From positions 2,048,001-2,112,000 of the forward strand of contig OZ242326.1 of the NCBI GenBank assembly GCA_965208325.1: 64,000 bases of DNA, written 5' to 3'. The position numbers and the translations under genes are program-made. Under the pieces are notes generated by a model. The model was not told the DNA's origin, searched no databases, and saw nothing but the letters and a program-made list of their open reading frames with translations. Positions 1 through 64,000 of this stretch are shown piece by piece. This DNA comes from Candidatus Poribacteria bacterium. Lineage in GTDB: Bacteria > Poribacteria > WGA-4E > PCPOR2b. Each line of letters opens with the position of its first letter. Position 1 is the stretch's first letter.

Positions 1-1
1 C

Positions 2-565
2 CTGAAACCGTCGGCAATTCCCTCGACCGATAAAACTGCAGTTGAAGCAAGAACTGCTGGGTTGGAGAATTACGAAGGTTACCGCCAAACTTCTGAAGAG
101 GCGGAGGAAGGCGGCGACATCGGATTGGCGGTTGAGATGCTGCGTGAGTCTACACAGCAGTTTCCCGACAATCCCGCTGCATGGGTGGAACTAGCCGAAC
201 TGTTATATCGGAGCTCCCGAAGTATATCGAGTATCTTAGAAAAAGGAGATTTTTTCACGGAGGCGAAAACCGCCATAAGAAAAGCGTTGGACTTAGACCC
301 GACCTATGCCCCGGCATTGCTCTTGATTGGGCAGTCACTCATAACAACTGCTCATCGTAACGGTGATGATCCAACGCCTGGATTGCGGTATATCCGCCGA
401 GCGTTGGATTTGAATCTCACAAATACGCAACGCGCTCAAGCCAACTTTTGTATTGGACTTGCGCACCGCACCAATGGTGATGAGACGCAAGCGAAAGCCT
501 TTTTTGCCAAAGCCGTTGCGGCTGATGCGAAGTTTATGCCTGCTCAGTTGGCGAATATCGCTTGA
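2..565 (+). CDS. TPR-repeat protein, 5'-partial (frame is open back to the window edge)
   Basis: TPR-like helices (AWVELAELLY, ALDLDPTYAPALLLIG, ANFCIGLAH); no stop codon between positions 2 and 62 in this frame. Confidence 0.75.
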   Translation: MKPSAIPSTDKTAVEARTAGLENYEGYRQTSEEAEEGGDIGLAVEMLRESTQQFPDNPAAWVELAELLYRSSRSISSILEKGDFFTEAKTAIRKALDLDPTYAPALLLIGQSLITTAHRNGDDPTPGLRYIRRALDLNLTNTQRAQANFCIGLAHRTNGDETQAKAFFAKAVAADAKFMPAQLANIA

Positions 566-631
566 ACCAACCACTAAACACTAGACATCTTTCCTATTTA
601 ACTCAATGTGGTTGACAAAACCGAAGCGTTA

Positions 632-657
632 AGGGCAACCACAAGGGTTGCCCCTAC
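632..657 (-). repeat. GTAG-type REP palindrome (GTAGGGGCAACCCTTGTGGTTGCCCT)
   Basis: GTAG tetranucleotide followed by an imperfect GC-rich hairpin, in an intergenic region. Confidence 0.7.
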
Positions 658-689
658 AGCGCATTAGCCCAATTTGAGGGTAGTCGTTT

Positions 690-980
690 TACACCTGCCG
701 CCCCGATGGGGCTAGATGTTGATGTGTAACAGTGATTTCTATATACCTGCCGACCCTCTGGGGCTATCGGGCGGTGGAATTATTTTGGAAAGATATCTAC
801 TAAAAGCCTGTTTGAATAATAGGCGGAAAACCCTTTCTTGGGCGTTTGAGTCATTTTAATCTGTCGCCCCTCTGGGGCTTGGGTTGAATTGTGAATCGAA
901 GTTTCTATACACCTGCCACCCCTCCGGGGTTTTGGTTTAATGCATTTAGTGCTTTAAAATATTAACAATCAAACAAGTTC
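690..980. repeat. Cluster of four short palindromic repeats (consensus TACACCTGCCGCCCCTCYGGGGCT) plus a MITE-like segment bounded by AGCCTGTTTGAA...TCAAACAAGTTCT
   Basis: Copies near 690, 743, 861 and 908; 741-803 matches 40148-40210 and 805-853 matches 39841-39888. Confidence 0.75.
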
Positions 981-1029
981 TGACATCGTTAATTACACCT
1001 TAAAATTGACGTAAAGAGAAAATAACAGA

Positions 1030-1992
1030 ATGACCATTGCCAACGGATTTGATAGTATATTATTGATTGCATTTGGCGGTCCAACACCCGGATGCTGCAA
1101 AAAATATGACGGCTGCCCGGGAGAAGCGCACTGTTTCGTTGAGGGAATTGTCGGGACATCGGAGTCGCAGGCCGATCGGCTCAGAGAGGTTGCCAGCCAC
1201 TACACGGTGCTCGGCGGTTTTTCTCCTTTTAACGAGCTAACGTTCAAACAGGCTCGCGCACTTGAAACGACTCTAAAAAATGGCGGTATTGATATTCCCG
1301 TTTACACCGGGTTTCGGCACTGGACGCCGTACATCCGCGAAGTCATATCGGCGATGGGAGAGAAGAAGCATCGTAGAATTCTTGGCATCATCATGGCGCC
1401 CCACCAGTCCAAAGTTAGCTGGGATTGGTATCAGCAGACAGTTAGAGAAGCGATTGATGCGATTGATGCGCAGTTAACAATCAGTTATTTAGATCCCTGG
1501 TATACGAATCCAGGGTACATTCAAGCTATTACCAACGAAATTAAAGTTGCCTGCCAACACCTGTCGAAGGACGGCTTCGATAACGCGTCTTTGATTTTTA
1601 CGGCACATGCTGTGCCGCAATCGGTGGCGAAAACCTCGCCATACATCCAACAGTTCGCGGAAACTGCGAGGGTCGCAGCTACCCTCATTGGCAAGAAGGA
1701 CCACAATCTAGCATATCAGAGCCAAGCCGAAAATGCGAAGTTTCCTTGGACGCAGCCCGATATCAATGACCTGATTCGCGAGAAAAAACAGGCAGGCGTT
1801 AGTGGCGTTATTGTGTCTCCGATTGGGTTCTTGTGCGATCACGTCGAGGTGCTCTACGACCTAGACATAGAAGCCAGAACGACTGCCGAGGAATGTGGAA
1901 TGCGTTTTATCCGCGCCAAGACAGTCGGCGATCATCCCGAATTTATCAGCATGCTAGCGGCACTTGTACGCGAACGATGCATTAAAGTTTAA
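1030..1992 (+). CDS. hemH: Ferrochelatase (HemH/CpfC)
   Basis: LLIAFGGP, GGFSP, FTAHAVP, AYQSQ, WTQPDI and PIGFLCDHVEVLYDLD motifs. Confidence 0.95.
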   Translation: MTIANGFDSILLIAFGGPTPGCCKKYDGCPGEAHCFVEGIVGTSESQADRLREVASHYTVLGGFSPFNELTFKQARALETTLKNGGIDIPVYTGFRHWTPYIREVISAMGEKKHRRILGIIMAPHQSKVSWDWYQQTVREAIDAIDAQLTISYLDPWYTNPGYIQAITNEIKVACQHLSKDGFDNASLIFTAHAVPQSVAKTSPYIQQFAETARVAATLIGKKDHNLAYQSQAENAKFPWTQPDINDLIREKKQAGVSGVIVSPIGFLCDHVEVLYDLDIEARTTAEECGMRFIRAKTVGDHPEFISMLAALVRERCIKV

Positions 1993-2014
1993 CGACAATC
2001 ACGGAGGTGTTAAA

Positions 2015-3244
2015 ATGAGCGAAAGGCGCAAACCTTATGTCTTTGTAACACTTGAGGGACCGGATGACGGCGGCGATTTTGGCCCGAACACACCGGGCAC
2101 CAAAACGAGCGGCCTTCAAGAGGCGATAAACTACGCGCATGAAAACTGTAGAGATGTTTATATCTACGGCGGCCGAGGCGGCATGCATAAAGGAGAGGGC
2201 ATCAATCTCAACGTTTATACGCTTGAGGAAACGTTGAAAATTCCTTGGAGCCAGGATTTCCGATTGGATGGCGGTAATTACTTGCTATCATATCCAAAAA
2301 GCACCGGGGATGCTATACAAATCGACAGCCAAATGAACTGCAGATACAAGTTTGGCCTCATTGCCAGCGCCACCGAAGACGCGGCGGTGCGTTTTAAACC
2401 TGAAACCCCGGGACCTGATGATTTTGTTGTAATCACCGCCAGCGTATTTGATTTTTCAGCAGCATGCTCGCGCGGCACGGGTATTTTGATTGACACGTCC
2501 GAGGGACCGATTATCAATAGCAAAATTTTCGCCGAAGAAACAAACACCTTTAAAAACGGGGTCTATATACGCGACGACGGTACGGGGAAAGGGGCTTTTA
2601 GCAATAATTGGTTGCAGGTAATGTTTACGAACCAATGCCATGCTACCGAAGACGCCATTGGATTCCGCATAGGGGACCCGGGATCCAGCAAAATCGCTCA
2701 TAACCGTTTTTTTTCGTCTCTTCATGCGCCCACGGGTGTGTATTTTGATGAAGAGACAAAAAGGTTCACGACCCCGGAAGTATTTGAACCGTCACCGGGT
2801 GCGATTGGGGCGGATATTTTCGCCCAAAATAACCGCTTCGAATTTGCGTTCCATGGTAGTAGAGCGCCGGGAAATGACGTTGTGTTTGAAGAGGAGGCGA
2901 GAAACAACACGGTATCTGTTTGGAATCTGCCGCACGGCATCACAAATAAGGCTAGGATTCCGACCAATCGAATTATACAAAATGAGCCTGTCGGTTTTAA
3001 CGTTTCCACGCCTGCGATTCCAGCTTCAGGCACGTACCTCGTAAACACTTCCGCTTATCTCGTGGAGGTATTCATTCTATCGCCGGGCCAAGTTGTAGAT
3101 TGGACAATTGTAGATGGCGTTGGTAACGCGCAAACAGTGTCAGCCGGGCTATTCGCCGGTCAAACATTTCTCCTAGAGCCGGGCGACAAAGTCATGTTCA
3201 ACTATACGGCTCCCCCAACTTGGCGGTGGAGAGCGTTCAGGTAA
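2015..3244 (+). CDS. Hypothetical protein, probable beta-helix/beta-rich fold
   Basis: Long ORF with GGAGG RBS before ATG 2015; SGLQEAINYA N-terminal cap helix followed by Asn/Gly-rich beta-strand pattern. Confidence 0.7.
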   Translation: MSERRKPYVFVTLEGPDDGGDFGPNTPGTKTSGLQEAINYAHENCRDVYIYGGRGGMHKGEGINLNVYTLEETLKIPWSQDFRLDGGNYLLSYPKSTGDAIQIDSQMNCRYKFGLIASATEDAAVRFKPETPGPDDFVVITASVFDFSAACSRGTGILIDTSEGPIINSKIFAEETNTFKNGVYIRDDGTGKGAFSNNWLQVMFTNQCHATEDAIGFRIGDPGSSKIAHNRFFSSLHAPTGVYFDEETKRFTTPEVFEPSPGAIGADIFAQNNRFEFAFHGSRAPGNDVVFEEEARNNTVSVWNLPHGITNKARIPTNRIIQNEPVGFNVSTPAIPASGTYLVNTSAYLVEVFILSPGQVVDWTIVDGVGNAQTVSAGLFAGQTFLLEPGDKVMFNYTAPPTWRWRAFR

Positions 3245-3286
3245 AGGTCGAGAACGCCGGCAGTGTTACCCCGAGAGGAATGCGGC

Positions 3287-4072
3287 ATGACGAGAGTCAA
3301 GCAATCTGCGGCGGCATGGTGTTTTGTTCGAGACGGCGTTACCCCGGAGCAGTTTATCCAAGGCGCGGCCGAGATTGGCCTGTCAGCGGTTGAGATGATT
3401 GATCAAAAATACTGGCCGTTGGCGAAATCGCTCGGACTTCGGATTGCGATTATCTACCGTTCAGGGCTCCGATCGGGGCAACCGGTGCACTCAATCGGGT
3501 TAAACAGGCGTGAAAACCACGGTTGGTTAGGTCAAGAACTCATCGAATACATTGAACTCGCTGCTGAAAATGACGTTCCGGGCGTAATCTGTTTCGCCGG
3601 AAACCGGTACGACGGCATCTCCGATGAAGAAGGAATCGATATTACGGCGGAAGGATTGAGCCGGATTATCGGGGTGGCAGAGGAGAAAGCGGTGAATCTC
3701 TGCCTGGAACTGCTCAATAGCAAGATTGACTGCCCCGGATACCAGTGCGACCGTGTCGCATGGGGGGCATCGGTGTGTGAGCGCGTGAACTCGCCGCGGA
3801 TGAAACTTCTCTTTGACATCTACCACATGCAGATTATGGAGGGGGATCTCATCCGAAATATTAGGGAGAACATCCAGCATATCGGGCACTTCCACATCGC
3901 GGGCAACCCTGGGCGGCGGGATATGGACGAGACACAAGAGATTAACTGCCGGGCTGTGATACAAGCTATCGCTGAGACCGGTTACGACCTATATGTTAGC
4001 CACGAATTCATCCCCAAGGGCGATGTGATTGGAGGGTTGAGAGCGGCGTTTCACCGGTGTAGTGCGGGCTAG
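3287..4072 (+). CDS. Hydroxypyruvate isomerase / xylose-isomerase-like TIM barrel protein
   Basis: ELLNSKID.PGYQCD, LFDIYHMQIMEGD, GHFHIAGNPGR and HEF.P motifs. Confidence 0.9.
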   Translation: MTRVKQSAAAWCFVRDGVTPEQFIQGAAEIGLSAVEMIDQKYWPLAKSLGLRIAIIYRSGLRSGQPVHSIGLNRRENHGWLGQELIEYIELAAENDVPGVICFAGNRYDGISDEEGIDITAEGLSRIIGVAEEKAVNLCLELLNSKIDCPGYQCDRVAWGASVCERVNSPRMKLLFDIYHMQIMEGDLIRNIRENIQHIGHFHIAGNPGRRDMDETQEINCRAVIQAIAETGYDLYVSHEFIPKGDVIGGLRAAFHRCSAG

Positions 4073-4109
4073 ATTTCAATGCGATGAGGTGTAATTGCGG
4101 AGAGATACA

Positions 4110-5555
4110 ATGGCAGTGAAGCGCGGCGACGCGCGCCGTGCTGTCGTCATCGGCGGCGGCGTCACAGGACTGGCGGCTTGTTACCGTTTGATAACTGAAT
4201 CCCGTAAGCGCGGTGTTCCACTTGATGTTAAACTGTTGGAAGCGAGTGAGCTGCTAGGAGGCGTAATTCGCACCTCAAAGGTAGACGGTTATATCATCGA
4301 ACACGGTCCTGATGCTTTTATCTCCGCAAAGCCGTGGGCGAAAGCGTTATGCGAGGAGCTTGGGATTGCGGATAGACTCATTGGAACAAACCCGAAGCAA
4401 AGACGCAGCTTTATCCTTCACAAAGGCGCGCTGCATCCCGTTCCTGAAGGCTTTTATTTGATGGCGCCAGCGTCGTTTCTACCATTTGTGAAGTCGCCGA
4501 TTTTCACTTGGCGAGGGAAGTTACGAATGGCGCTGGATCTCTGCATTCCCCGCCATCGACACGGCGAAGAGGAATCGGTGGAACATTTCGTTAAGCGCCG
4601 GTTGGGGACAGAGGCGTTCACTCGGATGGCGCAACCGATGATTGGCGGGGTCTACACAGGGGATGCAAAGCATCTTAGTCTGAAAGCGACGCTGCCGCAA
4701 TTTCTTGAAATGGAGCAAGCGCACGGAAGTATCATCAAAGCGTTGATTCGGCGGAAGAAACAATCCAAGGCGGAAATCACCGGCACGAGCGGTCCACGTT
4801 ACAGCTTGTTCCTTACGCTTGAACCAGGAATGCAGACGCTTGTTGACACCCTCGTTGAGCGCTTGCCGCCCGATTCTATACAGCTAGGGGCGGAGGCCAA
4901 TCGGATTGAACAGCCTGCTAACCGGGAAGGTTGGCGTGTTCACCTCAATAATCAAGAGACCATTGAAACCGATATCGTCTGTCTTGCGCTCCCCGCCACG
5001 CGAGCTGCGTCATTAATGACGACAGTTGCCCCCGATCTTTCGGCACTTCTTGCGTCCATTCCATACGCATCCTCCGCTGCAGTCAATTTGGCGTTTCATC
5101 GAAAGCAGATTGAACACCCCCTAAATGGTACAGGTTTTGTTGTTCCGGCTACGGAAGGGCGTTCGATATTGGGGTGTACATTCAGCAGCGTCAAGTTTGC
5201 AGGACGCGCCCCTACAGATGAAGTGTTATTGAGAGCATTTGTAGGAGGCGCATTACAACCGAACCAGCTTCTTCAATCTGAATCCGATTTGGTTGAATGT
5301 GTGTTAAAGGATTTGCGTGAAACCCTCGGAATTCACGGAGAACCGACGCTGTCCACCGTGAGCCATCACAGGAACGCAATGGCACAGTATCATGCGGGTC
5401 ATATGGACAAAGCGGCAACGATTAAAGCGCAAGCGGGAAGACTCCGGGGACTTGCACTTGCGGGTAACGCTTACCACGGTATCGGTATTCCCGATTGCAT
5501 TCATAGCGGAGAGCAAGCGGCGTATACTCTATTGGAATACCTTGAAACCGTGTAA
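4110..5555 (+). CDS. hemY: Protoporphyrinogen/coproporphyrinogen oxidase (HemY/HemG, FAD-dependent)
   Basis: GGGVTGLAA Rossmann motif, EHGPDAF, SSVKF.GRAP, LAGNAY.GIGIPDCI. Confidence 0.95.
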   Translation: MAVKRGDARRAVVIGGGVTGLAACYRLITESRKRGVPLDVKLLEASELLGGVIRTSKVDGYIIEHGPDAFISAKPWAKALCEELGIADRLIGTNPKQRRSFILHKGALHPVPEGFYLMAPASFLPFVKSPIFTWRGKLRMALDLCIPRHRHGEEESVEHFVKRRLGTEAFTRMAQPMIGGVYTGDAKHLSLKATLPQFLEMEQAHGSIIKALIRRKKQSKAEITGTSGPRYSLFLTLEPGMQTLVDTLVERLPPDSIQLGAEANRIEQPANREGWRVHLNNQETIETDIVCLALPATRAASLMTTVAPDLSALLASIPYASSAAVNLAFHRKQIEHPLNGTGFVVPATEGRSILGCTFSSVKFAGRAPTDEVLLRAFVGGALQPNQLLQSESDLVECVLKDLRETLGIHGEPTLSTVSHHRNAMAQYHAGHMDKAATIKAQAGRLRGLALAGNAYHGIGIPDCIHSGEQAAYTLLEYLETV

Positions 5556-5605
5556 ACGCTCGCCTCACGGTGCTTGCAACGATTCAAACGTAGGCACGTT
5601 AAGTT

Positions 5606-6739
5606 TTGCAAGCTACGGGGCTGAGGAAATCGGGGGAAATGGGAGACCTGGGAAGATTTATACCGTGTTTTGCGTTTTGCCATTCGAGAATACCGCATTT
5701 CGCATTACTTGTTACATTGATTAACTTAATAATCTTGATATGTGTTTCTCCGATTTCCGTTGTGCACACGCAACAGTCGATCGAGATTGAGGAGGGGGAG
5801 AATCAAAATCTCGCCAGCACGCATTTGGGGTACGATGATATTTATGACGAGTTTAGGCGGGGCAGATGCAGGAATTGTCACCCGGCAATCTGGCGGGAGT
5901 GGGAGAAATCGCGGCATGCACAGGCATGGAAAGATCCTATTTATCAAAAAGCTGCGAGTGAAATCCCTGATCGGGAAGAGAGTTGCGATCCATGCCATGC
6001 ACCGCAGCCGATTCTGATCACCGGCATCGGAAAGATGCCGAAATTGCGGGCGACAGATCGAGACTCTGGCGTATCCTGCATGGTGTGCCATGTCGATGCG
6101 AATGGCGGGATGCACGGTCCGCCCGCAAGCATTGACGCAGTTGTACATGTGAACATTACCGACGAGTTTCATCAGACTCCTATTGAACTTTGCGGCACAT
6201 GCCACGGTCAGCCCGGCGTGCCTGAATACAATCAATTGGCTAGCTTCAAGCATAGTCCTGCCGCAAAAGCAGGAAAACACTGTGCGACCTGCCACATGCC
6301 CGCCATTAAACGGTTACAGAGCCTTCGGAGCGACGATCCGATTCTGGGCGGGCGCCACACTTGGATTGCGAGCCGCAGTGTTGACATGCTAAAAAGCGCG
6401 GTGGATCTGAAAATTACGTTCTCCGAGAATAAGGCGGTGATTCACGTCACCAACAAGTCCGGGCATGTACTCCCCGGCGGGGGGTTGCGCATCGTCGTTC
6501 TTGATGTGAAAATCTACGATAATAGCGGTTCGATTATTGGGCATGAACAGAATTCAATTTCAGCTACGTCAGGGGAAGGCGGCGATGACAACCGCATCCA
6601 GCCGGGTGTGACTCGGCAGTTCAGATATGGATTTGGTCATGGAGCAGAGATTGAGGCGAAGCTGCGTTATCGACTGCTGCCGACAACGCCGGAATCAGAA
6701 TGGATTACGATGGCGGAGGATCGCCAGACTGTGCAGTGA
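5606..6739 (+). CDS. Multiheme c-type cytochrome (5 CxxCH); start uncertain
   Basis: CRNCH, CDPCH, CMVCH, CGTCH and CATCH; WE.SRHAQAW motif; N-terminal hydrophobic segment. Confidence 0.85.
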   Translation: MQATGLRKSGEMGDLGRFIPCFAFCHSRIPHFALLVTLINLIILICVSPISVVHTQQSIEIEEGENQNLASTHLGYDDIYDEFRRGRCRNCHPAIWREWEKSRHAQAWKDPIYQKAASEIPDREESCDPCHAPQPILITGIGKMPKLRATDRDSGVSCMVCHVDANGGMHGPPASIDAVVHVNITDEFHQTPIELCGTCHGQPGVPEYNQLASFKHSPAAKAGKHCATCHMPAIKRLQSLRSDDPILGGRHTWIASRSVDMLKSAVDLKITFSENKAVIHVTNKSGHVLPGGGLRIVVLDVKIYDNSGSIIGHEQNSISATSGEGGDDNRIQPGVTRQFRYGFGHGAEIEAKLRYRLLPTTPESEWITMAEDRQTVQ

Positions 6740-6950
6740 ATTGGCGAGCACCTTATGATAAATCTATCTTCCTTTATCCTCCAATACAGCGCAATTGAAA
6801 CGCCTATGGTCGGGAGGTTAAAGCACGATGCGCATCCGTGAATCTTGAGACTCGCTTGGGAAACAACTCTTGATTCAAGCCGATCTAACCTGCCGTTAAA
6901 GTCCATTTCAGGTTGCCGCTGTCCTGTGATAACTTGTGGAGTGAGAATCA

Positions 6951-7826
6951 ATGAATACAACCTACACATCCCCCGTAAGCAGTTTACTGACCTATGGCGA
7001 TTGTCGTGAGTCTCAGGAATGGCCGAACTATCTAGAACTCGGTTTCACCCAAGAGCACATTCCTGAATTGATTCGAATGGCTACAGACCAAGAACTGAAT
7101 TGGGGTGACTCAGACGATCTGGAAGTATGGGCGCCCGTGCATGCTTGGCGGACTCTTGGACAATTGCGAGCGGAAGAAGCGATTGAACCGTTGATGTGCT
7201 TGTTCCATGAATTAGAAGAGCTCGACTGGATGAGCGAGGAACTTCCCATAGTTTACGGCATGATTGGTGTCAACGCGATACCTGCGCTCGAAAGGTATCT
7301 ATCGGATTCTTCTAACAGCATCTATCCACGTCTTAGCGCGGCTTACGGTTTGGAACGTATCGGCATCACAATCCCGGCAGCGCGGGAAGAATGTGTTTCC
7401 ATACTGACGCATCAATTGGACCGGTTTAAAGAACAAGCTCTTGACTTCAATGCACTCTTGATAGCTCACTTGATCAATCTGAAAGGAGTGGAATCCATAT
7501 CAAACATACGAAAAGCCTTTGTAGAGGGCTATGTCGAATACGCAGTCTGTGGCGATATCGAAGATGTAGAAATCGAGTTGGGATTAAGAAGTCATCGATC
7601 CACGCCTGCAAACTACCCTACATTGGCAGACCAGTTTTTCCCTGATTTGAAAGCGGTTCTTTCGCGTCATGAGACCAAGAAGAAAAATAAAGTCGGGAGA
7701 AATGAACCATGTCCATGTGGAAGCGGTAAGAAATATAAGAAATGCTGTCTCAACAAACCAAAGGAATCGGTGGACACGCAGGAGTTTTCCCCAAAACAGA
7801 TCGAATTATCGGAATCAGAGAAATAG
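6951..7826 (+). CDS. DUF1186-like helical protein with C-terminal SEC-C zinc motif
   Basis: [33 protein letters not shown]. Confidence 0.85.
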
Positions 7827-7973
7827 GAGATTCAATTGATGCTGAACCATGGAAAAAGAATTCAGGCGATGCAACGAGTTATGAAGCACACAAATGCTGG
7901 ATTAAAAGCCGCCAAAGATAATATAGACCATTTCCGGTAAAATGAAGTGTTCATGGATTTTTTGTACAGGGTT

Positions 7974-8735
7974 CTACGTTTTGAAATCCCCATGCGATTG
8001 GTTGATTAACGCCGCGCTATAGCCTGCACCAAACCCGTTGTCAATGTTGACGACGGTCACGCCAGCGGCGCAGGTATTAAGCATACCCAAGAGCGCAGCC
8101 ATGCCTCCAAAACTAGCGCCATACCCGACACTTGTTGGAACAGCAATCACGGGTTTATCAACCAATCCACCGACAACACTCGGGAGCGCCCCCTCCATCC
8201 CCGCTACAACTATGATTACGCGTGCTTTGACCAGCGTTTCGTGGTTGCCGAGCAGGCGGTGTAGTCCCGCGACGCCGACATCATACAGGCGTTCGACGCG
8301 GTTTCCCAAAATCTGGGCGGTTTCTACAGCCTCTTCCGCTACAGGGATATCCGATGTGCCCGCCGATACGACCAAGATGCCGTCATGCAATTCCCCAGAT
8401 GGCTGACCAACGCTAATAGTTCGTCCAAGTTCGTTAAATTGCGCGGACGCATCAAGGGTAAGCACCGCTTCATAAATTTCCTGGGTGGCGCGAGTCGCAA
8501 AAAGGAGATTGCCCGCCGCCAGAATTCGCCTGCTAATTTCTTTAACGTGATTAACGGTTTTTCCTTCGCAAAAGATAACTTCCGGAAAGCCTTTCCGCAG
8601 TTGACGGTGGTGATCGACTTTGGAAAACTGTATATCTTCAAACGGCAGATAGCGCAGGGATTGAATTGCCGCATCAATGTCAATGTCACCGTGCTGAACA
8701 CCTTCAAGGAGCGTTTTTAGTTTATCAAGATTCAT
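7974..8735 (-). CDS. larB: Nickel-pincer cofactor biosynthesis protein LarB (PurE-like)
   Basis: DHHR..RKGFPEVIFCEGKT, AGTSDIPVAEEA, DVGVAGLHRL, AGMEGALPSVV, VVNIDNGFGA. Confidence 0.93.
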   Translation of the reverse strand: MNLDKLKTLLEGVQHGDIDIDAAIQSLRYLPFEDIQFSKVDHHRQLRKGFPEVIFCEGKTVNHVKEISRRILAAGNLLFATRATQEIYEAVLTLDASAQFNELGRTISVGQPSGELHDGILVVSAGTSDIPVAEEAVETAQILGNRVERLYDVGVAGLHRLLGNHETLVKARVIIVVAGMEGALPSVVGGLVDKPVIAVPTSVGYGASFGGMAALLGMLNTCAAGVTVVNIDNGFGAGYSAALINQSHGDFKT

Positions 8736-8762
8736 ACGCAGCGTTATTCGAAATTCGAGATT

Positions 8763-8801
8763 AAAAAGAAGCCACAGGTGGAAACACGCCCTGTGGCTTC
8801 T
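8763..8801 (-). terminator. Rho-independent terminator downstream of the alaS-DUF948-YtxH operon
   Basis: Stem AGAAGCCACAGG/CCTGTGGCTTCT followed by a T-run on the minus strand. Confidence 0.7.
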
Positions 8802-8906
8802 ACTTTCGCGGATAAATTATGTGTGATTAGCCTACGTCAACAAAGTGAGCGAACAATAGTCAGGTGATCGGCGTTCGCACTTTGCCCTAAGATAAGCAGA
8901 AACATT

Positions 8907-9284
8907 TCAACTTGCGGACTCGCCATCGGTCTTTTTTGAATTGCCATCTTTTTGAACATCCGCATCTGACAGCTCATCCTTCTTTTTGACGAAGGCTTTT
9001 TTGCCCGCTTTAACGGCTGCTTTCATACCGCCTTTTGTTTCATCAATTCGGTCTTTACCTTGATTGACGAGTTCAGTGGCTCTTCCTTTGGCGGTGTGGA
9101 CAGCATCAACAGTCTTGTCTTTGGCATCCATAGAGACTTCACGGATCCTTCTTCGCGTTTCGCTGCCTGCGAATGGAGCCAGCAGCAAACTGAGGACAGC
9201 ACCAACCAAACCGCCCATGAAAAAAGCAACTAAGTATCCAAGTCCGCTTCCACGTTCTTCATTCTTCACTTTAATTACCTCCAT
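8907..9284 (-). CDS. YtxH domain protein
   Basis: FFMGGLVGAVLSLLLAPFAGSETRRRI followed by a Lys/Ala-rich coil. Confidence 0.85.
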   Translation of the reverse strand: MEVIKVKNEERGSGLGYLVAFFMGGLVGAVLSLLLAPFAGSETRRRIREVSMDAKDKTVDAVHTAKGRATELVNQGKDRIDETKGGMKAAVKAGKKAFVKKKDELSDADVQKDGNSKKTDGESAS

Positions 9285-9312
9285 TCTCGTAAATTAGATA
9301 TTATTCATTACA

Positions 9313-9831
9313 TTATTCGGAACCATCTTTTTCCTCTGGTTTCCATGATTGACTAAATACCTCCCAACCAGTCTTTATTCCGCTCCACAAACTAATCATG
9401 TCTGAGATGGGAACAGTGAGTTGATCTCGATAGTATTCAGCACGATTGACCGTTTTTTGGGAAAAATCGCCGATCAAGTTCATCAATTCATCTAGCTTTG
9501 CAACACTCTGATTCACAACCTGCGTCATTTCATGAATGTTGTGTGTAATCGGCTGGACTTCAGATTCGCTAATGTGCTGGATAGAAGCTGTGATTGCATT
9601 GACATTTTTGAGCAGTTCTGGCAATTCGGTATTCAACGCTTTGACGGACTGATCGACCTCCTTGAGTAAACCGTTTAGCTCATTGTCCACTATTGCTTCT
9701 ACCGATTTGAAGGTGCCGCCAATGTCTTTAAGCACCCTGCCTAAGCGTACAACCAGATATATAGCTGCGCCACTGAGTACGATCAGGAATACAGATAAAC
9801 TTAGCTTCCAAACTAACGGAGCCCATTCCAT
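9313..9831 (-). CDS. DUF948/YtxG-like membrane-anchored coiled-coil protein
   Basis: N-terminal TM helix plus coiled coil, directly upstream of the YtxH gene. Confidence 0.7.
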   Translation of the reverse strand: MEWAPLVWKLSLSVFLIVLSGAAIYLVVRLGRVLKDIGGTFKSVEAIVDNELNGLLKEVDQSVKALNTELPELLKNVNAITASIQHISESEVQPITHNIHEMTQVVNQSVAKLDELMNLIGDFSQKTVNRAEYYRDQLTVPISDMISLWSGIKTGWEVFSQSWKPEEKDGSE

Positions 9832-9888
9832 ATCAAATTCCTTTCTACATCAACTAATGTACAACATCTCAAGCTGGCGCAACATTCT

Positions 9889-12540
9889 TCAATTTAGCTG
9901 ATTGGCGACAATGTTTACGACAGCATCAATCGCGCATTGCATCTTGTCGGGATCCTTGCTGCCGCCTTGAGCAAGCTCGGGGCGCCCGCCGCCGCGTCCG
10001 TCAGCTATACGGGTGACTGCCTGAACAATTTTACCGGCTTGCAAGCCGCGGCCTTTTACGAGATCGGGAGTAACACCTGTTATGAATGCAACTTCGTTTC
10101 CAGTTGCCGAAGCGAGGACAATAACGCCTGATTCAAGGCGGTTTTTCAACTCGTCGGCGAGCCGGCGCAGCCCGTCCCGATCCATACGATCCACCACGGA
10201 AGCCACGACGCGGAAACCATCCACGACAACGGCTCGATTCGCGAGATCGACGACACTGGATTTTGCGAGTTTTGCCTGCAGTTCGTTAATCTGTTGTTCA
10301 AGTTCTCGATTGGCTTGCACCAATCTTTCCACCTGTTCCGGCGTACGATGCTTAGGGGTTTTGAGTATACTTCCGATGGAGGAAAGCAAGTCATCTTCCG
10401 AACAGACATGTTGATAGGCTGCACTTCCGGTAACGGCTTCAATTCGACGGGTACCGGCGGCGATGCTGCTTTCGCTCAAAATTTTGACAAGGCCTATTTC
10501 GCCAGTCGCACGAGTGTGCGTACCGCCGCAGAGCTCCATGCTGTAGCCGCCAATCTCGACCACGCGCACGACGTCGCCGTATTTATCGCCGAAGAACGCG
10601 AGTGCTCCCTTATCCTTGGCTGTTTGCAGGGACATGGAGTCAATTTCAACTTCGTCATTCATACGAACACAGTGGTTAATGAAGCCTTCAATCTCGCGGA
10701 GTTGATTATCCGTCACGGACTGAAAGTGCGCGAAGTCGAATCGCAACCGTCCCGGCTCAACAAGTGATCCCGCTTGACTGACATGCTTTCCGAGCTCCTT
10801 GCGCAACGCGCTGTGCAGCATGTGAGTTGCCGTGTGGCTCGCCGCGATGTGCGCTCGCCGGACCGCATCAATCTGCGATGTGACGGGCGTCTGCGGGGTA
10901 ATTTCTCCTTCGATAACCTTACACTTGTGAACAATCAGATCGGGGTTCGGTTTGAAAGTATCAACGACGTTTAGCCTCGCATTTTCACTCTCGATTGTTC
11001 CGATGTCACCGACTTGACCTCCCGATTCCGCATAAAACGGCGTGCGGTTGAGGATGGCAGCAACTTCTTCACCTTCGTGGATTCCCGATACCTGTTCATT
11101 ACCTCGAATTAATGCGATGACCTCTGCCTCCGCCTCCCCCGTATCATACCCCAAAAATTCGGTTTTCTCATATTCCTTAAGAATTTCTAAATAAACCTCT
11201 TCGCCCTTCCCGCTGCCGCCAGCGGCTTTCCAAGCGGCGCGGCTGCGCTCTTGCTGTGTAGCCATACTAGCGGCGAAGCCTTTTTCGTCGACTGACAGTC
11301 CACGCTCACGAGCCAAAATCCCGGTGAGGTCAAGCGGAAATCCAAAGGTATCGTAGAGTTCAAAAGCGCGTTCACCGGGGACGACAGATTGTTGCTGCGC
11401 GTGGAGTTCATCAAGTGATTTTCCAAGGATTTCCAATCCCCGATCAAGTGTTTGATGGAATCGCCCTTCTTCTCCCTGAATAATCTGCTTCACAAACTCC
11501 CGACGCGGGACGACATCAGCGTAAACCGAGCCGAGCAGTTCGATGACTTTGTCCACGAGCCGAAAAATGAAAGGGACATCCATCCCTAACCGTTTTCCAT
11601 AAAGGACGGCTCGGCGCAAAATTCGCCGTATTACATAGCCGCGCCCTTCGTTAGAGGGCATCACGCCGTCACCGATAGCAAACGTCAGGCAGCGCACGTG
11701 GTCGGCAATGACGCGGTGGGCAACACCGGAAATGTCCTCCGAATACGCGCTATCCGTAATATCGGCGATAGCATCAATCAAGGGGGTGAACACATCGGTT
11801 TTGTAGTTTGAATCGACGCCCTGCAAGATTGCAACCGCGCGTTCAAAGCCCATACCCGTATCAACGTGTTTTTCTGGCAACGGATACAATTTTCCCGCAG
11901 CGTCTCGGTTATACTGTATGAATACGAGATTCCACAGTTCGCGGTACCGATCGCATTTATTGACACCACATTCGTGCGCAGGGTCTTGGGTTGAACATGC
12001 CTCAGGGCCGAGATCTATGTGTACTTCTGAACAGGGGCCGCATGGACCGGTATCCCCCATTTCCCAGAAATTGTCTTTGTCGAATCTTATTACTTGGCTG
12101 GCTGGAACATCGGTTACTGTCGTCCACAGCTTTTCGGCTTCATCGTCATCCAAATGAACCGTTGCCCACAATCGATTTTTCGGAATCTTCCAGATTTCCG
12201 TAACCAACTCCCAAGCAAATTCGATAGCTTCGTGTTTGTAGTAATCTCCAAAGGACCAGTTGCCCAGCATTTCAAAAAAGGTATGATGTCCACCGGAATA
12301 GCCGACCTCTTCTAAATCGTTATGTTTACCGCTGACGCGAATACACTTCTGAGAATCAGCCGCACGTTTATATTCGCGCTGCCCCACGCCCAAGAACACA
12401 TCTTTAAACTGGTTCATACCAGCGTTTGTAAACAGCAGGGTCGGATCTTCCGCAGGCACTACCGGTGCGCTGGGAACGATAGTATGACCGCGCTCCCGGA
12501 AAAAATCCAAAAAACTCGATCGAATTTCATTGGATGTCAT
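9889..12540 (-). CDS. alaS: Alanine--tRNA ligase
   Basis: DPTLLFTNAGMNQFK, HHTFFEMLGNWSFGDY, HTATH, ELCGGTH, GGGRP.LAQGG. Confidence 0.99.
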   Translation of the reverse strand: MTSNEIRSSFLDFFRERGHTIVPSAPVVPAEDPTLLFTNAGMNQFKDVFLGVGQREYKRAADSQKCIRVSGKHNDLEEVGYSGGHHTFFEMLGNWSFGDYYKHEAIEFAWELVTEIWKIPKNRLWATVHLDDDEAEKLWTTVTDVPASQVIRFDKDNFWEMGDTGPCGPCSEVHIDLGPEACSTQDPAHECGVNKCDRYRELWNLVFIQYNRDAAGKLYPLPEKHVDTGMGFERAVAILQGVDSNYKTDVFTPLIDAIADITDSAYSEDISGVAHRVIADHVRCLTFAIGDGVMPSNEGRGYVIRRILRRAVLYGKRLGMDVPFIFRLVDKVIELLGSVYADVVPRREFVKQIIQGEEGRFHQTLDRGLEILGKSLDELHAQQQSVVPGERAFELYDTFGFPLDLTGILARERGLSVDEKGFAASMATQQERSRAAWKAAGGSGKGEEVYLEILKEYEKTEFLGYDTGEAEAEVIALIRGNEQVSGIHEGEEVAAILNRTPFYAESGGQVGDIGTIESENARLNVVDTFKPNPDLIVHKCKVIEGEITPQTPVTSQIDAVRRAHIAASHTATHMLHSALRKELGKHVSQAGSLVEPGRLRFDFAHFQSVTDNQLREIEGFINHCVRMNDEVEIDSMSLQTAKDKGALAFFGDKYGDVVRVVEIGGYSMELCGGTHTRATGEIGLVKILSESSIAAGTRRIEAVTGSAAYQHVCSEDDLLSSIGSILKTPKHRTPEQVERLVQANRELEQQINELQAKLAKSSVVDLANRAVVVDGFRVVASVVDRMDRDGLRRLADELKNRLESGVIVLASATGNEVAFITGVTPDLVKGRGLQAGKIVQAVTRIADGRGGGRPELAQGGSKDPDKMQCAIDAVVNIVANQLN

Positions 12541-12791
12541 CAGTGACTTTTCTCTCTAAATTGAAGCCCGCAATCATCTTCCCAATATCAATCGCTTTCG
12601 TTGAGAATGCTCCTCTTATTGATTAATCCGCTTAACAATTCTATATGGGCAATCACCATCGGAGCAAGCGTCTATAACAAGTATACCAAATTGTGAATCT
12701 CAATTTCAAGGTTGATAACTATTACTTCGCGGTTGATGTGGGCGAAGGTTAGTCCGTCTGTCATGTTCACAAGCGTGTAAGTACCGCAATT

Positions 12792-13361
12792 TTATTTGTT
12801 AGGTTCACCAAAATCTTTCCCTTCCAGAAAATCGTCCAATTCAACTCCGAACGCGTCTGCTATCCGATTGACATAGTTGAAAAATCCGACGACCTCCACA
12901 ATGGCGAAGAGCGCCTCGTCGGAAAGTCCATATCCGCGGAGGCGCTTTAAGTCTGCTGGTGTAACAGTGGGCGCGGCTTTTGTTACCTTAACGGCAAATT
13001 CAAGGATCGCTTTTGTGGCTTCGTCAATATCAGCCGTCTGAAAATCCGCCACGATCTGGGCAATCTGCTTGTCAGTGAGTTGTTCCCGCAACTCGTCCGC
13101 GTGCGATATTACTCAGTAGCGGCATTCGTTCACTTTCGATACAACAGTGGCAATCATTTCGCGTTGCATTCGACTAAGTGGGGACTCTTCGTCGTGCATC
13201 ACGACTTTGTAGAGTTCAATAAAAGCGCGCATACTTTTCGGCCGCGCACTGAAAAGTTTGACGATATTGTAAACTTTCCCCACCCGCGCAATTGCCGCGT
13301 TGTATTCCTCTTTCACGATGCCAGTTGCATCAGTCTCATCTACAGTGTGAATCCATGCCAT
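12792..13361 (-). CDS. AhpD/CMD-like peroxidase-related protein; probable selenoprotein (in-frame UGA at 13113-13115, CRYU)
   Basis: ORFs 13113-13361 and 12792-13091 are in one frame separated only by TGA; read-through gives ...VNEC-R-Y-U-VISHA..., matching the family CxxCxxxH motif. Confidence 0.85.
13077..13094 (-). promoter_or_regulatory. Candidate bacterial SECIS hairpin
   Basis: GAGTTG-CGGGAA-CAACTC perfect 6-bp stem with G-containing loop, 18 nt 3' of the UGA. Confidence 0.55.
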
Positions 13362-13453
13362 CTTTCACGCTCCAATCACAGTCCAAATATACTTGCAACT
13401 GCGCCATTGTGTCCGGTTTTTATCGTCGATTGGACACGTCAGAATGTCAAAGT

Positions 13454-15586
13454 TTATTCTTGCAGGGGTGTCAACATTGCGGCGATGTCCGCCGGCAGAT
13501 TCACGCCATGTCTCGCCTCGAAGTCCGAAACGCTTGCGTAGTCGTTATGAAAGCCAGCGATGATATTTACACCCATGTCCCTAGCAATGTTCAAATCCTC
13601 TCGGGCTTTTTCCCATTCTCTCAGTCGCAACCACACTTCACCGCGATTATAATAGGCGGCGATAAAGACCGGCTTTAATTCTATCGCTTTGTTATAATTT
13701 TCAAGCGCACGGTCAACCTCGCCTTTGCTATAATGAGCCACTCCGCGATTGTTATAAACAATGGAAAGCCGCGGATTGAGTTCTATTACTTTGTTAAAGT
13801 CAACAATGGCACGGTCATATTCGCCAACGGTGATATAGGCATTGCCCCGACCATTATAGGCTTCGACAAGATTTGGTTCGAGCTGTATCGCCTTGTCAAA
13901 GTCGGCGATGGCCCGGACACAATCACCTTTGTTGCGGTATGCGGCACCGCGATTGCTATAAGGCTCGGCGTAATCGGGTTTGAGTTCTATCGCACGATTA
14001 CAGTCTACAATGGCAAGGTCAAAATCCCCCTTTCCCCGATAGACAGCACCGCGATTGTTGTAGGCTATGGCGTAATCGGTTTTGAGTTCTATAGCATGGT
14101 TAAAGTCTTTAAGGGCAAGGTTAACCTGATCTTTTTTGCCGTAAGTGATACCACGGCTGTTGTATGCCTCGGCAAATTTCGGTTTCAGTAGTATTGCCAT
14201 GTTAAAGTCTTCAGTGGCACGGTCAAAATCGCCCTGCTGGTCGTAAGCGATACCGCGATTGATATAAGCTTCAGCAAGGTTGGTATTGAGTTCTATGGCT
14301 TTGTTCAATTCTAACATGGCACGGTCATGGTCGCCTATCATGCCGTAAACAACCCCGCGATTACTATATGCTATGGCAAAATCGGGATTCAGCTCTATCG
14401 CTTTATTGAAGTCGTTGAGAGCAAATTGAACATTGCCTTTGTTCTTAAAAGTAACGCCGCGATTGTAGTAGGCGTTCGCATAACCGGGGTTGAGTTGAAT
14501 TGCTTTATCAAAGTCTTTGAGAGCACGATCAAAATCCTCTTTGTCATGATAAGCCCCCCCACGATTATTATATAGCTCGGCGAGGTTTGGTTTCAATTGT
14601 ATTGCCTTGTTAAAGTCTGCAATAGCACAATTATGCTCTCCCTTGCTACTAAAAACGTTACCACGATTGTTGTAGGCATTGGTACAATTGGGATTGAGTT
14701 CTATTGCCCTGTTATAATCTTCAATAGCACGGTCAACCTCGTCTCTCCTGTAGAAAACCTCGCCGCGATAGTTATAAGCATCGGCATAATCCGGTTTCAA
14801 TTCTATCGCTTTGGTAAAATCTGAGATGGCATGTTCAAATCTACCCTGTCTGTTGTAAGCCAGACCGCGATTAAAACAAGCATCGGCATCATCGGGATTT
14901 AATTGTACCGCTGTATTAAAATCTTTGATGGCGCAGTCATAGTCCCCCTTGCTGCTGTAAGCAATGCCACGATTGTTGTAGGAGTCAACCTGCAGCGAAT
15001 TTAACTTTAACGCTTTGGTATAATGCTCAATGGCTTTTTCATAATCTTCTCTATTTTGGCACGTCAGCCCTTCAAGGAACTCCGTGTAAGCCCTTTGATA
15101 AGTATCTTGATTACTAATAAACTCATGAAGGTCGTAATAGATAGTTGGATTAGATATGTCGTGGTACTTTTGGAGGTGGTTCAACATGAGCTTCCTGAGG
15201 CTTTTGGGAATATCGACTACACGGTACTGTTCCTGTTGAATAAGCCTCTCAGGCAGTCTAACAAATACCCGCTTTTGAACGTTGGCGCGACGCATTGGAT
15301 TTCGATCGAATTCAATCCGGTCACTTATCGCGTCGGTTTTTTTCAGTAGGATAACCCTGCCGGATTTTTCAAGCGAACCGCTACAGGCGAAGAAGAGAGC
15401 TATCAGGTAATCGGTCGTGAATTCTATAACGTTCGCTGTCTTAACCTCATCCTCACGGTAGAGGGTTGACGAGACTCCCTCATAGTATTCTGACTCACCA
15501 CGGTAAATGTAGTCGCCATCGGCTGATTTTTCCTCTATCTCGCGTAATTTTTCCCTAATCTTGCTTCGATTGTTTTTTGTGCTCAT
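13454..15586 (-). CDS. FRG-like domain plus about 15 TPR repeats
   Basis: YIYRGE, SSTLYR and IEFTTDYLIALFFAC (FRG-like); repeated 34-aa AYxNRG...AI.L.P units. Confidence 0.85.
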   Translation of the reverse strand: MSTKNNRSKIREKLREIEEKSADGDYIYRGESEYYEGVSSTLYREDEVKTANVIEFTTDYLIALFFACSGSLEKSGRVILLKKTDAISDRIEFDRNPMRRANVQKRVFVRLPERLIQQEQYRVVDIPKSLRKLMLNHLQKYHDISNPTIYYDLHEFISNQDTYQRAYTEFLEGLTCQNREDYEKAIEHYTKALKLNSLQVDSYNNRGIAYSSKGDYDCAIKDFNTAVQLNPDDADACFNRGLAYNRQGRFEHAISDFTKAIELKPDYADAYNYRGEVFYRRDEVDRAIEDYNRAIELNPNCTNAYNNRGNVFSSKGEHNCAIADFNKAIQLKPNLAELYNNRGGAYHDKEDFDRALKDFDKAIQLNPGYANAYYNRGVTFKNKGNVQFALNDFNKAIELNPDFAIAYSNRGVVYGMIGDHDRAMLELNKAIELNTNLAEAYINRGIAYDQQGDFDRATEDFNMAILLKPKFAEAYNSRGITYGKKDQVNLALKDFNHAIELKTDYAIAYNNRGAVYRGKGDFDLAIVDCNRAIELKPDYAEPYSNRGAAYRNKGDCVRAIADFDKAIQLEPNLVEAYNGRGNAYITVGEYDRAIVDFNKVIELNPRLSIVYNNRGVAHYSKGEVDRALENYNKAIELKPVFIAAYYNRGEVWLRLREWEKAREDLNIARDMGVNIIAGFHNDYASVSDFEARHGVNLPADIAAMLTPLQE

Positions 15587-15811
15587 GGTTTTTCCTCCGC
15601 AATAGGGATTCTTTCGACACTAGTCTAAAACGTGAATTGGTGCAGATTGAAGGAGTCCACAAATTAAACCAGCCCAAAAATGAGTCTAAAAATGAGTCTC
15701 GGCTTGAATCTGCGTTCCCGCGCTATCTACCCGATTAACAATGCAGGCAAATTATATCGTAGACTCATCCACAAGAATGGCAATTCCTTCAGGGTTAAGC
15801 TGCATAACGCG

Positions 15812-16240
15812 TCAATCAATCAATTCATCATTTTCCCCATCCCCGACAATGGCCATCGCAGACTGTACTGGAATAAATTTTGACCGTAGTGCGAGCTCAG
15901 TTGCCAGAAATTGCATGTCTTCCCGTTTGTCTGGCCACGGTACAATGTCTGCATGTAAGTGGTGTATGGAAGTTTCTGGCTCAACCCTTTGGTCTAGCGC
16001 GTAAACGTCTCGCGCCAAAATGTCCGCTCGACCATAAAGGCGCTCACCTTGCGGTCTAGCGACAAATTGGTTACCAATTGACCAAATTTCGTCTTCACTA
16101 AGCGTTGAAGTAAGGTAAACGGACAAGCGTTTGCTTTTCGGGGGCATAAATGCCCTAAACTTAACTCTCTGATCGGAAGGACGAACCTCATTTTTTCGCA
16201 TAATGAAATGGCTGAGTCTTTCATTTGGACTAATAACCAT
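15812..16240 (-). CDS. Hypothetical protein (possible ADP-ribosyltransferase-like toxin fold)
   Basis: 142-aa ORF overlapping the upstream gene by 11 bp; AFMP..LSV...LYGRADI...HADI pattern. Confidence 0.6.
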   Translation of the reverse strand: MVISPNERLSHFIMRKNEVRPSDQRVKFRAFMPPKSKRLSVYLTSTLSEDEIWSIGNQFVARPQGERLYGRADILARDVYALDQRVEPETSIHHLHADIVPWPDKREDMQFLATELALRSKFIPVQSAMAIVGDGENDELID

Positions 16241-16826
16241 AATAGGGATAGAGATTCGTAATCATGCCAAAAATGGCGAAAAGATGCGGAGTTGAGAAGG
16301 TGAATATACCACGGGCTTGACTCTCTTCGCTGAAGATTCCCGCGAATACAATATGTCCATCGCCACCAAAACTCAAGGTGAATATCTTCTGTCCTTCCCG
16401 CCATTCTATGCCAATTTCACCGTTATCCAAAGGCATAATATCAGCTAGAGATGCAATTCGACCGAGTGTACCGTCGTGAGATTTGTGGAGTGTTTTTAGA
16501 AACCTTTCCACGTCTTGGTATGCGCCCTCTGGGATACCGTCTAGCTCTGGGTCAAGTCTTCTTTCTTCTTCTGCCTCCGCTCGTACCTTTTGCAGTGTCT
16601 TCTCAATCTGTTTTGGGTCGAAGTCATACAGCTTGGTTTGACTGAGTTCGCCGAAGTCTGTGTGAATAGTGCTTCCTTTTTGCACAGGCGTTCTTAGCCT
16701 CATCTGCTCGCCAATTGAATCGGATGTCCAAAAGCCCGGTTTCTTGTCAAAACCGAGCGCGTTCAAATCATTCGCGTTTTGCATGAGAGTTGTGGGCTGA
16801 TTTTCAGCAGCTACTAGCTGACTCAT
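16230..16826 (-). CDS. Hypothetical protein
   Basis: 198-aa ORF with GGAGGG RBS; low-complexity N-half and compact C-half (IMPLDNGEIGIEW...LSFGGDG). Confidence 0.7.
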   Translation of the reverse strand: MSQLVAAENQPTTLMQNANDLNALGFDKKPGFWTSDSIGEQMRLRTPVQKGSTIHTDFGELSQTKLYDFDPKQIEKTLQKVRAEAEEERRLDPELDGIPEGAYQDVERFLKTLHKSHDGTLGRIASLADIMPLDNGEIGIEWREGQKIFTLSFGGDGHIVFAGIFSEESQARGIFTFSTPHLFAIFGMITNLYPYYGY

Positions 16827-16972
16827 CTTAATTTCCCTCCAAAATTACGTCAATAGGTATTAGGTGTATCAACCGGTTTCCCTCCAAAACAACAATACCT
16901 GCAAGATGGATTGTCACTAGAATAAATAACGGGTTTCACGGCTTAAGTCCATCTAATTTGAGGGTACCGCAT

Positions 16973-17371
16973 TTAATCTGCACCATCCTCGTTCGTTGGC
17001 TGCTCCAGCAATGATTGCAGAAGGTCGGCGATTACCTCAATATCGGTAATTGATCCATTGGCAATCTTTACGCCAAGTTCAACAATTGAATCATCAATGC
17101 CAAGACGAAGGGAACATCCATTCAAAACCAAAAACCAAAGCGCACAAGTCATGCCGGTACGCTTGTTCCCATCTAAAAATATATGTCCTGTGATAATGTG
17201 ATGGGCATATACAGCGGCTTTTTGAATCAAAGTCGGAAACAGTTCTGTGTTGCCGAATTTTTGACAGACGATTTCTACCATATACTGTAACTGGTTTTCC
17301 TTTAGCAACTCATTGTTTGCCACATGGCGCTTGGCAACCCGCAGAATCTCGTCAATTGCCAAATATCTCAA
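16973..17371 (-). CDS. doc: Doc (death-on-curing) family Fic-domain toxin
   Basis: HIFLDGNKRTG Doc-type motif and KAAVYAHHI; likely TTG start (MRYL) overlapping the upstream TGA (alternative ATG at 17392). Confidence 0.9.
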   Translation of the reverse strand: MRYLAIDEILRVAKRHVANNELLKENQLQYMVEIVCQKFGNTELFPTLIQKAAVYAHHIITGHIFLDGNKRTGMTCALWFLVLNGCSLRLGIDDSIVELGVKIANGSITDIEVIADLLQSLLEQPTNEDGAD

Positions 17372-18516
17372 AGTTTTGCCAGGGTTTTCCATGCTCGATC
17401 GTAGTTTTCTAAGATTCCCTCTAAGACGATTTCTGCATCATTATTCTCCGGAGAAGCCGTGTTCTGTGCTTTCTCTTTTTCCGTAGCAGTTACTTCAGGT
17501 ATCAGTATTGCGACGATGTCGTTAGGTAGATTCACACCGTTTTTCTGTTTGAAGTCTACAACGCTTGGATATGAACGATGAAATGAGGCAATGATATCTA
17601 TCCCCATATTCTTGGCGGTTGCCAAGTCTGACTTGGCTTCCTTCCATTCTCCCAAGTGTAACAACATGTAGCCACGATGATAGTGCGCTATGGCATCATA
17701 AGGTTTCAGGATTATTCCTTTGGTAAAATCCTCAATAGCGAGGTCATATTTGCCTCTTTCCCCGTATGCCATACCGCGATTGTTATAGATTCGGACCTCG
17801 TTGGTCTTGTATTCTATAGCTTTAGTGAAATCTTTGATGGCGCAGTCAATATCCCCTTTTCTGGCGTAAGCTGCACCACGATTGTTATATGCCTCGGCAT
17901 CATCAGGTTTCAGTTTTATCACTTGACCGAAATCTTTGATGGCACGGTCGACATCACCCTTTTGTCCGTACGCTAGACCTCGATTGTAATAGGTATTGGC
18001 ATTATCAGGTTTCAGTCGAATTGCTGTGTTAAAATCTTCGATAGCATGTTCAACATCGCCTTTAATGTTGTAGGCAACACCGCGATTATTATGAACATCG
18101 GCATTATCGGGTTTCAGTTGTATTACTTTGGTGAAGTCTTTGATAGCGTGTTCAACATCGCCTTGTTGACCGTATGCTAGGCCGCGATTATAATAGGCGT
18201 GGTCATAATTGGACCACAGGTCTATCGCTTTGCTGAAATCTTCAATTGCTCTATCAATATCGCCTTTTTCACCGTGAGCGACGCCGCGATTGTTATAGGC
18301 TTTGGCGTCATTGGGATTGAGCGTTATCGCTCCGGTACAGTGTTCGATTTCACGGTCAATCTCACCCAATCGGCCAGAATCAATTTGGCACATGCGATGT
18401 TCCTCAACGCCGTCTAACGTTGAGGTTACTTTTTTGATGCCACCCTTAATATTCCTATCGGGTCTTCCCACGTAATGGTAGTCAAAACCGGCAGACGTTA
18501 AGTTCAGTTGAGGCAT
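17368..18516 (-). CDS. TPR protein (about 7 repeats) with C-terminal helix resembling a Doc-partner antitoxin
   Basis: AYNNRG TPR units; ends ...AEIVLEGILENYDRAWKTLAKL*; GAGGAG RBS. Confidence 0.8.
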   Translation of the reverse strand: MPQLNLTSAGFDYHYVGRPDRNIKGGIKKVTSTLDGVEEHRMCQIDSGRLGEIDREIEHCTGAITLNPNDAKAYNNRGVAHGEKGDIDRAIEDFSKAIDLWSNYDHAYYNRGLAYGQQGDVEHAIKDFTKVIQLKPDNADVHNNRGVAYNIKGDVEHAIEDFNTAIRLKPDNANTYYNRGLAYGQKGDVDRAIKDFGQVIKLKPDDAEAYNNRGAAYARKGDIDCAIKDFTKAIEYKTNEVRIYNNRGMAYGERGKYDLAIEDFTKGIILKPYDAIAHYHRGYMLLHLGEWKEAKSDLATAKNMGIDIIASFHRSYPSVVDFKQKNGVNLPNDIVAILIPEVTATEKEKAQNTASPENNDAEIVLEGILENYDRAWKTLAKL

Positions 18517-18866
18517 AGCTCTTTCTCCTCAAAAATTTCACACACTGTACAGGCAAATAAAACTAATCCGCCGCTATTCGTTTGTGCGGTGGAGGTATGG
18601 CGATAATCATTTTGGGATTTAAAACGACGCAAGTCAATCCTATTGTTGACAATCCTACTGATTCAGTCAGTCTAAGCTATGATGATTGAGAAAGACCGAT
18701 TCCCCAAAGTTCACACTGAGAACTTTTCGATTGAATCGACTGTGGAAATCTGATAAGATTCAGACGGCACTATTGAGCAAATTATACGCCCCGTCCCTGA
18801 AATCGTCAAGGGAAAGTAGGGGAACGCGGGCGTTACATCTTAATCAGCGTGAGGCTAGGCAAACAG

Positions 18867-19643
18867 ATGACAGCGCATATAACGGCGACACACGAAATTG
18901 AATCGGCGATTCACCACTTGGACACGTATGGCTATTGCATTCTCACGAGCCGAATGCCGGTGGATGTTGCCGGTGAGATTGCCGAACGCTGCTTGGAGAT
19001 GCAGGACGACCCGCAGTACCAAGCCTACAACTCCGGAAATCCCAATGAAAGCACGACAATGTCGGGTATGTACAACTTGGATGATCGGGTGTGGCAATTC
19101 TTGACTCACCCGGACGTGCTAGCGATTGCATACCACTTCCTCGGCTCGGATTGCCGGGTTACCGAGGTATGCGCCAAGCCGATTTGGCCCGGGTCGCTTG
19201 GATACGGTCTGCACGTCGATGAAGCCAATTTTTTTCACAAGGTACCGAACGTTCCGTGGCTAATTAACACCATGTGGATGCTCACCGATTTCACGGAGAA
19301 AAATGGCGCCACTGCAGTTGTTCCGATGAGCCACAAATGCCATTTTAAGCAACAGCCGACTGAAATTCCGTTTGAGAGTCCACTTGTGAAAATCGCTACC
19401 GGTCAGCCGGGTTCAGTGCTTCTGTGGCACGGCGGCACACTCCATACTGCTACGCCCAACACGGGAGATGGGGTTCGCGTGGGACTAAATATCGCGTATC
19501 ACGCACGATGGTTCAATCATTACGTCAATACTCACATTGAACCAATCTGGGCTGAGACATACGTACGTATGCCGCCGGAGATGCAAAAACTTTTTACCTT
19601 GCGGCGCGGCAGGACAAAATCTGAAATTTATGAGGTGGGCTAG
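18867..19643 (+). CDS. Phytanoyl-CoA dioxygenase (PhyH) family Fe(II)/2OG dioxygenase
   Basis: LDTYGYCIL, LHVD (HxD), WMLTDFTEKNGAT.VVP.SH, LWHGGTLH. Confidence 0.92.
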   Translation: MTAHITATHEIESAIHHLDTYGYCILTSRMPVDVAGEIAERCLEMQDDPQYQAYNSGNPNESTTMSGMYNLDDRVWQFLTHPDVLAIAYHFLGSDCRVTEVCAKPIWPGSLGYGLHVDEANFFHKVPNVPWLINTMWMLTDFTEKNGATAVVPMSHKCHFKQQPTEIPFESPLVKIATGQPGSVLLWHGGTLHTATPNTGDGVRVGLNIAYHARWFNHYVNTHIEPIWAETYVRMPPEMQKLFTLRRGRTKSEIYEVG

Positions 19644-19747
19644 ATTCCGCATACTTTCGGATTCACAGGGATTTGCAATTTCAGAAGGTTGGCGCGAAAT
19701 AATTTTTGGATTCCTCCGCAGTTGGCGCGATTGTGTGTTTTCTATGC

Positions 19748-19777
19748 TTGACACATTTTCGAGAAATATGGTATATT
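19748..19777 (+). promoter_or_regulatory. sigma70-type promoter of the rpsB-tsf operon
   Basis: TTGACA-18 nt-TATATT with an extended TG before the -10 box. Confidence 0.6.
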
Positions 19778-19805
19778 TTGTGTTTTGCGTGGTCTTTAAC
19801 AATAA

Positions 19806-19885
19806 GCGCACTTCCTAATTTCACAATGGGTGCTCAGTTTTTTTCGGAGTTGGATGTGAACGCGAGGGAAGTGTAAGAAAAACCC
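19806..19885 (+). ncRNA. rpsB (S2/t44-like) leader RNA
   Basis: GCACTTCC/GGAAGTGT and TTCACA/TGTGAA stems, with internal GGGT complementary to downstream ACCC, in the rpsB 5' UTR. Confidence 0.6.
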
Positions 19886-19904
19886 AAAGATTAAGGAGGA
19901 TTTT

Positions 19905-20693
19905 TTGACAGTTACAATGAAAGAACTCCTGGAAGCAGGGGTTCATTTTGGCCATCAGACACGACGCTGGAATCCCAAAATGGCAAAGTACATATTTGCC
20001 GAACGAAATGGGATTTACATCATCGATCTTCAAAAAACCTTGGCATTGCTCAAAAAGGCGTGTGAATTCCTGCAGGAAGTTGCTGCCGGCGGCGGCGCGG
20101 TGTTATTTGTCGGCACCAAAAAGCAATCTCAGGAAACCGTGGTGGAAGAAGCCACGAGATGTAAAATGTTCTATGTTAACCATCGCTGGTTAGGCGGCAT
20201 GCTTACAAATTTTGAAACTATTAGGCGCAGCAGTGACCGATTGAAAAAACTTGAAACTGATGAGGAGAGCGGTCAATTTGAGAAACTCCCGAAAAAGGAA
20301 GCTATGCAGTTAAGGCGTGAGAAGATTAAGCTGAACAATAACCTCGCGGGAATCAAGACAATGGGGCGCCTTCCCGAAGCTGTGATTGTCACCGATGTCC
20401 GCAAGGAACAGACGGCCGTCCGGGAAGCGAATAAGCTTGGCGTTCCGGTGATTGCAATAGTTGATACGAACTGGGATCCAGACCCGGTTGATTTTCCAAT
20501 TCCTGGGAATGACGACGCCATTCGCGCAATTAAGCTAATCTGTTCTGTCCTCGCTAGCGCGATTATCGAAGGACGAGGGGATGCCTTGCAGGGTGCGGAT
20601 GACATAGAAATGCCGCAGCCGGAAGACGCGGCACCTACGCCAACGAGCGATGAGAAAGCTGAAGAGGAAACATCGCAACCAGACGGAGAATGA
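19905..20693 (+). CDS. rpsB: 30S ribosomal protein S2
   Basis: [38 protein letters not shown]. Confidence 0.99.
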
Positions 20694-20827
20694 TAAATTA
20701 CACTTCCTGGCTGGACTCACCTCGTTGGATAAGATAACTTCTCGAAAGACACCCCAGATAGAAAAGCAAGCCGATTCAAAGCTTGGCAATGGTTTCTGTC
20801 AAAACCGAACGGAGGATTAAAAATTTA

Positions 20828-21427
20828 ATGAATATTACCGCAAAAATGGTCAGTGAGTTGCGTGCGCGTACGAGCGCCGGGATTATGGATTGTAAGCAAG
20901 CCTTAATAAAATCTAACGGCGACCTAGAAGCTGCTATTCAATACTTACGGGAAAAAGGGCTGAAAGCGACGGAACTAAAGAGCGCGCGCACGGCATCTGA
21001 GGGACTCATCGTATCATACATACATCCCGGCAACAGAATCGGCTCACTGGTTGAACTGAACTGTGAAACTGATTTCGTCGCACGGACGGAACAATTCCAG
21101 AAACTGGCAAAGGACATTGCGATGCAGGTGGCAGCATCCAAACCGAAGTACGTTAGCAAAGCGGATGTTCCGGAAAGCGCTTTGGAATCCGAAAAAGTAA
21201 TTCTGAGAAAACAGGCTATGGATGAAGGCAAGCCGGAACACATCGCTGACAAAATAGTTGAAGGACGGATTTCAAAGTTCTATTCCGAAGTTTGCTTGCT
21301 AGAACAGCCTTACATTCGGGACACCGATAAAAGTGTCAGGCAACTTATCCAAGAAGGCGTAGCGCAACTTGGAGAGAACATTGTAGTTGGGCGATTTACA
21401 CTTTATGTGTTGGCGCAGAGTGAATAA
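20828..21427 (+). CDS. tsf: Elongation factor Ts (short form)
   Basis: ELR.RTSAGIMDCK.AL, VELNCETDFVA, LGENIVVGRF. Confidence 0.98.
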   Translation: MNITAKMVSELRARTSAGIMDCKQALIKSNGDLEAAIQYLREKGLKATELKSARTASEGLIVSYIHPGNRIGSLVELNCETDFVARTEQFQKLAKDIAMQVAASKPKYVSKADVPESALESEKVILRKQAMDEGKPEHIADKIVEGRISKFYSEVCLLEQPYIRDTDKSVRQLIQEGVAQLGENIVVGRFTLYVLAQSE

Positions 21428-21643
21428 ACATACCGGACGAGTATGGCGCCTTGACACGGGTGTTTTTGTTCAATCCGAAGCGTTGGCGGCGGCGCATCGC
21501 CACGCTGGCTGAATGTAAATGCCTAAAGCGTGTTGGTAACCGGCACGGTGAATATTATGTAGATTTTATGATTTGTGCATAGGATGTACCAGCCTTCTTA
21601 GATAACGTGCTGAAATAGCATCCTTAAGATGAGGAGTTTCCAC

Positions 21644-22228
21644 ATGTCTGAAACGATTATTCGTAATGCAGAGATGCGAATGAAAAAAGCGGTAGAGTCC
21701 ACGGCAAATAATTTTGCACGGGTACAGACAGGGAGAGCTTCCCCCTCGTTGTTGGACGGTGTGTTTGTCGAATATTACGGAACGAAGAATCCCATAAATC
21801 AGGTTGCAACTATCACGGCGCCCGAACCCCGCGTTATTATGATCCAACCTTGGGATAAGACGGTTAGCAAGGAGATTGAAAAGGCGATATCCCGATCGGA
21901 TTTGGGTTTGAATCCGAATAGTGACGGCAATGTTATCCGTATACAAGTGCCTGAACTGACAACGGAGCGGCGAAAAGAGCTGGCGAAATATGTCAGCAAG
22001 TTAGCTGAAGACGGCCGCATCGCAATTAGGAATATTCGGCGTGATGCGAATGACGCCATTAAAAAGCTCGACAAATCGGACGCTACATCGAAAGGCAGGA
22101 AGGGAAAAGAAAGGGGCGGGGAAAAGAGAAAAGGCGACGATGATCCGGTGCAAAAGATAACGGATAAGTATATTGATCAGATTAGCCAGCTACTGAAATC
22201 GAAAGAAGTGGAACTCATGGAGTTGTAG
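21644..22228 (+). CDS. frr: Ribosome recycling factor
   Basis: TGRASPSLLD, LGLNP..DG, LT.ERRKEL, AIRNIRRDAN. Confidence 0.97.
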   Translation: MSETIIRNAEMRMKKAVESTANNFARVQTGRASPSLLDGVFVEYYGTKNPINQVATITAPEPRVIMIQPWDKTVSKEIEKAISRSDLGLNPNSDGNVIRIQVPELTTERRKELAKYVSKLAEDGRIAIRNIRRDANDAIKKLDKSDATSKGRKGKERGGEKRKGDDDPVQKITDKYIDQISQLLKSKEVELMEL

Positions 22229-22471
22229 GCATCTCGCCTTAACGCTACCTTGATGTGCGTCGCCCACACGGATGAAAGTCTGAATTCACAATTCTGTAGA
22301 GGAACGTTCCCCTCGTGTAGAACCAGAATCAAACTAAGCGATTTTTTAAACCTAAGATGTAACGTGCAAAGATAGGTCAGTTGGAATTTGTGCATGGGTG
22401 CATATTCCGGCCGATTCGTTCTGTTATGACCGCATGACTCACTTTTCCCATGACTGTACCGTCCCTAACCG

Positions 22472-23293
22472 ATGTTCTGGAAGCGAGCAGTCAGTTGCGC
22501 CATCCTAATCCCTATCGTCATCTTCGCTGTTCAGTGGAGCGATCCCCGTCTTTATTTCGCTCTGGTAATCGGCGTAACGTTCCTCATGCTGGTCGAATTC
22601 AGCCGATTATGCAAGTCAATCGGTTTGACAGAGATTCGGGTTGCTGTCGTAGCATCAGGAATCCTATTTTGTGCGTCAGCACTCATTGACCGTCTTGCCG
22701 TTGAATTTGTTCTCGCCCTTACGCTTTTTTTAGCCTTCGCCTTCCAAATTCTTCATCGCCAAATTAACAGCGCATTCATGGCAATAACGACCACCATAAC
22801 GGGTGCGGTTTATATCGGCTGGATGTTTGGGTATCATCTGATATTGCTGCGAAAATTAAACGATTCTTCGGGCGAGTCAGTTGGCAGCGAATTAATTTTA
22901 TTCCTAGTTGTAGTTACGTGGTGCGGTGACACAGCCGCCTATATCTTGGGAAGATGGTTGGGCAAACACAAATTGATTCCCCAAATCAGTCCTGGAAAAA
23001 CGGTTGAAGGCACCATTGCCGGCTTGTGTATTGGCGCAATTGGCGGTCTTGTTATTTGGCATTTATTGCTTGAAGAGATGTTCGGTCCTGTGCACGCATT
23101 GGGTCTTGGAATACTGCTAGGAATTGTGAGCCAAATCAGCGACTTAAGCGAATCAATTGTCAAACGTACCGCTGATGCCAAAGATTCAGGTACCCTGATA
23201 CCAGGGCATGGCGGATTTCTTGATCGCTGTGACAGTTTGATTTTTTCCGCCCCAACCCTTTATTACTACTTTCAATATGCCATCCACGCTTGA
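22472..23293 (+). CDS. cdsA: Phosphatidate cytidylyltransferase
   Basis: DTAAY..G, ISPGKTVEG, DL.ES.VKR...AKDSG.LIPGHGG.LDRCDS. Confidence 0.96.
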   Translation: MFWKRAVSCAILIPIVIFAVQWSDPRLYFALVIGVTFLMLVEFSRLCKSIGLTEIRVAVVASGILFCASALIDRLAVEFVLALTLFLAFAFQILHRQINSAFMAITTTITGAVYIGWMFGYHLILLRKLNDSSGESVGSELILFLVVVTWCGDTAAYILGRWLGKHKLIPQISPGKTVEGTIAGLCIGAIGGLVIWHLLLEEMFGPVHALGLGILLGIVSQISDLSESIVKRTADAKDSGTLIPGHGGFLDRCDSLIFSAPTLYYYFQYAIHA

Positions 23294-23307
23294 TTGGTAG
23301 GTTCGAT

Positions 23308-24486
23308 ATGAAACGCTTGGCGATTCTAGGTTCAACGGGGTCAATTGGAAAAAGTGCGCTCTCCGTTGTCCAAACCCATCCTGGCAAGTTCACGATTGCT
23401 GGACTTGCTGCTAATACTTCGGTTGACCTACTAGAACAGCAGATTCGCCAATTTCGCCCTAGACTTGCGGCATTAAACGATAGTGACACCGCTAATCAGC
23501 TTCGGGAACGCTTGACGGACTTGAAATCTGTTGAAGTGCTTTCAGGTAAAGAAGGGGTGTTAGCGATAGCGAGGATGGAGGAAGTCGACTTGGTTATCGA
23601 GGCCATCGGAGGGAGCGCAGGATTGCTGCCGACGTTGGAAGCGATTCAAACTGGCAAGGATTTGGCGTTCGTCAACAAAGAAGTGTTAGTCATGTGCGGT
23701 TCTTTGGTTATGAGTGCGGTCGAAGAGTATGGTGTCAATCTGTTGCCTGTCGATAGCGAAATTAGCGCGATTCTCCAATGCCTTGCTGGTAGGCTAAGCG
23801 ATAATCCACAAGAACGCAACCAGATTAATCGCCTCATTCTAACAGCTTCCGGCGGCCCATTCCGCCAAACACCTCTAGATCAACTCCATTCCGTGACGCC
23901 CCAACAGGCACTGAAGCATCCCACGTGGAACATGGGGAATAAAATCACGATTGACTCGGCAACGATGATGAACAAGGGACTGGAAGTCATCGAAGCGAGA
24001 TGGTTATTTGACATAGAACCGTCACAGATTGATGTGATAGTTCAGCCGGAAAGTATCATCCATTCAATGGTCGAATTTGTGGATGGCTCCTACCTAGCTC
24101 AACTGAGCGTCGCCGATATGCGGGTTCCGATCCAATACGCTTTAACTTATCCCCGCCATCTGCCGACCCCTGCTCCGAATCTTGACCTTGCTCAAATCCG
24201 CAAACTACATTTCGAACCTGTTGATTTCGAGAAGTTTCCCTGCCTGTCGCACGCTTATACTGCCGCCAAAGTTGGCGGGACACTGCCCACCGTTCTTAGC
24301 AGCGCCGATGAGGTTGCGGTCAGTGCTTTTCTAAATGAGCACATCGGGTTTATGGACATACCGACGATTATTGAAACTGTCATGAATCAACATGACGTAG
24401 AACTTGAACCGAACCTCAATGATATTCTAGCTGCCGACCGGTGGGCAAAATCCACCGCCCATCAGTTAATCCAGAGCCTGTATTAA
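23308..24486 (+). CDS. dxr: 1-deoxy-D-xylulose-5-phosphate reductoisomerase
   Basis: ILGSTGSIG, PVDSE, LTASGGPFR, HPTW.MG.KITIDSATMMNKGLEVIEA. Confidence 0.98.
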   Translation: MKRLAILGSTGSIGKSALSVVQTHPGKFTIAGLAANTSVDLLEQQIRQFRPRLAALNDSDTANQLRERLTDLKSVEVLSGKEGVLAIARMEEVDLVIEAIGGSAGLLPTLEAIQTGKDLAFVNKEVLVMCGSLVMSAVEEYGVNLLPVDSEISAILQCLAGRLSDNPQERNQINRLILTASGGPFRQTPLDQLHSVTPQQALKHPTWNMGNKITIDSATMMNKGLEVIEARWLFDIEPSQIDVIVQPESIIHSMVEFVDGSYLAQLSVADMRVPIQYALTYPRHLPTPAPNLDLAQIRKLHFEPVDFEKFPCLSHAYTAAKVGGTLPTVLSSADEVAVSAFLNEHIGFMDIPTIIETVMNQHDVELEPNLNDILAADRWAKSTAHQLIQSLY

Positions 24487-24531
24487 GTTCTGTTGTCGAT
24501 AGCGTGCATGCTTTGCGACAGTGTGATTAAA

Positions 24532-27500
24532 TCATTCCCCGCTGCTGCCACTGCCAGTACGCCGAGGAATGCCCTGTGATTTCATGTAGGATGTGATTGA
24601 CGCGATTTGCTGTTGAGCTCGCCTTAACACTTTGTTGACCTGCGGACTTACCGGAGGTTCTATCTCGTATTTTTTCCAGAGCTTGTCAAACCAATCGAGT
24701 GCATCGTTGTAATAGTTATCGTCTTGGTCAGCCAACACCATGTAAGCTTCCCCGATTTGGGCAAGAGAGAGATCTCCGTATTTGGTGTTGGGATAAGCAT
24801 TGATGATTTCGTTGAATTCAGCAATTACTTTTTCAAGCGCCGGCTTTTGAGCATCACCACGTGTCCCCTTTGCTTTGTCAAAATTATCACTGGTTTGAAT
24901 ATAGAATGAACTTGCGAGCGCCGTTTCCGTTTCCACCAGATATCCTGAAGCAGTATTTTTGGAATCCTGATCGATACCCGGCACTTTCAATGCCCGGCGG
25001 TATTGCTCGACAGCCAAGTCGTAGAGACGGATGCGCTCGGCATTTTCCATATCTTGTACCGAACCTTGGTTAAAATAATCGTTTCCGAGGTTGATGAACG
25101 CTTGAGCGGCGTAGGGGGTATCTGGGTAGTTCTTTGCGAGAATCTCGTTTATATCAAAGATTTTCGCATTCCATTTTTCCTTCATTTCCGCATCGTCCCC
25201 CGCGTCTTCAGCCAAACGTGAATAACTGGCAGAAATCGCGTTAAGCGATTCGGCTGCTTTTTCATGCTGCGGACTCAAGCCGCGGACTTTTCCATACTCA
25301 TCAATTGCCTTCAGGAACTTCTGAGCGGCGAAGTAAGATTCTCCTGCCTGATATTGCCACAATGGCGCATCCCCTGCATTTGGGAAGCGGCGAACCAGTT
25401 CTTTGAACGAAGGCACGGCTCGTTCAAAGTAGGCTACGGTTTGATCGGAATATTCAGCATCCAGCCCGAGTTGAATTCGACCGAGTTCAAAATAGGCGGA
25501 TCCAATGTATGTCAATGCAGTCATGATATTGTCCGTCAATTCATTCGAGGCTGGAAAAATCCCTTTATCGACATAGTCCATGAAGAGCGTCAACGCATCG
25601 GTTGCCGTTTCAAGATCGACTTTTGGCTCTTCCGTCAGTTTAATCTGAGAACCAATCGAATAGGAAATCTGACCTGCTTGGAAAAGCGCATTTTGGACAA
25701 ACGGAATCACTGCCTTCTCAGCATTTTCAATCGGCGCAGCGATTTCATGGACTTTCAAGTAAGTCGCAGCAGCTTCTCGGCTTCCAAGGATATACGGTTT
25801 CATATCGGCGCCCACTTGATCTGAAAAGAGCTGATACGCCCTGTCGAAATATAAGAAACCAAGATTATACTGGGCGGACACTTTCTGCGGTACCGTTTGG
25901 GCAGCCTGCCGCGCCATCTCAGCCTGAGCGATTGCCTCGTCTAATCGACCCAATTTCACATACAGGTCCGATTTACGAATTCCAGCGTCTGCCACCATTG
26001 CTTGAATGTTTTTGTCGGATTCATTGGCAAAATCGGTCGTAACAACCTCATATGCCTGTAATGCGTTTTCAAGCTCGGTTAGCTTCGTTTCATAAATCAA
26101 CCCTGAACGATAGTACGACTGTGCTTTAACGAGTGCATCGCCTACCAATTGAACGGCGTTCTGGTAGTTGAGCAAAGCATCACTATACTGTTGCAGATGC
26201 GCGTCTTGCGCATAAGCCATTGCGAAATAAGAGCGCCCCTTGCGGTCAGCGTCATCCGTATTTTGGATAACATGCTGATATTCTTCGACAGCGGCGGCAT
26301 GATTTCCGACAGACGTATTCAATTCCGCAAGCCGAGTGTGAGCTTGATGGATTAAACTCTGACGCGCCTCATCTTCAGTTTGTCCTTCATACGCGGTTGT
26401 TTTCTGGAAGGCTTCGATTGCCCCCATCGAATCATCCAAACCAAATCTTGCAAGCCCCAAAGTGTAGTAGGCACTAATCATGGCATCAACACCGGGATTT
26501 GTCTCGACTGCTTGCATAGCATAATTGGCAGAATTTTGGAATGACAATTTTTTGGTGCCATCGTCCGAAGCGTCTTGCCCTAACTGATAATAACATACCG
26601 CGATTTGGTACAACGCATTTTTCAAAAGTTCATTGCCTGGGAACATCTCAACGAACATTTGGTATTCGGGAATTGCTTTTTCATACTCCTTAGCACTGTA
26701 AAGCGAATGTCCAACCTTTAACTGTGCGCGTGAGCGAGCGTCTTCGGGCGCTGCCGTATTATTTGCAATGCGCTTGAGACTCGCTAGGTGCGCAGCCATA
26801 TCCTCTTCGGATTCAATACCTTGCTGTTCGATTGCAGTGGCTTTTACGAGGTCTATATGACCTAGCGTCTTTCTAATTTTGTCGTCGTCGCTGTTCCCGT
26901 ATTTGGCAGCGGCGAGGTCGGCGACTTCAAGTACATTCGGCCACAAAGAGGCATCACCCTGTTTAGCCAAATCGCGATAAGCGAGGACAAGGCCATAGTA
27001 ACCCTCAATAGCATTTGGGCTGTCACCGTATTGCTCAATGACTTTTTGGAATGCAACGACGGATTTTTCTAGTAAGGCTGAATCGTCGTCCGCCGCTTTA
27101 TAGTAACAAAGCCCAATCAGGTATTGCGCGTCGTCTGCATATTCACCCTCTGGGTTTCTAGCAACAATACTTTCGTATTGAACAGCAGCTTCAGCGAATC
27201 GTCCTTCGGAACGCAGCAGGTCAGCCAGCTTAATCTCGGCTAGTGAGCGGTTATCTGGGCTCAACGAGTCAAGAATTGATTGGTATGCTGCCACAGCTTG
27301 CGACGGATTGCCTTCCCTGACGTGGCTTTGTGCGATTAATAACTGTGCCCGCTCGTAATTTTCACTACCGGACGGGATGGATGCGTAGAGTGCACGCGCA
27401 TCGTTCCACTGATCCAGTTTTTCATGCGCAAGTGCTTGGTTCATTTTGCAAGCCTCAACCTGCTGTGGACGTTCCGCAAAGTCGTCATAGCGGCCATCTT

Positions 27501-29211
27501 CAACACCACCTACAAACGCTTCGTCATTGAACCTATCTATTGCTTCTTGATAGGCGACGATTGAATTCTGCAGCAGTGATTCATTGAACACAGCGTCAGA
27601 ATCTCCTTCACGGTAATCTGCCGGTTTGCTAGCTTCGTAGTAAGCACGCCCTTCCTGAAATTTTCCAATCAACTTAATGGTGTGAAATTTCGGCAACTCC
27701 GGATATGCCCAAAGTTTTGCATATTCTGCTGCCGCTTCGGCATATTGTTTGAAGTCGTTAAATTTCATCTCAGCGAACTTAAGCTGCACTTCGGCTGCGA
27801 GAATATCGAACTCCGGATCGGCGCGGTGTTTATCTATAAATTCGCGTGCGACCCTTTCGAGTTCATCCTTTCGTCCGAGATCGTTCAATGCCCAAATTGC
27901 GCCGTAGAGTGCATGAGGCGCAACGGGATCTGTTGGGAATTCATCAATCGCTGTTTGATACCACTGCAGAGCCGTTTCAAAGTATCCTACCGCTTGATCG
28001 TTCTGACCGGAGAGTTTCAGATTAGTTGCCAATTTATAGTGGGATTCGCCCATTTGATAAGTAACATAGGGCTTAAAGTCAGTATGATCGGGGTGTTCAT
28101 CAAGGACGCGCTGGTATGCCGCGACCGCTTCATTCCAGTCTTGCAGCTTGAAGTAGCTATCTGCGATTCCCAACTTGCCCTCAGCGACGAAGTTGCTTTC
28201 AGGATACTCTTCCAGCAGCTTATTATAAGATACAATAGCATTTGGATAATCTTCTTGATCGTAATACGTGCGGCCAATCGTCGCCTGAATTTCAGCCTGA
28301 AGATCGCGGTCTTCCGTGTTTTGCAAAGCGAGTTCATAGTTGACTCGGGCGTTGTCATAGTCTCTCTGTTTCGCGTAAATCGTACCCATATCGAAGTATG
28401 CCGCGGTGACGTATTGGCTATCGGGGAATTTCGTAATGAATGTCGAGTAGCGCCCAATGGCTTCTTCATCACGGGCAAGTTGGTTCAAACAGAAAGCCGC
28501 TTTATACATCGCTTCTGCTTGCAACTCCGGGTAATTCTTAAATTCTTCGGTGGCCAGCTTGTCGAATTCCTGATAAGATTGCTCGTAGTTTTTTTCATTA
28601 AGAAAAGATTGGGCAATTAGATGCTGTGCGTCATCTTTGAAATCCGAGTTTGGAAACCCGTCGAGCACCTCCTTAAATGCATGGCGGGATTCTTCATACT
28701 TTTGCAGCTTATAGTTAAGTTGGCCGATTGCGTACCAGGCGTTTTCAACAAACAAGCTATTTGGGAAGGTTTCGATTAACGCCTGAAATTTGGGTTCTGA
28801 TAGCTCGAATTTTTCTTGCTTGTAAAGAATATGCCCCCAGAGGTAAGTTATACCCTCTTGGTGTTTGGGCACGCTCGCGTCCGCGGCAACTTTTTCAATA
28901 TATTCTACCGCCGTGTCATAGTAGTTAACATCTCCCGATTGTTCGGCCCATTTGGAATAGCTGACCGCAATCTTGTAATGTGCGAGTGTGTGGAAATCCC
29001 TATCAATGACTTCAGTTTTAACGCCCCATTTTATTGATTCTTCAAGGGCTTGGTTATATCCATCGATGGCGCGTTCATAATCAGCTTGGCTAAAGTGTTC
29101 CTCTGCATCATTATATAACCGTTCGACCTTCTTGGAACTGCCGGATGGCCAAAACAGAACAGCGAGTAAAGCAACTCCGCCAAGTATTCCTAGTGTTTTC
29201 GGGTTCATCAC
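24532..29211 (-). CDS. Giant (1559-aa) exported/membrane-anchored TPR protein
   Basis: N-terminal signal/TM segment; continuous acidic TPR units of YfiO/CpoB style (FP.S...A.Y..G..Y). Confidence 0.88.
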   Translation of the reverse strand: MMNPKTLGILGGVALLAVLFWPSGSSKKVERLYNDAEEHFSQADYERAIDGYNQALEESIKWGVKTEVIDRDFHTLAHYKIAVSYSKWAEQSGDVNYYDTAVEYIEKVAADASVPKHQEGITYLWGHILYKQEKFELSEPKFQALIETFPNSLFVENAWYAIGQLNYKLQKYEESRHAFKEVLDGFPNSDFKDDAQHLIAQSFLNEKNYEQSYQEFDKLATEEFKNYPELQAEAMYKAAFCLNQLARDEEAIGRYSTFITKFPDSQYVTAAYFDMGTIYAKQRDYDNARVNYELALQNTEDRDLQAEIQATIGRTYYDQEDYPNAIVSYNKLLEEYPESNFVAEGKLGIADSYFKLQDWNEAVAAYQRVLDEHPDHTDFKPYVTYQMGESHYKLATNLKLSGQNDQAVGYFETALQWYQTAIDEFPTDPVAPHALYGAIWALNDLGRKDELERVAREFIDKHRADPEFDILAAEVQLKFAEMKFNDFKQYAEAAAEYAKLWAYPELPKFHTIKLIGKFQEGRAYYEASKPADYREGDSDAVFNESLLQNSIVAYQEAIDRFNDEAFVGGVEDGRYDDFAERPQQVEACKMNQALAHEKLDQWNDARALYASIPSGSENYERAQLLIAQSHVREGNPSQAVAAYQSILDSLSPDNRSLAEIKLADLLRSEGRFAEAAVQYESIVARNPEGEYADDAQYLIGLCYYKAADDDSALLEKSVVAFQKVIEQYGDSPNAIEGYYGLVLAYRDLAKQGDASLWPNVLEVADLAAAKYGNSDDDKIRKTLGHIDLVKATAIEQQGIESEEDMAAHLASLKRIANNTAAPEDARSRAQLKVGHSLYSAKEYEKAIPEYQMFVEMFPGNELLKNALYQIAVCYYQLGQDASDDGTKKLSFQNSANYAMQAVETNPGVDAMISAYYTLGLARFGLDDSMGAIEAFQKTTAYEGQTEDEARQSLIHQAHTRLAELNTSVGNHAAAVEEYQHVIQNTDDADRKGRSYFAMAYAQDAHLQQYSDALLNYQNAVQLVGDALVKAQSYYRSGLIYETKLTELENALQAYEVVTTDFANESDKNIQAMVADAGIRKSDLYVKLGRLDEAIAQAEMARQAAQTVPQKVSAQYNLGFLYFDRAYQLFSDQVGADMKPYILGSREAAATYLKVHEIAAPIENAEKAVIPFVQNALFQAGQISYSIGSQIKLTEEPKVDLETATDALTLFMDYVDKGIFPASNELTDNIMTALTYIGSAYFELGRIQLGLDAEYSDQTVAYFERAVPSFKELVRRFPNAGDAPLWQYQAGESYFAAQKFLKAIDEYGKVRGLSPQHEKAAESLNAISASYSRLAEDAGDDAEMKEKWNAKIFDINEILAKNYPDTPYAAQAFINLGNDYFNQGSVQDMENAERIRLYDLAVEQYRRALKVPGIDQDSKNTASGYLVETETALASSFYIQTSDNFDKAKGTRGDAQKPALEKVIAEFNEIINAYPNTKYGDLSLAQIGEAYMVLADQDDNYYNDALDWFDKLWKKYEIEPPVSPQVNKVLRRAQQQIASITSYMKSQGIPRRTGSGSSGE

Positions 29212-29300
29212 AATCTCCTTTTGAGTTTTAAGTTAAGCATAAGGTATTAAGAGGCGTTAACGTCTATCACCTCGTAGCTTCAGCTAAAGTATTTGCAGGG

Positions 29301-30221
29301 TCACAAAATTTTCTCGAGTGATAGATCCGGCAACTGAACATCCGCCAACACTCCACTCGTAAAGCTGCTCGACCGGTTATCTTTCCTTTCAAATCTATAA
29401 GAAATGTTAATCACCGCCCTTAAGGGTTGCGAATAATCTACTCTAGAGAGGTAAGGTTCCGGGGTTGATAACTGAGCGAAAACCAATGAATCTGAAGATG
29501 AATCATGAGTTATAATCTCTTTGAGTCCCTCGCCATCATTTCCAGAGGTAGGAGGAGTCCCATTCCAATCCAAGTATTCTGTAGTCAAATCAGTAAGGTT
29601 GGATTGTCGGAGTGTTTTATGAACGAACCGATTCGGTGAAGATGGGGATATTGTCGCGATTTTTTTAAGATTATCCCTAACAAGATTACGGTCCATTTCA
29701 ACATGTGCGTGATAACTCGGCGGCGCATTCAAAAACTGCGGCGCACCAGGTGGATAAAGCCGTTCGTTGCGACTTGTTTGAAATCCTTGGTACACCAACA
29801 GCGTCGTGAGCATAACGAGAAAGATGACCGCATAAGCGGGCGATAATCTCGCCCATCGCCAACTCCACTGAACGGGGTGTCGAATTAGCGAATTCAGAAA
29901 GAAACAACACCGGTCGAAAATCCTTGGACTTCCAGCTACAAATAACAACGATCCAACTAAACGCCTCCACCATGTGGGCCGCGGTCTTTCCTCTATCACT
30001 CGCTGGAGTTGCTGCCAAAACAAGCTGTCATAACCATCGGGGGGAGTCGGGGGAACGTAATAATGGAGTAATGCCTTCGTATTTCTTAAGGACTTCACTT
30101 CTTTCCGACAACCGCGGCAAATCCCAAGGTGTTGCGCAATGGCGACAGTTTGCCCCCTAGAGAGTGTACAGTCTATGTAGTCAGATAAGTAACGCTGAAC
30201 GGATCGGCACTGAGGTTTCAT
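29301..30221 (-). CDS. Anti-sigma factor with zf-HC2 zinc finger and TM helix
   Basis: C...LSDYID..L......HLGICRGC (Hx3Cx2C); located downstream of an ECF sigma gene. Confidence 0.82.
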   Translation of the reverse strand: MKPQCRSVQRYLSDYIDCTLSRGQTVAIAQHLGICRGCRKEVKSLRNTKALLHYYVPPTPPDGYDSLFWQQLQRVIEERPRPTWWRRLVGSLLFVAGSPRIFDRCCFFLNSLIRHPVQWSWRWARLSPAYAVIFLVMLTTLLVYQGFQTSRNERLYPPGAPQFLNAPPSYHAHVEMDRNLVRDNLKKIATISPSSPNRFVHKTLRQSNLTDLTTEYLDWNGTPPTSGNDGEGLKEIITHDSSSDSLVFAQLSTPEPYLSRVDYSQPLRAVINISYRFERKDNRSSSFTSGVLADVQLPDLSLEKIL

Positions 30222-30264
30222 GATTACCTCATTCTTCTAATGAAACAAGGTACAGCCTAAAATC

Positions 30265-30855
30265 TTACGGAGAGAGATTAGTCAATTCCACATAAGATTT
30301 CAACCGCTCCCTGAGTTTTTTTCTGGCGTAGTGCAAACGAGATCTTACAGTGCCCTCAGAACAGTTGAGAATCGACGCAATTTTGGCATGCGTTAATCCT
30401 TCAAACTCGTGCAAAATTACAACCATTCGATGCTTAATTGGCAAACTATTTACTGCCTGAGTAACGTGTCTTTGTAGTTCTTTCCTTTCAACACTCAAAT
30501 GAGGGTTATTCCTAAAATTGGATGCACGCTTCAATTCTGAACGAATTTGAGTTTCGGTTGTTCCAGATAGCGGGGCTTCACGCCGGCGTTCCCGGCGTTT
30601 GACAAGGTTTATTGCCTGATTGACAACAATGCGATAAAGCCAAGTTTCAAAGGCAGATTCCTTCCGAAAGCTATGAATCGATTCATAAACTTTCAAAAAC
30701 GTATCTTGCATGACATCGTTAGCGTCTTCGTGATTTTTGGTAATCTGGAAAGCTAGACGGTAGACATGCCTTTTGTGTTTCTCGACAATAACCGCTAACG
30801 CCGTCATATCTCCTGCGCGGAGATCTTCGATAAGCAAACATTCGGTTCGTTCCAC
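30265..30855 (-). CDS. ECF RNA polymerase sigma factor (RpoE/SigW-like)
   Basis: DA.DVMQDTFLKVY, FETWLYRI.VN, IASILNCSEGTVRSRLHYARKKL. Confidence 0.95.
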   Translation of the reverse strand: MERTECLLIEDLRAGDMTALAVIVEKHKRHVYRLAFQITKNHEDANDVMQDTFLKVYESIHSFRKESAFETWLYRIVVNQAINLVKRRERRREAPLSGTTETQIRSELKRASNFRNNPHLSVERKELQRHVTQAVNSLPIKHRMVVILHEFEGLTHAKIASILNCSEGTVRSRLHYARKKLRERLKSYVELTNLSP

Positions 30856-30893
30856 TGGGCATTATCTCCCTAGTTTTCCACTTTCAAGTTATA

Positions 30894-30922
30894 TTAGACA
30901 ACGAAGGCTCAAAAACCGTTCA
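30894..30922 (-). promoter_or_regulatory. Candidate autoregulatory ECF promoter
   Basis: Minus strand TGAAC-N17-TGTCTAA, about 40 nt upstream of the sigma start codon. Confidence 0.55.
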
Positions 30923-31005
30923 AAAAATTTTGGATGTTTTCTCATGCCCATTAAGCAGCCAATTTCCGTTGCCAGGAAAACGAAAATCTGCGGAACACCG
31001 CGGTG

Positions 31006-32505
31006 CTAATCACATGTGTAACTCAGCAACAATTCCCGTTTAGGCGGCGAGACACGGTGGTTGGCTAAATTTCGTTGATTCATATAATACACATGGATGG
31101 ATTGAAGTTGTTCCATTTCGATGTGCGACTCGTTCCACCGGCGGCACAAATACTCTCCATAATGGATTCTATATGGGTCTCCCAACTTTACGAATTTCCG
31201 CATATACCTCCGCCACCGTGCGCTCTCGTAGAGCGAAATCACCAGATCGGGTTTTTCCCACAGAACTTCTTCCCCAGGCTTCAAAAGGTTTACCCTCGTA
31301 CCGTCTTTCAGTTGCCCGGTGATAACGAACCATCCATTTTTTTTCGACGGTCCTGCGAACACCCCCCAAGCCTGATCCAACCCAAGGGCATATCCAACTG
31401 GATTGATAACATCAGGGAAAAACCGATAGAGCGGTTTGTTGGCGGTTCGAAGGTTCCAAAACAACACGTAAATCATCAGAAACACAACGGCGCCATTCAA
31501 CAGGCGCGCCCAAATCGTCTTGTTTCCTTGGCGATTGAGTGCGGGTGACTTTATTTTCAGGCGATCCCAGACCCAACTTGGAATGAATAGAAGCCACGCA
31601 GCGCTACAGATATATCCGAACAGCCACAACTCGAGACAAAGCCCCATGCCCAAGTGAAACAACCAAAACGCCGCGATGATACCGCACCGAATCGGCCCCT
31701 TGGCAACAATGGGGAACAGTGCGAGCAACGGCCCAAATAGCTCAAGCCCCAATGTGCCATAGTTGAGCAACTTCAAAATGATTGGGTTAGCATCAAGAAG
31801 CCACTTTCCGATGGGCGTCACATACCGATCGAGCATCAACGCATAATAGACACCGTCACCTTGGATATACCATGTATTGCGTGATTTCAATAACCCAGCG
31901 AACCAGTATATTATGCAGACCTGCAGCAGTATTGCCGCTGCACTTATGGAACGGACAGCGCTTGAGGCGCGGCGGGAACCCCGGTTCCGACAAGCATCAA
32001 CGCCGAAACGGCTGCCAAGCGGCAAAAACATACTCCAAAACAACAACACTCGCAGCACATGGTCACCGCCTTGAAGTACCTGCGGGTTTCGCCGATGCAA
32101 CGACAGTATCAATAGCCAAACAATCGGAGTTACTAGCCGTGTATGGTAACCAACGAGCATTGCAAGGGCGAATGCACCCGTAATGAGGAATAAAATCGCT
32201 TGAAACTCAACGGAACCATTGAACAAGTGCAGCGAAAATCCCCCTAAGGGAAGCCGCTTTCGCGCCGGTGCTATCGGCCATGCACCTTCGTCCGCATAAT
32301 GCGCAGTCAAATCACCCGCACGCGTCAACAAGTCAACCAGAATCAATGTGGCGATTGCAATGCGAAACACCGCTAGTGACCGCAAATCTATCGAAAGTAC
32401 TTCGCAGATTCTGGGAAACCACAGCGACGATTTGCTTGCCAAGAATGTGTAAAGGTTTGTGAGTTTCAACCCGCCTGTCCCAAAAGTACAATCCCGGTTT
32501 CTCAC
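31006..32505 (-). CDS. HTTM-domain membrane protein; start uncertain
   Basis: IDLRSLAVFRI, LH.RNP.VL.GGD..LR..LFW..FLP.G, Y.FAGLLK, GLDQ.W.VFA. Confidence 0.88.
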   Translation of the reverse strand: MRNRDCTFGTGGLKLTNLYTFLASKSSLWFPRICEVLSIDLRSLAVFRIAIATLILVDLLTRAGDLTAHYADEGAWPIAPARKRLPLGGFSLHLFNGSVEFQAILFLITGAFALAMLVGYHTRLVTPIVWLLILSLHRRNPQVLQGGDHVLRVLLFWSMFLPLGSRFGVDACRNRGSRRASSAVRSISAAAILLQVCIIYWFAGLLKSRNTWYIQGDGVYYALMLDRYVTPIGKWLLDANPIILKLLNYGTLGLELFGPLLALFPIVAKGPIRCGIIAAFWLFHLGMGLCLELWLFGYICSAAWLLFIPSWVWDRLKIKSPALNRQGNKTIWARLLNGAVVFLMIYVLFWNLRTANKPLYRFFPDVINPVGYALGLDQAWGVFAGPSKKNGWFVITGQLKDGTRVNLLKPGEEVLWEKPDLVISLYESARWRRYMRKFVKLGDPYRIHYGEYLCRRWNESHIEMEQLQSIHVYYMNQRNLANHRVSPPKRELLLSYTCD

Positions 32506-32684
32506 GAGTACGGAATTTCCGAGGAGGCTCGCTCAATTCAAATTTCTACAACAACCGTCAATCTAGCGCACGCGGTACGTCCGAAAACCGATGCCTGCGC
32601 AAGTTACGGTCGGGAGTCGAATAGATATCTGACGCCATGGGTTTTGACCATTTTTTCCACGTTTCACGCCGCTTTTTCAGCTAT

Positions 32685-34046
32685 TTATTCATTTTCACCT
32701 ACTCGGGGTTCTTCTCGGCCTTTGTTTTCTTCCCTCCTTTTGGAATTCCGCAGCGTTTTGGAGATTTGTGAATCGAATTGATCGGAAATTCCAAGTAAAC
32801 ATTCCAGTAATTTAACTCCGTCCTGATAATTCCCGACAAGTATTTCGCTCTCACCTGCAGCGATTAACCGTCTGATAGCGTTCATGTCAACGGACGCCAG
32901 TCTCCGATACATCGCCCTAGTTTTATCCCATGCAGCTACCTCTTTATAGCAAATTCCAAGGTTTAGATAGAGGTTAGGAAGGTCTATATCGCGCACCCCC
33001 AGATCGAGGGCTTTTTCTAAACAAGCGCCGGCACGCTTGTAATCTTCCGACATATAATGCATTAAACCCAAATTATAGACTACATCATTCAGCAAAGCGC
33101 CATCTCCAGCCATACTTGCCTTTACGTCTGGCCCCTCAAGTAAACCGCTTGCCTTCAACAGACGACGTGGATTGTATCCAAATGTTGGCGATGCCAACCA
33201 ACTTTTGAATTCCGCCCGTCGATTTAGGGATGGCTTTGGCGCCGCATCGCGTATCTGGGTAAGCGTTTGATTTTTGTTATTCGGAAGCGGCTCGGGCGGT
33301 AATTTTGCCGATGTTTCCGCATTAGAAACCACAAAGCCACCAAGTGCTGCCAGTCGTTGCTGCGCAAGCGCGCATTCCTCCGCCGCATTTGGAAACTCAG
33401 CAATTACTCGCCGATAGGTCTCCGCCGCATTTTCTGAGGAATTAAGGGATTCATGAATTGTTCCGACCTTCAATAACACTCCAGGAATACGCGAATCAGC
33501 GGGGTAACGGGTTTCATAATTTGCTAACGCTTTGAGCGCAGCCGTGTTTGCCCCCAGTTGGACGTAGCAATCGGCAAGATGCAATCGTGCTGTTCGAGTT
33601 CGTGGATCCTGGGAAAAATCTAGGATGAATTGAAGGTATCTGTTCCGGGCATCATCATAGCTCCCGTTTTCATAGCTCCGGTTTGCAAGCAGCCACAACG
33701 CATCACCCGCCTGTGAACTTGTCGGATAAGATTGGACGATTTTCTTAAAAATCTTTATTGCTTTTTCATCTTCACCGGGCTGTCCGCTGTAAATCATCCC
33801 AATTTTGAGATGGGCAATTCGAGCTTGTTCTGAGCCGGGATTGGCTCGCATAATCTGCAAGTTACGGACTATCGCGCTTTGAGGGTTTCCATCGGGAAGC
33901 TGATTTTCAATGCGCAACATGGGTGACCGGGAGGAACAACTCACCGCCCACAAGAAGAACCAAATTGCTCCGAGACGAAACATAACGTACCGCAGGGCAC
34001 ACGTTGCCATAGGGATATGAGTATCTTCTACGAAACGCAAGTTCAA
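32685..34046 (-). CDS. TPR lipoprotein-like protein (BamD/CpoB-type repeats); true start may be ATG 33983
   Basis: Lipobox-like AVSC; repeated YP.S..A..AL TPR units. Confidence 0.75.
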   Translation of the reverse strand: MNLRFVEDTHIPMATCALRYVMFRLGAIWFFLWAVSCSSRSPMLRIENQLPDGNPQSAIVRNLQIMRANPGSEQARIAHLKIGMIYSGQPGEDEKAIKIFKKIVQSYPTSSQAGDALWLLANRSYENGSYDDARNRYLQFILDFSQDPRTRTARLHLADCYVQLGANTAALKALANYETRYPADSRIPGVLLKVGTIHESLNSSENAAETYRRVIAEFPNAAEECALAQQRLAALGGFVVSNAETSAKLPPEPLPNNKNQTLTQIRDAAPKPSLNRRAEFKSWLASPTFGYNPRRLLKASGLLEGPDVKASMAGDGALLNDVVYNLGLMHYMSEDYKRAGACLEKALDLGVRDIDLPNLYLNLGICYKEVAAWDKTRAMYRRLASVDMNAIRRLIAAGESEILVGNYQDGVKLLECLLGISDQFDSQISKTLRNSKRREENKGREEPRVGENE

Positions 34047-34117
34047 ATGATGGTTGGCTATCTAGCGCGCACGACCTACTGAATGTCCATTGAAACGTCT
34101 ACAAACTGAATGAAAAA

Positions 34118-34158
34118 CAAAAAAGGACAATATGTACACGACATATTGTCCTTTTTTG
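34118..34158. terminator. Bidirectional intrinsic terminator
   Basis: AAAAAAGGACAATATGT...ACATATTGTCCTTTTTT perfect inverted repeat. Confidence 0.8.
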
Positions 34159-34194
34159 CATACTGGAACCTTTAAGCTAAAATAAAAACCGCAA

Positions 34195-34890
34195 TTATTC
34201 TTTGCCTTTGGTTGTGAATGAAATTGAGTCGGACAATTCATTCCCGGCTCCGTCCGCGGTCGAAACTGAAATCTCATACGATGTTTCGTTGCCAAGTTCC
34301 GCGCCTTTTGCAGGAACAATTGTTACAGAGTTATCACTCCATTCTGCCAACCAATTGAGCGCGTCTCCACCCTCGATTGAGATTGAGATATCGCCCTCGC
34401 TAACATTTTCGCTGAACGTAATGGAGATGCCGTCCGTGTTCAGTCCTGCCGGGTCAACGTCTTTGTCACCGTCACTTACCGAACTGTCCGTAATGGTGGG
34501 CGGGTCCGTGTCAGCGGTTTCTTGTATGGTTAAGGCGACACTTGCCGATCCGGCAGTACCGTCTTTGTTTGTCCAGCCGATGTTCAGCGTTGCGCTCCCC
34601 GCCGGCAAATTAAGACCTGCAAGATTTAAGGACCAGGTTTTCCCGGAACCCGCAGCAGCCGTGCCATTAACCGTCACGCCGTCAACTGCTTCATCCAGCG
34701 TAATTGTGAGGTTCGCATTTGGAGCAACTTCGCTGCCCGCTGCGGGCGACGTAGTAGCGGTCGTCGCCGAAGGCTGTACCACAGCATCCTCACCATCGTC
34801 CTCACCAGTCTCGTCGCCACCACAGCCGACCATAAAAACAACTAGCATTGCAGCCATTATAACAGCTAAGGTTCTCAACAATTTTTGCAT
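34195..34890 (-). CDS. Lipoprotein with two bacterial Ig-like (Big_5-type) domains
   Basis: Signal ending MVGC; DTDPPTI..S, ISITFSE.V, D.AGN.L.....FTT. Confidence 0.85.
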   Translation of the reverse strand: MQKLLRTLAVIMAAMLVVFMVGCGGDETGEDDGEDAVVQPSATTATTSPAAGSEVAPNANLTITLDEAVDGVTVNGTAAAGSGKTWSLNLAGLNLPAGSATLNIGWTNKDGTAGSASVALTIQETADTDPPTITDSSVSDGDKDVDPAGLNTDGISITFSENVSEGDISISIEGGDALNWLAEWSDNSVTIVPAKGAELGNETSYEISVSTADGAGNELSDSISFTTKGKE

Positions 34891-35731
34891 TAGATTACTC
34901 CTTCATGAAAGAAATTTAAAAACGACAAAATGACTGTGTCAAATTTTTGCAACCTGATACAGTTTTCAACGTCAAATCCTTTGTATTCCCTCTCGGGAAG
35001 ATGGTTAAGACGAATATTCAGACCGCTGTTGGAAACGCCTTCGAGCCAACAACAATTCCAAATTGAAATTGAAACGTTGTTTGAAATCAGATGCGAGCAT
35101 TTTCGATTGACAAACGCTCTTGTGTCTTGCTTTTCCTGAAACGTGGATTATAGTCTACCAAATTTTACAATTTTTGTAAAGAAAAATCTTCACATAAATT
35201 GAAAAATTCGGTCATTAGTAAATCCTGCTTCAACGAGCATTGCTGAAAACTCAAGCGTTGGTTATTGGAATAACTGTTTCAGATAAAGTCTTCCTGCCAA
35301 CAATAGCCGCAGCCCGTTGATTCACATGCGCAGGTTTACGCTTTTTGCAAAGGATTGCCGGTGGGGCCGGTATTTACCGATTCAAACGCGAGCCAAAGTT
35401 CTCTACCGGACACATATACAGTTTTAGTCATTTTCCGCCGCCACGCTCAATCTCAAACTAAGGCATTTGGGCGGAAAAACCAGACACATACAGAAACTCT
35501 CGCCCATTCTCTTTTTGAGAATGGCGCAAGTATAGCACATTACAAAAAACTTTGCAACAAAAAATTGAACGGTATTTCTCAACCGCAAGCAAATGTTCAG
35601 AAAACTCGAATTCATGCTTGTTAGCGCAACCGAACGAACTCTGAAATCTTTGTAAATCAATCCCAATATCAATTAGCTATGCTCTTAAGCCTACGTGAGG
35701 CGAATTACTTGCCTGTTACGGCAATTTCCGG

Positions 35732-36628
35732 TTAATCTCCCCATGCGGCGCCTCGGGGAACCCACAACCATTGCCCTTCATAAATTCGATCGCGGTCAAA
35801 ATCGTAATCATCTTGATTAGCTTCGACCAGCCTTGGCCAGAGTTTGTCGTTGTCATAAACCTCCGGGCGAGCGGCAATCGTTGGGAGTGTATCACCTTTA
35901 CGAACATGGTATCGGTTCACCTTCTCAGGTGAAGCAATTGTAAAGCTAAACGAATAAGGTTCAGACATAGCGTTGCCAGCCGTGTCCGTGACACCGGACA
36001 CAGTAACACTGTATTGCCGCCCTGCCCGCATCGGTGCGTCCGAAACAAAGGTCACCATATTGTCGGATCCGCCGATATTTCCCAAAACTGGACCGGATTC
36101 CTGGCTCATTGAGTCCGGGGTCGGTTCAACTTGAACTGCAATAGCGCCTGATTGACTATCGACGTTTTCGTCAAAAGTAATCGACACGGCAACATTCACC
36201 TTCAGTGAATCATCATACTCAGCTATTATTGTCCCATCTGAAGGTTCTGACGCAGTAATGTTCGGCGGGGTAGCATCAGTGTAAACGAATTTTTGACCTA
36301 ATGTCACCGGTTCTTCAGGTTTACTGTTGTTTGTTACCACAACCGCAGCGGATTGCCCCGCCATGCCCGCCGGCGTTACTGCTGTAATTTCAGTTTCGCT
36401 TGGAACATTTACATTGGTGCCCGCTTTCCCGTCGAAAGTCACAACCACACCGTTCTTCATGTCAAACTTGTCGCCTGAGATTCTGACCGTTGTCCCACCT
36501 GTCTCCGGCCCTTCAGTTGGGCTCATACTTTGCGGTTCAGGTGGAGAAGCGCAACCCGCGCAGCCGGATATCCATGCGGCCACAAATGTCAAAGCAACAA
36601 TTGTTGTGAAATTTCTGAATTTCCTCAT
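35732..36628 (-). CDS. Lipoprotein with IPT/TIG, Big_5 and LysM domains
   Basis: ISGC lipobox; SPTEGPETGGTTVRISG (IPT); VTDTAGNAM..YSFSFT (Big_5); YHVRKGDTLPTIA...IYEGQWLWVP (LysM). Confidence 0.88.
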   Translation of the reverse strand: MRKFRNFTTIVALTFVAAWISGCAGCASPPEPQSMSPTEGPETGGTTVRISGDKFDMKNGVVVTFDGKAGTNVNVPSETEITAVTPAGMAGQSAAVVVTNNSKPEEPVTLGQKFVYTDATPPNITASEPSDGTIIAEYDDSLKVNVAVSITFDENVDSQSGAIAVQVEPTPDSMSQESGPVLGNIGGSDNMVTFVSDAPMRAGRQYSVTVSGVTDTAGNAMSEPYSFSFTIASPEKVNRYHVRKGDTLPTIAARPEVYDNDKLWPRLVEANQDDYDFDRDRIYEGQWLWVPRGAAWGD

Positions 36629-36812
36629 GCGTTTTTCTCCTGAACAATTAAGGTTTGAAAATCACCCAATGCGAAGTCGCGTAGCGATTAAAGCGGTTAT
36701 ATTCAATCGGCAATTTCTTCTAGTATACAGGCTAACACGAACTTTGTCAACAGCAAAACGGACTGAATGTGACCAAATGCCGTTTGCCGTCTGCGACGCG
36801 TAGGCCTAAGTT

Positions 36813-38072
36813 CTATAGTCTGACAATATCTGCACCAACGTTCGCTAATTTCGTTTCGATAGATTCATATCCCCGATCGATGTGGTAGACACGAGCTACA
36901 ACGGTTTCACCTTTTGCCACCATACCGGCGAGCACCAAAACCGCCCCGGCCCGAAGGTCGGATGCCATGACTGGCGCTCCGCTAAGCTTATCGACGCCGC
37001 GAATTATGGCGCGGTTACCCTCAATGTCGATATTGGCGCCCATACGGTTTAGTTCGCTGACATGCATGAATCGATCTGTATGTATAGTCTCGGTAACTGT
37101 ACTGATTCCAGGGGTAACGCTGAGAAGTCCAATAATCTGCGCCTGCATGTCTGTCGGGAAACCTGGAAATGCCTCTGTATTGACGTCGATAGCGGCTAGT
37201 TGGCGAGGCGTTGTGACACGAACGCCGTTCTCTTCCCAATCCAATTGAACACCCGCTTCAAGTAGTTTGTCTGAAACTGCACCAAGGTGATTGCGGAGCG
37301 CATTTTTCACAAAGACATCACCGTTAGTAATTGCACTCGCTACCATGAATGTGCCTGTCTCAATGTCATCTGGAATCACGGTATACTCAGTGCCTCGTAA
37401 TTGCTTGACACCGTGAATTTTCAGAACTGGTGTTCCAACGCCTTTTATTTCTGCTCCCATCGCATTGAGAAAGTTCGCAAGATCGACGATGTGCGGTTCA
37501 CGAGCGGCATTGCGAATGGTTGTTGCGCCTTCCGCCAATGCAGCGGCCATCATGACGTTCGCTGTTGCGCCGACGCTTGGCCCATACCTGCCCTTCAAAT
37601 TCATTTTAGCGCCAATCAATCGATCGGCTTCCGCAGTTATGTAACCGCCTTCGACCGTAATTCTTGCTCCCAGGCACTCTAACCCTTTCAAGTGCAGGTC
37701 TATAGGACGCGGCCCAATCGAGCATCCACCAGGAAACGCGACTTTTGCCTTACCTAAGCGCGCGACGAGGGGACCCAAAACGTACACTGATGCGCGCATC
37801 TTCCGAACCAAATCATAGGGCGCTTCGTAAGCCATGCGGTTTATCGGCTTGATATGGAGCGTGGCATTTTTGTACTTCGCCGTTGCTCCCAGCGTTTCAA
37901 GGACACCGCATAGCGTCTCAACGTCCCTGAGATTTGGAACATTGTGGATGACGCTTGCGCCATCCGCTAAGATTGCTGCAGCAATGGCAATGGGAAGCGC
38001 GGCGTTTTTTGAACCGCTGACGGATACGGTGCCTTCAAGCCGTTTGCCGCCATTGATAACTAATTTATCCAT
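36813..38072 (-). CDS. murA: UDP-N-acetylglucosamine 1-carboxyvinyltransferase
   Basis: GSKNAALP, MRAS..VLGPL, PGGCSIGPRPIDLH, PGFPTDMQ, HIDRGYE. Confidence 0.98.
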   Translation of the reverse strand: MDKLVINGGKRLEGTVSVSGSKNAALPIAIAAAILADGASVIHNVPNLRDVETLCGVLETLGATAKYKNATLHIKPINRMAYEAPYDLVRKMRASVYVLGPLVARLGKAKVAFPGGCSIGPRPIDLHLKGLECLGARITVEGGYITAEADRLIGAKMNLKGRYGPSVGATANVMMAAALAEGATTIRNAAREPHIVDLANFLNAMGAEIKGVGTPVLKIHGVKQLRGTEYTVIPDDIETGTFMVASAITNGDVFVKNALRNHLGAVSDKLLEAGVQLDWEENGVRVTTPRQLAAIDVNTEAFPGFPTDMQAQIIGLLSVTPGISTVTETIHTDRFMHVSELNRMGANIDIEGNRAIIRGVDKLSGAPVMASDLRAGAVLVLAGMVAKGETVVARVYHIDRGYESIETKLANVGADIVRL

Positions 38073-38391
38073 CGTACAGCCTCCTTGTTATCTAATCGCC
38101 GGTGTCATGTCGTATCAAGCACGTGTGAGGACAAATTGACAAGTCTCGATTTTACCTATGTTCCATTTCCTTAATGGCATGACACTAGCAAAATGACTTC
38201 CTTGTGTTATGAACCAACGATATCAACACGCCGTTCGTTTCGCTGAAGGCTAAACCGGTTTTAAATTCAGATGCACGGTGTCAAGAGAACGCCGCGTCTG
38301 CATTCCGCCGCAGGTTATGGATTTGCTGCGGGGATATTGACTGATGAGTGTTGATCGGCGAGGAATTGTGGTTCCGTTTGCGTATCGGTTT

Positions 38392-38955
38392 CTAGAAGGG
38401 TCTGCCCATCCGGTTGAGGGCTGCAGGGACTTCATTCCTAACGGGTTTGATTGTTTTCAGATACGCCCACATCGCCTTAAGATCGGCATCGCTCATGTTT
38501 GCGTAAGCGTTTTTGGGCATCGGCGGGAGAATGCGCCGATTATTTTTGTCACCTTGATGGAATCCGGTCCGCATTGCATCAATAAACATTTTTTCTGTCC
38601 ATTCACCCAGTCCTGTTTCGTTATGGGGCGTCAGATTCGCGGCAAATGTTGTTCCGAAGGGACCGGAAAATGCGGCTAGTGTAGGAGCAGTTAACATGAA
38701 AATATCCTGTTGTATCAAACTAAAATTGTATTTGGGATGTGGTGCATTTGCCGGATGTCCGGCGAGGTACATTTTCATGTTTGGTTCAGCTCGTTCGCGC
38801 GGTGTGTGACAATGACCACAAGCCCCGACCGCATCCACAAGATATTTTCCGCGTTTGACCATGTCACCTTGGCTTTGCGCACGATTAAAAGTAAGTATCG
38901 TGAGCGTTAATGTTGAAATAATTATTGCCCCAAGTATCCACCTTTTTTTGCTCAT
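38392..38955 (-). CDS. Periplasmic monoheme cytochrome c
   Basis: Signal peptide, RGKYLV...CGHCHTP, ANLTP...TGLG.W, PPMP...Y, DLKA.WAYL. Confidence 0.88.
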   Translation of the reverse strand: MSKKRWILGAIIISTLTLTILTFNRAQSQGDMVKRGKYLVDAVGACGHCHTPRERAEPNMKMYLAGHPANAPHPKYNFSLIQQDIFMLTAPTLAAFSGPFGTTFAANLTPHNETGLGEWTEKMFIDAMRTGFHQGDKNNRRILPPMPKNAYANMSDADLKAMWAYLKTIKPVRNEVPAALNRMGRPF

Positions 38956-39213
38956 CCCTTTTGTCCCCTTTTTATGATGGTTAGTAAGCCAACTCAAAAA
39001 ACCTCAAACCATAGTGAATTATATCACTGCTTATATCCGTTTTCAATATTGGCTTTTGCCCATGCACCGATTGAACCCAATTATTTTGATTGCCCTAAGC
39101 ATTCAAATTCGGCTTGATCCTACGAGCGAAGTTTGATAGACTTTTCACGAGAAATAAGAGCGAATTTATGCTTTGCTTTCAACACAGCACATCAACGCGG
39201 AATGAGGCCAATT

Positions 39214-39624
39214 ATGGACTGTATTTTTTGCGCTATAGCTGGGAACGCAATACCAGCTACGAAAGTCTACGAAGAAGACCAGATTCTCGCTTTTATGGAT
39301 ATCAACCCGGCGAATCCGGGACATCTTCTTGTCATTCCGAAACGACATTATCGAAACATTTTTGACATTGACGCCGAGACGGCTGGAAAGATTATGCAAG
39401 TTGGAACGCAGCTTGCGAGCGTCATAAAAACAGCCCTGAATCCAGATGGGCTCAATTTGTTACAGTCGAGCGAGCCCGCGGCATTCCAAACTGTATTTCA
39501 TTTTCACTTACATCTCATCCCACGTTGGGAAGACGATACGCTAGTTCTGCCGTGGAAACCTCAACAGGGCGATATGAATCAGATTGCGGAAGTTGCGGAT
39601 AAAATTAGACAGCACATTCAATAA
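39214..39624 (+). CDS. HIT family hydrolase
   Basis: DCIFC.I, FMDINP..PGH.LVIPK.H, HFHLHLIPR histidine triad. Confidence 0.95.
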   Translation: MDCIFCAIAGNAIPATKVYEEDQILAFMDINPANPGHLLVIPKRHYRNIFDIDAETAGKIMQVGTQLASVIKTALNPDGLNLLQSSEPAAFQTVFHFHLHLIPRWEDDTLVLPWKPQQGDMNQIAEVADKIRQHIQ

Positions 39625-39839
39625 CCGGTAGAGGTGATTGCTTTTGCAGTGCGGAGATGTCAATCAACCGTGGCGCAAGATGTGAAAAGCGATTAGAAAC
39701 CATCGGCACTACTGCGATTATCATTGGCCCGCTTAAACTCAGGCAATGATTGATTATTTCGGATATGAATTCCCTGTGGAGCAATCTGATAAAATTACTT
39801 GTCACACTCGAAAATTATAAGAGTAAAATATTTTTTCAA

Positions 39840-40210
39840 GAGCCTGTTTGAACAATTGGTGCCAAAGCCATTCTTGGGCGTTTGAGTCGGTATAACCGGT
39901 GGAACTTCTATAGCGCGGTTTTTCTATCGCCTTCGCTATTCGTTCAGTCGATTTTATTCGGGCGCTTGATTCCACCAAATGCTTTACTCCAGCATTGTGC
40001 GGGGCAAGATGCCCCGCCTACAAGGCGTGGTGATACACGCTGGGCAAGGAAGTTCTCTAGCGCGCGGGATTTACTATCGCCCTCGTTATTCGCTCAGTTG
40101 ATTCTATTCAGGCGCTTGAACCCCGCCTACCGAGGGTAGTGAGGTGCTATACACCTGCCGCCCCTCCGGGGCTATCGGGTGGTGGAATTATTTTGGAAAG
40201 ATGTCTATTA
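39840..40210. mobile_element. Composite MITE/REP-like dispersed repeat, copy A
   Basis: Begins GAGCCTGTTTGAA; colinear with 53373-53663; carries GTAG-REP (39999-40021), an internal ~70-bp duplication (39901-39969 vs 40048-40119) and the CACCTGCCGCCCC palindrome. Confidence 0.7.
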
Positions 40211-40243
40211 ATCAGATGCGGCTTCATGCCAAAATTCTTGGTC

Positions 40244-40289
40244 AAAAAAAAGGCAGGAGGCGAAATTTCTACCTCCTGCCACGTTTTTT
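40244..40289. terminator. Intrinsic terminator downstream of iscA
   Basis: A-run, GGCAGGAGG/CCTCCTGCC stem, then T-run. Confidence 0.75.
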
Positions 40290-40302
40290 CGTGAAAACGA
40301 CC

Positions 40303-40644
40303 TTATACGCTGAAAGATTCTCCGCAGCCACATGTGGACTTCGCATTGGGGTTGGTGATTTTGAAACCCGAATCCATTAATCCGTCTGCGTAATCTAGCG
40401 TTGAACCGGCGAGGTAGAGCGTACTGCGTGGATCCAGAAATATTTTTACACCATAATGCTCAAAGACTTTGTCGCCACTTCGTGGTTCGTCGAATCCAAG
40501 TTCGTACTGAAAGCCGGAACACCCCCCACCAACCACCTTCATACGCAAGCCGTACTCTTTCTCAGCGTGGTAATCATCATCATTTTTTGCCGTTTCAAGC
40601 AATGTGAGCGTTTTCTTGGCGGCCGATTCCGTTACAGTAATCAT
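40303..40644 (-). CDS. iscA: A-type Fe-S carrier (IscA/ErpA/HesB)
   Basis: GGGCSGFQY and NPNA...CGCGESF. Confidence 0.93.
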   Translation of the reverse strand: MITVTESAAKKTLTLLETAKNDDDYHAEKEYGLRMKVVGGGCSGFQYELGFDEPRSGDKVFEHYGVKIFLDPRSTLYLAGSTLDYADGLMDSGFKITNPNAKSTCGCGESFSV

Positions 40645-41038
40645 ACGAACCCTCCTCCTTTCTAATTTCTCGAATTTCACGCGAAAAATAGTCGTGAATT
40701 GCTGTCTTCAATACCTCTACAGCTAGCGCAAGAAATCGAGTTTTGTCTGGCGGCAGGTTACCGAGTGCCGCCTCAACTTGAGAATCTGTAATATTCAATG
40801 CTTCTTCGATTGAAATCCCTTTGATGAGTTCGGTTAATGCTGAATTTGCCGCAATCGCAGCGACACAACCAATGGTCCTGAATTTAGCGTCAACAATCCG
40901 GTTTTGGGAAATTTTGATTGTGAGTTTCATCAAGTCACTATCTGCGGGGGTTCCGACGATTCCTACCCCATCCGCATCCTTAATCGTACCGAGATTGCGC
41001 GGATATTTGTAATGATCGATAACCTGTTGCGTATACAT
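40595..41038 (-). CDS. IscU/NifU-N-like scaffold protein with degenerate Cys ligands
   Basis: Y...V.DHY..PRN.G, I.DAKF.T.GC.AAIA..S, LG.LPP.K; first and third Cys positions substituted. Confidence 0.85.
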   Translation of the reverse strand: MYTQQVIDHYKYPRNLGTIKDADGVGIVGTPADSDLMKLTIKISQNRIVDAKFRTIGCVAAIAANSALTELIKGISIEEALNITDSQVEAALGNLPPDKTRFLALAVEVLKTAIHDYFSREIREIRKEEGSYDYCNGIGRQENAHIA

Positions 41039-41401
41039 AATGATTTAATGTTTGCAAGCTACACTGAAGGCACGGGTAAGTTAGCATAATTATATTCCAC
41101 TACGCTGCAAATGTCAAATGTCATTTTCGAAACCCGTACTGAAATTACAATTATCATGACTGCTTAATTCTGAGCGGCAGTAACGTTTGATTTTAGGTAT
41201 CAAACGCCCGTCAATTGCCTTCGACAAATCCATTTACTTTGTCGAAGAATTGATGTATAATCAACAAAAATTGATGTCACAGATTTTATGTTTTAATTAT
41301 TTTCAAGCGGGCGACTATATAGAAACCGAAACGGCTAATGCGCAAGACGTAGTGTAACTTCCAAGGGAAGCGAGCTGTACGCACAGGTTATTGAATTCAA
41401 G

Positions 41402-42430
41402 ATGTCCAATTCCCAAAAGAACGACAGAGAAAAAGTTGACCTCTCGATTGTCATTCCGGTATTCAATGAGGCGGAGAATCTCCACGACCTTTACAGCCGA
41501 CTAACCGATGCGCTTTCAAAACTCAAGAAATCGTATGAAATCATCTTTATTGACGATGGAAGTACTGATCTCAGCTTTGAGATTCTGCGCAAGATGGCTC
41601 AGACGCATACCAATATTCACGCTATCCGTTTTCGCCGCAACTTCGGGCAGACTGCTGCGATGAGTGCGGGCTTCGATTATGCGTGCGGCGAAGTGATTGT
41701 GCCGATGGATGCCGATCTTCAGAATGACCCTTTCGACGTAGAACGGCTGCTAGAGAAATTAGATGACGGCTACGACATTGTCAGTGGGTGGAGAGCGAAT
41801 CGACAAGACGGTTTTTTTCTGCGCCGCATCCCATCAATTCTCGCAAATCGCCTAATCTCCTGGATGACGGGCGTTTACCTCCACGACTTTGGATGTACCT
41901 TGAAAGCCTACCGACGTGAAATACTCGAAAACATTAACCTGTACGGCGAGTTGCACCGTTTTATCCCGGCATTTGCAAATCTGATTGGCGCCCGAATGGC
42001 GGAAATCAAGGTGAGGCATCACCCACGTGCACGCGGGAAATCGAAATACGGCATTTCTCGCACAATTCGGGTCATTTTGGATCTCATCACAGTTAAGTTT
42101 CTCATGAGTTATTCAACGCGTCCAATCCAGATTTTTGGCCTATTTGGCTTAATCTTCTTCCTCTCGGGAATTTGCATTTGCGGATATCTTTCGATTGGGA
42201 AATTGTTTTTCCCGGCGGGCGTTGAATCAGGCATTTTGTCCTATCTTTACGCAGCCACTGGGGAGCGCGGATTTAGTCTAATTGAACGCATGCCGATGCT
42301 GATTTTGGGCGTGCTACTTCTGTTTACAGGCATCCAGTTCATCACAATGGGACTAATAGGCGAATTGGTAATTAGGACTTACCACGAATCTCAGAAGAAG
42401 CCGATTTACGTCATCCGCGACATCATCTGA
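41402..42430 (+). CDS. GT2 polyprenyl-phosphate glycosyltransferase (ArnC/GtrB-like)
   Basis: SIVIPVFNE, DDGSTD, RNFGQTAA, DADLQNDP, YGELHRFIP and two C-terminal TM helices. Confidence 0.92.
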   Translation: MSNSQKNDREKVDLSIVIPVFNEAENLHDLYSRLTDALSKLKKSYEIIFIDDGSTDLSFEILRKMAQTHTNIHAIRFRRNFGQTAAMSAGFDYACGEVIVPMDADLQNDPFDVERLLEKLDDGYDIVSGWRANRQDGFFLRRIPSILANRLISWMTGVYLHDFGCTLKAYRREILENINLYGELHRFIPAFANLIGARMAEIKVRHHPRARGKSKYGISRTIRVILDLITVKFLMSYSTRPIQIFGLFGLIFFLSGICICGYLSIGKLFFPAGVESGILSYLYAATGERGFSLIERMPMLILGVLLLFTGIQFITMGLIGELVIRTYHESQKKPIYVIRDII

Positions 42431-42574
42431 AGAGAAAGAATGCCGAGTAAATGGGCAGTGCGCAGATTCAACCATTTTCCCACCTAATAGCGGAATGATT
42501 TGACGATTGGATTTCGTCTCGAAAATAACGGATTGAACTCACATTAGAAGAAACTGAAGGAATGCGCCTCGCTG

Positions 42575-42958
42575 ATGAACAATGGCTTAAGCTTTAGAAT
42601 ATTCATACTACTCGTATTAAATGTGTTATTAACAGTTGGCGGGCAACTGCTGCTCAAGCGAGGGATGATGGCTGTGGGCCCGGTTCAGTCCCTGCGAGAC
42701 GCAATTCCCAAGCTCGTCCAAGCCTTATTCAATCCATTCGTCATTGGCGGAATCTCGGTGTACGGATTTACAATGATGATTTGGCTCATCATATTATCAC
42801 GCGTTAAATTGAGTGTTGCCTACCCAATGATTAGCCTCGGCTATGTTATGTCAATTCTGCTGTCGTGGTTATTTCTTAAAGAATCCGTGCCTAAGATTCG
42901 AATCATCGGGGCGGTTGTAATCTGTATCGGTGTTTATCTGGTTGCCCGCAGCGACTGA
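42575..42958 (+). CDS. SMR/EamA-type small membrane protein (ArnE/ArnF-like flippase)
   Basis: GQLLLK.G, LS.V.LSVAYP..SL.YV; four TM helices; next to the GT2 gene. Confidence 0.82.
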   Translation: MNNGLSFRIFILLVLNVLLTVGGQLLLKRGMMAVGPVQSLRDAIPKLVQALFNPFVIGGISVYGFTMMIWLIILSRVKLSVAYPMISLGYVMSILLSWLFLKESVPKIRIIGAVVICIGVYLVARSD

Positions 42959-42974
42959 TACAGCGGAGGTCAAA

Positions 42975-43691
42975 GTGGCAGAGATGAGCACCGTGAAGCG
43001 ATCGTACCTAGCGATGCTTTTATCAATTGTTCCAGGAATGGGACAACTCTATTTACGTAAACCGCTGAAGGGTTTGATTCTATTTCTGGGAGTACTCTCT
43101 GCGGGTGCGGTAATTTACATCAGTTCGCTTCCTGTAAATGATTGGCGCGACTTGGTACGCTTCGATGGACTTGAAACATGGTGGAAATCCCGCCAGGCTG
43201 GCATAGAGTCGCGGGAGGATGCTGGAAAGTCCGAACCTACCGCCGTGAAAGCAAAAGAATATCATGAGCGCGATTACCATTTGTACACATTTGACGACAA
43301 CTTCCTGTTTCGCATTGACGCGCAGTTCCAACGGCACTTAGACAGAAAAAGCATCTCGGAAAAATTGCTGCGAATATTTAAGGACAATAACATCCTGCTC
43401 TCTAAGGAAGCCATTGTTTCTATAAAGAAACCCAACACCCGATGGATTATCTCGGACGGAAATCGCACATACGCGGTCAGGAAAGTAGATGGGCAGTTAA
43501 ACATTTTTGCTGTTAAGAATTTAATGTATCGCCCATCCTGGAAGTTAAAAATTAGCGGCTTTATTCAAGGCATTGCCTTCTGGATCTATGCGGTCTTTGA
43601 TAGTTGGAAGGGACGGCGAGGATTCAATCGGCGGGCACTTAAGAAAAAATTGAAGAAAACTGAACGAGATTCAGTAGAAGAGAGTGAATAA
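42975..43691 (+). CDS. Hypothetical membrane protein
   Basis: LLS.VPG.GQLY...KG TM motif; GGAGG RBS before GTG 42975; carries the ~70-aa module also found in the HEAT protein. Confidence 0.75.
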   Translation: MAEMSTVKRSYLAMLLSIVPGMGQLYLRKPLKGLILFLGVLSAGAVIYISSLPVNDWRDLVRFDGLETWWKSRQAGIESREDAGKSEPTAVKAKEYHERDYHLYTFDDNFLFRIDAQFQRHLDRKSISEKLLRIFKDNNILLSKEAIVSIKKPNTRWIISDGNRTYAVRKVDGQLNIFAVKNLMYRPSWKLKISGFIQGIAFWIYAVFDSWKGRRGFNRRALKKKLKKTERDSVEESE

Positions 43692-43817
43692 ATCGATGAT
43701 GGTGCGATAAAGAGTTGAATAAGCAAACGATGGCTTTAATTGAGCCGTGAGACATTAGCGTATTCATGTGATGAACGAAATTTAAATACATGCGGATTGG
43801 GTCAAGAAAGGAAAATC

Positions 43818-44189
43818 ATGCCGTTTTTTGCTTCTGAGAAACTACCCAAAATGCAATTATTCCCCGGCGCGCTCAGCGGCATTGTCGCGGGCGAAAATTT
43901 GCTTCTCTCTTTCCTCGAAATGGAAGAGGGGAGTGAAGTTCCGGCGCACAGCCATCCACACGAGCAAGCCGGTATTTTATTATCGGGGAAGATGCGATTC
44001 AGGATTGGTTCAGAGGAATGCCTCATGGAAGCAGGGGATGCATTCATTGTTCCCCCAGACGTGGTGCATTCGGGGAATGTAGTAGAGGGGCCGGCGCGCG
44101 TGTTGGACATCTTCGCCCCGCCCCGAGAAGATTACATTGATAGATACAATAAGTATTCGAGCACTTCAGCTCAGACTCTTTGGAAATAG
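43818..44189 (+). CDS. Cupin domain protein
   Basis: P.HSHPHEQ.G..LSG, GD...VP.DV.H, DIF.PPREDY. Confidence 0.92.
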   Translation: MPFFASEKLPKMQLFPGALSGIVAGENLLLSFLEMEEGSEVPAHSHPHEQAGILLSGKMRFRIGSEECLMEAGDAFIVPPDVVHSGNVVEGPARVLDIFAPPREDYIDRYNKYSSTSAQTLWK

Positions 44190-44287
44190 AGGGTAATCTG
44201 GCCTTACTAAAGATTGCCATGAGTCCCGTCGTGCGAGTATGGCGTAATTATTCCCAATCTTTGAGTCCGAGCTAGCAGAAGGCATTT

Positions 44288-47200
44288 ATGCAATCCAAAC
44301 AGTCTAACGAGCACAATCCATACCGTAAAAACATAACATATTCGCAATGCCCCTCGGTTAATCTCTACCCGGGCGAACAACTCCGCGGCTTTGAGGTAAA
44401 AGCCGTCACGCCAATCGACGAACTGCGAGCTACGGCTATTGAACTCGCCCATGAAAATAGCGGCGCACGGCTACTGCATCTCTATGTGGAGGACACCAGA
44501 AACTGGTTTTCAATCAGTCCGATGACTCCGGCACCCGACGATACGGGTGTACAACACATTGTTGAACACTCCGTAATGTCGGGATCTCGAAACTATCCGG
44601 TCAGGAATGTGTTTTTTGAAATGATGAAGATGAGCCTGGCAAGTTTTGACAGCACGAATGCTATGAACGCGGTCGACCACGCCTATTACTATGCTTCAAG
44701 CGGTGTAAAAAAAGACCTATTCAACCTTGCCGAGGTATTCTTTGATTCCGTTTTTCATGCGCTGCTGACCGAGCAGACATTCAAACGCGAGGGGCACCAT
44801 CTTGAACCTGTGGACTCAAATCAACCGACTGGCGGCTTAAAATTTTACGGGATTGTCTATAATGAGGTTAAAAGCGGTAGATCCGATCCAAGAGCGTGCT
44901 TTTATCTCGCCGTGACCGCCGGACTTCTTCCCGACACCTGCTATGCCAACAACGGCGGTGGAGATTCTGCGGCTATGCCGAATCTTACCTACGAAGGTTT
45001 CAAATCCTTTTACCAAACCTACTTTCGTCCGAGCAACTGTTACTTCTTCTTATACGGGAATATTCCAACAGACAATTATTTGGAGTTTCTCGCTGATAAA
45101 CTTGGAGCCATTCCAAAAACTGAAAAAGACGCGGGGCTCCACCCACTTCGACCGGAAATTTCCCGCCAACCGAAATGGAAATCTGCAAAGACGGTGAGAG
45201 TCTGCTATCCGATTGGAGCAGATGAGCCGCTCACCGAAAAGACACATCTGATGCTCAGTTGGTTAATTGGCGATGCAACCGATCCTGAGGACACCGTATT
45301 GTGCCGAATATTGAGCCTTCTCCTCTTTGGCAATGAGGGGGCGCCCCTCCGAAGAGCGATAATAGGTTCCAGACTAGGTACCGACGTATTCGACAGCGGG
45401 TTCATGGACGGACTAACCGGTCCGAACAGCACATTTCACGCCGGACTGTTAGGCAGCGAAGCGGATCGAATTGACACATTCACGGAATTGGTTCTAAATA
45501 CATTAGCAGAAATTGCAGACGCAGATATTGACACGGAAACGGTTGAGGCTGCGTTTCAACAACTCACATATGAATATCAAGAAGTTACGCCGAAGTTACC
45601 GTTTCAGATGATGAAGCGAGTCATAAACGCTTGGATATATGAAAAGGAACCGACCCTCTTTCTTAAGATGGGAGCATGTCTGTCAACTATCCGCAAACGA
45701 TGGGAGCAGAACCCCCGAATTTTCAATGATTTAATTCGGGAAAGACTGCTTAATAACCCGCATCAATTGACGACTGTCCTTTCGCCTGATCCGGGTATGC
45801 AAGCTCGGCTTGACGCTAATGAGAATCAGCGTCTGGAAAAAATACGCGCGCAATTCAGTGATGAGCAGGTGAGACAGATTGCCGCGGAAGCCGGCGAACT
45901 AGAGCGCTTAAACGATCAACCGAACTCACCGGAGGATTTGGCTAAGTTGCCGCAACTGCAGGTCGCCGATCTGCCGGAGAAGCCGCTGCACATTCCCACA
46001 ACCGTGGAATCGGTCAACGGACGTCCCCTCCTCCGCAGCGAAGTCTTTTCAAACGGCGTGAACTACGTGGAACTAAGTTTTGATTTGCGAGGATTACCGC
46101 AGCATTTATGGAGCTACCTACCCCATTACACGAATGCCATCGGTAAGTTTGGCGCCGGCAAAATGAATTACCAACAGATAGCGAAACGCACGGCGGCAGC
46201 TACCGGGGGTGTTGAATGCGCTCCGACTTTTGGCACGCACGCACTTGATTCATGCCGCCCAGTGTGGAACGTGCAGTTTCGATTGAAAACGCTTGACGGT
46301 AAGATTGAGGATGCAATGCGTTTACTGCAAGATTTGGTATTCGCAGTCAACCCGCGCGATAAGGAGCGTTTATACGTTGTGCTCAATCAGGCAATGACAA
46401 CATTTCGGACTTACATGCAGGGTTACCGCGGCCCAAATATAGCCAACCATCATGCTGCACGCGGGTTTTCGCCTCAGGCATACCTATCGGAAATAGTCTT
46501 TGGGCTCCCTCAGCTGCGTAGGATTGAAAACCTGCTCAATCGAGTTGACGAATGCCATGACCAACTCGGTGAGAACCTTGCACAGATTCGAGATTTCCTG
46601 TTGGTACGCGGCCGCGTCACGGCAAGTTTTACGGGCACTGATAAAGCGAATGGCGTGTTTCAAAGAAAATTCAAAGAGTGGATTGGCAGTATGCGTGATG
46701 AGTCGTTAACTCCGGCGCCAACGGGGTTTGAACCCTTTGAGAAATATCCGCGCGAAGGACTGGCGGCGCCAGTTGATGTAGCGTACTGCACGCAAGTAAT
46801 GCCGGCGCCGCACTACTCGCACAAAAACTCAAGCCTTTTGACTGTAGGAGCGAACATCGTTGCATATGACTATGCGTTCAAGGAAATCCGTCTCAAAGGG
46901 AACGCCTATTATGGATCGTTCGCTTACAACCCCTTTGAAGGGCGAATATACCATGACTCCTTCGCTGATCCGCACATTGCTCGAACGCTAGACGTTTTCT
47001 CACGGACGGGTGATTATGTCAGAAAATCGGAGTGGACGCAGAGCGATATTGATCATGCGATTATTTCGAGAGCGGGGTACTTCCAAAAGACACTCCGACC
47101 TAGCCAAGCCGCAGCCGATGCGCTCACGAATCATCTCACAGGTCAGACGCAGGAAGTTATTGAAGAAAAATATGACCAACTGCGAAGCGCAACTCCTAAG

Positions 47201-47335
47201 GAGGTAAAGCGGGCAATGCTCCAAGTTCTTGAGGAAAATCGGGATAAAGCCTCGGTTTGCGTCGTGGCGAGCCGCGAGAAATTAGAAGCCGAAAACAAGA
47301 AAATGGCAACCCCTTTGAGCATTGAGGACATCTAG
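44288..47335 (+). CDS. M16C metallopeptidase (presequence protease/insulinase family)
   Basis: DDTGV.HIVEHSV.SGS (HxxEH), REGH, GIVYNE, YF.PSN..F.LYGN, IRLKGNAY.G. Confidence 0.92.
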   Translation: MQSKQSNEHNPYRKNITYSQCPSVNLYPGEQLRGFEVKAVTPIDELRATAIELAHENSGARLLHLYVEDTRNWFSISPMTPAPDDTGVQHIVEHSVMSGSRNYPVRNVFFEMMKMSLASFDSTNAMNAVDHAYYYASSGVKKDLFNLAEVFFDSVFHALLTEQTFKREGHHLEPVDSNQPTGGLKFYGIVYNEVKSGRSDPRACFYLAVTAGLLPDTCYANNGGGDSAAMPNLTYEGFKSFYQTYFRPSNCYFFLYGNIPTDNYLEFLADKLGAIPKTEKDAGLHPLRPEISRQPKWKSAKTVRVCYPIGADEPLTEKTHLMLSWLIGDATDPEDTVLCRILSLLLFGNEGAPLRRAIIGSRLGTDVFDSGFMDGLTGPNSTFHAGLLGSEADRIDTFTELVLNTLAEIADADIDTETVEAAFQQLTYEYQEVTPKLPFQMMKRVINAWIYEKEPTLFLKMGACLSTIRKRWEQNPRIFNDLIRERLLNNPHQLTTVLSPDPGMQARLDANENQRLEKIRAQFSDEQVRQIAAEAGELERLNDQPNSPEDLAKLPQLQVADLPEKPLHIPTTVESVNGRPLLRSEVFSNGVNYVELSFDLRGLPQHLWSYLPHYTNAIGKFGAGKMNYQQIAKRTAAATGGVECAPTFGTHALDSCRPVWNVQFRLKTLDGKIEDAMRLLQDLVFAVNPRDKERLYVVLNQAMTTFRTYMQGYRGPNIANHHAARGFSPQAYLSEIVFGLPQLRRIENLLNRVDECHDQLGENLAQIRDFLLVRGRVTASFTGTDKANGVFQRKFKEWIGSMRDESLTPAPTGFEPFEKYPREGLAAPVDVAYCTQVMPAPHYSHKNSSLLTVGANIVAYDYAFKEIRLKGNAYYGSFAYNPFEGRIYHDSFADPHIARTLDVFSRTGDYVRKSEWTQSDIDHAIISRAGYFQKTLRPSQAAADALTNHLTGQTQEVIEEKYDQLRSATPKEVKRAMLQVLEENRDKASVCVVASREKLEAENKKMATPLSIEDI

Positions 47336-47448
47336 GACGCACGTAGTTGAACGCCCAAAGGTTCGTATTCGAGGTAGGAGTCTGTACAACTTGAATTCTC
47401 GCAACCAAAGACGATTCATTAATGTTGTCGAGCACCAACTCAATGCGG

Positions 47449-47510
47449 CACACCTGTCGCCCCGCTGGGGCTTTGTGCGGGGCAAGATGCCCCGCCTACA
47501 AGGTGTGGTG
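47449..47510. repeat. Adjacent pair of REP-like palindromes
   Basis: CACCTGTCGCCCCGCTGGGGCT followed by GCGGGGCAAGATGCCCCGCCTAC (identical to 39999-40021 and 53533-53555). Confidence 0.75.
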
Positions 47511-47617
47511 GCGTACACAGTTTTTCCGGATGCGAGAGAACGCCGTTTGATGCATCGGCTCGTAAGTCCGGCTATTGCACAAATATGAGGAGTACGGTGA
47601 AGCATCAGGAATATGGC

Positions 47618-48169
47618 ATGAAAGCGTTATGGATTCGCTTCAGTCTCGTTTTGCTAACGGTTACGTTTGCTTGTTCGGATAGAAACTCACCGGACGACGT
47701 TGCCGAAGATTTCATCTATAACTACTATCTGCGTGCGAACCAGGAAGCTGCGCTGCATTTGAGCGAAGCGTTGGCTGAAGAGAAATTAAAATCGGAAATC
47801 GAATTATTGCGTAACGTCCGCCAGCCGGGTGAAGCACCGGACAGTCCGCCGAAAATTAAGTATAAAATGATAGGGAAAAAAGTCTACAATGAAAGCGTTG
47901 TCCGGTTAAAGAATGGGAAAGAAATCATCGGGGTAGTTGAAGGAAATGATAAAAACGCACCTACAGCGTTCACAATTAGACCCCGCGATGGCGAGAGCAT
48001 GACAATGCCTAGCGGCGAGGTTGACCGCATCGTTGAACAGAAGCGTGTTTTTTTCAGCTATCGACTGACGGTCAAGGACGCTGAAAACTTGATTCCGCCC
48101 CGCACCGCTGTGCTTTACACTGAATTAATCGAAGGCGAGTGGAAGGTCGTGAATTTTGACGAATACTAA
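47618..48169 (+). CDS. Hypothetical lipoprotein
   Basis: Signal peptide ending TFAC; SP..VAE.F and C-terminal G.WKVV (NTF2-like pattern). Confidence 0.72.
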   Translation: MKALWIRFSLVLLTVTFACSDRNSPDDVAEDFIYNYYLRANQEAALHLSEALAEEKLKSEIELLRNVRQPGEAPDSPPKIKYKMIGKKVYNESVVRLKNGKEIIGVVEGNDKNAPTAFTIRPRDGESMTMPSGEVDRIVEQKRVFFSYRLTVKDAENLIPPRTAVLYTELIEGEWKVVNFDEY

Positions 48170-48175
48170 AGGTTT

Positions 48176-49630
48176 TTAGCCCTTTATTACACCGACTGGA
48201 CGCATGCGCGCAACCCGCCGCGAGAGACCTGCCGCATCAACAACCTTGACGACTTCATCGACATCTTTGTAGGCTTCGGGGACTTCCTCGTGGAGTGTTC
48301 GCCGACCTTCAGCCCGCACAAAGATTCCTTGTTTTTCAAGATGTTGAGCAATGGCACGCCCCTTTGTTAACTCCACCGCTTTTCGACGTGAAAGCATACG
48401 TCCTGCGCCGTGGCAGGTGGTTCCCCAAGTCTGTTCCATCGCCGATGGGCTTCCGACGAGGACGTAAGATGCGGTTCCCATGTCGCCGGGGATTAGCACG
48501 GGCTGCCCAATATTCTGGTACTTCTCCGGAATTTCAGGGTGTCCGGCTGGAAAGGCTCTCGTCGCGCCTTTGCGATGGACGAACAATTCACGTTCCTCAC
48601 CGTCCACAAGATGTTTCTCAAATTTCCCAATGTTGTGAGCAACATCGTAAACTAACTCCAACCCTAGTTCATGTTCGCTGGTTTCGAAAAAGTCCATGAA
48701 TACCTGCCGCACCCAGTGCATGATGCACTGACGATTATTCCAGGCATAGTTTGCGCCGCAAGCCATTGCGGCGATATAGTCTTCTCCCTCTTTCGAGTTT
48801 ATTGGCGCGGACGCGAGTTGGCGGTCGGGGAGGTTGATTCCATACTTTTTGGCAACGTCTATCCATGTCTTGACGTGCTCGTCGCACACTTGATAGCCGA
48901 AGCCGCGTGAACCGGTGTGAATCATCACGCAAATTTGCCCTTCGGATAACCCCATGACCTCTGCTGCCTCGCGATAGAGCACTCGATCGACTACTTGAAC
49001 TTCTAGGAAGTGATTCCCGGAACCGAGCGTGCCGAGCTGGTTTTTCCCGCGCTCAAGTGCGCGTTTGCTAGGCGCGCCAGCGTCGGCGAAATCCAGAAAC
49101 CCGTTTGCCTCCGTAAATTGGAGATCTTCAATATTGCCGTATTCGCGCTCAACTGCCCAGCGTGATCCTTTCGAAAGCATCTCCTTTTCTTCCTGAACGG
49201 AGAGCCGTATCTTTCCACTGGAACCCACGCCGCATGGGATATTGTCAAACAGCTTGCCCACGAGACTTTTGATTTTGCCATCTACGTGTTTAATGTTGAG
49301 GTTTGTCCGTATCAGACGCACGCCGCAGTTTAGGTCGTAACCGATTCCGCCCGGAGAGACAACACCGTCCGCTTGTGGATCTGTCGCCGCAACGCCGCCT
49401 ATTACGAATCCATAACCCCAATGCAAGTCTGGCATAGCGAGCGAATGTTTTACGATTCCCGGCAAATGCGCCACATTTGCGACTTGTTGCAAGGCTTCGT
49501 CGCTCTTCGCTTGCCGGAGCAATTTCTCGTTCGCATAGACTATTCCATCAACACGCATCCCTTTCATATAGCTTTTTGGGATACGCCATCGGTATTGGTC
49601 AATTTTTGATAGAGGTATATTCTTGGACAT
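48176..49630 (-). CDS. rtcB: RtcB RNA ligase
   Basis: AMPDLHWGYGF.IGGV, G.GYD.NCGVR, GTLGSGNHFLE, H.GSRG, HRKGAT, HGAGR, AYKD. Confidence 0.97.
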   Translation of the reverse strand: MSKNIPLSKIDQYRWRIPKSYMKGMRVDGIVYANEKLLRQAKSDEALQQVANVAHLPGIVKHSLAMPDLHWGYGFVIGGVAATDPQADGVVSPGGIGYDLNCGVRLIRTNLNIKHVDGKIKSLVGKLFDNIPCGVGSSGKIRLSVQEEKEMLSKGSRWAVEREYGNIEDLQFTEANGFLDFADAGAPSKRALERGKNQLGTLGSGNHFLEVQVVDRVLYREAAEVMGLSEGQICVMIHTGSRGFGYQVCDEHVKTWIDVAKKYGINLPDRQLASAPINSKEGEDYIAAMACGANYAWNNRQCIMHWVRQVFMDFFETSEHELGLELVYDVAHNIGKFEKHLVDGEERELFVHRKGATRAFPAGHPEIPEKYQNIGQPVLIPGDMGTASYVLVGSPSAMEQTWGTTCHGAGRMLSRRKAVELTKGRAIAQHLEKQGIFVRAEGRRTLHEEVPEAYKDVDEVVKVVDAAGLSRRVARMRPVGVIKG

Positions 49631-49703
49631 ATTCTCTTATCGCCTTTGATTTGGTATCGTCTGACAACATCAGCAAAATGAATTGAAATTCAGGATGCCG
49701 GTA

Positions 49704-50867
49704 TCATACGGGTATAAGCTCAGGTAAATTCACCCAAGCGCGGGTTTTCCAGGATTCCATGCCTTTTTCAGCCAATTGAACGCCCTTCGCGCCTTCCAAA
49801 AAATCCCACGGGAATGGCTGGTTTATAACAACATGTTTGAGGAAGAGTTCCCACTGCACCTTAAATGCATTGTCGTAACTCTGCGGATTCGCAACTTTAG
49901 ACCATCCGTCCGAAAAATTGATGGGTTGTTCGATATCGGGATTCCAAACGCAATTCGGGGTGTCGCCAAGTGATTGAATCCAGCAATCGCGCAATCCGGC
50001 AATAGCAGAGGCTTTTGTTCCGTCAACTTGAAGGGTCAGAAGATCGTCACGCCGTACTCGTACCGCCCAAGATGAATTGAATTGCGCCACAATACCGCCT
50101 TCCAAATCGAAAGTGGCGTATCCGGCGTCTTCAGCGGTACATTGATAAGGCACTCCCGATTCATCGCGGCGCGATTTAACATGTGTCGCGCCGAAACAGG
50201 AAATTGCTTTTACATTTCCAAAAAGGTTGTCGAGCAGATAGCGCCAGTGACATAGCATATCTAGGATGATTCCGCCGCCGTCCTCCTGGCGGTAGTTCCA
50301 AGAAGGCCGCTGTGCGGGGATAGTATCCCCGTCAAAGACCCAATATCCGAATTCTCCGCGAACCGACAGAATTCTGCCTAAACTCCCCTTTTTAATTAGC
50401 CCTTCTAATTTTTTGATGCCGGGCAACCAGAGCTTATCCTGAACGACGCCATTTTTGAGTTTAGCCTTCGCCGCAGCTTGATATAACCGATAAGCCTCCT
50501 CTGTTGTAGCAGCCGATGGTTTTTCGCAATAAATGTGTTTGCCAGCGGCAATCGCCTTTTGCACCGAATCGACCCGCATTGAAGTCGTCTGTGCGTCAAA
50601 ATAAACAGGATATGCCGAATCGGACAGTGCATTCTCCAAATTAGTCGTCCACTTGTTTACGCCGGATAATCGAGACAGTTCTTCCAATTTTGCAGGATTG
50701 CGGCCAACCAGTATCGGATTAGGCATTATAACTTCCGAATTGCCAATTTCTAACCCCCCTTGCTTAATGATCGCAAGGATTGAGCGAAGCAGGTGCTGAT
50801 TGGTTCCCATTCGGCCGGTTACTCCGTTCATAATTATACCGACCCGGTGGATTTTGGATTTATGCAT
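49704..50867 (-). CDS. Gfo/Idh/MocA family oxidoreductase
   Basis: MNGVTGRMG, GKHIYCEKP, GGGIILDM.CHW. Confidence 0.93.
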   Translation of the reverse strand: MHKSKIHRVGIIMNGVTGRMGTNQHLLRSILAIIKQGGLEIGNSEVIMPNPILVGRNPAKLEELSRLSGVNKWTTNLENALSDSAYPVYFDAQTTSMRVDSVQKAIAAGKHIYCEKPSAATTEEAYRLYQAAAKAKLKNGVVQDKLWLPGIKKLEGLIKKGSLGRILSVRGEFGYWVFDGDTIPAQRPSWNYRQEDGGGIILDMLCHWRYLLDNLFGNVKAISCFGATHVKSRRDESGVPYQCTAEDAGYATFDLEGGIVAQFNSSWAVRVRRDDLLTLQVDGTKASAIAGLRDCWIQSLGDTPNCVWNPDIEQPINFSDGWSKVANPQSYDNAFKVQWELFLKHVVINQPFPWDFLEGAKGVQLAEKGMESWKTRAWVNLPELIPV

Positions 50868-50963
50868 CGTAGGGATTTGTTATGTGTTTATTTGGGTTAA
50901 TCAATACATCCCGACATGGTGCTTTGGTTGAAAGCAGAGTATATCAGCTTGCGTCTATTTTGG

Positions 50964-52091
50964 TCACAATTCTGATAGCGCTTTAAGAAAATGGGTAACA
51001 TCGGAACTTCCGTTGTAGAGATGCGTCGAAATCCGCACGCGCCCAAATTCGCCCCAGCACAATATTCCCTGTTCAGCCAGTTGATTCTGAATTCCTTCAG
51101 CATCTTCAATCCGAAAACAGGTATTGCCCGACCGCGCAGCACGGCGCTGAGGCGTGATAACCGCAAATCCCAGATTCTCCAGTCCGGCAGTGACCTGTTC
51201 GGATAGAGAGATGGCGTGATGCGCAATACAATCTATACCGATCGAAAGCAAACATTCAAGCGATCGGTCAAGGTGCATTATCACCAACATGGCAGGATTC
51301 CCCGGCTCTAGAAGACTGGGCATGGGTTTTTCTGCAGCATCCGGCAACCGCTCGGCTTGTTGTGCAGGCCATACCGCTAAGTTGCGCCAACCAAAACAGG
51401 AAGCCTCAATTTGTTCTTCTGCCCGTTTGCTCAAATAGCAAGGCGCAGCTCCATGCGTAGCGAGCATCCACTTATAACTGCTGCTAATGGTGAGATCTGT
51501 TAACGCCGCGGGTACGTTCAAGACTCCGGATGAGTGCGTCGAATCTACGGCAAAAAGCACGCCCCTCGACCGCGCACCGTTAGATAGCTGATGCAGGTTC
51601 AAACACTGTCCTGTATAAAAGCTCACATGGCTTACCGCCAATACCCGGGTTCGTGAATCTACCGCATCCAGCAAATCTTCCTCGTGCACAATCCAGTTGC
51701 GGTGAGGCACAAACCGCACCTCTACGCCCAAGGACTTAAGGCCTCTCCAAGCGTAGGCTACCGGCGGAAACTCTAAGTTGGTTGTCACGACATTATCACC
51801 CGATTTCCAGTCAAGTCCACGCGCCAGCCAGTTCATTCCCTCCGATGCTGACGGCATGAACGCAATCCGATCGGGCGGAACATTCCAGAGTGTGCCCATC
51901 CGTTCCCTGCAACGCTCGCCTCGTGCGTAAATCTCTGCCCTACCATCAGAACCAGCGCTTTTCAATCGAGCAAAGTCTGCATGCACTGACTGCTGAGCCT
52001 TGAGCCATGGCGCTTCGCCGCCCACACAAAGGTGTGTGACACCTTCCAATCCTACAAATACATCAGGGGACATTAGTGGTTTAATTTGCAT
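50964..52091 (-). CDS. Class V PLP-dependent aminotransferase/lyase
   Basis: SHVSF.TG, VDSTHS.G, SSYKWML (PLP lysine), VRIS.HLYN. Confidence 0.9.
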   Translation of the reverse strand: MQIKPLMSPDVFVGLEGVTHLCVGGEAPWLKAQQSVHADFARLKSAGSDGRAEIYARGERCRERMGTLWNVPPDRIAFMPSASEGMNWLARGLDWKSGDNVVTTNLEFPPVAYAWRGLKSLGVEVRFVPHRNWIVHEEDLLDAVDSRTRVLAVSHVSFYTGQCLNLHQLSNGARSRGVLFAVDSTHSSGVLNVPAALTDLTISSSYKWMLATHGAAPCYLSKRAEEQIEASCFGWRNLAVWPAQQAERLPDAAEKPMPSLLEPGNPAMLVIMHLDRSLECLLSIGIDCIAHHAISLSEQVTAGLENLGFAVITPQRRAARSGNTCFRIEDAEGIQNQLAEQGILCWGEFGRVRISTHLYNGSSDVTHFLKALSEL

Positions 52092-52153
52092 AACGAGAAT
52101 TAATTCGTCCTTTACACCCGTTAGTGTATAAGAATTACATCACTTAAACTGAA

Positions 52154-52789
52154 TCACTCATGTTTTGCACGCTCAATCTCGGCAAGGAGTTGACGCGACG
52201 CTAATACCGGATCCGGTTGCGCACACACGGCCGAAATGACAGCGACTCCATGCGCTCCTGCTAGAATGGTTTCATAAGCAGTATCAGCAGTGACCCCGCC
52301 AATCGCAATGACCGGACGATTGGTCTTTTTCGACACCCGTCGAAGAGCGTCCAAACCCTTTGGAGATTCGGCATCTCGTTTCGACGATGTCCTGAAAACG
52401 GGCCCGAACCCAATGTAGTCTGCGCCATCCGCGACAGCTTGCATCAGATGTTCTTCAGTACGCGCGGAAGCGCCAATGATTGCCTTCCGCGGGAAAATTC
52501 GGCGCCCGATTGCAATCGGCAAATCTTCTTGTCCCAAGTGCACCCCCGCTGCGCCAACGGCCAACGCGATATCCGCCCGATCATTGACGATTAAGGGTAC
52601 TCCATACCGCCTGCAAATGGATTGGAGCCCCTCTAAAGTTTCTATCAACTGACGGGTCGTGCCAGATTTCTGCCGAAACTGAATTGTATCGGCGCCTCCT
52701 TTGATTGCCATCTCTGCTAACTGGTAATGGTTGAATCGAGTTTGGGTAGTTGTGTCGGTGATGACATGGAATACACCAATGCTTTTCAT
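52154..52789 (-). CDS. thiE: Thiamine-phosphate synthase
   Basis: IQFRQK, LIVNDR.D, GVHLGQEDL, GPVF.TSSK, AIGG, GVAVISA. Confidence 0.96.
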   Translation of the reverse strand: MKSIGVFHVITDTTTQTRFNHYQLAEMAIKGGADTIQFRQKSGTTRQLIETLEGLQSICRRYGVPLIVNDRADIALAVGAAGVHLGQEDLPIAIGRRIFPRKAIIGASARTEEHLMQAVADGADYIGFGPVFRTSSKRDAESPKGLDALRRVSKKTNRPVIAIGGVTADTAYETILAGAHGVAVISAVCAQPDPVLASRQLLAEIERAKHE

Positions 52790-52870
52790 GGCTTTTTCCC
52801 TAGTCAACAATGCGATTCGAGCAAGACAATCCGAAGGCTTTCATGGCAGTCCAAAGTGGAAGAGAATTTT

Positions 52871-52899
52871 TTGACGGGAGGTGAATGATACGGTATAAT
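52871..52899 (+). promoter_or_regulatory. sigma70 consensus promoter
   Basis: TTGACG-17 nt-TATAAT upstream of the small ORF at 52954. Confidence 0.65.
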
Positions 52900-52953
52900 T
52901 TAAACTCTTCGCAAGTTTAGAGATACGCCATGGACGATTTGAGGAGGAACACC

Positions 52954-53190
52954 ATGACAGCGGAACAAACACAAACGCTGAAGGAAACTTTGGAATTGAT
53001 GTTTGACGGGATTCAAAAAAAGCAGAATATCACCCAAGCACTTAACCAAATCGAAAAAATACATCAAGAAATTGAATCAACCGCGCCGCCAATGTTGATT
53101 CACTATCTGCAGCGCCGGAGCTACACTAAGGCACTCGATTTTTTAAAGGAAGGCACCGTTGTAGAAGATTCAAACCGTCCTAAATGCTAA
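52954..53190 (+). CDS. Small hypothetical helical protein
   Basis: GAGGAGG RBS and upstream promoter; L.HYL.RRSY.KAL.FL motif. Confidence 0.75.
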   Translation: MTAEQTQTLKETLELMFDGIQKKQNITQALNQIEKIHQEIESTAPPMLIHYLQRRSYTKALDFLKEGTVVEDSNRPKC

Positions 53191-53372
53191 GAATAAAAGC
53201 CGGTGGAAGCAACAACGCTACGGCACCAGAGCAACCGTACACGGAGCATATCGTAATTTTCCCCGTCAAGTATTAAACTCCCGCCCAAGATTTGATTTGA
53301 GCTTGAAGCGGCGATTAGGCGATTATCCGGGCTTGGTGCAGCCATACCTACAGCGAAATCCTTGAATTTTTA

Positions 53373-53663
53373 GGGCCTTTTTTAATAATAGGTGACAAAG
53401 CCTTTCTTGGGCGATTGAGTTGCTATAACAAGTGGAACTTCTATCGCACGGGATTTACTATCGCCTTCGTTAGTCGTTCAGTAGACCCTATTCGGTCGCT
53501 CGTTTGCACCAAATACCTTATTCCAGCATTGAGCGGGGCAAGATGCCCCGCCTACAGAGCGTGGCGGTACTATTAAGTCGCTCGATCCCCGCCTTCGGAG
53601 GGTAGTGGGGAACTATACACCTGCCGACCTTCTGGGGTTGTATAAATTGAATTTTCAAACAGG
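53373..53663. mobile_element. Composite MITE/REP-like dispersed repeat, copy B
   Basis: Colinear with copy A; ends TTCAAACAGG, the inverse of the CCTGTTTGAA start of the other copies. Confidence 0.7.
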
Positions 53664-53740
53664 TTTTCAGAGTTTCCGCGCAATTTCTGTAATTGTCCTC
53701 TCGGTAATTCAACCCGCTTCAAACGCCCCGCGATTAGAAT

Positions 53741-56700
53741 CTAACCCGCACGGTGATACCCATGCCCTTCACCGGTAATCTGGTATAGGGCATCCGCTGT
53801 CCAGAAATGCACCTCCGGATCGTCATCGCCCAAAGCCGATTCCAGCACAGATATAGCACCTTGATGCTTTGACGCGGCAAGTCCCTTGATGATATCTAAC
53901 CTCAAATTCTTGGTCGTCTGATTCACAGGAAGCGATTTCAGTTTCTCAATCAGCGCGGTAACGGCGGCGTCCGTCCCTATTTTTCCAAGTGCAATTGCAG
54001 CATCACGGCGAATCTCTTCATGATTGGTTTCAGTGTTGAAGACATCAATAAGATCTGGCACAGTGGAGGCGTCTGCAAATTCACCCACACCTTGCGTGGC
54101 TCCGCGCCGCACATCTTTATCCGCTTCTGTTTCACCTTTCATTATTTTCACTATTTCATCTTGAAGTTCTCGAAGCTTGCCCTCACCAATGCCCCGCGCT
54201 GTGGACTGGCGGATTTCTTTTTTCTTGTCATTCAGCAGTTCTCTAAGCTTCGATACGGCTTCCGGTGTTTTGGACTTTCCAAGTGCATTAGCAGCTGCGG
54301 CCTTAATTGGCCAACTTTCAGGTTTACTATTCTCGATCCGCTCAATCATCTTGTTCGCAACGAAGGGCGGCAATTGAAACGGTTTGGAGGCACTGACGAA
54401 AGCCTCAAATACAGGGTTGTGGGTAAATGTATCCGGCGTTATGGTCACTCCATATTCTGTGTCGTCAACGAGCCGCCTACTAATTGATTCAGCAGCGCGG
54501 TTATCCCCAATTGCCGCGAGCGCGTCGGCGGCATAAATACGGGTATCCGATTCCAGGCTTCTGTCTTCGAGAATAGCAATCAATTCCGTCACGGCTTCGC
54601 GACTATTGAGTTTGCCTAGTGCCGAAATGGCGCTCTTGTGGACAGCTCCGGTTTCTGCTCTAAAAATTCGAAGGATTGCCGCTGCCGAACTGCTGTCGCC
54701 AATCAATCCGAGCGCGGTTGCACACGCCGTCCGCACCGATGTATCTTCTAGAGGGTTATGGAGGATTTCAACTAGTTTATTGACAGCATTTGCACCTTTG
54801 ATGGCGCCCAATGCCGTTACAGCATGCAACCGAACTTCGGCGTTTTCATCGTCTAACGCAGCCAGGAGCGGGGTTGAAGCACGCTCGTCAAGCAACTTCG
54901 CCAATGACGCGGCTGCCGCTGCTCGAATTGACTTTGACTCATTCGTATCTTCAAGCACCGCAGTTAAGTCTGCAACAGCATTTCGATCTTTGAGTTTTCC
55001 AAGCGCAGCCACTGCCTCCTTGCGAACAAGGTAACTCTGATTTGTCATCGCCTCGCGTATCGCAGCCATTATGTTTTGATGCAGCGCGGGCGTCATTGTT
55101 ACTTTGTCGGACGTTCCCCGGATTTCTCCGATTGTATGTACAACTGCCCAGCGAATCCATTCTTCATCATCGTCGACGGATTTCAGCGTATCAAGCAGCA
55201 AATTGATTGTAGACGCATTGCCGTCTTTGACGAGTGAAGCAATGACTTCATTCATAACGGATTGGACTTCGTGCTTTTCTTCAAAGGGCCCTAAGCCTTT
55301 TTTCAACACATCGACCAACCCTCCGTCCGCTAACTCTTGCTTTAGTTCACGCAAAGCGATGGCTGCTTGTTTACGAGTTTTTTCAAACTTGTCCCTTTTG
55401 AGCGATGTTAGCAGAGGAGCGACCACCTTCTCACCTTTGATTTTGTTTAACGCGGCCGCGGCCTCTTGCCGCACAATGCCGTGCTCATCATTCTTGAGCG
55501 CATCAATCAAGTGGGAGATGACGGATTCTCCGTTGATGTCTCCTAAAGCTAGCGCGGCACTCCGGCGCACCGCTGCACGCTCGTCGTCATTCAGGGCGTC
55601 AAATATCGCATCCAATACTTGGTCACCTTGGGTGTAGACGTTCAGATTATCACCGACTTTCCGGAAATGGTACCGCTGCTGGTTCTCTTTATCGGTAACA
55701 AACCAAATTTCGCCTGCTCGGTCGACTACAATAGTTGGATTTTGGGAAAGCGCGATTTCTTCTTCTCCGAGTTCATGCAGTAAATTTTCCGGAATCTTGC
55801 CACTGTTCAGATCTGTGACATACTCGGCTAATTGAGTGCTAAAAAACAGTAATTCTCCTTTTATTTTGCCTAGTGAGATGGCTGCCTCGCTTCGCACAAG
55901 ACCGGGAATCGGCTTTAATTCTCCCCACTTTTGATAATCAGGTTGGGGATATTCAGGCGTCCATTGAATACCCAAGGAATCAACAGCAGCACCCAAAGCC
56001 TCAAGCGTTTTGTGTTGCCTTTTCATGTGCCGTTGGAAATCCTTGACGTCTTCGTAGCGTGTTGACAAAACCCACAAAAGCGCAGGCACAGTTTCTGGTG
56101 CTTTAATTTCTCCCAAAACTGCCACGGCTTCTTTCCGAATAATTTCACTCGTCTCATCGCTAAACATCAACTGCATCATTGGCTGAACGGCTTCCATTGC
56201 CTTGAGTTGACTTAATGCGGTAAGCGCCGCCCGCCTTATCGTCTCACGTCCACGTTTGTCCATCGCCATTGCGACGAGTTTGTTAATTGCCCGTTGACTC
56301 TTTATGTTGATATTTCCGAGTGCGACAGCAGCGTTAGTTGCGGTTGTATCATCTAAATCAAGGGCGTCAGTGAGTGCATCAACAGCGATGTTATTACTAC
56401 CAGGGGTTTTCATTGTGCCAATGGCTTTAGCGGCTGCCGTTTTGACTTCCTTTCTCGGATCGTTCTTAAGAGATTCGGTGAGGGAGTTTAACGTTCGCAA
56501 ATCTCCAATCGTGTCCATGACCTCGGCAGTCCGAATCCTGATAATATCCCTGGAAACTTTTAGGGTACCCGCGTCTTTTCTGACAGAATATGTTCCTTTT
56601 TTGTGATGTTTACCTTTATCCGTTATCAACCATTTGCTGTCTTCTTCCTCAAGAATAATGGATACATTTTCAGATAAGGTGAATCCGTTATTTTCCAACA

Positions 56701-58036
56701 CCCGTTTAAAATTCTCCGAGACGTATCCGTTGTTTAAATCGTTCTGGAACTCCGTGCTTATAATTAATGACGGATAACGCAGCGCTTGAATTAGATTGGG
56801 AACTGCAACTTCCTTCATTACAGCCAACGCACTAGCCACGTCCCCATGCAAATCATCGTCTTCAAAAAGATTGATTAGCCGTGCAACGGCCTCCTTAGCT
56901 TTCAGGGCGCCAAGGGTTTGAATGGCTGCGGCTTGGGTGCTGATTCGGCGGTTTTTCAGCCGGTCTGTATCAATATAGACATTTGCAATGTACTGATACT
57001 CATTCCTGAAATTAGGTTCGTCATCTTCCTCTGGAATTACGTTCTTAGCCCCTGAGTCCAATACTGCAATCAAAGGATTAATTGCTAACTGTCCAATCTG
57101 AATCAGTGCGGTCATGGCGCTGTTTTTGACGTGTTCATTTGCATCTGCGAGCAACCGGACGAGATCGACTATGGAATCTTCTGCCTTCAGCATACCGAGC
57201 AGCTTTGCGGCTAACATGCGCACTTGCGCTACGTTAGTTCTTGTGGCAAGCCGCAATGCGGGAACAATGCTTTGCTGGTCTTTTAACCCCTCTAGCGCTA
57301 CAATTGCCTCGTACAACACATCTGGCGATTCATCCTTTTTCTTCAGAACGGATTCTAGCTCGCGGATGAGCCGCGGATCTTTCAAGTCTCCTAGGTGCTT
57401 TATAGCCTGTTTTCTGATGGCGGCGTCGGGATTTTGAATTTCATTGACCAACAGATTGTAAACCAGCTCTTCATCATTAAGTTGCTGAATTAGCGCGGCT
57501 GATGCCTGACGATGCTTTGGATGAAAGCAATTTTCCGCCTCCAGCAACGCCGTGATGACAACGGAATTTGGTTGACTCGCTAAGGTTGAAAGGAGTTGTG
57601 AGTTTTGCTCGGCGGCTTCCGCGAGCGCGTTTGCAAAGGCACCAACAATCGAGTTTCGAGATCGAACAAGCCATTCGAGCTGGTCCAACTCATCCGAGTC
57701 TGGATCCTCGAGCCTCTCCGATGCTTCAATCTCCTCCTTGAGAGGCTGTAAATTGCCGAGAATTTTCTGTATGGCAGTGTGCCAGTCAACCGCTTTCGTT
57801 TTCCAACCCGTGCCTGAGGTTGCACGCAACTGGAGTAACACATGCAGTGATTGAGCTTCGAGGTGATTTGGTTTGTTCGACAGTACGGTTTGTATCGCTG
57901 TTTGAGCAACGGTATAATTTGCATCATCCATCGCCTCCCTCGCTTCTAGCAAGTCTACATCCTCTTTTTCGCCACACCCAGCGAGTAAACCGATAATTAA
58001 ACCAAAACTGATAAACAGGAGAATCCTGCGTTTCAT
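53741..58036 (-). CDS. Large HEAT-repeat (PBS-lyase-like) lipoprotein
   Basis: LAGC lipobox; many L..AL.D....VR..AA.ALG.I repeats. Confidence 0.9.
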   Translation of the reverse strand: MKRRILLFISFGLIIGLLAGCGEKEDVDLLEAREAMDDANYTVAQTAIQTVLSNKPNHLEAQSLHVLLQLRATSGTGWKTKAVDWHTAIQKILGNLQPLKEEIEASERLEDPDSDELDQLEWLVRSRNSIVGAFANALAEAAEQNSQLLSTLASQPNSVVITALLEAENCFHPKHRQASAALIQQLNDEELVYNLLVNEIQNPDAAIRKQAIKHLGDLKDPRLIRELESVLKKKDESPDVLYEAIVALEGLKDQQSIVPALRLATRTNVAQVRMLAAKLLGMLKAEDSIVDLVRLLADANEHVKNSAMTALIQIGQLAINPLIAVLDSGAKNVIPEEDDEPNFRNEYQYIANVYIDTDRLKNRRISTQAAAIQTLGALKAKEAVARLINLFEDDDLHGDVASALAVMKEVAVPNLIQALRYPSLIISTEFQNDLNNGYVSENFKRVLENNGFTLSENVSIILEEEDSKWLITDKGKHHKKGTYSVRKDAGTLKVSRDIIRIRTAEVMDTIGDLRTLNSLTESLKNDPRKEVKTAAAKAIGTMKTPGSNNIAVDALTDALDLDDTTATNAAVALGNINIKSQRAINKLVAMAMDKRGRETIRRAALTALSQLKAMEAVQPMMQLMFSDETSEIIRKEAVAVLGEIKAPETVPALLWVLSTRYEDVKDFQRHMKRQHKTLEALGAAVDSLGIQWTPEYPQPDYQKWGELKPIPGLVRSEAAISLGKIKGELLFFSTQLAEYVTDLNSGKIPENLLHELGEEEIALSQNPTIVVDRAGEIWFVTDKENQQRYHFRKVGDNLNVYTQGDQVLDAIFDALNDDERAAVRRSAALALGDINGESVISHLIDALKNDEHGIVRQEAAAALNKIKGEKVVAPLLTSLKRDKFEKTRKQAAIALRELKQELADGGLVDVLKKGLGPFEEKHEVQSVMNEVIASLVKDGNASTINLLLDTLKSVDDDEEWIRWAVVHTIGEIRGTSDKVTMTPALHQNIMAAIREAMTNQSYLVRKEAVAALGKLKDRNAVADLTAVLEDTNESKSIRAAAAASLAKLLDERASTPLLAALDDENAEVRLHAVTALGAIKGANAVNKLVEILHNPLEDTSVRTACATALGLIGDSSSAAAILRIFRAETGAVHKSAISALGKLNSREAVTELIAILEDRSLESDTRIYAADALAAIGDNRAAESISRRLVDDTEYGVTITPDTFTHNPVFEAFVSASKPFQLPPFVANKMIERIENSKPESWPIKAAAANALGKSKTPEAVSKLRELLNDKKKEIRQSTARGIGEGKLRELQDEIVKIMKGETEADKDVRRGATQGVGEFADASTVPDLIDVFNTETNHEEIRRDAAIALGKIGTDAAVTALIEKLKSLPVNQTTKNLRLDIIKGLAASKHQGAISVLESALGDDDPEVHFWTADALYQITGEGHGYHRAG

Positions 58037-58173
58037 TTGCTAACTCCTTTCGATTCGATAAAGATGCAATAATGAAGGCATGATGTGTGAAATGCGACGC
58101 GCAATTCGCGGGTAAATATTACGATTCTGCTACTTAATGAGCGACAATCGATAACCCTATGCATATGCTATTT

Positions 58174-58926
58174 TTAAATGTTGAGGTTGTCAATGAATTT
58201 TAAGCTCTTCAAATCGCGCTCAATATGATATGAGATAAAGGTTGCAAGCACAAACTTCAGTTCGCGATGATTTAGAATTGAGGCGCGAAATCTCCCCAAA
58301 CGCGATAGACTCGATTTTTGGAGTTGCTGCATTAACTGACAACTTCCTCTTGAAACGGCAATTGCATTCGCATCACGATCTCTACACTTCGCACAGAGCA
58401 TTCCGCCAAAACGAGAACTAAATTGCAACGTGGCATCCTTAAAGTCGCGGGTACAAGCCACACAGTGGGAAAGCTGCGGTGACAATCCTGCTAAACCAAG
58501 CAATTGTAACTCGAATGCGCGAGCAAATAGTGCAATATCATCCACTTGCGCCATGGTTTCAAATCCGCACTGCAGCAGGTGAAAAATCTGGTGGTCCGCC
58601 GAATGATCTGACTCAATTGCGCCAATAAGTTCCGCGAGGTAACAGCCGTATGTAGTCCGATCGAAATCTGCTTTGATTCCTTCAAAGGAACTAATCAAAT
58701 CAAAGTCATTGACAATCTGCAAATCTTTGTTCGGACGCTCAAAAAAAACTAAGGTGCCGTAATTTAAGAGTTCAAGTCCTCCTGCCAAACGACTTCTTGG
58801 TCGTCTGACGCCTCGCGCAACAGCTTTAATCTTACCAAACTCGGCGGTATAAAATGTGATGATTTTGTCAGATTCACGGAGAGGGTAAAATCGAATGACA
58901 ATCGCAGGTGTTTTTTGGACTGGCAT
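58174..58926 (-). CDS. recO: DNA repair protein RecO
   Basis: ESDKI..FYT..FGKI.AVARG.R...SRL.G, F.L.LL...G.SP.L..CVAC, GG.LC..C. Confidence 0.95.
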   Translation of the reverse strand: MPVQKTPAIVIRFYPLRESDKIITFYTAEFGKIKAVARGVRRPRSRLAGGLELLNYGTLVFFERPNKDLQIVNDFDLISSFEGIKADFDRTTYGCYLAELIGAIESDHSADHQIFHLLQCGFETMAQVDDIALFARAFELQLLGLAGLSPQLSHCVACTRDFKDATLQFSSRFGGMLCAKCRDRDANAIAVSRGSCQLMQQLQKSSLSRLGRFRASILNHRELKFVLATFISYHIERDLKSLKFIDNLNI

Positions 58927-58993
58927 TTTACGATAACAAAATGGGACAATAGACCGATTGATAAATCGTACCATTGTCCCATGACTTTGTGGA

Positions 58994-59068
<75 letters not shown>

Positions 59069-59146
59069 ATGGGTTGAAAAACGCTGTATTTTGCCACTGA
59101 TTGTATCATATCAGGAGTTACCTGTCAAGCTTCCTTTGCTGTACTT

Positions 59147-59190
59147 TTCATGTGCTATTACTAATTGATTCATGTGCTATTACTAATTGA
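59147..59190. repeat. Perfect 22-bp tandem duplication
   Basis: TTCATGTGCTATTACTAATTGA x2. Confidence 0.9.
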
Positions 59191-59203
59191 AAAGAAATAC
59201 CTA

Positions 59204-60520
59204 CTATACGGCAAAGCCGGCCTGATCAGAATTGCCTTCCGCCGTATTGAGGGTCTGAATTTGGATACGGTGCACCCGGCGTTCATCCGCTTGCAGAACG
59301 GTAAACTCCATACGTTGATAAGAGAATCGATCTCCTTGTGCGGGAACTTTCCCGAAGTAATCTACAACAAAACCACCGATAGTGTCTACGTTTTCCGATT
59401 CTATCTGTGTGCCGAGCTGTTCATTCAGATTGTCGATGCTCATACGCGCGTCAACCGAATACACGTTTTCGCCTAATGAATGGCATTCTTCCAGTTCATC
59501 GGAATCATATTCATCTTGAATTTCACCAACAATTTCCTCAATAATATCTTCCAAGGTAACGACTCCGGCTGTGCCGCCATATTCATCGACAACGATTGCC
59601 ATGTGCTGTTTGTTTGCACGCAAATCGCGAAAAAGTTCTGATATTTTTTTGCTTTCAGGAGTGAAAAACGGCGGTCTATCCTTGACGAGCACCCTTAAAT
59701 CAATTGGCTTGCCCTCGGCCCAATAGTCCAACATATCCTTCACATTAAGGACGCCGACGATATGATCAATTGTGTCTTCGTAAACAGGGATTCGTGAATG
59801 CCTCGACCCAATCGCTGTTTGGAGCACATCTTTCTCAGATGTAGAAACCTCTAGGCATACCATATCTGTTCTAGGAATAATGATTTCGCGAGCAACGATA
59901 TCGGGAAGATCCAAAATACGCGAAATCATTTCTCGTTCATCCGCGTCCAAAATCTCCTGGCTGTCGCCAACATTTACTACCGTTTCCAGCTCCTCGGGTG
60001 TAACTATATTATCTTGTTCAGTGCGGTCTTTTCCACCCAGAATTCGCACACCGAAATATCCAAGCAAGGTTAACGGTTTGATTACAAAATATAGCAACCA
60101 ATAAGCCACCCGCAGAAAGCGCAGCGCATGAATCGTTGAATTCTCGGAACTTCCCCGCACGTAATTTTTCGGAATTAACTCGGTGATGACCACAATGGTA
60201 ACTGCGGCAAGAATCGCTCCAGTAATATTCTTAATCCCCGGAGGCCCGATATTGACTAGTGACATAAAAATTACTACAATCGAAACAATTAATCCGCTCT
60301 TGGCGATGATAATCGTCGACGAATATCTCCGTGAATCTCGGAGAAGAGAAGCCAGAATCTCATACCGCTTGCCGCCTGCTTCGGCAATATTCAGTATATC
60401 ATTCCTGGTCAGCCGGGCAAGCAAGGTTTCTGCGACGGAAAACAACGCTGCCAAGAAAAACAGAGCAAACAAGCCAACCAGTTTAAGGATACTATTAATG
60501 TCGTCCAAGTGTGAAATCAC
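59204..60520 (-). CDS. HlyC/CorC family (CNNM + 2 CBS + CorC) transporter-associated protein
   Basis: FS.AET.L, ELIPK, HSRIPVY, AIVVDEYGGTAGVVTLEDIIEEIVGEIQDEYD. Confidence 0.93.
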   Translation of the reverse strand: MISHLDDINSILKLVGLFALFFLAALFSVAETLLARLTRNDILNIAEAGGKRYEILASLLRDSRRYSSTIIIAKSGLIVSIVVIFMSLVNIGPPGIKNITGAILAAVTIVVITELIPKNYVRGSSENSTIHALRFLRVAYWLLYFVIKPLTLLGYFGVRILGGKDRTEQDNIVTPEELETVVNVGDSQEILDADEREMISRILDLPDIVAREIIIPRTDMVCLEVSTSEKDVLQTAIGSRHSRIPVYEDTIDHIVGVLNVKDMLDYWAEGKPIDLRVLVKDRPPFFTPESKKISELFRDLRANKQHMAIVVDEYGGTAGVVTLEDIIEEIVGEIQDEYDSDELEECHSLGENVYSVDARMSIDNLNEQLGTQIESENVDTIGGFVVDYFGKVPAQGDRFSYQRMEFTVLQADERRVHRIQIQTLNTAEGNSDQAGFAV

Positions 60521-60599
60521 ACTCCTAAAGTTTAGCCTTCAAAATCATACAAGGCAGAAAACTAAGCTTCCGCAGCACAAAGCCGCGTACAGATTGTGA

Positions 60600-61025
60600 C
60601 TAAATCAGGCGGAGGATTGCTTCCTGTTTTTCGAACATAATCGCAGCGTCTTGCGCCGTTTGATGGTCGTAGCCGAGGAGATGAAGCACGCCATGTACAG
60701 TAAGCCAGGCGAGTTCAATTTCAAGGGAATGGTGTTTGTCGGCGGCTTGGCGTTGAGCAGTCTGAACAGAAATTACCACATCGCCAAGCAGATGCGAATG
60801 TAGATTGCCGTCATTTCCATCATTCATGGCAAAAGCCAACACGTCCGTTGGCGTGGTAATTTGACGATATTTTCGATTAAGGGCTTCGATTTCAAGGTCG
60901 TCCGTAATCAGTATACTCACTTCGCAATCTTCCAAACCGTGTATTCTTAAGGATGCCAACGCCGCGTTATGGATTATTGTTTCATCCAAATCGGGTTTCT
61001 GACTGTTATTGCTGGTGAGAATCAT
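60600..61025 (-). CDS. ybeY: rRNA maturation endoribonuclease YbeY
   Basis: LN..YR....PTDVL.F, LGDVVIS, HGVLHLLGYDH. Confidence 0.97.
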   Translation of the reverse strand: MILTSNNSQKPDLDETIIHNAALASLRIHGLEDCEVSILITDDLEIEALNRKYRQITTPTDVLAFAMNDGNDGNLHSHLLGDVVISVQTAQRQAADKHHSLEIELAWLTVHGVLHLLGYDHQTAQDAAIMFEKQEAILRLI

Positions 61026-61037
61026 CGGTGCGGTTGT

Positions 61038-62048
61038 TCAGGTTAGACGACTGTTTTCTTCAGTGTGGTTGGAATTTGGGGATGGAACAACGGTACGATT
61101 TTCGTAAGCTTCGATAATCCGTTGGACTAACTCGTGCCGAACAACATCTTCGCTGGAAAAGTAGATAAACGCAATTCCCGCAACGGTGGAGAGCACTGCT
61201 TGAGCATCGGCAAGCCCCGAGACTTTGCCGAGAGGCAAATCCGTTTGAGTGATGTCTCCAGTGACAACCGCTTTGGAATCATAACCGAGTCGAGTGAGGA
61301 ACATCTTCATCTGTTCTACGGTTGCATTTTGCGCTTCGTCAAGCACAACAAAGGAGTTATTTAACGTACGGCCCCGCATGAAAGCGAGCGGCGCAACTTC
61401 AATTATGTTACGCTCAATATAACGCTCAAGGGATTCCGGAGGAATCATATCGTAAAGCGCATCATACAAAGGGCGCAAATAAGGGTCAATCTTTGCAGAA
61501 ATGTCACCGGGTAGAAACCCGAGCCTTTCTCCTGCTTCAACCGCAGGGCGTGTTAAAATAATTCGGCTAGCCTGACCGCCTTTTAGGGCTGAAACAGCCA
61601 TTGCCATTGCGAGGTAGGTTTTTCCCGTTCCCGCTGGACCTATCCCGAAAACAAGATCGTGGTTTTTAATGGCTTCCACATAACGCCCTTGTCCAGGGGT
61701 TTTCGGACGCACAACCCCACGTTTGGAAAATACGGGAATGGCAGGTCCGACCGTTTTTTCCAGCTGAATGAGTTTCTCGCTTCTTGATACTCGGACTGCG
61801 TGTTTGACGTCGCTTGCATCAATTTGTTGACCGCTTCGAACAAGATTGAGCAACGACTCAAACGTCTTGCCGACACGGTGAACATCTTTGGAATCATCAC
61901 CGACAATTTTCAAGCCGTCACTTTTCACAGTAACTTTGGCGTTGAAGCTATCTTCGACAATTTTCAGAAAAACATCCGCTTGACCAAAGATTACTTGTGC
62001 TTCAGCATGGTCCTGTATCGGGACGCTCAAAGACTCTCGATTTTGCAA
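61038..62048 (-). CDS. phoH: PhoH family ATPase
   Basis: GPAGTGKTYLA, RPAVEAGERLGFLPGD, PLAFMRGRT, LDEAQN, GDITQ.DL. Confidence 0.95.
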   Translation of the reverse strand: MQNRESLSVPIQDHAEAQVIFGQADVFLKIVEDSFNAKVTVKSDGLKIVGDDSKDVHRVGKTFESLLNLVRSGQQIDASDVKHAVRVSRSEKLIQLEKTVGPAIPVFSKRGVVRPKTPGQGRYVEAIKNHDLVFGIGPAGTGKTYLAMAMAVSALKGGQASRIILTRPAVEAGERLGFLPGDISAKIDPYLRPLYDALYDMIPPESLERYIERNIIEVAPLAFMRGRTLNNSFVVLDEAQNATVEQMKMFLTRLGYDSKAVVTGDITQTDLPLGKVSGLADAQAVLSTVAGIAFIYFSSEDVVRHELVQRIIEAYENRTVVPSPNSNHTEENSRLT

Positions 62049-62166
62049 TACGATATCACTCTCCCTGCTTAATTTTATATGAAGTTTGGAATAAATGCAA
62101 GCCGAAAGGTTTCGGCTGGCGAAATAACCGAGTCAATTCTTCTGATGAATCATACCGTGAGTTCTT

Positions 62167-63444
62167 TTACATTAAATATCTGGGATGCCCAAACCCATCG
62201 TTAGCGATATGGCTGCGTGCTGGAATCTCTGCCTTATCCGGAATTATGAGATCGATTGCGGAGATGTTTTCGATAATTGTGCCGTCGCCGACTCGGACGC
62301 TTTGTCCTATGCGAATCATTCCCGGTTTGACAGATGCGTTTCTGACGGTACCGATTACAACTGAGGAGCCGATATCACAACCAGCCTCGATTTCCACAAA
62401 ACCGTGAAGTTCTGCGTTAGGGCCAACTGTCGAGTGGTTTCCAATCTTTACGGGCCCCAATAAACTTGCGTCCGTACCAATTCGAACAAAATCTCCAATG
62501 ATGGGATGACGTTGCTTCACCCTAACACTCATGCCTCCGAGCGTGCAAGGGTAGATAACGCAGCCCGATCCGATGATTCCGGTTTGCCCGGTGGTGATGC
62601 CGCGGTGAGGGTGATCAAGAAAGTTAGCGTCGCCGATTTGCGTTTCGGGGTGAAGGTCTGCCTGATAGTAGCGTCCGCCGAGTTCCGCCATTGCGCGAGG
62701 CAAAAACGGCACGGGGAACCGATGTAAATCGGGGTTTCCTTCGACTGAACCTGATTTGGTCAATGCGTGGGCGACATCGTGGTAGAAAAGCAACCGCCAA
62801 CCGGGATAAGTACTCATAACCAGTTGCATCTGATAGTCAAAAGCAAATGCCAAATCAAGACGATTCAAGGCATCTTGATAGGGTTGAAAATCCTTAGTTG
62901 AGATGGCTTTGTCGATTTGTGCGCCGATATTAAGTTCGGTGAGTTTTTCGCGCGAAACACCGCCGTGAAGGAGGTAAGCGTCCCACACGGCCGGGTCTTT
63001 GAAAGACGCGAAGCGATTCCATTGCGCACGGATTTTGAAGTCGGGGAGTTCCCAGAGTAATGCGAACGTGATGTCAAGCGCCCGGTCTTCTAAAGTTTCT
63101 TCGTCGCCCGCAGCCAAAAAGGATTGAGTGATCATCGCGTAGAGCTGATCCGCAACCTCCTCTATTGCATTTGGCAACTCGCGTTCTTGGTGCAACGGGT
63201 GCGGGGCATTGTGCGAACCCGGCGCCACACATTCTAACAGGTTTCCCAATACGATTTCGAGAATCTCCCGATTGACAAACCCGCGCCCGGAACGCAGCGA
63301 CAATACCTCTTCGCTGATTTTGTCAATGCGTAAGACTTTGAGTTCATCCGCAGAGTACATTGGACGGAGATGATTCAGCGCTTGGTTCAACCGTGGACGT
63401 TTACGGGTTTCATAAGATGAATCAAAGAGCGTTGTTTCAGCCAT
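62167..63444 (-). CDS. Serine O-acetyltransferase-like hexapeptide-repeat protein with long N-terminal helical region
   Basis: DLHP...IG...FLDH...G...GQT..IG..C.IY..TLGG....RHP.IGD (CysE-like LbH). Confidence 0.7.
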   Translation of the reverse strand: MAETTLFDSSYETRKRPRLNQALNHLRPMYSADELKVLRIDKISEEVLSLRSGRGFVNREILEIVLGNLLECVAPGSHNAPHPLHQERELPNAIEEVADQLYAMITQSFLAAGDEETLEDRALDITFALLWELPDFKIRAQWNRFASFKDPAVWDAYLLHGGVSREKLTELNIGAQIDKAISTKDFQPYQDALNRLDLAFAFDYQMQLVMSTYPGWRLLFYHDVAHALTKSGSVEGNPDLHRFPVPFLPRAMAELGGRYYQADLHPETQIGDANFLDHPHRGITTGQTGIIGSGCVIYPCTLGGMSVRVKQRHPIIGDFVRIGTDASLLGPVKIGNHSTVGPNAELHGFVEIEAGCDIGSSVVIGTVRNASVKPGMIRIGQSVRVGDGTIIENISAIDLIIPDKAEIPARSHIANDGFGHPRYLM

Positions 63445-63491
63445 GGCGCATTATACCTGAGAATTCGCTTTACTTAAAATTAAACCTTCCA

Positions 63492-63998
63492 TTACACAAA
63501 CTTTGGAGTCATGCCCGGCACGGCTAAATCGTACTTCACGGCAAGATCGTAAAACTTCATCATTCCTGCAATTTCCGCGCTGTCAAGGTCATAAAAAATG
63601 TGGTTGGTTAGATAATCCTGACAAGTATCCTCCGGCAATCCGAGTTTTTGAGCTTCGATTTGCGCGATTTCAGGTATATTGTTGACGCCTAGTTGCTTGG
63701 CACGCTGCAGCATTTGAGGCACGCTCCGTAAATTGACACCTTCTCTCGCCACCCAGCACGCATAGACAAATGGCAAGCCCGCGAACTCCTGCCACTCGGC
63801 GCCGAGATCTAAAGCAGAATCTGCCCGGCAACTCAATCCCATCGCAGCATCACCGATTAATAGCACAGCGTCCGCATCAGCCGACCATGGGTTAACAGAA
63901 GGAGAATAAGGAGTAAACTCTGGATGGAGATGGTACTTCTCGGCCAGCCAAATTTGCACCAGGGCGCAAGAACTTCGTGAACTTGTGTCAAGCGCGAC
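63492..63998 (-). CDS. mqnA: Chorismate dehydratase MqnA (futalosine menaquinone pathway), 5'-partial
   Basis: VALDTSSRSS, LLIGDAA, DLGAEW....GLPFVYA.W; frame open to the window end. Confidence 0.85.
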   Translation of the reverse strand, partial: VALDTSSRSSCALVQIWLAEKYHLHPEFTPYSPSVNPWSADADAVLLIGDAAMGLSCRADSALDLGAEWQEFAGLPFVYACWVAREGVNLRSVPQMLQRAKQLGVNNIPEIAQIEAQKLGLPEDTCQDYLTNHIFYDLDSAEIAGMMKFYDLAVKYDLAVPGMTPKFV

Positions 63999-64000
63999 GC

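Follow-up and report, generated by a model that had tools for sequence, protein, structure and literature searches.

A Doc toxin gene overlapping the gene of a TPR protein that ends in a conserved, putatively Doc-neutralising tail in Poribacteria

How could a Doc toxin be kept inactive when no small antitoxin gene lies upstream of it? This question is raised by a locus of a Candidatus Poribacteria bacterium (contig OZ242326.1), located in a stretch of 64,000 nucleotides which was analysed as a whole and is hereafter called the window. A preliminary description of this DNA reported that doc lacks a small antitoxin gene, and that it is instead preceded and overlapped by the gene of a 382-aa TPR protein ending in a helix. 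Both observations are confirmed by the minus-strand ORFs. ORF 18516..17368 encodes the 382-aa TPR protein, the C-terminal end of which is ...NNDAEIVLEGILENYDRAWKTLAKL, and the Doc ORF (139 aa) starts with ATG 17392 and ends at 16973; both are intact, and the only other ORF of at least 40 aa found upstream of Doc on the same strand is a 41-aa ORF nested in the TPR gene. The tail itself is present as described, but its 22 residues and stop codon span positions 17368-17436, and not 17368-17445 (Table 1). The two genes are co-oriented, with the antitoxin gene first, and they overlap by 25 nt (ATG start) or 4 nt (TTGA), as in type II toxin-antitoxin pairs. Promoter and terminator signals are not above shuffled expectation (8 vs 6.2 +/- 2.7).

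Two ORFs located downstream of Doc, ORF198 and ORF142, match no Pfam, NCBIfam or PADLOC family, and their Atlas matches are unnamed clusters only. As ORF198 in addition adjoins Doc in only two of 30 related loci, both ORFs were rejected as third components and left out of the module. In two relatives (P0013 and P0019), the tail is joined in frame to a homologue of ORF198, and Doc is gone.

Table 1. Features of the TPR-Doc gene pair (positions in the window; residues are those of the encoded protein).
Feature	Position	Strand	Evidence
Doc toxin gene, 139 aa from ATG 17392 (132 aa from alternative TTG 17371)	16973..17392	minus	TIGR01550, PF02661, PDB Doc chains
Doc catalytic motif HIFLDGNKR, residues 70-78	17159..17185	minus	Sequence; invariant positions
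Antitoxin gene, 382-aa TPR protein with C-terminal Doc-binding tail (predicted)	17368..18516	minus	TPR_1 1.5e-64, NCBIfam TPR_END_plus 1.9e-31; stop 17368-17370
N-terminal ~48 residues (MPQLNLTSAGFDYHY...), non-TPR	18373..18516	minus	Low confidence, pLDDT ~50 (AlphaFold2)
TPR array, residues ~50-303, paired helices H50 to H303, about 7-8 repeats	17608..18369	minus	Pfam TPR families; pLDDT mostly >90
TPR end-of-group segment, residues 304-340, ...GVNLPNDIVAILIP	17497..17607	minus	Aligns with C-terminus of paralogue 13454..15586
Polar acidic linker, residues 341-360, predicted disordered	17437..17496	minus	pLDDT <50 at residues 342-365; sequence varies among relatives
Tail helix AEIVLEGILENYDRAWKTLAKL, residues 361-382, Phd-C-like Doc-neutralising element (predicted)	17371..17436	minus	Conservation, complex model, profile match

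The downstream gene scores above the cutoffs of both TIGR01550 DOC_P1 (48.8 bits; cutoff 38.65) and Pfam Fic PF02661 (41.9 bits; cutoff 24), and its product matches PDB Doc chains with E values ranging from 5.8e-7 to 2.1e-4 (for example, 9vzc_A at 5.8e-7 and 3k33_A at 1.6e-5). Doc-type catalytic motifs read HxFx(D/N)(A/G)NKR. This motif is kept, as previously noted, and H70, F72, G75, N76, K77 and R78 are invariant across 26 relatives. Two positions are possible for the start codon. The TGA of the TPR gene is preceded by a T, so that the TTG at 17371 could start a protein beginning with MRYL, as had been proposed from the TTGA overlap. This start is a real option, as 23 of 80 related loci are restricted to that position (22 ATG, 1 TTG), but the ATG located 21 nt upstream, at 17392, is also open in the window. 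Starts are restricted to the upstream ATG in 27 of the 80 loci, and the remaining 30, which are of the window's type, permit either start. An in-frame stop separates the upstream ATG from the MRYL codon in 20 loci, and 67 of the 80 agree in where the tail stops, one base into the position-8 codon.

In the AlphaFold2 model of the partner protein (mean pLDDT 81), a TPR solenoid leads into a disordered linker, after which comes a terminal helix, free and of low confidence. The non-TPR N-terminus is shared by a few relatives (L014/L049, 450 aa; L038/L083, 584 aa; P0025, 270 aa), and a related start of the form LNL..DY.Y is found in other long TPR-tail proteins. The TPR end segment occurs in eight proteins of the genome, of which the window protein alone bears the tail; among the seven others, direct alignment was made with one, the neighbouring paralogue 13454..15586, which is tail-less and ends at the point matching residue 340. 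Searches of Doc's partner with Pfam and NCBIfam detected no DNA-binding domain, be it of the Phd/YefM, the AbrB or another type. In particular, PF02604 (Phd/YefM) was absent from the matches of the full-length protein (best 25 of 31 families, all repeats or chance), of its first 80 aa, and of its last 61 and 30 aa, while the same search recovered it in three control loci (L141, L142 and L149). Similarly, a Pfam search did not find the Panacea domain PF13274 in the window TPR protein, and recovered it in control loci L121 and L128.

Is the tail more than a chance extension of a TPR protein? Doc loci were found in 29 of 61 related genomes, and all 30 of them have the tail, as do all of the best 80 loci of 375 Doc relatives obtained by a species-wide scan of genome contigs (both sets share genomes, and comprise about 110 loci in all). 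Among these 80 tails, 74 fit the strict pattern, five have H in place of Y, and one lies in the same frame as Doc. In an alignment of 29 tails, Y, W and L never vary and A is kept in at least 90%. Within the genome itself, a tail-profile search matched its two Doc loci only (E values of 5.7e-15 and 8.9e-12), the next match being at 0.25. The tail is thus more than chance, being kept at every related locus examined and limited in its own genome to the two Doc loci, and it is specific to Doc.

Other searches delimit the tail further. Pfam searches with the tail alone (61 aa and 30 aa) returned no family at E values up to 10, and comparisons with PDB sequences (phmmer and profile) gave chance matches only, at E values of at least 0.5. 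A homologue search with residues 340-382, conducted with a coarse word index on this short region, yielded two matches among nine candidates, both being FRG+TPR proteins. A tail-profile search of cluster representatives retrieved at least 27 clusters at E values up to 1e-3; this is a lower bound, as large TPR proteins may sit inside tail-less clusters. Two giant proteins with many partial stretches (P0002 and P0018) were left aside.

These results bear on the hypothesis that the joining of TPR and tail arose by misassembly or by a recent chance deletion, or is a pseudogene in decay, in this one genome. Decayed relatives do exist, namely the two tail-ORF198 homologue fusions mentioned above and two loci with broken Doc genes (L029 and L030). 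Against this hypothesis, both window ORFs are intact, the architecture recurs with the same N-terminus in L014/L049, L038/L083 and P0025, and an independent metagenome contig from a different study is collinear over Doc, tail and TPR. We consider an artefact or accident extremely improbable: the search for other TPR-helix-doc loci, which had been suggested together with the caveat that the fusion might be unique to this genome, instead found the tail at every Doc locus examined.

While the tail is constant, the proteins which carry it are not. Among the best 80 loci of 375 relatives, the tail is borne by mini-TPR proteins in 52 cases, long TPR proteins in 12, TIR-TPR proteins in six, FRG-TPR proteins in three, 69-aa helical proteins in three, proteins with the window-type N-terminus and TPR in two, and TIR-only proteins in two. 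The mini-TPR antitoxins, of about 98-165 aa with one to three repeats, are therefore the commonest form. In a Doc tree of 82 rows, the N-terminal part changed at least 21 times, a faster turnover than that of Doc and tail, and near-identical Docs are paired with partners of 457 aa and 1052 aa. The lineage is so far almost confined to Poribacteria-type genomes, as 76 of these best 80 loci are in genomes titled Poribacteria. Sequence comparisons and models mark the putatively neutralising element as a C-terminal addition that is structurally separable from the folded domain: the paralogue stops at residue 340, at least six kinds of N-terminal part precede the tail, and the linker is predicted to be disordered. 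The preliminary description viewed the TPR array as a replacement for the DNA-binding domain of an antitoxin. What stands of this view is that no such domain was detected in the partner, that the last ~22 residues are conserved, and that TPR is the commonest N-terminal domain in the lineage; frequent swapping of N-terminal parts is a better explanation of the long arrays.

What the tail may do was approached by modelling Doc with the 33-aa tail of its partner, as the preliminary description had advised. The three runs gave ipSAE scores of 0.87, 0.86 and 0.88, compared to 0.02 for the best of three controls, although such high scores may reflect likeness to solved Phd-Doc complexes (3k33, 3dd7 and 3kh2) instead of being independent evidence. 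The runs share at least 98% of contacts, with a partner pLDDT of at least 77, and 116 of 157 solved complexes attained the score mark used, vs two of 215 mismatched pairs. In the models, the tail sits on the active-site face of Doc, with K77 and R78 in the interface. The prediction is thus that the tail binds Doc over K77/R78.

TPR domains are generic peptide-binding adaptors. This property would also fit a different reading, in which Doc is no toxin and the tail docks it to TPR, TIR or FRG scaffolds, where it would modify clients of the TPR groove or regulate the scaffold itself. The strict co-occurrence of tail and Doc (two out of two in the window's own genome) is expected under this reading, and Fic/Doc enzymes are capable of differing chemistries according to PMC10440598. 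The predicted interface over the catalytic K77/R78, on the other hand, fits an inhibitor, not a docking that leaves the enzyme active, the identical tail occurs on 69-aa proteins without an adaptor domain, and the gene order and overlap are typical of type II toxin-antitoxin pairs. We thus regard the recruitment of Doc as an enzyme as quite improbable.

The reading that we favour, and consider likely, is that of a two-gene Doc toxin-antitoxin module, in which Doc is kept inactive by a tail helix carried on an exchangeable TPR scaffold. Doc would be a Fic-fold enzyme with a Doc-type motif and, by analogy with Doc of phage P1, a presumed EF-Tu-inactivating kinase. It would be held inactive by the end (~22 residues) of the protein encoded upstream, an amphipathic helix folding from its disordered linker onto the active-site face of Doc (K77/R78 and the following helices), as modelled. 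In this lineage, the carrier of the helix is a TPR scaffold in place of a DNA-binding domain. Most likely, this scaffold gives the short element stability and, as the genes overlap by 25 or 4 nt, a dosage matching that of Doc. Autoregulation through binding of the antitoxin to DNA is probably absent. As TPR repeats are near consensus and the genomes are rich in TPR genes, the N-terminal part may be readily recombined, which would yield longer and shorter versions as well as fusions to TPR proteins headed by TIR or FRG.

A role as scaffold alone leaves unexplained the recurrence of TIR and FRG heads, matching PADLOC candidate families, on these proteins. Extending the reading of the preliminary description, we also considered that the partner is a sensor-antitoxin involved in defence: the TPR array, headed in relatives by TIR or FRG, would bind a trigger, such as a phage protein, and binding, oligomerisation or proteolysis would free or allosterically activate Doc, leading to abortive growth arrest, while the TIR forms would also switch on an NAD-directed effector. 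Several observations are consistent with this possibility. Doc matches the PADLOC candidates PDC-S23 (4.4e-14) and PDC-M59B; for the heads, ThsB (4.2e-23) and PDC-S66 were recovered with TIR, and PDC-S15 with FRG. In addition, the locus lies in an islet of ~5 kb flanked by alaS and PhyH/rpsB-tsf, and N-terminal parts turn over fast relative to Doc and tail, as described above. Furthermore, a sensory role is proposed for an analogous accessory domain in PMC10440598. However, recombination between repeats can account for this turnover in the absence of selection, the PADLOC matches concern candidate, unvalidated families, and the partners fit generic TPR models only. Moreover, as 52 of the best 80 partners (of 375) are mini-TPR proteins and three are 69-aa helical proteins lacking TPR, the module needs no large sensor. 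Finally, no member of this Doc lineage was found in viral contigs, which hold distant relatives only (identity reaching 57%, in matches that are partial or very short, and 41% for the best-scoring one). A role in sensing and defence is thus possible, but we find it rather doubtful.

A bolder version of the sensor hypothesis, which we hold to be unlikely, is that the tail is a portable "toxin leash" that has been wired in Poribacteria onto TPR sensors with TIR or FRG heads, so that ligand capture by the TPR solenoid would release the Doc kinase and, in the TIR forms, activate the NAD-directed effector. If so, these would be two-effector immune or conflict proteins, providing a sensor-coupled toxin-antitoxin defence without an NTPase switch or a DNA-binding regulator, and their triggers could be phage proteins or, in sponge symbionts, host proteins.

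Under the favoured reading of a Doc module with an exchangeable scaffold, the locus would offer a natural and recurrent example (about 110 loci, the sets overlapping in genomes) of a Doc antitoxin that needs only a short linear helix, the remainder being freely swappable, and the parts swapped in (TPR, TIR and FRG) are domain kinds found in immune sensors and effectors. It would also give some of the numerous "eukaryote-like" TPR proteins of sponge symbionts a concrete function in the cytoplasm. As the partner resembles an ordinary TPR protein, annotation pipelines will label such Doc genes as orphan toxins. The pair is small and easily tested in E. coli, which could reveal whether a repeat-protein carrier alters regulation or triggering.

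How does this system relate to known ones? With the Phd-Doc modules of phage P1 and of chromosomes (PDB 3k33, 3dd7 and 3kh2), it shares the Doc motif, the matches to solved chains, and an upstream antitoxin gene that overlaps the toxin gene. In Phd, and putatively in the window protein, the neutralising part is a C-terminal helix that lacks order in its free form, a 23-mer C-terminal peptide of Phd being sufficient according to PMC9207808. In distant Doc loci of viral contigs, Phd/YefM, Panacea and other antitoxins end in a related tail; L121 and L128, for example, combine a SocA_Panacea domain with such a tail upstream of a distant Doc. When the window tail was compared with these Phd/YefM- and Panacea-type C-termini using hhalign, the last 18 columns were in register (P 0.0019), with a probability of only 14%. 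The tail helix would be a relative or an analogue of the Phd-C element of Phd. By contrast, the window partner has no Phd/YefM fold, hence no obvious operator binding or conditional cooperativity, its carrier is a 340-aa TPR protein, and its tail has a signature of its own, Y..AWK.L, which matches no PDB chain.

In PADLOC-DB 2.0, no single defence system has its models matched by both components of this pair. The window Doc matches the models of the candidates PDC-S23 and PDC-M59 (4.4e-14 and 3.7e-6, respectively), but PDC-S23 members are single proteins of ~312-331 aa with a C-terminal Doc, whereas Doc is here a separate protein of 132-139 aa, and the window partner matches no PDC partner model. 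The likeness to CapRel, a toxSAS, is conceptual only: the idea of an antitoxin element tethered to, and regulated with, a larger protein is common to both, but CapRel belongs to another toxin family and is one polypeptide instead of the product of two genes. CapRel is cited in PMC10440598 as showing that activation need not involve dissociation.

A further parallel is PanA-Phd-C:Doc (Ernits et al. 2023, PMC10440598), in which a linear Phd-C element lies C-terminal to a non-DNA-binding accessory domain and neutralises Doc when placed on PanA or on a SUMO tag, the accessory domain itself being dispensable for neutralisation. Presenting the window locus as the best candidate for an undescribed system was therefore an overstatement. 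A literature search conducted mostly at the abstract level found no TPR-, TIR- or FRG-carried Doc antitoxin. The two systems differ in their accessory domain, which is TPR in the window and TIR-TPR, FRG-TPR, TIR or small helical in relatives, instead of Panacea, and in the near confinement of the window Doc lineage to Poribacteria-titled genomes. As a linear Phd-C element on an accessory domain has already been published, the putative Doc antidote helix carried on a TPR protein in this sponge-symbiont-type bacterium is best placed as a recurring variant of a known toxin-antitoxin design.

The Doc gene of the window starts inside the end of the upstream TPR gene, with a 25-nt overlap between the two ORFs as called (see table). 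Doc scores 48.8 bits against TIGR01550 DOC_P1 (cutoff 38.65) and 41.9 bits against Pfam Fic (cutoff 24), matches PDB Doc chains in sequence searches (9vzc_A, 5.8e-7; 3k33_A, 1.6e-5) and carries an intact HIFLDGNKR motif, which is invariant in an alignment of 26 relatives. No small antitoxin ORF occurs upstream of Doc in the window; instead, as the preliminary description had it, the 382-aa TPR protein ends in a putative Doc-neutralising helix (...NNDAEIVLEGILENYDRAWKTLAKL*, hereafter the tail), an arrangement that the window ORFs confirm and that extends to related loci. The pair is quite likely a Doc toxin-antitoxin module, whose antitoxin would be a helix resembling Phd-C (the C-terminal Doc-inhibiting element of Phd) on a TPR carrier devoid of a DNA-binding domain.

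Features of the Doc locus and of its proteins (window nucleotides unless stated otherwise)
Feature	Position	Strand	Remarks
alaS	9889..12540		islet border
TPR paralogue, 710 aa, degenerate FRG head	13454..15586	-	1.4 kb downstream of Doc stop codon
ORF142, 142 aa	15812-16240	-	downstream of Doc, overlaps ORF198
ORF198, 198 aa	16230-16826	-	just downstream of Doc, overlaps ORF142
Doc toxin ORF, 139 aa	17392..16973	-	TIGR01550 DOC_P1, Pfam Fic, PDB Doc chains
TPR protein ORF, 382 aa	18516..17368	-	TPR_1 1.5e-64, NCBIfam TPR_END_plus 1.9e-31
Collinear with contig from different study	17154-17959		across Doc, tail, TPR
Motif M-P/Q-x-LNL....DY.Y	18460-18516	-	before first repeat
TPR solenoid	residues ~50-303		AlphaFold2 model, 382-aa protein
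Short helical end segment	residues 308-338		AlphaFold2 model
Linker, pLDDT below 50	residues 342-365		AlphaFold2 model
Terminal helix, low confidence, undocked	residues 361-381		AlphaFold2 model
Second Doc with its TIR_2 partner, outside window	L002 1492-2492		Doc 65% identical to window Doc

The Doc start had been placed at a TTG overlapping the TPR stop codon (TTGA, giving MRYL). A T does precede this TGA, which makes that start available, and an ATG 21 nt upstream is also open. When the equivalent codon was checked at 80 loci, 30 were of the window's type, with both starts possible; 23 lack an open ATG upstream and can start only at the TTG-equivalent codon (22 ATG with ATGA overlap, one TTG), and 27 have a non-start codon there, so that the ATG 21 nt upstream is obligatory. 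Conservation of the upstream ATG alone says little, because it is formed by the codons of the tail's conserved Ala-Trp. Whichever start is used, the two genes overlap.

Binding of the tail to Doc, for which a structure prediction had been suggested, is indeed predicted. The complex model pairs Doc with the final 33 residues of the TPR protein (alignments of 26 and 29, respectively). Its scores are 0.87, 0.86 and 0.88, whereas none of three controls exceeds 0.02; since structures of Phd-Doc complexes exist, such high scores may reflect likeness to them. Of 157 solved complexes 116 reach the score mark, as do 2 of 215 mismatched pairs. Contacts agree between runs at 98% or more and partner pLDDT is at least 77. 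They involve D11, A12, V15, L16, I19, L20, N22, Y23, R25, A26, W27, T29, L30, A31 and L33 of the 33-residue segment, and residues 75, 77-78, 81-82, 85-86, 89-90, the 95-108 region and the N-terminal helix of Doc; the model supports a tail sitting over the catalytic motif. In the AlphaFold2 model of the whole 382-aa protein (mean pLDDT 81; four parts), the free, low-confidence terminal helix is as would be expected for an element folding on its partner.

Other loci have the fusion as well. Searched against the 4.7-Mb own genome, the tail profile retrieved only the two Doc loci (E 5.7e-15 and 8.9e-12; next 0.25). The gene that lies upstream of the second Doc and overlaps it encodes a 210-aa TIR_2 protein (1.7e-14) ending in ...EEIVNNYKPAWKVLSNF*; the next gene upstream encodes a DUF5131 protein (9.1e-69). 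Of 61 related genomes, counting that of the window, 29 have a Doc at E up to 1e-10, and the tail ends the upstream ORF at all 30 of their Doc loci. A species-wide scan, with one genome per species, yielded 375 Doc relatives, and the tail is present at all of the best 80 of these 375 loci (74 with the strict pattern, five with H for Y, and L118, where the tail lies in Doc's own frame with a stop between them); this set shares genomes with the 30 loci and is not independent of them. Record titles of the 80 name Poribacteria (76), 'uncultured bacterium' (3) and Vicinamibacterales (1). Misassembly of the fusion is ruled out by the collinear contig, which comes from an independent study.

Several relatives depart from this organization. 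At L010 and L045 a gap of 76 nt separates the end of the tail ORF from Doc; it holds a degenerate second tail end and Doc N-terminus and looks like a scar of duplication or recombination. Doc is broken or truncated in L029, L030 and several others (stops inside the Doc match) beside a still open tail-bearing ORF, suggesting that the toxin decays first. In the representatives search with the tail profile, the giant proteins P0002 (1993 aa) and P0018 (1609 aa) each matched part of the profile at several separate sites (10 and 8, respectively), probably because of an unrelated repeat within them.

The tail behaves as an add-on. The 710-aa paralogue, whose FRG head matches only the last third of the profile (E 6e-4), can be aligned with the window protein over residues 48-340 of the latter, where it ends; it shares the end segment and lacks the tail. 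Eight proteins of the own genome have this end segment. Intact FRG-TPR proteins with the tail lie directly upstream of Doc in L033 and L035. Many long TPR proteins with the tail have a short motif similar to that of the window protein before their first repeat (N-termini of L051, L056, L059, L073, L117 and L038).

Sorted by length and by their BLAST matches to reference segments, with Pfam on representatives only, partners at the best 80 loci are mini-TPR proteins under 170 aa (52; three representatives above Pfam TPR cutoffs), longer TPR proteins (12), TIR-TPR (6), FRG-TPR (3), 69-aa helical proteins of no family (3), window-type N-terminus plus TPR (2) and TIR only (2). In L038, a TPR array, an entire small helical antitoxin and the tail follow one another in one protein. 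Depending on the group, the tail comes after the end segment and an acidic linker, directly after a capping helix or after a TIR domain. On the Doc tree the seven classes require at least 21 changes (minimum possible 6, shuffled mean 28.9), a rough count as the tree (82 rows) is weakly resolved (8 of 77 inner branches starred). The near-identical Docs L092 and L095 have a 457-aa TPR partner (665 aa if counted from the first start codon, whatever its type) versus a 1052-aa TIR-TPR one, and one well-supported clade (96) mixes partners of 69, 322 and 591 aa. We infer a conserved core of Doc and tail and frequent swapping of the N-terminal part, in which near-consensus TPR repeats probably recombine with one another.

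The module might alternatively be a sensor or defence system, a reading with some appeal where the partner has a TIR or FRG head; most partners are tiny, however, so that a large sensor is not needed, and we regard this reading as the less likely one. In PADLOC, the window Doc hits the candidates PDC-S23 and PDC-M59B, TIR heads of relatives match ThsB/PDC-S66, FRG heads PDC-S15, and tail-bearing partners generic TPR models only. The locus belongs to an islet of ~5 kb, bordered on one side by alaS and on the other by a PhyH-family gene with rpsB, tsf and frr beyond it (these three named from translations alone). Gene order in the islet is FRG-like TPR paralogue, two ORFs of no family, Doc, TPR-tail gene. 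Neither ORF198 nor ORF142 has a Pfam, NCBIfam or PADLOC family, and Atlas places both in unnamed clusters. Apart from the window, ORF198 follows Doc at L014 alone; in P0013 and P0019 the C-terminal half of an ORF198 homologue lies in-frame directly behind the tail, Doc being deleted.

As the tail had no sequence match in the PDB, distant Doc loci in viral contigs were examined. Their upstream antitoxins include Phd/YefM (PF02604; L141, L142, L149), Panacea (PF13274; L121, L128) and several of no family, with a C-terminal pattern, ...I..EH...L.ALKDR, related to the tail. Profile-profile comparison of the two tail sets puts the last 18 columns in register (P 0.0019, probability 14%), weak but consistent evidence that the tail may be related to Phd-type C-termini; the five Poribacterial tails with H for Y would weakly but consistently fit such kinship.

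According to PMC10440598, the C-terminal helices of the PanA antitoxin are termed Phd-C domain, their truncation abolishes Doc neutralisation, Phd-C fused to SUMO as a tag is able to neutralise Doc, and a sensory role is suggested for the PanA accessory domain. PMC9207808 reports that, in binding and inhibiting Doc, a peptide from the C-terminus of Phd is about equal to the full-length protein. The principle behind the window locus, a Phd-C-type element on an accessory domain neutralising Doc (PMC10440598), is therefore already known. TPR, TIR, FRG and small helical carriers of a Doc antitoxin tail had no description in the literature searched. Compared with Phd, the window antitoxin would have its Phd-C-like helix on TPR repeats and no DNA-binding domain.
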